Positions 1-64,000 of a DNA stretch of 64,000 bases are shown here, in pieces. The notes beneath the pieces were generated by a model, which did not search any database, had not been told where the DNA came from, and saw only the letters and a list, made by a program, of their open reading frames with translations. Source of the stretch: Macrostomum lignano (lineage: Eukaryota); contig NIVC01001865.1 of assembly GCA_002269645.1 (NCBI GenBank), positions 42,769-106,768 of the forward strand, read 5' to 3'. The translations under genes were made by a program, and so were the position numbers. Numbering within the stretch: position 1 is the first letter of the stretch; every line of letters starts with the position of its first letter.

Positions 1-483
1 ATCCATTATCTTTGACCCACCATCCTTAACACATTTTCACTGACCTACCATCCCTAACACATTTTCACTGACCTACCATCCCTCCATCCCTGACCCACCA
101 TCCCTGACCCACCATCCCTGACCCACCATCCCTGACCCACCATCCCTGACCCACCATCCCTGACCCACCATCCCTAACCCACTATCTTTGACCTAGTATC
201 CCTAACCCACTATCTTTGACTCAGTATCCCTAACCCACTATCTTAGACTCAGTATCCCTGACCCATTATCTTTGACCCACCATCCCTAACCCATTATCTT
301 TGACCCACCATCCCTAACCCATTATCTTTGACCCACCATCCCTAACCCATTATCTTTGACCCACCATCCCTGACCCACTATCTTTGACCCACCATCCCTG
401 ACCCACTATCTTTGACTCAGTATCTGACCCACCATCCCTGACCCACCATCCCTGACCCACCATCCCTGACCCACCATCCCTGA
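1..483. repeat. Intronic minisatellite, 14-bp unit CCACCATCCCTGAC and variants
   Basis: Tandem copies are directly visible and end about 20 bp before the ccgcag acceptor at 502. Confidence 0.95.
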
Positions 484-502
484 CCCGCCGCACTGTCCGC
501 AG

Positions 503-1064
503 GCACGACCTCGTGTCCCGGACAGCCGACCGAGGCGACGTGTCCAGCCGGGTGGCGCTGCGCAAGCGGCTGAACTGCAAGCCGTTCTCCTGGTACCTCG
601 AAAATGTCATACCGGAGAAGTTCATACCGGACTCGACTCGCGACGTAACCGCCTACGGCATGCTGCGCAACCCAATCACGAACATGTGCGTGGACCTGTT
701 GAACTATAACGAATTCGACCGGAACCCCACGGCCGCGGGCCTGTACTCCTGCCAGGGCGGCGCCTCGGGCAGGCAGATTTTCTCCTACAGCCGCAAGCAG
801 GAGATCCGGCGCGAGTGGGGCTGCCTGCAGGCCGGGCCGGGCTCCGATCGGGTGAGCTTCATCACCTGCACGACTCGGGTGACAGACCCGGAGGCTGGGG
901 CCGGCCAGAGGTGGCAGTTGGACCCGCAGGCTAAAACCATACGGCACAGCGCCAGCGGCCGCTGTCTCAGCGCAGAGGGTGTGAAAAATGGCGAAGCGGC
1001 CAAGCTGAGCGACTGCTCGGCAACTAATCCGCACCAGGTGTGGGAGTTCGAGCACCGGCTTTGA
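503..1064 (+). CDS. galnt: Polypeptide N-acetylgalactosaminyltransferase, last exon (end of catalytic region plus ricin-B lectin domain); upstream exons lie outside the window
   Basis: Acceptor ccgcag|G at 502/503. [28 protein letters not shown] is the typical GALNT linker. Ricin-type repeats follow (CVD...LYSCQGG...QIF, CL...C...QRW, CL...LSDC...QVWEF). Stop TGA at 1062-1064. Confidence 0.9.
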
Positions 1065-1211
1065 TAATCCAAGTCTGGGAGACTATTCGATTGCTGATTT
1101 TTGGCGCCAATTCGAATCGCCAAATTTGTTTAGAAAGAAAGTTAAATATCGAAATCGTAAAGCATATTAGTCAAGAAAACTGGCTGTTAGCATCAATTAT
1201 AAATCATGGTG

Positions 1212-2130
1212 ATAAGTCAGTGGTTGAGTCTGTTGGCTGTGAGATCTAGACTCAAGGTGATGAGTCAGTGGCTGAGTCTGTTGGCTGTGAGATCTAGACT
1301 CAAGGTGATGAGTCAGTGGCTGAGTCTGTTGGCTGTGAGATCTAGACTCAAGGTGATGAGTCAGTGGCTGAGTCTGTTGGCTGTGAGATCTAGACTCAAG
1401 GTGATGAGAGTCAGTGAGGTTGAGTCTGTTGGCTGTGAGATCTAGACTCAAGGTGATGAGAGTCAGTGAGGTTGAGTCTGTTGGCTGTGAGATCTAGACT
1501 CAAGGTGATGAGAGTCAGTGAGGTTGAGTCTGTTGGCTGTGAGATCTAGACTCAAGGTGATGAGAGTCAGTGAGGTTGAGTCTGTTGGCTGTGAGATCTA
1601 GACTCAAGGTGATGAGAGTCAGTGAGGCTGAGTCTGTTGGCTTTGAGATCTAGACTCAAGGTGATGAGAGTCAGTGAGGTTGAGTCTGTTGGCTGTGAGA
1701 TCTAGACTCAAGGTGATGAGTCAGTGGCTGAGTCTGTTGGCTGTGAGATCTAGACTCAAGGTGATGAGAGTCAGTGAGGTTGAGTCTGTTGGCTGTGAGA
1801 TCTAGACTCAAGGTGATGAGAGCCAGTGAGGTTGAGTCTGTTGGCTGTGAGATCTAGACTCAAGGTGATGAGAGCCAGTGAGGTTGAGTCTGTTGGCTGT
1901 GAGATCTAGACTCAAGGTGATGAGAGTCAGTGGGGTTGAGTCTGTTGGCTGTGAGATCTAGACTCAAGGTGATGAGAGCCAGTGAGGTTGAGTCTGTTGT
2001 TGGCTGTGAGATCTAAGCTCAAGGTGATATGAGTCAGTGAGGTTGATTCTGTTGGCTGTGAGATCTAGACTCAATGTGATGAGAGTCAGTGAGGTTGATT
2101 CTGTTGGCTGTGAAATCTAGACTAAGGTGA
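1212..2130. repeat. Minisatellite with 48-bp and 52-bp unit variants (GAGTCTGTTGGCTGTGAGATCTAGACTCAAGGTGATGAG...)
   Basis: Direct tandem copies; each unit carries a GAGTCT...AGACTC inverted pair. Confidence 0.95.
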
Positions 2131-2909
2131 TGAGCCTGATGAGATGGCCTGAAGCTCATTGGTGACCTAACATCTTATTCAGCTGCATGCTAACCGCAGC
2201 CGACTCAGCTTAACTTTTGTAGTGCCGGCGTTTCCTATTAGTGCCAATTCAAAATTTTCACAGTACAAGCGTAAAACGAAGTTGTTTCGGCGGATTTGCG
2301 TTTGTAGATTTCAAGTCTGTAGAAGTTAAACAAAAGCCGATGTCAATTTGTCTGTGCTTGTTTTTAATGAGTCTGCGAGTTTACATTTTACTGCAAAGTT
2401 ACATTTAGAATACTTTATAAACAAATCTGGAACAGGATTCTGTTGATGAATTTTTATACAAATTTGTCTTATTTATGAGAAGTTTAGCTCGACTCACAGG
2501 TTCGTTGCGTTCTGTGCCTTACCGTTGAAATTGCTCTCCTGACTTCATTATTACTGGTTAAAGTCTAGAAATTTGAAACAGTCACACAAACTGTGACTGC
2601 CAGACACACTTTTGCACTTTTGCTTTGTTAGAAGGTTAGCTAATTATGCCATTTTTACAATATGCGAGAATTGTTCTTGCCTTACAACTTGTGCGATTGT
2701 GGTTATAAATTTATCTGTCTATTAGTTTATTGGAAATTGAATTTTTATTCAGTGTTATCTGGATTGAGTTCATTTTAATATAACTACTTTATAATTAATG
2801 CAGTGAAACTTGTGAATTGTAACTCACTTTGCTATTATCAATGCTTTTAATATTGCATTTGCGGCTAGACTTGACGCGTTTGAGCTCATTTTACTCTTAT
2901 TGGAATATA

Positions 2910-3268
2910 ATGGCAGGGAGGGATGAGTGCAGGGATGAGTGCAGGGATGGGTGCAGGGATGAGTGCAGGGATGAGTGCAGGGATGGGTTCAGGGATGGGT
3001 GCAGGGATGGATGCAGGGATGAGTGCAGGGATGGGTGCAGGGATGAGTGCAGGGATGAGTGCAGGGATGGGTGCAGGGATGAGTGCAGGGATGAGTGCAG
3101 GGATGAGTGCAGGGATGGGTGCAGGGATGAGTGCAGGGATGAGTGCAGGGATGGGTGCAGGGATGGGTGCAGGGATGGGTGCAGGGATGGATGCAGGGAT
3201 GAGTGCAGGGATGGATGCAGGGATGAGTGCAGGGATGGATGCAGGGATGGATGCAGGGATGGGTGCAG
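2910..3268. repeat. 12-bp minisatellite GCAGGGATG(A/G)GT
   Basis: Direct tandem copies; same unit family as 10005-11090. Confidence 0.95.
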
Positions 3269-3757
3269 CAAGAGAGTGTTGTTTCTTAGCTGCAGCAGTT
3301 ACACGTGTAGTGAATTTCCCTGAGGGGCGACCAGCAGCCAGTGATGAGGCAAGCAGTTATGCCTGTGCGTTGGGAAGCGGCCCTCATGGGTCGAGAATCG
3401 CACAAGCCTCCGTAAGGGGGGGGGGGTTAATATTGAATTGATTCAGCTGCACGCGGGTATTTTGGCCCGAGAGCCGGACTCGCTAACCACTGAACTTCTC
3501 GATGTTCTGACTCTCGGTAAGCCGCCAGTTAGCATAGATTAGGGCAGTATAATCTCATATATTTATTGATAATAAATCCTGTACAATTTCAATAAAATAA
3601 ACTCAATTCAGATAATCAGATATTGAAGTTTAGTTATCGAAAAAAGCGGTTTGTGCTTGGCACAAATAATATAAGACATAAAAGTACATAACACACAACA
3701 CAAGAATAACATATTCGATAAACCATATCGATGATTCGCGTCATACTACTTATAAGT

Positions 3758-4255
3758 TCAGCGTGCACCTGACCACTTGGCGTAACAGGTGGTTGTCCGC
3801 CACTCCAGCGCGGACCTGTACTGGCCGGTGCTGTTGACCAGCCTGGTGACCACCACCAGCTCGTCTCTGGTTTTGCACTTTACCGACGCGGACGCGACAG
3901 TTGAGATGCACTTGCCGATGCCGGGGGCAGGCAGCGGCAGCGGCAAGTCGCTGGCATTCAGGGCCAGTTCGGGGTCGGCCTCCGGCTGGCAGAGGCTGAT
4001 GAAGCGGCCGGCGTTATGGCCGCTGCCGGGCCCGTGCGGGTGCACCAGGCTGTCGGCAAAGAGCAGCTGAGCGAGCTGGGCCTGGAACCGGCAGTAGGTC
4101 TGGCGCTGAGGCCTGTGCAGGTAGACTGGAAGCGAGCCGGGTTCGTCGCCGATTATTGTTGATGATGTTGGCAGATGCAGCGCGGCAGCCTCAGTCAGCG
4201 CCAGCAGCAGGGCGAAGACTCCAACAATTGATGCGGATGTCTTAGCGGGTAGCAT
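3758..4255 (-). CDS. Small secreted protein (165 aa, 5 Cys), possibly a divergent cystine-knot cytokine
   Basis: GC-rich single-exon ORF from the ATG at 4255. Signal-peptide-like MLPAKTSASIVGVFALLLALTEA, two N-glycosylation sequons (NAS, NST). The family assignment is only an inference. Confidence 0.65.
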   Translation of the reverse strand: MLPAKTSASIVGVFALLLALTEAAALHLPTSSTIIGDEPGSLPVYLHRPQRQTYCRFQAQLAQLLFADSLVHPHGPGSGHNAGRFISLCQPEADPELALNASDLPLPLPAPGIGKCISTVASASVKCKTRDELVVVTRLVNSTGQYRSALEWRTTTCYAKWSGAR

Positions 4256-4924
4256 TTTGTTCCTTATAGTGCAGCTTTTAGTTAGCTGAGTTTGCAACTT
4301 CGAGTATTGAACTGCAGATTCCTGAGCCGGGCCAAGTCTGCTTGTATTTATCCGCTTCGGTGCCGTGGCTTGCCCGCGGGATTCACAGTGAATTGGTTTG
4401 TTTTGTCACGTGGCTGCGGGCATGGGCACGTGTAATTGGCTGTGTTGGCTGGAGTAGCACCAGCGCAACATCCTTGGCAACTTGGGCAGGTGCACGCGTG
4501 GCTTTTTTGGTACAAGTTTTTTTACTGGTCGCAAGACTTACTGCAGCCGAATTACTCATTCGGTTGGATACAGATAAAAAGACTGCCGGCAGGTTTACAA
4601 TAAATATCGGGACGCGGAATTCCGGCCATTCTGGGGGTTGGCCCCGGGCTAAAAAAAGCCTGCAGGCTGCGGAATGCGGCAGAAGTTGCGCGCGAGGCTG
4701 CCCAAAAAAGATTAAACCGCGTCCAGATTAAAATCGGACTTATTCAGCCAAATATAGACTGGCGGAGTGGAGAGTGATGACACTGACCAGGATTGTGATG
4801 CAACCGACACCCGCATTGTGGCAAACAGAGTGTTTAGAGGTCGGCGCCTCGGATTCTTGCTCAAGTTCTGCCTGTACAGTACTTTGGTTATCAAACCCGA
4901 GGATCGAAGCTTCTGTCAGATAGT

Positions 4925-4949
4925 CAGACAGGAAGGCAGCCAGGAAGGC

Positions 4950-4990
<41 letters not shown>

Positions 4991-5021
4991 GGCTGGCAGG
5001 CAGGCAGGCAGGCAGACAGGC

Positions 5022-5086
<65 letters not shown>

Positions 5087-5175
5087 GGCTGGCAGGCAGG
5101 CAGGCAGGCAGACAGACAGACAGACAGGCAGCCAGGCAGGCAGACAGACGGCAGGCAGACAGACGGACAGACAGG
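4925..5175. repeat. (AGAC)n/(GGCA)n microsatellite
   Basis: Directly visible. Confidence 0.95.
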
Positions 5176-5883
5176 GTCCCTGGGTCCTTTATCGCCAAGA
5201 TGCCATTCTCAACGCTTTGACATATCAATCATAACAAGACTGACAAAACTGCGCAGACAGACCGCGAGACCATCATCCCCTCTTCTGAAACTGGATTGAA
5301 TTCCATCAGGCGTGCAGGGCTTCAAGCCAGACTGCACGTGCCGCGTGCAAGGCACAAGTACGCTAACTTGCTCAATAAACTTTTTTTCTGAATTGGAGCC
5401 AAATTTAGAAAATTTCTGATAAGAGAGCGCCCGCATACTTTCGAATTTCAGGTTTAAGGGCGCTGAGATTCAATCGATATAGGTACCAGGGGTACTTTAA
5501 TTGCGAGTATATAGGCAAAGTATTGAGATTTGGACCCATCAAAGTCATCACAGACACACCTCCGCATGTATAAGTGTAGTTCCATTTTTTGTCTCATTTT
5601 TGCTTAATGCAATTCGTCTATAAATGTACATAACATTCTTGGTATTGCATGCACTTAGAATTGGCCCGCATTGCTGCGGTCACATGACTTGAATGCAGGC
5701 CAGAATGCAATTTTTGCTTTCGTTTCTTTGGTTAGCAAAGCGCTAAATTTAAATGCAGGCTTTCTGCAGGCGCAGCTCTTTATAAAGACTCCTAAAGCTG
5801 CTCCAGCGAATCCACAAAATCCGAGCTGTCACTCGTGTGCTCCTGGGCATCGAAAGTTACCGCCTTGTCGAGTAAAAAGCGAT

Positions 5884-6459
5884 GTGGGAGGCTGGCCCAG
5901 CAGCTGAAGATCTGGGAGGCTGGCCCAGCAACTGAGGATCTGGGAGGCTGGCTCAGCAACTGAGGATCTGGGAGGCTGGCCCAGCAACTGAGGATCTGGG
6001 AGGCTGGCCCAGCAACTGATGATCTGGGAGGCTGGCCCAGCAACTGAGGATCTGGGAGGCTGGCCCAGCAACTGAGGATCTGGGAGGCTGGCCCAGCAAC
6101 TGAGGATCTGGGAGGCTGGCCCAGCAACTGATGATCTGGGAGGCTGGCCGAGCAACTGAGGATCTGGGAGGCTGGCCCAGCAACTGAGGATCTGGGAGGC
6201 TGGCCCAGCAACTGAGGATCTGGGAGGCTGGCCCAGCAACTGAGGATCTGGGAGGCTGGCCCAGCAACTGAGGATCTGGGAGGCTGGCCCAGCAACTGAG
6301 GATCTGGGAGGCTGGGCCAGCAACTGAGGATCTGGGAGGCTGGCCCAGCAACTGAGGATCTGGGAGGCTGGCCCAGCAACTGAGGATCTGGGAGGCTGGC
6401 CCAGCAGCTGAAGATCTGGGAGGCTGGCCCAGCAGCTGAGGATCTGGGAGGCTGGCCCA
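5884..6459. repeat. 28-bp minisatellite GGAGGCTGGCCCAGCAACTGAGGATCTG
   Basis: About 20 near-identical copies; explains the ORFs at 5792-6782. Confidence 0.95.
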
Positions 6460-6854
6460 ATAACATCATTCAATAAAAGCAACTGCCAGACTGAATAGCC
6501 GTATGCACACCTACGAGTATTGCACTGCTGGAAATAAAAATCAACTGCAACGAAGCTCTTTCTATTGATTTGGTTAAGATCTGAATAAAGTGTTGCAGCA
6601 AAACAGCAGACGAAGCTCGCAAAAGCAGAGAATACAACAAAAAACACACGCGCAGAATGAAATGCAAGCAATGCATAAGAAAGCAAAATATGACATAAGG
6701 AATCTGCAATTACAATTATAAGGACTTCTGCATGGTACAAGAAAAGCTGACGGGATGAAACCAACTGTACAAATTTGTACAAGTCGAGCTGTACAAGACT
6801 AAACTGACGCCGCTGGTGATCGCTACTGAGCCGGCTGGATTGAGATTAACGCAT

Positions 6855-7200
6855 CTAGCGGGGAAACTTCTAGATAGTGGGGAATCTAGCAGGGAATCTT
6901 CCTATTTGGGGAATATCTAGCGGGGAATCTTCTCATTGGGGGAATATCTAGCGGGGAATCTTCTCATAGTGGGGAATATCTAGCGGGGAATCTTCTCATA
7001 GTGGGGAATATCTAGCGGGGAATCTTCTCATTGGGGGAATATCTAGCGGGGAATCTTCTCATAGTGGGGAATATCTAGCGGGGAATCTTTTTATTTGGGT
7101 TAACATCTAGCAGGATTCTCATAGTGGGGAATATTTAGCGGGGAAACTTCTCATGGTGCGGAGTGTCTAGTGGGGAATCTTCAACCTAGGAGAATATCTA
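6855..7200. repeat. About 32-bp minisatellite GGGGAATATCTAGCGGGGAATCTTCTCATAGT
   Basis: Directly visible, degenerate at both ends. Confidence 0.9.
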
Positions 7201-8232
7201 AAAAGGACTTGGAATCCAAGACTCAGCATTTACCACAAAGAGGCGCATCACTGCAGCTGACAGACGAGCAATAAACAGTCTGATTAAATCAGAAAAAAGA
7301 ATCATAGACATACTGCTAAACTTGAGAGATTCCAATAGACATACTACTGACAAGTAGCTAAAATGAAACAATAAATTTTAGCGCCAGTTCTGCACAATTG
7401 AGATAGATGAGGCTTCATGTAGCGAATAAAAGAATTTAGTTTTTAGCCGCTTTTCCAAGCAAACTAAAAAGCGAAAGTAAATGATGGAATGAACGCGCAA
7501 GCTAACAGCTCAAAAGCTTAGCAAGGCTGTGACGCGGCGATAGGCAGACAGATTGCAATGATTGACAATCGCAAGATAAATTCATTATTGCTAAAATATT
7601 ACAATCAGGGGTACGCGAAAATGCTAGGAAAAAATAAGCGGATTGGTATTGCAATTGTTTCTATTAAAAATTATTAAATAATGCCAGGACATTGTGTACT
7701 TTTGATTTAGAAACGCTGGGTAACTTCTTGTTGTGCACCTTCTCAAACAATAATCCAGTTGCCAGCCATCCGGACCGTCAAAATATTCAACGATTCTGCC
7801 AGAACCTTTAACAGGTAGCTCAAGGTAACTATGAATAAACCCCGTTGCGAATTTTTTTGAGCTCTGACTCTTGCCTGTCTACTGTAATTAGTAGTAAAAG
7901 TAACATGCATGATCGGCCGTTTGGCGAGGGGCCCAGCCAAGGTAAGACACGAGACGTACATATGGCCAAGAAAATACATACGTAGCACTAATTAGATGAC
8001 GAGGCATTTAGCCTAAATAATACAATCATAGTTACTCCTGCCGTTTACCCTAATTTACGTAAATTTTGCTTTGGTCTCTTTCATAGGTAAGTCGCATTTT
8101 TAGTAAAAAAGTAATTCGCAAGGACCATGCAAATCAGGGGTGGGGGGGGCTGCGCATGTATGAAAAGTAAACACAAGGCAAAGCGTTCACTGTTTTTAAT
8201 ACGAGCTGTTTCGGCAGGGTGCACAGGCGGTC

Positions 8233-16492
<8,260 letters not shown>

Positions 16493-19400
16493 TATGCTGT
16501 TTGATGCCAAACTGCCAGAGATGTGGAACTGCAGACTCCTGAAATTAATTACAAATAGATTTTGATATAAAACAAGAAACTAATTTAGAAATAAAAAATA
16601 CTGTTGACTAAATTGGTATAAAATTAACAATAAAACTCAATTAATATGCCTCACTGCCATTCAAGATAATGATTGATATGTTTTTAGTAACAAAAAACCT
16701 TTATATAGAGTATTAAGGGTGTATATCAATATTAAAACATTTTATAACAATGAACAAAAGTTCTGTAACCTTATATTAGCTTTCAATTAATTACAATTAG
16801 ACATTTATTATATCATTAACCATTATTAATTGTTAGCCATGAGGTAGACTTGAACTATCAATTATTATTATAGGCTAGATCCTAAGCCTATAATGTCCTA
16901 ATAGTGCAGCTATTCTACCTAATAGTTAAAAGGTAAACTAATGAGGTAAAGCACTTCTCAAGGTAGATTTGATATTAGAGGAAATTAGTAGGAATTCAAA
17001 GTGTCACTAGTACTATGCCAGCTATGAAATTCCATTTTCATGTATATCTAGGTGCCTTTATATAGATGTTTGTATATATAGTATAGTTAGGCCTATGCTA
17101 TTTAGAACAAATAAAAATGTAGATTATAAAACAGTGATTGATAAATATGTAGTTAGAAAATGCATTGTATGCTTGGTAGTTGTCAATAAAAATGTCTATC
17201 CTAGGTAACACAATGGCTACAATTTGGTAAGAAGTACTATAGTTTTAGGTACTTGTATTATCTAGCTATGCTGCATTAAAAATGAAGAACAACTAGTAAA
17301 AAAATAATTAAAAATAGAAAATGAGGGCATTGCCAATGTATAAAAACATTTTTAAATATCAAATATTTTTTATTATTTTTTGCGTATAAAAATAACCACC
17401 ATTAGATCCTAGGTCTAGACTAACTAGTTGACTTTTAGTGGGTCTTTAGTTAATATTAATTAATGCACAATGCACAATAAAATATTTATATATATATAAG
17501 ACGGACAGAGTTTTGATTTTTATATGTAGAGATGCAGATGCCTATTATTGGCATGGCGCCAGTGTAAGTCAAAAGTAAACCTAATCAACTCAACTCAAAT
17601 TTAGGGCCTAGTGTATAACAAATGACTGAAATGTAAGTAATCTAGGCGACTAGGCTTCACTTGAAAAGGTTTAAGAAATTTATGGCCCCTGTAAGTTGTA
17701 ATTGTAACCTGTTTCCCTTCCCTAACTAGGGCTATTTATAAAACTAGGCAGAATTGTATAGATATAGGCCCCTACTATATACATATACATTTTAATTAAA
17801 CCATTTAGATTATAGTTAAGTTTTTAACAATCTAACATGCTATTTGCCTCCCAAAATAGAGAAAATAAAATACAATGTAATGCACCAAGTGCCACCAACT
17901 AAAAAATGCTGTTGAATGAGATTTTCTAATATTTGTCCATACTGTCTTTGGCTTTGAGGATAATGTCAATTATGTGTCTAAACATGAGCATGAGAAATTT
18001 TGCCAGTATATGCATATAACCTAGGCCTAGCAAATTTCAATAAAAATGATTGACTGAATCTGAATAAAACTTATGGTATTAAAGTCATTTTTTTAATCTA
18101 ATAGTAAAGCAAAAATCTAATTTACTTAGTTTATTAGGCCTACTCTACATTCTTGCAGTTTTATGAGTCAAAAATGACAAAAACCGATATCGTGTAATGT
18201 CACATGTTCATGGCAGCATGATCCACGACGGAGTTCTCTTTTTAATTTGTTGTTTCGTTTTTTCGTGTTTCTAATAATCACAATATTATAACAAATTTTC
18301 CATCTGGGAGAATATTCATTTTCGGCAAGACGGCAACATTTGCAACTATACGGTTTTCTATATAGATTAAAGTAAGAACTATTTTGTGTGAAACTGTGAT
18401 TTTTTAGCTACCTTAGGATAAAATCAATAAGGAATTCCCTCGCTAAAGCTAAGCTAAAGAGAAGGAAAATGAATATAATTTAATTTACTTTTAAATGCTT
18501 ACTTGTGCTGAATAAATGATGTTTACTCGATGGCTGTAGAAAAATATGTATCTGACATGTATGCAAGCCCTCAATGTAATTAATTTTAAACTTTCAAGAG
18601 AGCAATCATGAATTTAAAATTTATATAAAAAGCTCGTATGATCAAAAGAAAAAGCGTACATGTACATATATGCACAGGAGTGACCACGGAACCTAGTCGA
18701 TCAACAAAGTTTAGTTTAGATCGACTGATTTTATAATGGTTGCATGGTTAGGGTAATTGAAAACACAATAGTAGAAATTCTCGCTTTTGAATTTTCTCGA
18801 CTTGTTCGGCTCAAGGACCACTAGTAGATAGTAGTCCGTGGTTCGGCTCAGATCGCCACCCCTGCTTGGGTGAGCATAAAGACCTTCTCCTTAACAGCAA
18901 CGTAGTAGTGTTTAGTATCTCAGATTTTCCATCTCTGAGAAAGGTGGGTCCGCTGAGGAATCCCCCCAGGCATGGGACCGGAATATATGAAACAATTGGA
19001 AATGTCGAGTTCCCTCCTACAGCTTACCAATCCCATTTAAGTGGGAAGCTTTCAATCGGGCTAGGAGAATGGCGAAACCCTAATTAAATTAATAAGTAGT
19101 GCGGTTCTTTCTTAGACTTATTATAATTCTAGCTCACGCGGTGCCATATCCCTCCCTTCCAGTCCCCTGGCCCTGATCCCCTCCGGCCTTCTCTTCCATT
19201 CCCGAGATGGCCGATATGAAGATGAAGTGAGCACGGGCCCGAGCCTTAGCAACAAAGATCTTTACCTTGAGCTATATCGGACAAGGGGGGCCAGGTGTGG
19301 ACAGAGATATAGTGGACAAGAGCTAAAAATTTGATCTCGCAAAGTCCGGTCCTGACCGCAGCCCCACCCACCTGCCTATTTGGCGAATAATTCACACACC

Positions 19401-19847
19401 AAACACACACTTTCCCACTCGGCTAAAGCTTCATTTTAGAACACGTGCGGAGTAGGAAATGCATAATAGACGTGCCGTATAATGTGTATTATATTATAAA
19501 GTATGGAAGGCGAGAGAGTGGACTGCAAACACCGGTGTGTTGGTGTGTACGCGGTTGGAATTTCGTTTTAGTCTGCGACGCATGTTACATGTATAACAAC
19601 TACTCTTATTTGTTTGAATGCTTGCATGATGGCCAACTTTTGCATTTTGGTTACAGCCATAAGGATTTTGCATTTATATGGAAACAATCTCAGGATAGTA
19701 CACGTAACCAGGATTTTTTACTGATTGCTGCCTTTTGGGAGGGGCCAAGGGCGCCATGCAGCGTGGGTTGCCAGCGAGGGGCGTCAGTACCAGAGGCGCC
19801 ATTTAGAGGGCACCACCACCAAGGGACAGCAGGGTTGCCAACACCAC

Positions 19848-20165
19848 AGCAACAGGGGCTTTAGCAGCAGGGGCTTTAGCAGCAGGGGCTTTAGCAGCAG
19901 GGACTTTAGCAGCAGGGGCTTTAGCAGCAGGGGCTTTAGCAGCAGGGGCTTTAGCAGCAGGGGCTTTGGCAGCAGGGGCTTTAGCAGCAGGGGCGCCAGC
20001 ACAAGGGGCGCCAGCACCAGGGGCGCCAGCTCAAGGGGCGCCAGCACCAGGGGCGCCAGCTCAAGGGGCGCCAGCACCAGGGGCGCCAGCACCAGGGGCG
20101 CCAGCACCAGGGGCGCCAGCTCAAGGGGCGCCAGCACCAGGGGCGCCAGCACAAGGGGCGCCAGT
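19848..20165. repeat. Two adjacent 15-bp minisatellites (AGCAGCAGGGGCTTT, then CCAGCACCAGGGGCG)
   Basis: Directly visible. Confidence 0.95.
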
Positions 20166-21234
20166 AGTCTCTTAGAAGTCTTCCTCTCCATCAATTAGAC
20201 CGCCCAAGCTTAGTTGGTCATTGTGAAGCACTTAAAGGGTCAAACGATGATGCCATATTTTCAATCGATTTCTAAGGTAGATGGACAATAAAAAAGCAGT
20301 CACAACTCCAACAACCACTATAGTAACAGTATTAGATGGCCAAAACTGATAACGGATGCCCCATTTTTAATGGCAAAAAGCACTGATGGCCCTGATGGAG
20401 ATGAGCATTGCGTTCATAAATCATCTGGATGAACTACGGTTGCATCCTATACTATTTACAGTTATATACAATACACACTGGTGTGCATCCATTGGACACA
20501 TTTTCAGTGTTGTCTCTTCCTCAGAGTGTAGAATTTATTACACTGATTGAGCCCAGCACTGTTGAATTACGGCGAGCAATAAAAATGGACGCCCTGGTTG
20601 AGTGTGAGGGGCGATCCGTACCTTGAAACGTGTGGAAATTTTGTACCTCAGAGACACTACCTCGCTTTAATTAGGTCCATTTACCAGTTAGAATAAGAGT
20701 ATCTATGTACGAGACAGTCATCCTTGACTGGCTCTTATTGCGCAACAGTCTATTATGCGCCACAGAAACTAACACACGGTGCTTGACCCAGGTAATCCGA
20801 GCCAACCAGTACTTGCTAAACTCTCTTTATAGGACACCCGAGCCTACAAAGAGGACTATTTAAACTGAAAGAGTAACTATGCAGATTTCCAATCTGCGTG
20901 GAACCTTTCTTTTGTTGCCATGCAAACCAAACTTAGGAGTGTTCGAAGTCAGTGAGCGTGTCGGCGACAATAATCCGCGGAACTTGAAAATCTCGCATTC
21001 GGGATTGCCTAGCATGTAGCGCTGCGCAAACTAAATCTGCGCGAGCGATTGCTTTGATAAAATTCAACTAATTTGCATATGTTAATTAGGAGCTTGGACA
21101 AAAGCGTCGTGTGGGCTTGTCGACAGGCGTGAATGGAAAGTCTCGAAAATCTCATGACTTTGCCTTTGTGGTCATGGCAACCGGGAGTCAATTCGAAAAA
21201 CTAACCATACTGACCACCGATTCTTCGCGAATCC

Positions 21235-21625
21235 TCACCAACACGAATCTTCACCAACTCGAATCGCCATCAACCCGAATCTTCACCAACCCGAATCTTC
21301 ACCAACCCTAATCTTCACCAACCCGAATCTTCACCAACCCGAATCTTCACCAACCCGAATCTTCACCAACCCGAATCTTCACCAACCCGAATCTTCACCA
21401 ACCCGAATCTTCACCAACCCGAATCTTCACCAACCCGAATCTTCACCAACCCGAATCTTCACCAACCCGAATCTTCACCAACCCGAATCTTCACCAACCC
21501 AAATCTTCACCAACCGAATCTTCACTAACCTGAATCTTCACCAACCGGAATCTTCACCAACCCGAATCTTCACCAACCTGAATCTTCACCAACCGGAATC
21601 TTCACCAACCCGAATATTAATCAAC
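21235..21625. repeat. 16-bp minisatellite AACCCGAATCTTCACC
   Basis: Directly visible; the same unit occurs at 25785-26045. Confidence 0.95.
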
Positions 21626-21644
21626 CTGAAACAAGGGGGGGGCA

Positions 21645-21830
21645 AGGTAGCTCAGCAGAGCCTACCCTTAGAAAGTCAGGGCCGCTGTACATCCTGTGTG
21701 AGCGTGTGTCTGAGTGCGTGCCTGCGTACAGCATTGGGGCGCTTGCATGTGCTCAGGAGCCAGCGGAATGCGCAAAATTGCCTCAGCGCTGCATGGTTGC
21801 GGGACATCAATGAATGCATTATCACTATAT
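21645..21830 (+). mobile_element. SINE-like family 2, internally deleted copy
   Basis: Shares AGTCAGGGCCGCTGTACA-CCTGTGTGAGCGTGTG...GTGCTCAGGAG...AATTGCCTCAGCGCT with 61000-61195, and its first part with 27128-27287. Confidence 0.65.
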
Positions 21831-22639
21831 TAACCCGAATCTTCACCAACCAGTAAACTCCCACAGCACAATTAAAAAGGAAATCACCCCTAATCGGAAA
21901 TTATTTATTCAAAGCTCCCTTAATAATTTCGGTGTCGGGCGTGCAGGATTTTCTCCTGACGGACAGGCGCCGCAGGGGTGCTGGACAATCGCTCCGTCTG
22001 CCCCCCCCCCGTCGCCCAGCGGTGATCTCTTTAATAGACTGACTGACTGCCGTCCACTATGGGCTAAACTCTTACTACAAGCAGAAGCAGACTATGTCCA
22101 GGACAGACAGATGGCACTGCGGTGAGCGAGTGTGTATAACTAATTCACGAAGGAGCCGGTCTTATCTGCGTACCCCGGTCTTGCTATTATGCAACTGGGC
22201 AAACAGTTCTGAGCGGCAAAAACACATTTCAATCTGAAGGGTTGAGAGTTGGGTCCGGCTTTGCCTTATCTTGGGCGACAGAACCCCAGACCCCAGTGCC
22301 CCCGCTGTTAACAAGATATTCAGAATTTACACTGCGGTTGTGCTGACTTGTTAAGATAAAGAGTTCCATGGCGAGTCTGCGCTATCAAGATGAAGCTATA
22401 GAAACCTGCGAAAATTAACAGTTTCTGTTTGATAAAATTCAATTTTCATTTTCATTTTGCATCAATGATTGCGTGGATGAGTAGGGATTAAAAATGTGCG
22501 ATGCGAGATGATGAGGGGAACGATATCGTACCAATGATAGAAGTTAGAAGATAGAATAGGGAGGCTGGAACATTGATCAGATTGGGAGAGAGATCGAACA
22601 AGGGTCAGGGGATTAGGGTATTAAGGGATCCGATTATGA

Positions 22640-22990
22640 AGGAGAGGGATCAGAGGATTAGGGAGAGGAATCAAAGGATTAGGGAGTGGGATCAGGGAAT
22701 TAGGTACAGGGATTAGTGGATTAGGGAGAGGGATCAGATGATTAGGGAGAGGGATCGTGGGATTAGGGAGAGGGATCAGGGGATTAGGGAGAGGGATCAG
22801 GGGATTAGGGAGAGGAATCAGATGATTAGGGAGAGGGATCAGGGGATTAGGGAGAGGAATCAGGGATTAGGGAGAAGGATCAGGGGATCAGGGAGAAGGA
22901 TCAGGGGATTAGGGAGAAGGAAGGATCAGGGGATTATGGAGAGGGCTCAGGGAATTAGGTACAGGGATCAGTTGATTAGGGAGAGGGATA
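22640..22990. repeat. About 21-bp minisatellite GGGATCAGGGGATTAGGGAGA
   Basis: Directly visible. Confidence 0.9.
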
Positions 22991-23764
22991 AGAGCATGGG
23001 AGATAAGAAAGCAAAAAGGCAAAGATACTGACATTTTACCACCGAATGCTCTTCGGATTTAAGATTGTTTAAATCAGTGTTTAGTCTGCTTAAACTAATT
23101 CAAGACTGACTTTCAGCGCACATATATAGATTTGACGGCTGTCAAGTACTTCTTCTGATCAATGCTATACTAGTTGACATTGATTGCGTTAGGCCCGACT
23201 GCACTGCTATGTGTAGTGGTACGTCTCTCTCTTTTGACAGCGGTGTAAATGTGTATTGAATGTGCAATTAATTAGCCTTGGCCAAAAGTACTTTTCTTTG
23301 TTCACTCCAAAATGATCATTTGGTTAGCCATTAACTCGCATGAATGAATATGCAAAATCGCAGCTATAAAAGGTGTTCAGATGTACACTTCTTGTACATA
23401 AAATTAAAAGGCAGAATCAAAATATGTACATACTTGTGTACTGGCTTTATCGATTTGCTGTTCGCGATTTCTTCTGTTGAAAAAATGGAACTTATCTACA
23501 GAAACAGTAAGAACTTAATAACCTGCGTTTATGGCCAAGATTGCTTCTGTACGAACTTGATCATGTGACCTACGATGCTTTCCGAAGGACGGTGAAGCAC
23601 TGTAAGCTGACTGATGTACTGTTTTACTTTCACTGCGCATTTGTGCCAAAATTTTGTTGGTGCATATATTTCTAATATTTTAAGCCCTTAGTGATAATTG
23701 CCGTACAAACCGCCTTCCCTAAAAGCAGAATATCTATACAAGACTAAACAGTGCATATGAGATC

Positions 23765-23935
23765 TGCGGGATATGGGATTTCGGGATATGAGATTTGGGA
23801 ATGTGATATTTGGGAATATGATATTTGGAAATACGAGATTTGGGGTTATGAGATTTGAGGATACGAGATTTGGGGATATGAGATTGGAAAATGAGATTTG
23901 GGGATATGAGATTTGGAAATATGAGATTCGGGAAC
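23765..23935. repeat. Degenerate minisatellite GAGATTTGGG(A/G)ATAT
   Basis: Directly visible. Confidence 0.8.
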
Positions 23936-25207
23936 TGTGATGCTTGGGGATTATAAGCTTGGGCATTGCGCCCGTCGAATGCATTTGGGTCAGCATTATT
24001 GTCTAGTCCAGCTTATTCAATAGGGATTCTTGGCAGGAAGAAGAAACAGCCGCGCTTTGCTTCTAAAAGCAGCCCTCCAAAGCCTCCCCCAGATCCTTAG
24101 TTTATGGCCCTACCGGTATTGGTTGCGGCGTTCTTTTTGCTTCGGGGATTTTCACCCCCTCCAGTCCCGGCACATTTTGTTGAAGAAGCTGGCTTTGCTT
24201 GCTTCACTTCTCCCCCTCGAAATCCCTATTGCGTCCTTTCTTCCCAAGCGTGCACGGAACTGGAAGCTTAAAATTACAGGGGTTGCTTTCGTGTGGGAAG
24301 CAATTTCCTGGGCCTTGGTTGTAAGATTTTTCCTCCACAGTTTCCCCTCCACAGGTCATGGAGTTCTAGATAAAGCATCGGGAGTGACAATCAGTCTTTG
24401 TACCTGACCGTGACTGTCTGTCTCATTTAAATCCTCAAATAGCTTGCTTACAATTGCTTACAATTTTATTATTCCATCGCATTGCTCGAAATGTAAGCGG
24501 CCGCTAAGAGCAGGCCAAAGAAATTGCCGAGAAAAGCAAAACTGCCGAGAGCAAACTTCCACATTCCAGACTCTGTATCCAGTATTCCATATTGCATGAA
24601 CCAGACTTTGCTAAGCTGGAAAACCTTGAATCGAACTAAGACACTGAGTAATCGGATGCCCATGCGGATTGGCAGTAAGTGCGCTGGGGTGCCGGCCTCC
24701 CCTCTCACCAACCCCCAGCCCAGATTATATCCTCTTTCCTCTCCCTGGCTGGGTTACGGACCATCTGCAATCTCTTAGTTTTTAGGCTTTCCTACACTGA
24801 CCGATTCCTGGACCTCCCTTTCTTCTTCCTCTCGTTTGCTTGTCAATTCCTCATTTTGGAGCAAAGTCTTCCAGCTGCTTCCAGTCTCCCATTTATTTTC
24901 TACGATCACTTCAGCTCCGAGCCTTCGTCGCGACATCCTTGGCTTCATCCTCTTATTCGGACCCGCCATCAACACCCCCAACTGGACAAGGCGTCGGTCC
25001 AGGCAGACAGAGAGAGGCAGAGGCTCGCCCCCTTTGTCCAATTGAATCCTTCGATTACCCTGCCGGCTCGCGGAGCGTCCGGTTACGTCACCGTCAGCCG
25101 CCCCGGGGATTTTAGCCTCGACCTGCCCGCTTTCTCATTCGGTTATCCAAATCCCTTACCCCACTCCCCTGCCCGCCTCCGTTCTCCCCAACCGATTCCC
25201 CTTATAG

Positions 25208-25766
25208 TTGCGCCATCGCCTTCAATCCGCAGCCTCGCCTCCTCCCCCCGCCATCCAACGGATAAGCCAGTCCAAGCAGGAAGGCTTGCTTCAATCTCTT
25301 CTAGAAGCAAGACAAGCAAAAGCTACTAGAGTCGCAGAGCTTCGGGCAGATCTGACAACAGTTCTCGGCTCTCGCATGGAGAAAGTTGCATCTGGCGGAT
25401 CTCTGCATGCACTGGGCGACGCCACGAATCTGCGGCCTCAGCTGCTGCAGCTCCGGCCAACTTCTCTGCCGTCGGTGAACTCCCAGCAATGTGGCGAAGG
25501 CGAAGCTCCGGATGACTCTGAGAACGCCGCCCCGACCATCGGCTGCGGTCGGAAACGGCCGGCGCCAGCGGACGAGTCGCTTGATGAGCCCGACGGTCCC
25601 ATGGCGGCGTCGGCATCGCTGCCGCGGTCGCAGCAGCCACCCGCTCGGCCGCTGAAGAAGCGGCAGCGACCGAGTGAGCAGCCGCAGCCGGCGGCATCGA
25701 CAACAGCCGCTGCATCCGACGCTGTCGTTTCCACTGGGGGCTCGCCGATCAACTTAGTGAAGCGAG
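25208..25766 (+). CDS. Probable upstream coding exon of the dve gene (basic, low-complexity; 5' boundary uncertain)
   Basis: GC-rich open frame with NLS-like GRKRPAP and RPLKKRQR. Strong donor CGAG|GTAAGA at 25766/7 in phase 1, which matches the phase-1 acceptor at 27363. Confidence 0.5.
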
Positions 25767-25784
25767 GTAAGAAATTTGAATCAA

Positions 25785-26045
25785 CCCGAATTGTCACCAA
25801 CCCGAATCTTCACTAACCCGAATCTTCACCAACTCGAATCTTCACCAACTCGAATCTTCACTAACCCGAATCTTCACTAACCCGAATCTTCACCAACTCG
25901 AATCTTCACCAACTCGAATCTTCACTAACCCGAATCTTCACCAACCGGAATCTTTACCAACCCTAATCTTCACCAACCCAAATCTTCACCAACCCGAATC
26001 TTCACCAACCCTAATCTTCACCAACCCTAATCTTCACCAACCCAA
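25785..26045. repeat. 16-bp minisatellite AACCCGAATCTTCACC, second array
   Basis: Directly visible, starting about 20 bp after the donor at 25767. Confidence 0.95.
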
Positions 26046-27127
26046 CCTGAATCATTGACGGGCAGAGCAGCTCAGCCGTAAACGAGTCTGACTTTCGCAC
26101 CCCGACCATTCATTCGATTCCGTGCTCAGGTGACCATCATTCAGGGCTTGTTCACAGAAAATTGGCTGTGGGCTTTTCGAACGACTCGCAATCCATACGG
26201 CTTAAAATGCTTCTTGCGTCAAAAAAACTTAAAGGATATATCGGTTAATACTGTGCTGTGCGATGACATTTCTAATGGATTTCTGTTCACTTCTAATCTC
26301 TTAATCTCTAATCCTTAATCCCAAATGCCTATCGATTCTCATCCAATTTCTTCAAATCCCACAGGGCGTCCCGAAGCCATATTTAAGTATTTAAACCCCC
26401 AGTCATCCGAAAATTTTATCCAACCCTTTCCCAGATAACAGCTGGCTTCATTTCCTATGGAATCTCCCGAGATGAAGGAATTAACTCTTGGAAGGGAAGG
26501 GGCGGCCATAAAAAGTAGGGGGGGGGGGGAGAGAATCAAAAATTGCGCCCCTGGGGCGGCACCTTCGAGCCTCCTAAAGCTCGGACTGTGTAGGAGAATT
26601 CCGCATTGCTTTGCCTCTAGAGATCAGTTTAGAATGTAAAGGATTTTTCTCCTCGGGCCTGCCGGTCGGCGTGCGTGTGATTATTTTATCTGGGTGGGAG
26701 GACCTGGGGGTTGCGCCAGCGAGTCACATTGTGCGTGCGTGCAGGGCCCACCGGGCAGCTTGCACAAGCGAGCCTGCAACCCCTCAGTCTCATTCCCACA
26801 GAGTGGCGTGAAGGATTGCGGATGAGGAAACCAATCCTAATGGGATAATAAACTGGAAAGCTTAGTAATGAGTCAAAGGATGCAAATGCTTTACAAAGAC
26901 CGTTGGCTGAGTTGACCTACTGAAAGAGTTCGAAATACCAACCTTTCTCCAATCGATACTTCCTTCCGCTCAATTAAAATGGTTCTTTATGAGATCATTT
27001 TTAATTTAAAAACTTCAATTAATTAGGAAACCGAATTTAAAAACACGTTAAATTTTGCTGTTTTCAACTAGACGTAAAATTATGGATACAAATAATGGCT
27101 TTGAAATCCTTGACTGATGGATGGACA

Positions 27128-27287
27128 GACCAGCTCAGCGGTAACGCGTCAAACTCTCGCGTCGCGACCCCTGGCGCGGCCACATTCACAGCCATGAGGG
27201 CCAGCACCCAAGGCACAGAGAGTGCACATGCCTGACGATTAGAAAGTCAGGGCTGCTGTACACCCTGTGTGAGCCTGTACATTGGCA
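27128..27287 (+). mobile_element. SINE-like family 2, 5' portion with tRNA-like head
   Basis: CAGCTCAGCGGTAACGCGTC head, then GAGGGCCAGCACCCAAGGCACAG...ACATGCCTGACGATT...AGTCAGGG shared with 61000-61195. Confidence 0.65.
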
Positions 27288-27362
27288 TTGAGTCAGTTAC
27301 AAGCTCTCGTAGATCAACCGATAAATTCATTGGTCTTTCAATCGCACCTTAACTCACTGCAG

Positions 27363-29705
<2,343 letters not shown>

Positions 29706-31791
29706 ACTTTTGTTATATTTTCATGCAGCTGAAAATTTTCTGCTTTTTTTAGCGAAAGTATCAAAGTTGATTTGCTCTACACCTGCTGCTCTTATATGAA
29801 ACCATATTTTGTAATTTTATTGTTGAATCCCCTTTGTGCGACCACGGGGATGGAGGTTTGGTGTATGGAGGTTGCCGCCGCTAAATTGTTTTACGTCATA
29901 TATATACCTGCCTATTTTCGTTGTGTTAGTTTTTTAGCTCAAATCGTATTGCTCCAAATTGCCATTCTTAAGAGTCCTACGGACTGATAATTATTACTAC
30001 TGTAGATAAAATCTGTCACTGGTACAATAGTTTTACTTTTTAAATGTAATCAAACTGAATGTACTGCATGCTTAAGAAAGTACAAAATTTGTCGCAACGG
30101 CGACATAGCCAACACTGCTCGGAAAGTTCATTGAAAAATAAAATTAGCCAGTTTATTAATATTTTGCAGCGATTGATATTCTTTCATAAGTTTTCAGCGT
30201 TCTTTTTGGCAAAAAATTCAGTTCCTTAAATAAACTCTAGTTAGATTTAAATTGAAGTCCTAAGAAAACGTGTATAGTTGACTTTTAAGTTGCAAAAGAA
30301 TTTGAATTTTTGCTAAAATCAAGGCAAAAATCGAACTTTTCTCCAAAATTATGGATATCGATTCATGGAAATAAGCGTATATTCTCGTATTTCCTTTAAG
30401 GGATAAATAATTATTTAACGGCTAATTATTTAACCACTGACGAACGTAGCCTAATATATAGAAGTAACAATAATATAAAAGTAATTAGTTTTTTTAAAAT
30501 AATGAAAGTAATAATAATGATATACATTACCAGAATTATTATTAAGAAAAATAATATGACAAAATAATAATAATATCAATAAATTGTGATAATAAATATG
30601 CATGAAAATCGAAAGTGCTACAAAAACACAATGACATAGGCGGGGCAGCTTATACATGTAGCTTATGTGTGCCTTTTCGATTTTTTAATACTTTCGATTT
30701 TCATGCATACTTAGTTCATAAAAGTAATTGATACATTGCGGGGGCAAAACAGTCGCCGACCATTTTTACGAGTCAGTATAGTAGCTGAAGCGTATCGTGG
30801 CACTGCTGAAGTCACTTCATTGTGAAAGTATGCTGTTTAAAATGACTTTAAAAATCCGTAAAATGAAATTGGCTGCAGCAAAACAAATTATACAGTAATA
30901 TCGCTAAAAGTGCCATTATAAAATTAAGGCAATGAATATTAGCTAAGAATTTTAATTCTAAGTGGTCTGTAAAAGCTGATTTACATTTTTGCTTACACGA
31001 TAATATGTCCGGACAATTCAAAAAATTTTCGGTTTTCGGATTCTTACTTTTGGAAAGATCTGTATATTGATCTAAAGTTTAAGCTATTTTAATAGTGATT
31101 TGAATGTGGCATCAGGCGCGAAAAAATTATAAATTCTAATTGTCCAGGCTCCTGCAGCTTTTCTGTCATGATAAAAGGCACAAATCTCGTAAGTATACTT
31201 GCGCGTTGCACATAATATATTTTATTATTGAGACTAGGTAACATGTGTACGAGGTAATTTACTTACTGTCTTTAACCCTATGTTTGTTTTTCTAGAGGTC
31301 AAGTTTAATATGAGCTAAATAGTTGAAGATTTAAATTATGAGCGTACGTCTTCAGAGGGAATGCTATTGGTGATCTGCCTTGTGATTTTGATATCGATAA
31401 TCTTTGAATTAGACAAAGGACTATTAGTAAACGTGATGATTTATCGGTCGATTTTCAGAATTTTTGCGCAAAAATACGCAAATTATGCATGTACTACTAC
31501 TGTCACTATATAATTCTGACAGAAAATTTGCTAGTGCTAGTAGAAAGCGTGCTGAAATGTGCTAAAGCGCGTATCCTAAAGCGACGTGTTAATTTCAATA
31601 TCTACTTGTACTTCTATTGTACATTAAATTCAATAATTTTCATTATACATGTACATACAAAACCCTTGCGTTTTATACAGAAATAGATGGTTTTTATCGT
31701 TGTAACACTGCTTACGAATATAATTGAAGTTGCTTTCATGCAGTCTTGAGGGTTGATTTGTGTGTAGATATGGACCTTGCTTGGGCGGATT

Positions 31792-32318
31792 AACTACCAA
31801 GAGGGGGAATCCCCCCTCTGACAATTTCTTTGATGCGCCGGAACCTTATCTTACCTTAACCTTACCGGAGCCTAAGTCTAGGCTTCCCCACTGTTGAGGC
31901 TTGATTAGCGAAACTCGAGAAATTTGCGAAAATGTGTCCATAGTCACCTGGTGACCTATTGAAGGTTCAGAAGCTCCGCCTGGGTGAAGGCCAGTGACCA
32001 ACAAAATCAGAGCTGATGCAAACACGCGGTGGACGTGCTGATAAAATTTGGAGGCTTGGCAAGGCTGCACTGAGGCGCAGTGCTGATTGGCGCACATGAG
32101 TGTACTGAATACACTAGCGCTAGCTTACGGGAAAAATCCGACCTTCTGGCAGAATCGCCGAATATCTCGACGGTCCGGAGGGCTGGCGACTTGATTCTTG
32201 TTTGAGAAGGTGCGCAACAAAAAGTTAACCCGTGTTCTTGAATTTCGTGTGCCTGCGTTGCTCCGTTCCGGCGCAGCAAAAGAAATTGTCAGGGGGGATT
32301 TTCCCCCTTTTGGTAGTT
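31792..32318. mobile_element. MITE-like element with about 53-bp imperfect terminal inverted repeats
   Basis: AACTACCAAGAGGGGGAATCCCCCCTCTGACAATTTCTTTGATGCGCCGGAAC (31792-31844) is mirrored at 32265-32318. No clear TSD. Confidence 0.7.
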
Positions 32319-32576
32319 CGACTGGCGGAAAAATGGCTTGGTATTCCTACTGTTAAGGGTTTAGATTGAGGGTCTGCTTGTACTCGTAGAAGTAGATGGA
32401 GATAAAGTAGACGAAGTAGAAAGAAAGGTATAGATAGGGATTAATAGGCCATATATAGAAGTAGATATTGAAATTATCACTTCTATTGAAATTTGAATAA
32501 TTGAAATTTCTACTTTGAAATCGAAATATTGTGAAAATCGACCGTTATTTGCAATACAACTACAACGTCAAGGATT

Positions 32577-35256
32577 CCCCTAGTGCCATTTAGGTTGCAG
32601 GAATGTTGCAGTAATGTTGACACTCAACCAACGTGCAATGGTTGCAGGAAGCTCTCATTTGACGCGCGTAACAACGTGCCTGCTCGGTTGCGGTGTCAAC
32701 GTTGACACATCAACCTAAGTCAACCTTTGTGCAACCTTCGCTAGTAGGCTTATATACAGTATTATATTTGTAAGAATATATTTTGTATGATTGCCTAATG
32801 CAAAAATTCCATTAATGATCCGCAGCGGCTAATTGTTTCGTACTTTCCCGCATTAGGTGGAACTACCCGGAGCATAAATAATGAGTTAATAAATACGAGT
32901 TCTTAAGCCATAGACAATAACAAACATCGAAAAAAGTATATCAATGCCTTTTTAATTTCCGTAATGGTTCGTTAAGTTTTTGAATGTACAGTGTATTTAC
33001 TGAAACAGGAGAGCAATAGTATAAAAAGAAAAATTAAATAGGTGAGCAAAAGCAACCGATTATGAGACTTCTGGCACTATAGATTATAGGTGTACATGAA
33101 AAAATGCTGGAACTTAGTCGTTACTAATTAGTTATGCGATTAACTTCATAAATTTAGTCACTACTTAAGGTATAGTTCAGACAAACTGGGATGCATACTA
33201 GAAGTCTAAAAATTATTTTGCTGGAAAAACTGTTTATTTTGCAGGGACAGATGGCTTAGCTTTTTTTGATAAAAGGTCCTCCTAATTGTCCAGGTAGGAA
33301 ATCTTCTTGGCGAGGATAATTCTGGCCTCCTAAGTCGAATTGAAATGTAACTCAGTTCGACCTATTCGGTATAAGGTCCAAACTGGAAGCTATTTTAGTT
33401 TAATTTAGACTTAGAGAGAAAAAAGTTGAATGTCACCAGAAAAAACGATGACGTCAGTTTCCCCATTGTTATCGCTATCATCGTTGCCGCTGCCATCCCT
33501 CATGTTGCCCTCGTCTTCCTTGTCGCTAGATGGAGCTTGGCCACCAGGGAAAGCGGGAGTCTGCTGAGCATGATGGTGGACCATTGTCTGCCAAGTGGGT
33601 GTGGAAAGACGTTGTACTTTTCTTCGATGCCGGGTGCCCGCGTGGCGGAGATGGTCAGCGACAGCAGATTCTATTGCTTCACCTTTTGCATTTTTGTGAC
33701 AGCTCCAGATAATGTCTGTGGGAGTAAAATTGTTTTGTCTGCAAAAACGCAATAATAAATACGTGCTTTAGTGCCCAATATGCTTGTCCAAGCACGAAAA
33801 ACATTTTAAAAAGAATATCAACATTGTTTGCTCACTTTTAATGAAAGGCAACACACTGGTAGATTCAAAACAGAGCTTTGCCACTCCAGATTGCTTGGCA
33901 CTGCGGAGGCTGAATAGGCATGCTAGACTGTTGTCCAGAATGTGAAATAGGATGTTTGATACTGATTTCGGCAAATTCTAGCTTGTCAGCCGCTTGAAGA
34001 ACAGAAACTGAAAGGAAAAGTTATAATAAAAATTTAATTGCAGTACCGATGTTTCACAGTTCAGTGACATTGTCAACAACTGTCTACACCAGATCAGATA
34101 TTTTTACACTTCTAACCAATACTTTAATGTACTTGTAATGTCGTTATAATGTTTGCCTACTATAACCTTGTAGGACAAGTGGGCCTAAACAATGTTTATG
34201 ATATAATGATCTAATCAAAAATGAGAAGTTAAAGATAAAGGCATTTTTAAATGTTTAATTTTTACTTTTAAAACAATTAAATATTCACTAGCTTATTTTA
34301 ATTACCTGTAGCTGTGGCTATAGCCATGCCTGTGTGGTTTAAGTTCACCACTATAGGAATGCCAGTATTAGATTCACCTTGTGATGCCTTGGTTTCATGC
34401 ATAGGCCTATCAGTATCACTAGTAATATCATTATCATTGTTAGTTACCATAAGGCCAACCAGGCAAGTAGAAAAATTCCAGGTGTAAGATAAAAAAGAAG
34501 CATTTTTTATATAATATTACAAATTGCAAAACAGCCTAGCTAGGATAGGCCTAAGTCTAAGGCCTAATGAAGAAAGGTACAATTTTAAATAGAATAAAAT
34601 GAAAATTATTGCCCTGCTTATGTCTATAACTAATACTTCGGAACAAACAACTACTACAGCTACTTGGGAATTTAGATTAATGACCACAAGCCACAACAAA
34701 CTACGTCTATAATGTTCAATGATTCTAATTAAAATGATAAATACAATACTTTCCATTGGAACAATAAGAATTCAATGAACAAAAGTCAATACAAATAGTT
34801 ATACTACTTGAAAAACACTGAATCGAAATAATTTACTATAGTAGATTGATTTAAATCTAATTTAATTGACAGTTAGAAACGGACCCATTCACTGATTAAG
34901 ACAGTAGGCCTAGGCTAATCTGTAAAATGGAGAGGAACAACCGTTACATTGTTGACAAACCAATTTAAAAATAAAAGTTTAAACACAGTAGAATTAGTTA
35001 CTTTAGAAAATTCTTCGAGCGATTTTGATTTACGACAATTTCGTTTATTGTGATGTTGGCGTTTTATGTCTACATGGCATTTCTTAGTAATTGCAACAAA
35101 ATTATTTTAAGACTTTTGAAAAATGGCACAGGTTTAATCTTGAAACACGCGTCAACGTTTCCACAACCTTTCTGCAACTAATAGACAACAATGTTGATGA
35201 GCGCAGTGCATTGACAACCATGTCAACGTTGCTGAAACAAACGATGGCACTAGGGG
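32577..35256. mobile_element. Non-autonomous CACTA/EnSpm-like DNA transposon
   Basis: TIRs CCCCTAGTGCCAT...ATGGCACTAGGGG; 3-bp TSD ATT (32574-32576 and 35257-35259); clustered subterminal GTTGCA/GTTGAC/CAACGTTG motifs at both ends. No DDE transposase seen. Confidence 0.8.
33411..33977 (-). CDS. BEN/DUF4806-like accessory gene remnant inside the CACTA-like element (2 exons seen)
   Basis: Exons 33977-33836 and 33715-33411 join in phase 1 to give KSVSNILFHILDNSLACLFSLRSAKQSGVAKLCFESTSVLPFIK-N-IIWSCHKNAKGEAIESAVADHLRHAGTRHRRK. The family is judged by eye. Confidence 0.55.
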
Positions 35257-36243
35257 ATTGTCATTTCTTGCAGTCTAAGTAAACCTTACTCGTAGCTCGT
35301 ATGCTATGTACTCCTATATATAGTAGCTTAATTAATAGAATTGCAACGCATATCCAATCCATGCACTCAGGTGGGAGAGCATTTACAGTATTTACATACA
35401 TCTACATGCGATCAAAGTGCTTGGGTAGTATTGAGTGCATATAACTAACGGTATTATGCCAACTAACATATAGATGTACTTGTATTCACTGGATTTAAAC
35501 AACACTCTTCTGGGGGTGTACACTGTACAAGCGTGTACATGTGGGGTGAGGCTCATATTTTCAGTAGTATGTGTTGTCAAATTAAAATACATTCTGTGTG
35601 AGGTGTGCCAACTGCATAATATTGCATATTATAATTGGGAATTACATGTAATCATAGCTATTAGGCTATTAATTACAATCAATTTTCATTTTTCACCATT
35701 TTACTTATAGGGCTGGATGGTGAGTGGACTACTAGACTTAAACAAGAAACCGCGCGCCGTTTTTAAATAAGTAGAAGATATTTTAAGTGTACTCGTACAC
35801 TAACTAACTCTGAGAGAGAGTAAGATATGAGAGATAAGCTAGCCAACTATAGCAAGCTTTTGTTTTGCAAAAAGTGAATGAAACAACGAAGTAACAAAAC
35901 AACATGTGGAGGAGCTAAGTTGGGTGGACGATATTTTCTATCTCAAGTTATAGACGTACACGGAAAGCTTGATTCTATTTTTAGCGCAGTGTACAGGGAC
36001 ACTGGAGGGGCAAATGTACACTGAAGCAAGGTCTACTGTCGCTAGAGATTTCCAGGAAATTTTCTGCCTGTAGCTTTGATCCTCTTTGGATGATATAAAC
36101 CAGTACTTTCGCAAATCTGAGTTGTTCTTAACGTGTGTCTCGGTTCTTGTTTCTGCGCTTTAAAAAATTCGTCTTCATTTCAATTCCTTAAAATTTCTTC
36201 TATTCACAAAACCTCGCCCTTTTACTTTACTAAGCAAACAAAA

Positions 36244-37613
36244 ATGCTAACTAAGAAGACGGTAGAGCTGCCTCTGCTGCTGCTGCTGCTCCTATTCTTG
36301 TTAACTGGCACTGCTGAATGCTTAGCCGACTCTCTCGGGGCCGACGCTGGCAGCAGCAGGTTGAAGTCCGGTATTGAAAAAAGCGACTCTGCCGATGGGG
36401 CGGCGGCACCGGCTGCAGCAGTCCACAAGTCGGCGGGAACCCGAAGCGACACTGCAAGTGAATCCGCCCTGCCAGAGCAGTGGCGCGCCTGCAGACTCGT
36501 CGGCGGCACGGGCAGGAAGAGGACGCTGACGCTAGACTGCCAACGACGCGGTCTTTTCGAAGTGCCGGCCGACCCGCCGGCCGGCGTGACGGTGGTGCGC
36601 CTCAACGGCAACATACTTCGCGACCTGCGCTCGGTGCCGCTTCCTGGCGTCACCCGCCTCGAGCTGGTCGGCTGCGGCATCGCTAACATTCGCCAATACG
36701 CTCTGAGCCAAGCCAGGAGTCTGCAGCACCTGGACCTCACCAATAACGAGCTGACCAGCCTGAGTGCCGGCGCGCTCAGCCCTCTGAGCAGCCTTCAGGA
36801 CCTGACGCTGGCGCAGAACCAGTTCGCCAACCTGCCAGACCTGCCCTGCGACCGGCTGCCTCGGCTGCAATCGGTCAACTTGGCCGCCAACGACATCGCC
36901 AGCCTGAGGCTGCCTACCGGCTACTCGAAGTGCGCCAGCCTGCACAGCCTCACTCTGTCTGGGAACTCCCGGCTAACTGAGCTGCGCACCGGCGACCTGG
37001 ACGCTCTGGCTGGCGGCGGCCGGCTGCGGGTCCTCAGATTGGCCGCCTGTCCGCTGACCAGGCTGGACTTGAACGCCCTGGACCCGGTGAGGGACAGCCT
37101 GCAACACCTGGACCTGTCCGGCAACCGGTTGTCAACGAAGCCGATGCTGAACTGCCTGGCGAGGCTTCGCAATCTCCGCTGGCTGCGACTTCATCAGGTT
37201 GCCATGGCGAGTCTTCGACCGGGTGACCTGCGGGGCGGTTTGGCGACTTTGCGTAGCCTACAGGTGGGGTTTTTCTACCAGTAAAAAAACTTGAAACTTG
37301 CAAGAAACTTGTTGAAATCACTTGAAATTCAACGAGCAGAAGTACACGATATACATTTATCAGGACAACAATTCACAAATCTCAGGTCACGTGCTCCAAC
37401 GCTCACGGCAAGCTGCTAACCCTGGCCCCAGTAACCTTTGGCCAAGCCACCAAAAGCATAGAGCAGCTTCAGTTGGACGCATGCGGCCTCACCAACTTCG
37501 ATTATCAGGTAAGCAAATCATGTATGTAACTGTCCGATCCTACTTACAGCAGTAGGTGCTGAGCGTTGCTGTAAAGTTCAGACCGCGTCTAATGAGTGCT
37601 GAGCTGGGTGCTG

Positions 37614-37657
<44 letters not shown>

Positions 37658-37980
37658 GCTAACTAACTAACTAACTAACTAACTTACTAACTAACTAACT
37701 AACTTACTAACTAACTAACTAACTAACTTACTAACTAACTAACTAACTAACTAACTAGCTAACTAACTTACTAACTAACTAACTAACTAACTTACTAACT
37801 AACTAACTAACTAGCTAACTAACTAACTAACTATTTAAATTATTAACTAAGTAACTAAGTACTAACTATTTAACTTACTAACTAGCTAACTAACTAACTA
37901 ACTAACTAACTAGCTAACTAACTTACTAACTTACTAACTAACTAACTAACTAACTTACTAACTAACTAACTAACTAACTT

Positions 37981-38014
<34 letters not shown>

Positions 38015-38068
38015 AAACTAACTAACTAACTAGCTAACTAACTTACTAACTAACTAACTAACTAACTT

Positions 38069-38124
<56 letters not shown>

Positions 38125-38125
38125 G

Positions 38126-38159
<34 letters not shown>

Positions 38160-38160
38160 T

Positions 38161-38198
<38 letters not shown>

Positions 38199-38252
38199 AA
38201 ACTAACTAACTAACTAGCTAACTAACTTACTAACTAACTAACTAACTAACTT

Positions 38253-38308
<56 letters not shown>

Positions 38309-38556
38309 GCTAACTAACTTACTAACTAACTAACTAACTAACTTACTAACTAACTAACTAACTAGCTAACTAACTAACTAACTATTTAACTTACTAACTA
38401 GCTAACTAACTAACTAACTAACTAACTAGCTAACTTACTAACTTACTAACTAACTAACTAACTAACTTACTAACTAACTAACTAACTAACTAGCTAACTA
38501 ACTAACTAACTAACTAACTAGCTAACTAACTTACTAACTAACTAACTAACTAACTT

Positions 38557-38595
<39 letters not shown>

Positions 38596-41500
38596 TACTA
38601 ACTAACTAACTAACTTACTAACTAACTAACGAACTAACTAACTAACTAACTAACTAAATAACTAATGAAATAATTAATTAAATTCTTAATAAGCTACCCA
38701 CACTGGCTCAATTTACATCTGTACTCAACGGCTCAATTCGTCCGCAACCAACCCCAGGTGATGGGCCTCTCCAAGCTGCAGTCGCTGGACCTGGCCGACA
38801 ACAAGCTGACCGAGGTGCCGCGCGGCCTGCCGGACTCGCTGACCCACCTGGGCCTGAACGGCAACCGCATCAGTCACGTGAGCGGCGCCAGAATGACGCG
38901 ACTGGCCAACCTGCGCCGGCTCGACCTGTCCGGCAACCGGCTGTCCAGCGTGGCCGGCGCGTTCAGCTTCATCTGTTGGACGCCGGCGCTGGCCGAGCTG
39001 GAGCTGGACTCGATGGAGCTGCGCGTGATGGAGCAGCGAGCCGGTTTTGACGGGCCGCCGCCAGCGTTCCCGGCTCGGGCGGCGCAGCTCGTTGGGAAGA
39101 AGAGGAAAAAGGTTAGCGTTGGATAAATGCATGCTTGGGCGCAACCTAGGGATTCACCCGGCCGTTTCTATTGGCAACACACACACACATGTAAGTCGCT
39201 ATTGGACGGAATAGTAGTCACGTGACTGCTCTCAGCCAATTGCGACTAACATGTGTGTGTTGCCAATAGAAACGGCCGGGTGAATCCCAAGGTTGCGCAT
39301 ATATGGATCATGGGATTAGGGATTCGGTGATTGGGATTAGAGATTTAGTGATTGGGATTAGAGATTCAGTGATTGGGATTAGAGATTCGGTGATTGGGAT
39401 TAGAGATTCGATAGTTGGGATTAGAGATTCGATAGTTGGGATTAGCGATTCGATAGTTAGCATTAGAGATTCGATAATTAGGATTAGAGATTCGACAGTT
39501 GGGATGAGAGATTCAATAGTTGGGATTAGCGATTCGATAGTTAGCATTAGAGATTCGATAATTAGGATTAGAGATTCGACAGTTGGGATTAGCGATTCGA
39601 TAGTTGGGATTAGAGATTTGATAGTTGGGATTAGAGATTTGATAGTTGGGATTAGAGATTCGATAGTTGGGATTAGAGATTCGATAGTTGGGATTAGAGA
39701 TTCGATAGTTGGGATTAGAGATTCGATAGTTGGGATTAGAGATTTGTAGTTGGGATTAGCGATTCGATATTTGGGATTAGAGATTCGATATTTGGGACTA
39801 GAGATTCGATTATTTTAATTCAAGATTCGATAAATGTGATTAAAGATTCGGTTTTTAAGATTAAGGATTTAGTGATAGGGATTAGAATACCAAATTGGAA
39901 GAATAATTTTAGGGACTTTTGGATCATGTTGAAGTTGAACTATTGTCAAGTTTTCGGTAGCTAAAGTAGGTATGGAAATAGAACAGAAGTAATTATTAGT
40001 TGAACAAAATCCTGAATCTCAACCAATATTTTCATGCCAGCTGCTCCGTACCTACTCGGCCAGCTTGTTGGCCTCCGCCCAGGCCTATTGCCGCAGTCAG
40101 CCTCCGCCCGACATCAGCAGCCTCCCAGCTGACGATCACCAACCGCCCAATTTTAAATCCAATGAAAATTCGGGCGATTCCTCCGTGGCTCTGGGTAGCA
40201 GCTCGGAAAGTAATGCAGGTGGACTGTCAACAGGTGGCATCGCTGGTCTGCTGTGCTCTGTTGGTACCATCTTTGCGGCTGCCTTGGGATTTGGATATCG
40301 GAAAAGGTCAGAATATGAGGGTGCCAAATCCTCAAAGTGCCACATCCTCAAGTACCACATCCTCAAAGTACTACATCCTCAAAGTGTCATATCCTCAAAG
40401 TGTCACATTCTTAAGTACCACATCCTCAAAGTGCCACATCCTCAAAGTACCACATCCTCAAAGTGCCACATTCTCAAAGTGCCACATCCTCAAGTACCAC
40501 ATCCTCAAAGTGCCACATCCTCAAGTACCACATCCTCAAAGTGTCATATTCTCAAAGTGTCACATTCTTAAGTACCACATCCTCAAAGTGCCACATCCTC
40601 AAAGTGTCATCCTAAGTGCCACATCCTCAAAGTGTCATATTCTCAAAGTGTCACATTCTTAAGTACCACATCCTCAAAGTGTCATATTCTCAAAGTGTCA
40701 CATTCTTAAGTACCACATCCTCAAAGTGCCACATCCTCAAAAGTGTAGCATCCTTACTGAGTCAAATTCACTAAGCCAACATTCAGCCAGTCGTGTATGA
40801 TGAATGATTTTCTGATTTGCCTTTGTTCATGCGCCTCCACTGCCCCCGCTGTGCCATCCATAGTCTGTTCCAAGTGTACAGACGTCTCAGAGGCTCCAAC
40901 AACGCCTCGGCCGTTACGAACAGCACCGCCGCCTCGGGCACTCAAGGCCAACGCCGAATCCAAGGCAACAGCCGGGAGACGCTGATGTCTCAAAATCATG
41001 GAAATCCAACGTACGAGCGGATAAACGGACAAAATATCGAGCTGAGTCTTCTTGCCACCCGCCCGCTGGATGCCCAGCAACTTCTGGAAGAGCGACAGCA
41101 GCCCATTTCTAGGTAAGAGTGATTGATTTGTAACTATGGTAACCCAAAATATATATTACGAAGGGAGCGGATGATTGAAGAAAGGAGCGAATGATTGGAG
41201 ACTGGAGCGGATGAACTGAGAATAGAGCGGATGAATGGAGAATGAAGCGGATGATTGGAGAATAGAGCGGATGAATGGAGAATAGAGCGGATGAATGGAG
41301 AATGAAGCGGATGATTGGAGAATAGAGCGGATGAATGGAGAATAGAGCGGATGAATGGAGAATAGAGCGGATGAATGGAGAATAGAGCGGATGAATGGAG
41401 AATGAAGCGGATGATTGGAGAATAGAGCGGATGAATGGAGAATGGAGCGGATGATTGGAGAATGAAGCGGATGATTGGAGACTAGAGCGGATGATTGGAG

Positions 41501-42232
41501 AATGATGGAGCGAAGGGAGTTGAGGAAGGCTGCGGATGAACAGAAAAGAGATGCGCCCAAACTGTCAGTTCCAGTCCCCGAGACCAGCAGCGGCAGCAGC
41601 ACCAACAACAGCAGCAAGAATCAACTTCCGATTCTGATTCACACGAATCATTCGACGAAGACATCCCGGAGACCGCGCGTCTGTCGCGTGCAGAAGGCGG
41701 CAACAGGAGCCCTCAATATGCAGTGTGCGTCCCACGGCGCTGCTGATCGGCCTCTCGGCTGATCTGGACCAACTGAGCTCTCCCAATTACGAAGCAGCTG
41801 CTGCTTTCATCCGGGTTGACGAGACCACCTTCGAAGCGGTGCCGGTAAGACGCTGGTTCTGTATGATTTTAATCTACGATACTCGTATTTATTACGAGTG
41901 CTTGTTGACTGTAAAGCATTTCTTGGAAACTTCACAACTTCTTTCAGGAGGACTTAACCTCTGCGCAAAGATATTTTATTATGCTGACGAAGAACCTGAT
42001 TTCAAACGGTGGCGGCCTCTTGCCCTTTCTCAATAGTCTGTTGGAAGACTCGAGTACACGTGGGAAAGTAAAAATTATCGCTAACTTCAAAGACGACACC
42101 CCAGAGTTCGGCAGCCAGATACGAGAGTACTGTCCGCTGTTGCACCGGATTTATTTGAAGTATCCAGTCCGGATCATTCCTTGGGAAGACATTCCTGACA
42201 AGTCCTTGAGCCATCTTGCTTTGTTTATTTGA
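36244..42232 (+). CDS. LRR transmembrane receptor with a divergent TIR-like C-terminus (Toll-like receptor architecture)
   Basis: Exons 36244-37263, 37386-37508, 38758-39111, 40041-40306, 40882-41112, then either 41724-41844 plus 41948-42232 (799 aa, TIR-like) or 41569-41746 (723 aa, TIR-less). Signal peptide, LRRNT (LDCQRRGLFEVP), many LxxLxLxxNxL repeats, TM GGIAGLLCSVGTIFAAALGFGY, and NPTY. The LRR-TM part is secure; the TIR call is by motif resemblance. Confidence 0.75.
37614..38660. repeat. (CTAA)n microsatellite with interspersed TACTAAC and CTAG variants, intron 2 of the LRR receptor
   Basis: Directly visible, about 1.05 kb. Confidence 0.97.
39139..39298. mobile_element. 160-bp foldback / MITE-like element in LRR receptor intron 3
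   Basis: Arms of about 65 bp, GCGCAACCTAGGGATTCACCCGGCCGTTTCTATTGGCAACACAC..., are nearly perfectly inverted. The loop contains AGTCACGTGACT. Confidence 0.8.
39310..39810. repeat. 21-bp minisatellite GGGATTAGAGATTCGATAGTT, intron 3
   Basis: Directly visible. Confidence 0.95.
40325..40745. repeat. CACATCCTCAA(A)GT-based minisatellite, intron 4
   Basis: Directly visible. Confidence 0.9.
41160..41510. repeat. 20-bp minisatellite GAGAATAGAGCGGATGAATG, intron 5
   Basis: Directly visible. Confidence 0.9.
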
Positions 42233-42249
42233 CTGAGACTGAGAGAGTG

Positions 42250-42890
42250 TTATTGATTATCTTATCGGCTCCCAAACCCCCTTCCCTGTCTGTTTTCAAT
42301 CCTCGCTAAGTGTACAACACAAGGTTGGATGGGTTATCGATTCTCTTATCGGCTCCAAACCCCCTTCCCTGTCTGTTTTCAATCCTCGCTAAGTGTACAA
42401 CACAAGGTTGGATGGGTTATCGATTCTCTTATCGGCTCCAAACCCCCTTCCCTGTCTGTTTTCAATCCTCGCTAAGTGTACAACACAAGGTTGGATGGGT
42501 TATCGATTCTCTTATCGGCTCCAAACCCCCTTCCCTGTCTGTTTTCAATCCTCGCTAAGTGTACAACACAAGGTTGGATGGGTTATCGATTCTCTTATCG
42601 GCTCCAAACCCCCTTCCCTGTCTGTTTTCAATCCTCGCTAAGTGTACAACACAAGGTTGGATGGGTTATCGATTCTCTTATCGGCTCCAACCCCCCTTCC
42701 CTGTCTGCTTTCAATCCTCGCTAAGTGTACAACACAAGGTTGGATGGGTTATCGATTCTCTTATCGGCTCCAACCCCCCTTCCCTGTCTGCTTTCAATCC
42801 TCGCTAAGTGTACAACACAAGGTTGGATGGGCTATCGATTCTCTTATCGGCTCCAACCCCCCTTCCCTGTCTGCTTTCAATCCTCGCTAA
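42250..42890. repeat. 83-bp tandem repeat, about 7.7 copies
   Basis: ORF starts recur every 83 bp (42310, 42393, ... 42725); begins about 20 bp after the receptor stop codon. Confidence 0.97.
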
Positions 42891-43778
42891 GTAAAACAAC
42901 ACAGTTGGTTTTACCTTAATGTTTTTTACCTGCATAGAAAATTACTCTGTACCTTCTTTTTTAGTAGTTAGATGATAATTTAATAATTATTTTATTTTCA
43001 AATCAGTAGAGTAGAGTGCAATGGGTAATATACCTATGCAGAGCTGTACCAGTAGACGTCGGTGCAGTGCATTTGCATAATACTGACTTAACAACTAACT
43101 GCAGTTAATCGTTTGTCGGTTGGAATGAAATTGCCGAATGTGATAGAAATATTTGGGCATAAATAATGTACAAGTAGTTCTTAAAATTATTTTTTACAAG
43201 CATATTTACAGAAAGTTTATACCTCCCTTCTGGAACTCGAAATTGTCGAGTCGCGTCCATTGACATAACGTTTTTGCGCCTTTACAGTAGAAATTTTAAT
43301 TATGAAAATGGTTTGATTTCAATTCAATTCAAATTTATGAATAGTTAGTTGCTGATGTATCATTTTTATGATATTTACTGAATTGATTTGAGTTTAGTTT
43401 TGCCTATTCCATAACGCAATTCATTGTGTAACTGGTTGGCTTATACGTATCTTAGTACTTGGTCCATGCATGCGTTTGTCAAATAAAAAATCATTTCGAA
43501 TTCCGATTGTATACGTACAGGTATATTTTTGTCTGCTTTGGTTGATGTCAAAACATAAAATACCCTGATTAAATTTAGTGTGACTGCGTACTTAGCTCGT
43601 ATCCGCGCGCTTGTGTGCCTGCTCAGAGGAGTCGGCGGAATGGGCAGTAATGCCTCTCGTCGGTTGTGTGACATTGTGACAATACGAGTATCGCTTAAAG
43701 CACGTCAGGGTTCATACAGCCCCCTGCCTGCAATAAAAATTTGCATCAGCGCTATCTATCCACCAGTTGACACATTAA

Positions 43779-44205
43779 GCTGGTGAACCATTACTAAAGT
43801 GCTGGTGAACCATTACTAAAGTGCTGGAGAACCATTACTAAAGTGCTGGTGAACCATTACTAAAGTGCTGGTGAACCATTACTAAAGTGCTGGTGAACCA
43901 TTACTAAAGTGCTGGTGAACCATTACTAAAGTGCTGGTGAACCATTACTAAAGTGCTAGTGAACCATTACTAAAGTGCTGGTGAACCATTACTAAAGTGC
44001 TGGTGAGCCATTACTAAAGTGCTGGAGAACCATTACTAAAGTGCTGGTGAACCATTACTAAAGTGCTAGTGAACCATTACTAAAGTGCTGGTGAACCATT
44101 ACTAAAGTGCTGGTGAACCATTACTAAAGTGCTAGTGAACCATTACTAAAGTGCTGGTGAACCATTACTAAAGTGCTGGTGAACCATTACTAAAGTGCTG
44201 GTGAA
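43779..44205. repeat. 22-bp minisatellite GCTGGTGAACCATTACTAAAGT
   Basis: Directly visible, about 19 copies. Confidence 0.97.
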
Positions 44206-44587
44206 CCCTGCATCTCAGTGTATTTCTCGTCCCGGTGTTAGGTTTTGCAATCTCCGTGCGCTTGCAGTCTCCAGCCGGAGATCGCAGGACAAATGTGACT
44301 TTGCTTTGCGATCTCGAGTCCCGGACAACGCAAGGCATAACAGTTGTGCCTTGCATTTTCCCCGATTTGAGATCTCCGAGGGTAAAAATGTACATGAGCG
44401 GTGTACAGCCGCGGGGCTAAACTATATATCTGTATCTAGGAGGTTGAGCTCTAGATGAATTGTCAGTGTAATTGCGCAATGTGTACTTCATTCTCACTGA
44501 TGCTCTATTTTAAAAGCCATTTAATTAAGAGCTTAGAAGGCTGCAAGTGTGACTGAGGTATTTGTAGCTTCAAGTGGAGACACACAT

Positions 44588-44885
44588 GGCAAAGGCGAGT
44601 CTAACCCCAAGTGTTCTTTTACGGCCACTAACGTTCAGAATTCCCGGAGACTTGCCGGCCAAAGTGAGGGAAAAAAGTAAAGCCTTCTTCTTCCAAGACG
44701 GTCAATTGTTCTACAAAGTGAGAAACCGGAACTGCGGCAAGAAAAGGCGCCCAGAACAGCGGCGGCGTGTGCTCTTACGGAAGATGAAGTCCGGGAAAAG
44801 ATCAAAACACTGCACGTAGAGTAATGTTAAATGGGAATAAAGAGCTCCATTGGCCTCTTTACTGCGCTATTTTACAATGAAAAGT
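44588..44885 (+). pseudogene. Relic of the N-terminus of a Ginger/Gypsy-integrase-like protein (H2C2 zinc-binding region)
   Basis: AKVREKSKAFFFQDGQLFYK...RRRVL, then a frameshift into TEDEVREKIKTLHVE*C*MGIKSSIGLFTALFY, resembling K.F...DG.LFY...LH....H.GI......FYW. Stops and the frameshift indicate decay. Confidence 0.5.
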
Positions 44886-46477
44886 GGCTTTTAGGGTGGG
44901 AGATTCTTGATCATATGGGGATTGATTTTTATACTTGAAGTACTTAAACTTCGATAAAGGCATATGGTTCTATTGAAGATTAAGTATATAAAAGTTTTTG
45001 GGGGTCGAAAGGGGGGTGATCAACTAAAGGACAATGTTAAAAAACCAGGGCATTTCATTCATCAACTTATATATATATATATATATATATAGTATTTAGA
45101 AACATTAAAAATTTTTCCCTAACTCAGTAATTTTATATCCTTGAAACGCTAATTTCACTTAGTCTTTTTGTTCCAAAAAATATTTTTATACATTATCGTT
45201 CTTTGACTCGGACATCACAGTCCGGATACCGCAAAGAAAACCTTGGTTTTTCGGCCGGATATTTCAACCTAGCTTGTGAATTCCGGGGGGGGGGAGACTG
45301 CAAGTACCCCGGAGAACGTTAAGCAGCTTGAGATATCCGGACCGGATACTTTAGCATGCTCGAAATATCCAGGGGGAGGTCGGAAAGCACTTGTACTATC
45401 TGGGCGGATAACGACACGGATATCCGAAAGTATAACACGGCAATCCGATTGAACGGACGTCGCATCCACCGGCCTAAGAGACAGAAGAGAGGGCGCCAAC
45501 CACGAGACATTGGCGCTCACCAAGACACCAAATTTTGGCGCTCGTTGCGGCCCCTCAATTAAAGCGGTTGCTGTGTATGTCTCTCCATCGACATGAGATA
45601 AGCCAGCGAACGTCGAAATGTGGCACGGTTTGGAGACTTGTCATTCGTTGATGGTTTTAGCCAAACTTCATTTTTTCCTGTATTGATTCAGCCACACTGA
45701 CGTAGAGCTTCGGAAACATTTTTCTAAAGGGAACAAACCAGAAGCGATCCCTTCAGCATAGATGCAGCCTAGTGAAAGAGCTTTATGCATAGCTACATCT
45801 TTAAAAAGGCGCAAAGACTAGGAAAAAAGTGATTACCCGGGGCCTAACGACTCAGTCAGGATCAGGCGCTCTTAAACATCCATGCAGGACTGGGCAACAA
45901 ATAAAGCCAAATTTTCAAGCAAAAAAAGTAAATTCTCAGCGAAGTGGAAAAAACAACTATTGGGAATTAACAAGACAACGAGGAATGGGCCAGGTACTGT
46001 AAATAGAGCTTTGTTCTAGAATTTTCTCAGACAAAAAGCCATTTCTAGCTGCCTGCTGAATATGCAGAATCATTTCTGCATAGGAGATTTTGTGTTGAAG
46101 CGCTTTGGCTAAAATTTTTCTAGTCGAAGCAAGGTAAGAGCATTTTATTCTTCAGTCTCTGTCTTCTTCAATTCCCTTTCATGCAGCTGCATTGCAAACA
46201 GTGACTGCGAGTCCTGAAGAGTCAACAATTGAAAATTATTTTTAGTTCGATTTTTATTCAATGCTGCCACCCACTGCTGCAATGGCTCTGGCGATTGTAT
46301 CCACGGGCGAACCAATCAGGACGCCAAAACGAACCCAAATGAAGCAACAAAACAGAAGACCTTCGACGAAAAACAAATTGGCTACATAAGCGCCGTAGTC
46401 ATCGTTTTCGCTGATAATTCCCTGATACCGGCATTCTCAAAGCATTACTTGAAGCGATCATATTGCACTAAGTCACT

Positions 46478-47218
46478 ATGATTGCTAAGTTGACCCTAAG
46501 CATTACCATGGCAGTGCTGCTCCTGCAGGTTGGCTCATCCCAGCAGCAAGCCGCTTGCCCTGCCCCGTTTTATAACGAGGCCGGTAAGTGCATCTTCGTG
46601 AACTATTCTAAAGGTTTTACCTGGTGCGAGGCCAACCGGCAATGCGCAGCCATCGACGGCCAGCTCATCAACTCGTACGAAACATTGAAGCTGCTCAGCA
46701 GCATGCCAAGCATGGATAGCCCTATACATCTGTGGCTCGGGGTGACTGACCTCGCGAATGAGCGACTGACGTCTCGGTCAGGCTGGCAGACTGTCAACGG
46801 CAATGAAGACCTACCGCTGGACAACGCACTGTGGTACAGCGGGATACCGAACAACATCGGGAATCAGGACTGTGTGATCCAGGCGAATGACAATAGTCAT
46901 CGGTTTGTTGATCTGCGCTGCTTTTATACCGCCGGATTCGCTTGCGAATTCGCTCCATCTCATGTGCCACCAAGCGCCACGTGGGTGAATGTTCCTTTCA
47001 AACGCACTGAGTACAATACTCAGTACTGCTACACCGAACTGCAGCCAATTAGCAACATACTTGAGTGCTTTGAAGTTGCATTCATCAAGTTTCCGAATAT
47101 CAGGAGCGTGCTGTACAACAAAGTCCTTGGGCAATGCCGACTACTGCAGTTCAGCGACGCCCAAGTTGAGCAGGAAATCGAGAACAGCAACGACTGGGTA
47201 AAGTTCGCGCTTCAGTGA
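46478..47218 (+). CDS. Secreted C-type lectin domain protein with a C-terminal Cys-containing extension, single exon, 246 aa
   Basis: Signal peptide; CPAPF...KCIFV...TWCEANRQC, LWLGVTD, W.SGIPNN...DCV...FVDLRC...FACE. Confidence 0.9.
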   Translation: MIAKLTLSITMAVLLLQVGSSQQQAACPAPFYNEAGKCIFVNYSKGFTWCEANRQCAAIDGQLINSYETLKLLSSMPSMDSPIHLWLGVTDLANERLTSRSGWQTVNGNEDLPLDNALWYSGIPNNIGNQDCVIQANDNSHRFVDLRCFYTAGFACEFAPSHVPPSATWVNVPFKRTEYNTQYCYTELQPISNILECFEVAFIKFPNIRSVLYNKVLGQCRLLQFSDAQVEQEIENSNDWVKFALQ

Positions 47219-48553
47219 GACTGCGAGCTGCTTCAATTCGATCTGGTCACGAGAAAATTCTAATAAAAACTTTACTATAAAAATCAACTGCCCGAATCGG
47301 GTTCTGAGCGAATCTAACTATACTTCACCCTCCCTATTAATAAAATAATCAACGAACTCGACACATTTTGTCGACAAAACCAAAAAGCACTTCAATTTAT
47401 TTATTTATTCTTATTTATAAGCTTCATTGGCCTATTTGGCCTATTACCTATTAACTCCTAAAGATTAGGGATGTCCCATAGACTAGAGACAGTGTACTAT
47501 AGTTGACTTTCTAAAATTGAAGCTGCATGTTTGTTTGGCTCCGCGTTTTCTTTCAAATTATAGTCGCTCCGTTCTTGAATAAATTATTGTTTATTGATTC
47601 TTTGTTTCTTGTTCTTGAAGCTGTCCATGACATGATTTATTGATTTATTGCTCCAATCAGGGAAAGCATTAGTCGAACCGTAAAACCAATGATTCGAGCT
47701 ATCTATGCAGGTTTTGAGTCAAGATGCCTCCTAAAAAATTCCAAGAAAAGTATAGTTTCCAGTCCTTCCACCAGAGCAGTCCTTGGGGGACAAATCAACA
47801 GTTGGAGAGGGCGTTCCTCCAGAGGGTCTCTCAGATCTATCGAGGAGGACCGAAAGGTTGAATTCCAAACAGGAAAAATCCGGGGTTTAAATTCGGACCA
47901 ATTACTGGCCCGCGACTTTGTTATATTGAAATACGTTGATTCTGATTGGATATAAGCCTACATGTAATTCTTAAAACGCACGTCGAATTTTGATTGGCTG
48001 ACCTTGTATTTAATATCGAAAGCCAAGAGATCCTATCAAACCCCATTGGACCCCTAAGAGTGACAGGTGCGGCCATATAGCATCAAATTTTGATGCAAAC
48101 AATAAATGAGTTTCAGCAATGTCAAATCAAAACTTAACCTGAAAATATGCATTATATCAATACGCGTGTGAGAATAAAGATGGAATAAAGATGAGAGTGC
48201 AACGGAATAATCTGCGAGGAGATAAGGATTAAAGCGAGTATAATATTAGAGGTAAAGGTCGCAGCTGTCAAAATATCGTCCCACTTGGAAAAATCTGAAG
48301 AATAGGCCAAAATCTCATGTGATTCATGTGATGGATGATCTGTCAAAAATGAGAAAAAAAACACCATGCAGTCACGTGTGATTTATCTAGACCATCTGGC
48401 GTCTGCAGACCCGCAGGCGCACATGCCAGGTGCAGTGTGGCCGCCTAACACATAACCTTGACGACTGGGGACTATGACCCGAAAAAGTATGCTGGTATGA
48501 AATCCCAATAGAAAAGAAGAAAAAGCATAAAAGAGAGAGGAAAATAAATAGTG

Positions 48554-51500
48554 TGACATACGCTCGTGCAATAGTCTATGGCCGCTGCGCCCAAATGCCG
48601 CCTCCCTCATCCCTTCCTAATATATAAGTGTCCTAGTTTCATAATCTTGTTACAAGCCCCGCTAGCATTAATGTGGTCCTAAAGCCAAATAAACAAGCAA
48701 AGCAAGATACGAGCTTCGTTATTCATCAAGCACTAGAGTTGCCAGCAGAGCATCACAATGGCGTCGCAAGCACTTGGACGCATCGAACTTTCAGAACCTG
48801 AGCGCGCCCTGACGTGGCTAACAGCATTCCGTGCGCTCGCTCGAGCCAAGAAATGGAAAGATGAAGGCACCAACAGAGAAATTGCGGATAACTTTCTAGC
48901 ACTATGCGGATTGCCAGCACTTGAAAAGCTAACATCTCTGGTGGCCCCAAAGAAGATCGACGAATTGGAGTTTTCTGCAATCGAGGCCGCCATTCAAGGT
49001 TACCTTCAACCAAAGACGCGCATCACCATTGCCGAGCGAACTGGCTTCTACACCATCCGGCAACAGCACGACGAGTCTCTTCCGGATTACCTCTCGCGCC
49101 TAAGAAAGGCCGCCCAACATTGCAAATTCGATTTGCTGAAAGAGGCAGAAAGCCCAGAAGAGGTCATGATTCAACTGGCGTTAGTCGCTGGCATGCACTG
49201 TCCCACAACACAGCAAAAAGTTCTAGAAGCTATGCAGATCAAGGAGCTGTCGGTCGAGGAAATCGTAGATTTTGTTGCCCAGATCAAGCAAGTGAAAGAG
49301 TTCGTGTCCAAACAAGCCTCCACGCCGTTCACGACCTCCCCACCAAAGGAAACTGTTCCGGAGATTCACCATGGCTCTTTGGCTACAAAGAGCAACTTTA
49401 CCACTCCGCGCAAGATTGGACCACGCACTGGACAGTGTGGTTACTGCGGTCAAGTCCATGTTGCTGGAAAGTGCCCAGCGTTTGGAAAAACCTGCAGCAA
49501 ATGCTCAAAACCAAACCACTTTGCATCGGTATGTCGATCCTCCCGACCATGCCAGCTCCACAACGTCGAGGAGCTCTCAAACGCAGACACGCCGCAACCA
49601 GATACCACGTCCCTTCTTCACCTTGGGGACGCGGACACGATTCACGCTATCGACTCGGCACTGGAAAACATAGTCATCAATGGTGCTCAAATCCCAATGC
49701 AAGTGGACACCGGTGCTGCGGTGAGCGTCATTTCAAGCACTCTCTGGGAGTCACTCCGCCGCCCGGCCCTCCAGAAGTGTCATCGCCGTCTTCAAGCCTA
49801 CGATGGCCACACGCTTAAAGTCCTCGGCAAGTTATCAACCGCCATTGAGCTTCGCGGCAAGTTTCACCCTGCTGAACTGATCGTTGTACAGGCCTCTAAG
49901 ACATTCGGTCTGTTAGGCCGTGACTTATTGAACTCAGCGCAAGTCCACAGCACATGCTCCACTAGCATCGGTAACAGCGCGGATGTCCTACCCGTGATTA
50001 AAGGCATCAAGGCCAAAATGGAGACCATCGCTGGTGCCACTCCGAGGTTTTGCCGTGCGCGTCCCGTGCCTGTCGCCCTGGAATCCTCCATCAACGCTGA
50101 ATTGGACAAGCTGCAGCAGCTGGGCGTGATAGAACCAGTTGACGGCCCGGTGAGCAATGCTTCTCCTGTCGTCTTGGTCAAAAAGAAAGATGGAACCCTA
50201 GGGATGTGCGCTGACTACAGCGTTCACGTCAACGCAAAGATCAAGTCAGAGGACTATCCCATCCCTAGCGTGGAGCACCTATTTTCCAAACTAAAAAACG
50301 CCAAGAAGTTTGCCAAAGTAGACTTGAGGTCGGCCTATTGGCAGATCGAATTGGACGAGGCTGCTCAGGATCTCTCAATAATTAACACATCCAAAGGATT
50401 ATTTCGCGTGAAAAGACTTGAGATGGGAATGAAGAATGCATCTTTTATTTTTCAGCGCGCGATGGAAAGTATTCTGTCAGACCTAAAGGGCGTTCTCATC
50501 TACCAAGACGACGTATTAGTTTTCGCCGAAAACAGTGATTCACTACAGAAAAGACTTCGTGCTGTGAAGACTAGGCTGGCAGAAAAGCATGTCACCATCA
50601 ACGAAAGCAAATGCATCGAGGCGACTGATGAAATATCATTTCTGGGATTTAAAATTTCTGCTGCTGGCATCCAACCCGATGATCGATTGGTTGAGAAAAT
50701 CCGCAGCATCGCACAACCCAAAGACAAGAAGGAGCTGTAACGATTTGTTGGTCTAATAAAATTCTTTGGAAGGCTAGTACCCAATTTCTCTGGAAAGATC
50801 CAGCCGCTAAATCGACTGCGCAGAGCGGACGCAAACTTTCAGTGGACAGCTGAGTGTGACCGAGCCTTCAGACAACTCAAGACGGAGATTGCCTCTCAAC
50901 CCATAGTCCAGCCATACTCATTAGAAAAGGAACTCACTCTTACCACAGATGCCTCCAAGGGAGCGCTTGCAGGAGTGGTCACGCAAGATGGCCATCCTGT
51001 GATCTATATTTCTCGGTGTCTTTCTACTGCCGAACAAAACTATTCGAACATAGAGCGAGAAGCCCTTGCCGTTTTTTGGGCAGTCAGCCGGCTGAAGCAC
51101 TATTTACTGGGCCGCCACTTTACAATACAGACGGATCATAAGCCTCTCGAACAGCTCTTCGGCCAGTCTCGCGGGGTGCCGCTGAACACCTCCGCTCGCA
51201 TTAGCAGATGGGCACTCGCGATGATGCACCTTGACTACACCATACGCTATATACCAGGAGAGAAGATTCCACATGCCGATGCGCTTTCTCGCCTACGCTT
51301 CACTGACTCATCTAACGATTCGACGGAAGTCTGCGAAGCCATTGATTGCGTTGCCTTCGAGCCGTCTGTCATTCCAAGAACCGGGTTGCCGCAGAGCTAG
51401 AGTTGGATGAGCTCATAAAAAAAGTGATGCACCGAATTCGCTCGGGAAACTGGGCTGGCTGTTCTCAGGCTGAGAAACCATTCCAGGCCGTATCGCAATG

Positions 51501-52885
51501 CCTAACTATCGAGGACGGCTTACTGTTCAAGGGTCGCCAGGTCTACATTCCGCCAAGACTGCGGAAAGAAGCTTTTCGTGCAGCGCATGACACTCACTCT
51601 GGGTCTCTGGCGACACTCAACTTCATGAGCTTGTCCTGCTGGTGGCCTGGAATGCGCGCTGACATCGAGCGATTTGTCAGCCAGTGTGATGTATGCAACA
51701 GGCTGCGGCCCAGATTGGGGAAGACCAGAGACACCTGGCCATCGACTGAATACCCGTTTCAAAAGCTTCACGTTGACTGGGCGTACGTAAAGAATGTTGG
51801 AAACATCCTGATAGCAGTCGACTCTCACTCTGGTTGGATCGAGGCCTTTCCCTGTAAAGATCGATCCACAGATCAGATCATTAAATGCCTCAGAAATGTT
51901 TTCACACGCTTTGGTGTGCCTGAACTTTTAGTTTCGGACAATGCTCCGGAGTTCGTCAGCGATTCACTGAGAAGCTGGCTGCACCAAAATGGCATAAAGA
52001 AGATGGAATCCCCAACTTATTATCCCCAGGCCAATGGATCGGCTGAGCGAGCAGTCCAGACAGTCAAACGAGCTCTGCGGGCCTGGAACGAACGAACCAC
52101 CCACGCTGAATTTGTTCCCTATCTACAGCGATTGCTGTTTCATCACCGAAACTCATCCACGTGTAGGGGCAAGACGCCAGCTGAGATTGTTTTCGGACGC
52201 CAACTACGCGCTCCTGTAGTCTCCACGTTCAACCAAGGCGAGCGCGTTCTGGATCAGCCAACTTTGGATGTTCCACCCTCCACTGTCGAATACGTGATGA
52301 ACCGAGGCCGCAACACGGCCTTCGTGTTGGACGGGAGCGAACTGCGTTTGGCAAGCGACAACCAACTTGCTCCACTGCCACACGACGATGAAGAATCAAT
52401 GGCAGGAGATCCCGCAAACACGGAGGCAGGGAACCCCAGCGACAATTCGACCCAAGGCGCGCAAGAACAAGAAGCAGGTGGAATTCGCCGTAGCACCCGG
52501 ATGCGTCGCCAACCAGACCGCTACTCCTCATGACTGCTAAAAAAACGCATTAGCTACACATTACGAGTAACCAAAATGAAACCTGACACGCTGGATTTGA
52601 ATTAGTTATCTGTTGAGTTCCTAACATAAAGTTTACATTGTTCGGAGACATAGTTCAACTCTTTCCTTCTGGAGGGAGACATGACATACGCTCGTGCAAT
52701 AGTCTATGGCCGCTGCGCCCAAATGCCGCCTCCCTCATCCCTTCCTAATATATAAGTGTCCTAGTTTCATAATCTTGTTACAAGCCCCGCTAGCATTAAT
52801 GTGGTCCTAAAGCCAAATAAACAAGCAAAGCAAGATACGAGCTTCGTTATTCATCAAGCACTAGAGTTGCCAGCAGAGCATCACA
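48554..52885 (+). mobile_element. Ty3/Gypsy LTR retrotransposon, Mag-like, full length, pol disrupted
   Basis: Identical 204-bp LTRs (48554-48757 and 52682-52885, TG...CA); 5-bp TSD TAGTG; PBS-like TGGCGTCGC from 48759; PPT GGAGGGAGA at 52671. Domain order is gag, PR, RT, RH, IN. Confidence 0.97.
48758..52533 (+). pseudogene. gag-pol polyprotein with a premature TAA (50738-50740) and a frameshift near 51374
   Basis: Twin knuckles CGYCGQVHVAGKC and CSKCSKPNHFASVC; protease VDTGA; RT YQDD; RNase H TDAS...EREAL...TDHKPL; integrase HHCC plus D (VDS), D (SDN), E (AER). The frame continues after the TAA (KEL*RFVGLI). Confidence 0.92.
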
Positions 52886-54691
52886 TAGTGGAAACAAAGG
52901 ATAAAAAAGAGAAGATGACAAAGAGGGAAGGAATTACAGAACAGAGAAGATACAAGAAATAGAGAAGAAGAAAAATCCATTTTGTGGCAGTAGTAAGAAC
53001 AGTACAGGGGAAGGAGCTTTATACATGTATGTGCCATCACATCAGTACTGAAAGTCCGTCATCATTATGCACAACGATTATCGGGATTAAAATTTATAAA
53101 TACATGTAATTTAAGGAGCCCACAATGCAATACAAGTTGATTCAATGGCCGTACATGTACGTCACGACTCACAAGAAGTAAGAGACGGTTGAAAAATCTG
53201 TACATGAAATTTTGAATGTTTCCTATAAGGCATAAATAATTATGCAGGCAAAAAATATTCACGCCTATGAATGTCAATATACATACAATGTACATAGTAT
53301 CTATAACATGTACATGTATATAGTTCTAGTACAACGTTAATTGTACATGAATATATATTTTTAGCAAGAGCACTTATTCAAACTCGACATCGACAAATAT
53401 AAATTTACACGCAGTTTACTAGTTACTAGTTTACTTGTTGTTTATAAACTTAAAAGATACTTTAGGTAAATGAAATAAATAAAATTTTAAATACTAAGGA
53501 AAACTTTTAGCCTTCAGCTTTTAGAATATAGTTCGTGAAATTTCTCAGAAATCATTACGTCAGTTATCGACATTTAAATTTTAATAAAAAAATATAATAA
53601 CTCTTTTACAACATTTCGGTGACTATAAGTTGAATACAAATGCAATCAAAACTTTGTAATGCATGTGCTTTGTTTTACTATTTTACAGGCGTCACTTGTC
53701 AGTTTTATTTTCTTCTCAAAATAATCTTTTTTGTCCGTTAAAGTTATCCTTCAATCATTCATTGAATTGATGGACTTACTATATTAGTCATTTACATAAT
53801 TATATATAATTACATAATTAATAGTTACATAATTAATAGTTCTTGGCACGTTTTATGTGATGCTGTTCAACAATAATTTAGGGTCTTTAACTATGACTAT
53901 ATATACATTTTTATTTAAAAATTGACTAGGAGATTTCATTTTTTATTTCAATATATTTCAAAACAATTTCAATACATTAAGCAATTAGAAAAATAATTTG
54001 ATTCTGAAAATTAATTCACGATGGTTCTGGGCTAAAAAACTTCTTATAAAGTTTTGGTGCCAGCAGTCTTAGGACAGAATGTCAAGGACCACTGTAGTAG
54101 GTAGAATGTATTGCACTTTCTTACCAAAAGTTGACTTGAAAAATTAACTCACTGGCCTAGCTCTTTCCTATCCTACGCAGTACGTCTATGATTATTAAAA
54201 AACCAGTTGAAAGAATGTTTTGAGGAATAACTTTCCATTTGAACATTCTGGAGATTCTTATTTTTTATTCTATTTTCTATTTTTGCTTCAAATGAGTACT
54301 TTCAAGCTTAAGCTAATTAAATATAATCGTGACAGAATCATATTCCAAGTCCATCCATTCATAAAAAATGCTTTATATCATGACATTATTGTACCTTTGA
54401 AACTCACAATGCGAGGTTAAAAGTCTAGACTATAATAAAAAATATATTTTAGAGATCGATTTGACTGTTAGTTTTTTATGTATAATGAAGGCTATGCCTA
54501 AATTTTATCGATTAATAATTGAACAGTTCATAACTTTTTATTTCATTAGCTAAAGTCACTATAGCTTTTATTTGAATATGATTTACTCAAAGTCAAAGTT
54601 AAAGTTAATTATATTTATTTTAAGCCTGGAGTAAAATCAAATCAACTGTTTTGCATGATTATTTTTTATCGACACAACACAAGCTGAAAAA

Positions 54692-56136
54692 ATGAGCCAC
54701 CCTAATCAGCAGCAGCAGCCGCCGCCTCCACCCTACGGTTTCGCTCTCCAGGGCAACCCAGCGCCTAATCCGATGGGCGGCTATACTGCTCTTTCCCCCG
54801 AACAGCAGCAATTCCAGCAGCAGCAATATCAGCAGCAGCAGCAGCAATTCATGCAGCAGAACCAGCCTCAGATTGACGCCACAGTCAACCAGCAGCAGTC
54901 CATGCCGCCAATGTACGGCCTCGCGCCCACAGCGGCGTACACCGGGGTCGGCGGCGGCTACGGCTTTGGCTACGGCATGCAACAAGGCTACCCAGCCCAG
55001 GGCAGTTCATACTACTATCAGCAGAGCTATGAGCAGCTGCAGCCTCCGGTAATGTCTGGTCTGAAATCTAATTCAGAAGTATTTAGGAACTAGACTAAGT
55101 TCAAATAATATATAATAGAGGGTTGAGGTAATTGATGTCAGGTGGCAGATCGCTGAAGCCACTGGAAGTGAGTGGCAGATCGCTGAAGCCACTGGAAGGG
55201 AATGGCAGATCGCTGAAGCCACTGGAAGGGAATGGCAGATTGCTGAAGCCACTGGAAGGGAATGGCAGATCGCTGAAGCCACTGGAAGGGAGTGGCAGAT
55301 CGCTGAAGCCACTGGAAGGGAATGGCAGATCGCTGAAGCCACTGGAGGGGAGTGGCAGATCGCTGAAGCCACTGGAAGGGAGTGGCAGATCGTGAAGCCA
55401 CTGGAAGGGAGTGGCAGATCGCTGAAGCCACTGGAAGGGAGTGGCAGATCGCTGAAGCCACTGGAGGGGAGTGGCAGATCGCTGAAGCCACTGGAAGGGA
55501 GTGGCAGATCGTGAAGCCACTGGAAGGGAGTGGCAGATCGCTGAAGCCACTGGAAGGGAGTGGCAGATCGCTGAAGCCACTGGAAGGGAGTGGCAGATCG
55601 CTGAAGGAACGAGAAAGTTTTAGAAGATCGGGAAAAGGGTGGAAGCAGAACACTGCGCGATAGGCAAGCTGCAAAACTACCTTAGGTGTTATTAACCTTG
55701 ACAAGCCAAAAAATTGATTTTCTCTCTCAACTGCCCGTCAACACAGATGGGCTTTGGGCAGTACCAGCCCACACAGCCGGCGCCCAGCCAGCAGCCAAGC
55801 CAACCAAGTCGGCCTCCTCCGCCGCAACAGCCGCCGCACACGCAGCAGCCGCCAAGTCAGCCTCCTCCGCCGCAACAGCCGCCGCAGGCGCAGCAGCCGC
55901 CAAGTCGGCCGCCGCGCCAGAAATCCCCTGTCGCTCAGCCGGTGAAGCCGCCGGCTCCAAAGCCGCCGGCTCCAAAGCCGCGAGACTCGAGGGGCGTAGA
56001 CGCTGTAGACGGCGGAGGCGGCGGCGGCGGCGGCAGCGACAGCGACGTGAAGTCGCGCCAGGAGGCGGCCCTGGACGACTTGGAGCGCCTGATGAGCACC
56101 GACGTTGACTTGAAGGGCTTTAAGAGGGACATCTGA
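54692..56136 (+). CDS. Q/P/G/Y-rich low-complexity protein, 2 exons, 248 aa, function unknown
   Basis: Exons 54692-55048 (donor CCG|GTAATG) and 55747-56136 (acceptor acacag|ATG), phase 0; GC-rich coding composition against AT-rich flanks. Confidence 0.7.
55135..55605. repeat. 30-bp intronic minisatellite GGCAGATCGCTGAAGCCACTGGAAGGGAGT
   Basis: Directly visible. Confidence 0.95.
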
Positions 56137-56312
56137 AAAATACTGGTTGAGGCTGGTGGGGCACTGAGATTTGCTCTGGGACTGCTTGTAGTGAGCAAGA
56201 GTATGTAAGCACTTCATAGCTATGGCAGTTTCTTTGAAGGCTCAATTTTGCTTGTCCTCAGCATTAATTAACTTGACCATTTACTTATCTTATCTATCAG
56301 CTACTTCCTAGA

Positions 56313-57303
56313 TGTGTTTGGTCAGGCCATAATGTGTTTGGTCAGGCCATAATGTGTTTGGTCAGGCCATAATGTGTTTGGTCAGGCCATAGTGTGTTTG
56401 GTCAGGCCACAATGTGTTTGGTCAGGCCATAATGTGTTTAGTCAGGCCATAATGTGTTTGGTGATGCCACAATGTGTTTGGTCAGGCCATAATGTGTTTG
56501 GTCAGGCCACAATGTGTTTGGTCAGGCCATAATGTGTTTAGTCAGGCCATAATGTGTTTGGTGAGGCCACAATGTGTTTGGTCAGGCCACAATGTGTTTG
56601 GTCAGGCCATAATGTGTTTAGTCAGGCCATAATGTGTTTGGTGAGGCCACAATGTGTTTGGTCAGGCCATAATATGTTTGGTCAGGCCACAATGTGTTTG
56701 GTCAGGCCATAATGTGTTTAGTCAGGCCATAATGTGTTTGGTGAGGCCACAATGTGTTTGGTCAGGCCATAATGTGTTTGGTCAGGCCACAATGTGTTTG
56801 GTCAGGCCACAATGTGTTTGGTCAGGCCACAATGTGTTTGGTCAGGCCATAATGTGTTTGGTCAGGCCACAATGTGTTTTGTCAGGCCACAATGTGTTTT
56901 GTCAGGCCACAATGTGTTTGGTCATGCCATAATGTGTTTGGTCAGGCCATAATGTGTTTCGTCAGGCCACAATGTGTTTGGTCAGGCCACAATGTGTTTG
57001 GTCAGGCCACAATGTGTTTGGTCAGGCCACAATGTGTTTGGTCAGGCCACAATGTGTTTGGTCAGGCCACAATGTGTTTGGTCAGGCCACAATGTGTTTG
57101 GTCAGGCCACAATGTGTTTGGTCAGGCCACAATGTGTTTGGTCAGGCCACAATGTGTTTGGTCAGGCCACAATGTGTTTGGTCAGGCCATAATGTGTTTG
57201 GTCAGGCCACAATGTGTTTGGTCAGGCCACAATGTGTTTGGTCAGGCCATAATGTGTTTGGTCAGGCCACAATGTGTTTGGTCAGGCCACAATGTGTTTG
57301 GTC
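56313..57303. repeat. 20-bp minisatellite AATGTGTTTGGTCAGGCCA(C/T)
   Basis: About 49 copies, directly visible. Confidence 0.97.
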
Positions 57304-58009
57304 AGAACAGCGAAATTCGAGTTTTCAAACAATTGTCATTAAAGTTGAAGCGCCATTGTCAAACAAATTTATTTTACATCTATAAATCTTCAATTTTCAT
57401 TTCAATTTTGCTTTAAAACTTCTGCACGCTTTCTAAGAGATATATTCATACTCATGAATGAGCTCTTGCTGAATGAATATTTGATAACTGCAGTGTTTAA
57501 CAAAAATATATTATTGTTATTTAACTAATTTTTGTCAGGAACAAACCAAAGCCTTTTCTTGTTTTATCAATGAAATTTATTGTTTTTGTTGTTAATATTT
57601 TTGAGGTATTTTATGAGCATAACGAATGTCATTCTTCCATTTTATTCCAGTTGTTTACTCGACTGCGATAACTGCTTTCCCAGTTCACAGTTTGTTTGAA
57701 ATGAAACTTTTTAACTTCCATTTTTCAGACTGACTTCCTGCCGAATCTCCGGGGTTGTGTTTTTATCAGTCTTTGCAGTTTTTAACATCAGTTTTTGGAC
57801 AAATTATTCTCAAGTTTTATTTTTCCATTATTAACCTCTGACCATCATAATAGACAAGAAGTGCTGTACAAGCTTTTTTTGAAAGCTCCTGTGCTAAATA
57901 ATTACAGCCAAAGTTTTATCCCTTTGCAAATGCAAACTTTGTAGTTTGTAAGATTTTTTATTTAAAGACTCCATTTTGTCCATTCCAATAATTTTTATTC
58001 TAGACTAGA

Positions 58010-58160
58010 TTAGCAATCCACTCTATCCCTTAATCAAGTTAGTCTGTGGAGTAGATTAGCAATCCATTCTTTACTTTAATCAAGTTAGTCCGTGGAGTAG
58101 ATTAGCAATTCATTCTGTCCTTTAATCAATATAATGTGTTGAGTAGATTAGCAATCCGTT
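58010..58160. repeat. Degenerate repeat of about 46 bp built on TAGATTAGCAAT, 3-4 copies
   Basis: Directly visible. Confidence 0.7.
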
Positions 58161-58584
58161 CTGCTTGTGTTTCTTTGGCAGAATACTGAGAATCCCCTGC
58201 ACCACATAAAAGACACAATGAATCCATCTTTACGTCCTTGTATTGCAATTTCAAGAATTGAATTGTAAATCAAAATTGTTTAATTTCGAATGAGTTCAGG
58301 CTCGTAACTGGTGCGTGACTCTCTGCAGTGTGAGAAAAGAATTTATGAAAACTGATAAAATTAGTTGAATTGGTTTGCAGAAAATAATTTTATGGCAACT
58401 GAAAACAAAAAAATTGGATCTTTCGGGCAAAAGAAGCACGAAAGCAGTTCAGAAGTGGTTGGGAGGTGAATGCATTTCATTCAAAAGAACACGGCGAAAA
58501 AGAACTACTTTCACAACCATGATTCACATGGAACCACACAGTTTTCTATCAATTTTCCGTAGCTATTTTTATGGCTTTCACCTG

Positions 58585-58910
58585 AGGGGTTTTAGCCTAG
58601 TGGTCAGAGCGTCGGACGCACGACTGAAAGGTCGGGGGTTCGATTCTCGACCCAATCGGAACAATTTGTGTCCTTGAGCAAGACACTTAACTCTGCATTG
58701 CTTCAGTTCACCCAGCTGTAAAATGGGTGCCAGGATTAGCTGGGGTAATTGAGGGTGTGTGGCGACCCCCCAGTCCTTGGACTGAACAGCCTACGCAGCG
58801 CAACCTTCAGATGCGCCGCGCAATAGCTGCGGCTGAGCTGTCGGTTGCACATCTGACCATTAGGGTAGGTGTAATCAATTATTATTATTAGTAATATTAT
58901 TATTATTATT
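58585..58910 (+). mobile_element. Full-length tRNA-derived SINE with a MIR-like CORE domain
   Basis: A box TAGCCTAGTGG; B box GGTTCGATTCT (58637-58647); CORE-like TGTGTCCTTGAGCAAGACACTTAACTCTGCATTGCTTCAGTTCACCCAGCTGTAAAATGGG (58667-58727); (ATT)n tail; second copy at 13326-13593. Confidence 0.88.
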
Positions 58911-59760
58911 ACCTTTACAATGAATAAAGACCTTGGTAACGTGGACTCTACACGGGGTATCCATGGCAATGACCTTGTGTGAAAAAGCTTAGAAGATATT
59001 TTTGTGAGGCAGACTTGACAAAATTGTCACGGATTCCTGTATCGTAGGATGCCGACCGATTACTTATAAAACCATAATCATAGCTTCCATTCGCAAAACT
59101 TTTTCATCGTGTTAAAATTACTTCCAAAATATCAGGCCAAAGATCTTGATCATGGACAATGGCGAGATAGGAAGTTTTCAGTTTTTCAAGCCATTAAATT
59201 CTATCAATCTATATTTTCATGGAATGCCAGCAGACATCGGCAAGCAGGATTTGTCTATGGCCAAACCCCATTCAGCGCTGTGCAAAACAGCTAAATCTCT
59301 GCTAAATCCATTTAGAAAACCCAAGTGTGGCATGTACGCTCGTACGTTGACCTTTGCCGATCTCCGATAATAATACTTTTTTCAAACCTTTTCCAAACAA
59401 ACTTGCTTCATTTGCAATTGGGAAGTTCAGAAGGGACACAGTGTCAATTTATGAGCAGTTCTGAAAATAGGAGCTAAAAAACTCCTATCTCAATAACGCA
59501 TTGTGCAAAGGAAAATCCTTGATGAAGTCTGTCTATCTGTCTGTTGTTTTGATATACAGTATAATCTTTGAATTATACGAATGTTACTTGACCATTAGAT
59601 GGGCAATGGTCTTTTATTGTAGTTAAGGACACTATACTGCCACTCCGTGTGCCGAGCTTCATAACTGAACATTTTCATTTTCTGATAAAATTTGCTTTGC
59701 TGTTTCCTATGGGCAGACCGCGTAGCTGCACGCTACGATCAGGGAGCGAGCGCCGCTGAT

Positions 59761-60746
59761 TCAGAAGGAGGTCCGACGCCCGGTTGCAACGCGCGCGGTG
59801 GACGTTGCCGGCAGCCAAGACGGATGCGGATGAGGAGGCTGGGGTGGTGCAGCGGCTGTAGCGTTCTCGCTGAGGCTGGCGCCGCTGCTGGCCACGGTGG
59901 CCTGGCTCTGGTGCCGCAGCTGCTCGCAGGTGTCGGTGTTGGTGCACTGCGTGGCTGTCAAGCAGGTTGATCCGTTGGGCCCGTTGCGCTGCCAGACATC
60001 AAGGTTGGCCTCTGACTCGGCCTCCTCCAGCTTGGCACGCTCGGCCGCCACCGCAGCGGCTGCCGCGGCCACATCATCCTCCTCCGCTGCTTCGTTGTCG
60101 TCGCCGAGTTCGACAGCATCTCGTCGCATCGCTTCAAGGTCGACTGCTTGAGACCGCGGCCTCGGCTGGCTGCTGTGCTGGTGCAGCGACGACGCACCGT
60201 GGCAGTTGCCCTGGCTGGCCAGGTCGAAGTGGTGCAGCTCCCAGTTCTTGTCGCGCTCGAGCAGCCGCGGCCCGAGCAGCGAGATGAGGAAAGCGCCAAC
60301 TGGAGCCGTCAGCATGATGACGATGGCCGCTATGGTGAGAACCTGGCGGCCCATGTCCACAGCCCGGTCGTCCCGAGGCTCCTGAGACAGCGCCATGTCC
60401 AGCGCCACCGGCCCGATCGCCGCCTGCACCGTGGCCTTGGGCAGCCAGGAGAACGGCACGAACAGGCGCTCGCGGAAGCTCAGCTCGGTGCCCAGCATGC
60501 ACAGGAAGCTGGCCAGCATGCGGAACACCAGGCCGATGCCAACCACGGCGAGACCCTTCGCCAGGGCTGGCGGCTGAATCTTCTGGAAGTCAATCTGGCC
60601 GCCGATCAGGCCGAACAGCATCGGCTGCATGAACCACCACATAGTGTCCAGCGGCTCCAGCATCGGGTTGTCCTCCTCCGCCCAGCCGTCCCAGCGGCGC
60701 CAGCCGTAGCCAGCCACGAAGGCCAGGGTGAGCACTCCGAGTGCGC
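59761..60746 (-). CDS. slc9b: SLC9B/NHA-type Na+/H+ antiporter, last exon; upstream exons not found in the window
   Basis: Acceptor ccgcag|GC at 60746. GALGVLTLAFVAG, QPMLFGLIG, RMLASFLC...LSFRERLFVPFSWLPKATVQAAIGPVALD and TAPVGA are NHA1/NHA2 hallmarks. Confidence 0.92.
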
Positions 60747-60834
60747 CTGCGGACGGTGACGGAACGGTGTGTAGTATTAGCAGGATAGGATGTGTTCCTG
60801 TTTTTTAGCACTATTTAGCACTACACCTCTTCTA

Positions 60835-60960
60835 TCCAATAAACACCACTTCTATCCAATAAACACCACTTCTATCCAATAAACACCACTTCTAATCAAT
60901 AAACACCACTTCTATCAAATAAACACCTCTTCTATCAAATAAACACCTCTTCTATCCAAT
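60835..60960. repeat. 20-bp minisatellite AATAAACACCACTTCTATCC
   Basis: About 6 copies near the NHA acceptor. Confidence 0.9.
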
Positions 60961-60999
60961 AATAAACAATAGACACCTTTTCTGTTCAATAAACCGGCA

Positions 61000-61195
61000 G
61001 CTGTGAGGGCCAGCCCCCAAGGCACAGCGAGTGTACATGCCTGACGATTGGACAGTCAGGGCCGCTGTACACCCTGTGTGAGCGTGTGCATGAGTGCGTG
61101 CCTGCGTACAGTACTGGTGCGCTTGTGTGCTCAGGAGTCTGCGGGATGGGCAGAATTGCCTCAGCGCTGGCTGCGCGGGACAATGTCGCCAAAGG
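61000..61195 (+). mobile_element. SINE-like family 2, body
   Basis: Matches 27195-27287 and 21670-21810. Confidence 0.65.
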
Positions 61196-61909
61196 CGCTG
61201 CGCCAGGAGTCTAACAACCCTGCGGCGAATATAGTTATTATGTAAAGCACCAGTTCTATGCAGTAAAACGAGTCCCTTCCATATAACTGTAGCATCGCAG
61301 CCCCCTGTCTGCCCGCTGCCATGGGTTGCTGCAAATCCCAGCAACTCGAGGGCCTCGCGGAAATACAAAAGCGAGAAACAGCGGGATGGGGAGCCGAGCC
61401 ATGCCAAAGGCTAGCAAGGGGATCAGAACGGGTAGCAGCGGGAGCGGATTTCTCCCAGAACTGGAGACTGCGGATGAAGGGCTGCGGCACAGTTAATTAG
61501 AAATCCAGCCCCATCCGAGCGCATCCCGGATGCTGAGAAGAAGCCGCAGAGTCTCCCCAGCTTCCTTGCTTCATTCAACTTCTTTCTCTCTGCCTCTGCT
61601 CGCACACAGAAGTTCCCGGATCTGAAACTCATTGGCTATGAGTAGGCGGCCCGTCGCTTTGCTCACATCCTGCCTGGAAGCGGGGGCGGCGGCTCAGTGA
61701 GGCCTGGCCTGTCATTTTCTGTGCCGCCTGGGGAAAATGGCGACGCATGCAAACTCTATGGAATAAATAAAATCAACTTTGCGGCTCGGCTAGGGCGATC
61801 GAATAAAGTCCTTGACCCATTGGGGACATGAAAATGCCGAGTACGTTGGGAATATCCGATATTTAATGTCTGAAATATGTTGCCAGATATCCACTGTGCG
61901 TAAAATGCC

Positions 61910-64000
61910 CGAAATCTAATGTCCGATATCTAATGTCCGAAATATAATGTCCGAACTCTACTGCTCGAAATCTATTGTCCGAACTCTACTGCCCGAAATC
62001 TACTGCTCGAAATCTAATGTCCGATATCAATGTCCGAACTCTACTGCCCGAAATCTAATGTCCGAAATCTCAACTGCTCGAAATCTAATGTCCGAACTCA
62101 ACTGCCTCGAAATCTAATGTCCGAACTCAACTGCTCGAAATCTAATGTCCGAACTCTACTGCCCGAAATCTACTGCTCGAAATCTAATGTCCGATATCCA
62201 ATGTCCGAACTCTACTGCCCGAAATCTAATGTCCGAATCTAACTGCTCGATATCTAATGTCCGAACTCTACTGCCCGAAATCTAATGTCCGAATCTATGT
62301 CCGATATCTAATGTCCGAACTCTACTGCCCGATATCTAATGTCCGATATCTATGTCCGATATCTAATGTCCGATATCTAATGCCCGATATCTAATGTCCG
62401 ATATCAATGTCCGATATCGAATGTCCGATATCTAATGTCCGATATCTAATGTCCGATATCCAATGTCCGATATCGAATGTCCGATATCTAATGCCCGATA
62501 TCTAATGTCCGATATCAATGTCCGAACTCTACTGCCCGATATCTAATGTCCGATATCTAATGTCCGATATCGAATGTCCGATATCGAATGTCCGATATCT
62601 AATGTCCGATATCTAATGTCCGATATCCAATGTCCGATATCTAATGTCCGATATCTAATGCCCGATATCTAATGTCCGATATCCAATGTCCGAACTCTAC
62701 TGCCCGATATCTAATGTCCGATATCTAATGTCCGATATCGAATGTCCGATATCGAATGTCCGATATCGAATGTCCGATATCTAATGTCCGATATCTAATG
62801 TCCGATATCCAATGTCCGATATCGAATGTCCGATATCTAATGCCCGATATCTAATGTCCGATATCCAATGTCCGAACTCTACTGCCCGATATCTAATGTC
62901 CGATATCTAATGTCCGATATCGAATGTCCGATATCGAATGTCCGATATCTAATGTCCGATATCTAATGTCCGATATCCAATGTCCGATATCTAATGTCCG
63001 ATATCTAATGCCCGATATCTAATGTCCGATATCCAATGTCCGAACTCTACTGCCCGATATCTAATGTCCGATATCTAATGTCCGATATCGAATGTCCGAT
63101 ATCGAATGTCCGATATCTAATGTCCGATATCTAATGTCCGATATCGAATGTCCGATATCGAATGTCCGATATCTAATGTCCGATATCTAATGTCCGATAT
63201 CCAATGTCCGATATCTAATGTCCGATATCTAATGCCCGATATCTAATGTCCGATATCCAATGTCCGATATCGAATGTCCGATATCTAATGTCCAATATCT
63301 AATGTCCGATATCTAATGTCCGATATCTAATGTCCGAAATATAATGTCCGATATGTAATGTCCGATATCCAATGTCCGATATCCAATGACCGATATCTAA
63401 TGTCCGATATCTAATGTCCGATATCCAATGTCCGATATCTAATGTCCGATAACGAATGTCCGATATCTAATGTCCGATATCCAATGTCCGATATCTAATG
63501 TCCGATATCCAATGTCCGATATCCAATGTCCGATATCCAATGTCCAATATCTAATGTCCGAACTCTACTGCCCGAAATCTAATGTGCGAACTCTACTGCT
63601 CGATATATAATGTCCGATATCCAATGTCCGATATCGAATGTCCGATATCTAATGTCCAATATCTAATGTCCGATATCTAATGTCCGATATCTAATGTCCG
63701 AAATATAATGTCCGATATGTAATGTCCGATATCCAATGTCCGATATCCAATGACCGATATCTAATGTCCGATATCCAATGTCCGATATCGAATGTCCGAT
63801 ATCTAATGTCCAATATCTAATGTCCGATATCTAATGTCCGAAATATAATGTCCGATATGTAATGTCCGATATGTAATGTCCGATATCCAATGTCCGATAT
63901 CAATGACGATATCTAATGTCCGATATCTAATGTCCGATATCTAATGTCCGAAATATAATGACGATATCTAATGTCCGATAATATAATGACTGATATCTAA
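61910..64000. repeat. 14-bp-based satellite AATGTCCGATATCT with higher-order variants (CCGAACTCTACTGC); runs off the window
   Basis: Directly visible, more than 2 kb. Confidence 0.97.

What the first reader, a model, noticed from the sequence alone, without database searches (positions are those of the whole stretch)
41569..41844. TIR-less versus TIR-bearing switch: two acceptors in different frames, or a 1-nt frameshift
Seen: the phase-2 donor at 41112 fits two acceptors. Acceptor 41569 gives ...QQQQESTSDSDSHESFDEDIPETARL...PQYAVCVPRRC* with no TIR (723 aa). Acceptor 41724 enters the TIR frame (799 aa). Both frames look coding and overlap at GTGTGCGTCCCACGG. One extra C in the CCC run would fuse them into YAVCVPTALLIGL (851 aa), placing a box-1-like YAVCV at the TIR start. 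Inference: this is alternative splicing into decoy and signalling forms, a disabled allele, or a homopolymer assembly error.
Basis: partly seen in the sequence, partly recalled or inferred. Interest (0 to 1): 0.7.

Follow-up and report, generated by a model that had tools for sequence, protein, structure and literature searches.

The report
One-base gap breaks a flatworm gene
The "two reading frames" are the two halves of one ordinary exon of a Macrostomum lignano LRR membrane-protein gene, separated by a single missing C; this is most likely a sequencing or assembly error, not a splicing switch, and no test shows the tail domain to be a TIR.

Summary
The sequence facts reproduce. The phase-2 donor lies at 41112. 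Acceptors at 41569 (frame 2, TGA at 41744) and 41724 (frame 1) give 723 aa and 799 aa, and a fused form gives 851 aa.

The interpretation does not hold.
- **Organism and gene.** The window is Macrostomum lignano, a hidden polyploid whose published assemblies are PacBio-based. The only relatives among 1.84 billion proteins are three UniProt models of the same gene.
- **The break.** Two of those models (one 100% identical to the window, one with 6 differences) use acceptor 41569 and read straight through as ...GGNRSP-SICSVRPTALLIGL.... That reading needs one extra base at the C-run 41710-41712.
- **No switch.** In intact copies both acceptors would keep the C-terminal domain, so no domain-less isoform exists there. 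Acceptor 41724 is one of five AGs that fit by phase alone.
- **The "TIR".** It fails Pfam, PDB, a targeted TIR HMM (109 of 1000 shuffles score as well) and hhalign (P=0.28). AlphaFold models are of low confidence. A published survey finds no TLRs in M. lignano.

Verdict: a 1-nt homopolymer shortfall, either a consensus error (about 0.6) or a genuinely disabled copy (about 0.3). Low interest.

The parts
36244..37263 (+). Exon 1: start codon, hydrophobic signal-like N-terminus (residues about 6-28) and the first block of leucine-rich repeats. Phase-0 donor CAG|gtgggg.
   Evidence: Translation and splice sites. Pfam LRR_8 E=5.5e-21. Hydropathy peak 2.21. Identical to P0001 from residue 40 on.
37386..37508 (+). 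Exon 2 (LRR).
   Evidence: Canonical AG/GT sites. The junctions match P0001/P0003.
38758..39111 (+). Exon 3 (LRRs and the end of the ectodomain).
   Evidence: Pfam LRR_8 E=3.1e-20. The junctions match P0001/P0003.
40041..40306 (+). Exon 4: stalk plus the single transmembrane helix (GGIAGLLCSVGTIFAAALGFGY, residues about 564-585). Phase-2 donor AAG|gtcaga.
   Evidence: Second hydropathy peak 1.94. Sequence. P0003 uses this donor, while P0001 uses an internal GT at 40253.
40882..41112 (+). Exon 5 (cytoplasmic, low complexity), ending in the phase-2 donor TAG|gtaaga at 41112/41113.
41569..41844 (+). Exon 6. It is one coding exon in the intact copies. Here it reads in frame 2 up to the C-run and in frame 1 after it. 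Phase-0 donor CCG|gtaaga at 41844/41845.
   Evidence: P0001 and P0003 contain PISSSSPRDQQ...GGNRSPSICSVRPTALLIGL...FEAVP|EDLTS without interruption.
41710..41712 (+). C-run (gagCCCtca), where the window is one base short of the intact copies. AGC CC[+1] TCA gives S-P-S. This is the actual frame break.
   Evidence: Adding one base here makes the window model 851 aa and 100% identical to P0001 at every aligned residue. No canonical intron can give SP|SICS from the window sequence, by direct reading of codons.
41731..41733 (+). It is not the site of the break.
   Evidence: A fusion here would read QYAVCVPTALL, whereas P0001/P0003 read SICSVRPTALL.
41744..41746 (+). TGA reached in frame 2 after the break. 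It is a premature stop, 98 nt upstream of the last exon junction.
41722..41724 (+). It lies inside the exon and would be in frame with the C-terminal domain in every copy.
   Evidence: It is one of five AGs that fit. The UniProt models do not use it.
41948..42232 (+). Exon 7: the rest of the roughly 135-aa C-terminal domain of unknown family, with stop TGA at 42230-32.
   Evidence: P0001/P0003 match it up to ...LHRIYLKY.

Best explanation
Window 36244-42232 (+) holds a seven-exon Macrostomum lignano gene. It encodes a type-I membrane protein with a signal peptide, about 480 aa of leucine-rich repeats, one transmembrane helix, a Q/S/R/E-rich linker and a roughly 135-aa C-terminal domain with no detectable relatives outside this species.

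Exon 6 (41569-41844) is a single coding exon. In this window it is one base short at the C-run 41710-41712 compared with other copies of the gene. The upstream half therefore reads in frame 2 and the downstream half in frame 1, and frame 2 runs into TGA at 41744.

The shortfall is most likely a homopolymer consensus error of a long-read assembly of a highly redundant polyploid genome. In that case the real product is the 851-aa protein reading ...GGNRSPSICSVRPTALLIGL.... There is no splicing switch.

Shown: the frames, the sites, the intact reading in two other copies, and the absence of TIR similarity. Inferred: that the missing base is an error rather than a real mutation.
For: - **Same gene elsewhere.** An exhaustive HMMER search of 1.84e9 representatives found one relative, P0001. 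Its 90% cluster holds three M. lignano UniProt entries.
- **Intact reading.** P0001 and P0003 read ...AEGGNRSPSICSVRPTALLIGL....
- **One base explains it.** With one base added at 41710-12, the window model is 851 aa and identical to P0001 at all aligned residues. P0003 differs at six positions, so it is an independent copy, and it has the same join.
- **Not a splicing effect.** The codons CCT and TCA would have to share a T, so no intron can produce that join from the window sequence.
- **Same haplotype.** There are zero other amino-acid differences from P0001 over about 750 residues. This argues for the same haplotype rather than an old pseudogene.
- **Assembly background.** PMC5730564 reports that ML2 and Mlig_3_7 are PacBio/Canu assemblies. 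It also reports 180 Mb in blocks at least 95% identical, only 32-64% error-free bases by REAPR, and ORF intactness of mapped transcripts that differs between the two assemblies. PMC10468722 describes the hidden polyploidy.
Against: - No reads and no DNA of the other copies could be reached. Error and real allele are therefore not separated.
- A three-base homopolymer is short for a consensus error.
- The window's tandem arrays show 0% indels over about 2.6 kb, so the local base quality may be good.
- I do not know which assembly the window comes from. A HiFi-based assembly would make an error much less likely.
- The UniProt models are computer predictions. I infer, rather than know, that they were translated from uninterrupted genomic DNA.
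Confidence: 0.6

Rival explanations
1. The one-base deletion at 41710-12 is real. One of the several copies (allele, homeologue or extra-chromosome copy) of this gene in the polyploid M. lignano genome carries a recent frameshift. Its mRNA, spliced at 41569, ends at TGA 41744 and would encode a 723-aa protein with the LRR ectodomain, the transmembrane helix and the linker but no C-terminal domain. It is probably also degraded, because the stop lies 98 nt before the last exon junction.
For: - The frame break is in the sequence as given.
- Intact sister copies exist, so selection on any one copy is relaxed.
- A recent whole-genome duplication and an unstable karyotype are documented (PMC10468722; PMC5730564).
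- The tandem arrays in the window show no indel noise.
- The distance from the stop to the last junction is 98 nt.
Against: Apart from the single base, the copy is identical in protein to the intact P0001, so the mutation would have to be very recent. Indel errors in the published assemblies of this genome are far commoner than fresh frameshifts (PMC5730564).
Confidence: 0.3
2. One reading: regulated use of two acceptors (41569 and 41724) from the phase-2 donor produces a domain-less decoy receptor and a domain-bearing signalling receptor.
For: Both AGs are followed by open frames. If the C3 allele is real, use of 41724 would bypass the frameshift and restore a 799-aa domain-bearing product.
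Against: - In the intact copies both acceptors lead into the same domain frame, so no domain-less isoform arises there.
- The UniProt models use only 41569.
- Five AGs fit the phase by chance.
- Acceptor 41724 has no polypyrimidine tract (listing).
- The 'signalling' label rests on a TIR call that fails every test.
Confidence: 0.05
3. One reading: the missing base is in the CCC at 41731-33, giving ...SPQYAVCVPTALLIGL... with a box-1-like YAVCV.
For: This also yields an 851-aa open frame.
Against: Both intact copies read SICSVRPT across 41713-41736, which is frame 1 and not QYAVCVPT.
Confidence: 0.02

Closest known systems
Residual homopolymer indels in long-read (PacBio CLR/Canu) assemblies, specifically the M. 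lignano ML2 and Mlig_3_7 assemblies
   Same: A single-base length difference at a homopolymer splits one ORF into two frames, while other assembled copies of the same gene are intact. The genome paper itself uses ORF intactness of mapped transcripts as an accuracy measure (PMC5730564).
   Different: The run is only three bases long. The assembly of origin of this window is unknown to me, and no reads were available.
Toll-like receptors (LRR ectodomain, one TM helix, cytoplasmic TIR)
   Same: Signal peptide, LRR ectodomain and a single TM helix. Tollo and other LRR proteins are among the distant LRR-only hits.
   Different: No TIR is detectable by Pfam, PDB, a targeted HMM or hhalign. There is no LRRCT cysteine cluster hit. 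A published survey found no TLRs in the M. lignano genome (PMC8609888).
TIR-less decoy receptor isoforms made by alternative splicing (soluble or truncated TLR/IL-1R forms; from general knowledge)
   Different: Here the domain-less form arises only through the one-base shortfall and not through splice choice. Intact copies cannot make it from these two acceptors.
LRR-only adhesion and matrix proteins (chaoptin, artichoke, podocan)
   Same: These are the best non-Macrostomum matches to the ectodomain, at 23-34% identity over 25-53% of the query.
   Different: They lack this cytoplasmic tail. The similarity is generic LRR similarity.
PPM/PP2C phosphatases (the automatic UniProt name of P0001-P0003)
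   Same: Only the name given by the source. The LRR-plus-phosphatase architecture is known from PHLPP (general knowledge).
   Different: No PP2C-family Pfam hit at E<=10 on P0003 or on the 266-aa cytoplasmic region. The precomputed Pfam list of P0001 holds LRR families only. No PP2C chain appears among PDB hits at E<=10.

Membership tests
TIR domain (Pfam PF01582 / PF13676) | Significant match to a TIR sequence profile | tested here: not met
   Pfam gives no family at E<=1 or E<=10 on the C-terminal 186 aa and 266 aa. A custom HMM from 40 non-redundant TIR domains, run with --max, scores -1.0 bit, and 109 of 1000 shuffles score at least as high. hhalign gives probability 0.2%, P=0.28.
TIR domain (Pfam PF01582 / PF13676) | Conserved boxes 1-3 ((F/Y)DAFISY, RDxxPG, FW) | tested here: not met
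By eye there are only loose echoes (RYFIMLTKNLIS against KTVFVLSENFVKS, IYLKYP against TYLEWP). The HMM and hhalign pick the same short stretch, without significance.
TIR domain (Pfam PF01582 / PF13676) | Flavodoxin-like five-stranded alpha/beta fold | tested here: inconclusive
   Single-sequence AlphaFold2 models have mean pLDDT 38.9 and 46.5. Foldseek against the PDB gives no match at E<=0.001 and no TIR among the top 50. The model is too poor to decide.
Toll-like receptor | LRR ectodomain plus one TM helix plus a cytoplasmic TIR in one polypeptide | tested here: not met
   LRRs are present and the TM helix is present. The TIR is not. A literature survey reports 0 TLRs in M. lignano (PMC8609888).
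Alternative 3' splice-site switch | Both acceptors used in mRNA, giving products that differ in the domain | not testable with these tools
   No RNA-seq access. Indirectly, the UniProt models use 41569 only. In intact copies both acceptors keep the domain. Five AGs fit by phase.
Homopolymer indel (assembly error or real frameshift allele) | Exactly one base of length difference at a homopolymer relative to otherwise identical intact copies | tested here: met
   Adding one base at 41710-12 gives 100% identity to P0001 over all aligned residues. P0003 has the same join.
Homopolymer indel (assembly error or real frameshift allele) | Reads decide between error (no C3 reads) and allele (C3 reads present) | not testable with these tools
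   No read data. DNA of the other copies could not be retrieved.
PPM/PP2C phosphatase | Match to PP2C-family profiles | tested here: not met
   No PP2C, PP2C_2 or SpoIIE hit at E<=10. No PP2C chain in the PDB search at E<=10. No targeted --max test was run for this family.

The most novel reading that the evidence does not exclude
The roughly 135-aa C-terminal domain (ALLIGLS...RYFIMLTKNLIS...KVKIIANF...IYLKYP) is a TIR-like signalling module that has diverged beyond profile detection. It would sit on an LRR-TM receptor in a phylum reported to have lost Toll-like receptors. In addition, the C3 copy in this window would be a genuine truncated, domain-less allele that coexists with intact copies and acts as a decoy.
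Probability: 0.04. Interest if true: 0.55.

Novelty: not a real feature. Interest (0 to 1): 0.1.

Why it matters
As it stands, this matters only as a caution for annotating this genome. A single base at a short C-run turns an 851-aa receptor-like protein into an apparent pair of "isoforms", and translating the wrong frame produced a motif (YAVCV) that looked meaningful.

The gene itself is mildly interesting. It is a lineage-restricted LRR membrane protein with an orphan cytoplasmic domain, present in several near-identical copies in a hidden polyploid. If the frameshift proved real, it would be one small example of early duplicate decay after whole-genome duplication.

Tried and rejected
- **First homology search.** The word-index search with the fused C-terminus found nothing. 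This was later explained: the tool seems to list only proteins up to about 1.75 times the query length, so it could not return the 772-aa P0001.
- **DNA of other copies.** P0001 and P0003 are not on record. The window ORFs 36244-37284, 36133-37284 and 46478-47218 are not on record. A metagenome pattern scan found nothing.
- **Paralogues in the window.** None were found by tblastn.
- **Codon-usage scoring.** Log-odds scoring of the three frames was informative only downstream of the break (frame 1 +9.9). It was uninformative for 41570-41709, where frame 0 scores highest, and for the 18 nt between the two C-runs.
- **Structure.** Two single-sequence AlphaFold2 runs gave low confidence, so the Foldseek result is meaningless.
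- **Programmed -1 ribosomal frameshifting at G AGC CCT CAA.** Rejected by inspection, because there is no X XXY YYZ slippery heptamer.
- **A tiny intron joining the frames.** Rejected, because the join needs an added base, not a removed one.
- **An apparent second frameshift in exon 2.** Rejected: acceptor 37386 gives a clean frame that matches P0001.
- **PPM phosphatase identity (UniProt's automatic name).** No Pfam or PDB support.

Full report
**What is in the sequence.**

The region is eukaryotic, with short exons and introns filled with tandem arrays. I built a seven-exon model on the + strand with canonical GT-AG sites:
- E1 36244-37263
- E2 37386-37508
- E3 38758-39111
- E4 40041-40306
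- E5 40882-41112
- E6 41569-41844
- E7 41948-42232

Acceptor AG|T at 41569 enters frame 2. That frame reads SSSPRDQQRQQHQQQQQESTSDSDSHESFDEDIPETARLSRAEGGNRSPQYAVCVPRRC and stops at TGA 41744-46. Acceptor AG|T at 41724 enters frame 1 (VRPTALLIGLSADLD...), which continues through E7 to TGA 42230-32.

**How special the two-acceptor fit is.**

It is not special. Of 75 AG dinucleotides between 41130 and 41845, five give an uninterrupted frame to the final stop when joined to the phase-2 donor: 41661, 41694, 41697, 41724 and 41778. Acceptor 41724 is preceded by ...ccctcaatatgcag, with no pyrimidine tract. A codon-usage log-odds score, trained on the gene's other exons, clearly prefers frame 1 downstream of the overlap (+9.9 against -8.3 and -13.6). 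It cannot show that frame 2 is coding upstream, where frame 0 is also open and scores higher.

**Whose gene it is.**

An exhaustive HMMER search of 1.84 billion representative proteins with the C-terminal 156 aa returned a single protein, P0001 (E=1.3e-74). Its 90% cluster has three members, all UniProt entries of Macrostomum lignano: A0A1I8GD08, A0A1I8IMJ0 and A0A1I8HY75. A full-length search found no other close relative. It returned only generic LRR matches (podocan, chaoptin, artichoke, Tollo) to the ectodomain.

The protein has a hydrophobic N-terminal signal-like segment, LRRs (Pfam LRR_8 E=5e-32 on P0003), one TM helix at residues about 564-585, a Q/S/R/E-rich linker and a roughly 135-aa C-terminal domain.

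**The decisive comparison.**

P0001 and P0003 both use acceptor 41569 and read straight through the junction...AEGGNRSP-SICSVRPTALLIGLSADLD....

In the window, S-P is AGC CCT in frame 2, and S-I-C is TCA ATA TGC in frame 1. The two would have to share the T at 41713. The continuous reading therefore needs one more base at the C-run 41710-41712 (AGC CCC TCA, or equivalently a doubled T). No intron can produce it.

When one base is added there, for comparison only, the window model is 851 aa and identical to P0001 at every aligned residue. The exceptions are P0001's missing ends and an 18-aa skip in the TM helix caused by a different donor. P0003 differs at six positions, so it is a separate copy, and it has the same join.

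The "box-1-like YAVCV" is out-of-frame text.

**Consequence for the switch idea.**

In an intact copy, acceptor 41569 gives the 851-aa protein. Acceptor 41724, if ever used, would give a 799-aa protein lacking 52 aa of linker. Both retain the C-terminal domain. A domain-less product arises only because the window is one base short. The "switch" is therefore a by-product of the frame break and not a property of the gene.

**Error or real allele.**

In favour of an assembly error:
- The window is otherwise protein-identical to an intact copy.
- M. lignano is a hidden polyploid with an unstable karyotype (PMC10468722).
- Its published ML2 and Mlig_3_7 assemblies are PacBio/Canu assemblies. About 180 Mb lies in blocks at least 95% identical, REAPR error-free bases are 32-64%, and ORF intactness of mapped transcripts differs between the two (PMC5730564).

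In favour of a real allele:
- The run is only three bases long.
- The tandem arrays in the window show no indel noise.
- Redundant copies are free to decay.

I put the error at about 0.6 and a genuinely disabled copy at about 0.3. If the break is real, the stop lies 98 nt upstream of the last exon junction. By the usual rule, which has not been tested in flatworms, this would make the mRNA a target of nonsense-mediated decay.

**Whether the tail is a TIR.**

Every test I could run is negative:
- Pfam gives nothing at E<=10 on the 186-aa or 266-aa cytoplasmic region or on P0003.
- phmmer against all PDB chains gives only low-complexity noise.
- For a targeted test, I collected 120 TIR proteins, cut out the domains, and built an HMM from 40 non-redundant ones. 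I scored the domain with all filters off. It scored -1.0 bit, and 109 of 1000 shuffled versions score at least as high.
- hhalign gives probability 0.2%, P=0.28.

Both profile programs pick the stretch I had noticed by eye (AQRYFIMLTKNLIS against the TIR beta-C/alpha-C motif), but the match is not significant.

AlphaFold2 without an alignment gives pLDDT 38.9 and 46.5. Foldseek then finds nothing meaningful.

A published survey reports no TLRs in the M. lignano genome or in other flatworms (PMC8609888). UniProt's automatic name, "PPM-type phosphatase domain-containing protein", has no Pfam or PDB support either. The domain is best described as an orphan, lineage-restricted domain of unknown fold.

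**Verdict.**

The coordinates and frames are as described. The explanation is a one-base shortfall at 41710-12 in a single exon, most likely a consensus error and otherwise a recently disabled copy. The splicing-switch and TIR readings are not supported. Interest is low.

The only reading with some novelty is a cryptic TIR-like domain in a phylum thought to lack TLRs, combined with a real decoy allele. My data cannot strictly exclude it, but I rate it at about 4%.

Noticed in passing
window 37614-38665, 39311-39850, 40321-40741, 41165-41503, 42249-42892, 43779-44000: Introns 2 to 5 of the gene each carry a different tandem array: (ACTA)x263, a 21-mer x26, a 16-mer x27 and a 20-mer x17. An 83-mer x7.7 array starts 17 nt after the stop codon, and a 22-mer array follows. 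This fits the 15% simple and tandem repeat content reported for this genome.
   Followed up: partly
window about 9436-14339, minus strand: A gene with an ANF_receptor (Venus-flytrap) ectodomain (ORF 13596-14339, E=5e-8) and a tyrosine-kinase domain (ORF 9436-9876, E=1e-41; start of the domain at the end of ORF 11107-12933). This is the architecture of venus kinase receptors.
   Followed up: partly
window 48758-52533, plus strand: ORFs of a Ty3/gypsy-type LTR retroelement. The gag, aspartyl protease and reverse transcriptase are in one ORF (48758-50740), and the integrase is in another frame (51346-52533), so the polyprotein frame is interrupted. I did not reconstruct it.
   Followed up: no
window 28566-29705 (+), 46478-47218 (+), 59761-60735 (-): Other coding pieces: a homeodomain ORF (E=5e-12), a C-type lectin ORF (E=1e-5) and a Na+/H+ exchanger fragment (E=2e-10).
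   Followed up: no
window 40253 (internal GT donor in exon 4): UniProt model P0001 splices from CT|gtgctc at 40252/40253 to acceptor 40882 and so deletes 18 aa of the transmembrane helix. P0003 uses the donor at 40306/40307. This is either a mis-prediction or a TM-less isoform.
   Followed up: partly
P0001-P0003 (UniProt M. lignano entries): All three models start at the same residue (LKSGIEKSD, 39 aa downstream of the window's ATG and signal peptide). Two end at ...LHRIYLKY, 22 aa before the stop. The more divergent third copy, P0002, breaks off in exon 5. The shared ends suggest models built from one partial transcript mapped to several copies.
   Followed up: no
tool behaviour: the search for homologous proteins returned only proteins up to about 1.75 times the query length (maximum 258 aa for a 147-aa query, and 1381 aa for a 789-aa query). 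A domain-sized query therefore cannot retrieve a long protein that contains it, which is why one search missed P0001.
   Followed up: partly
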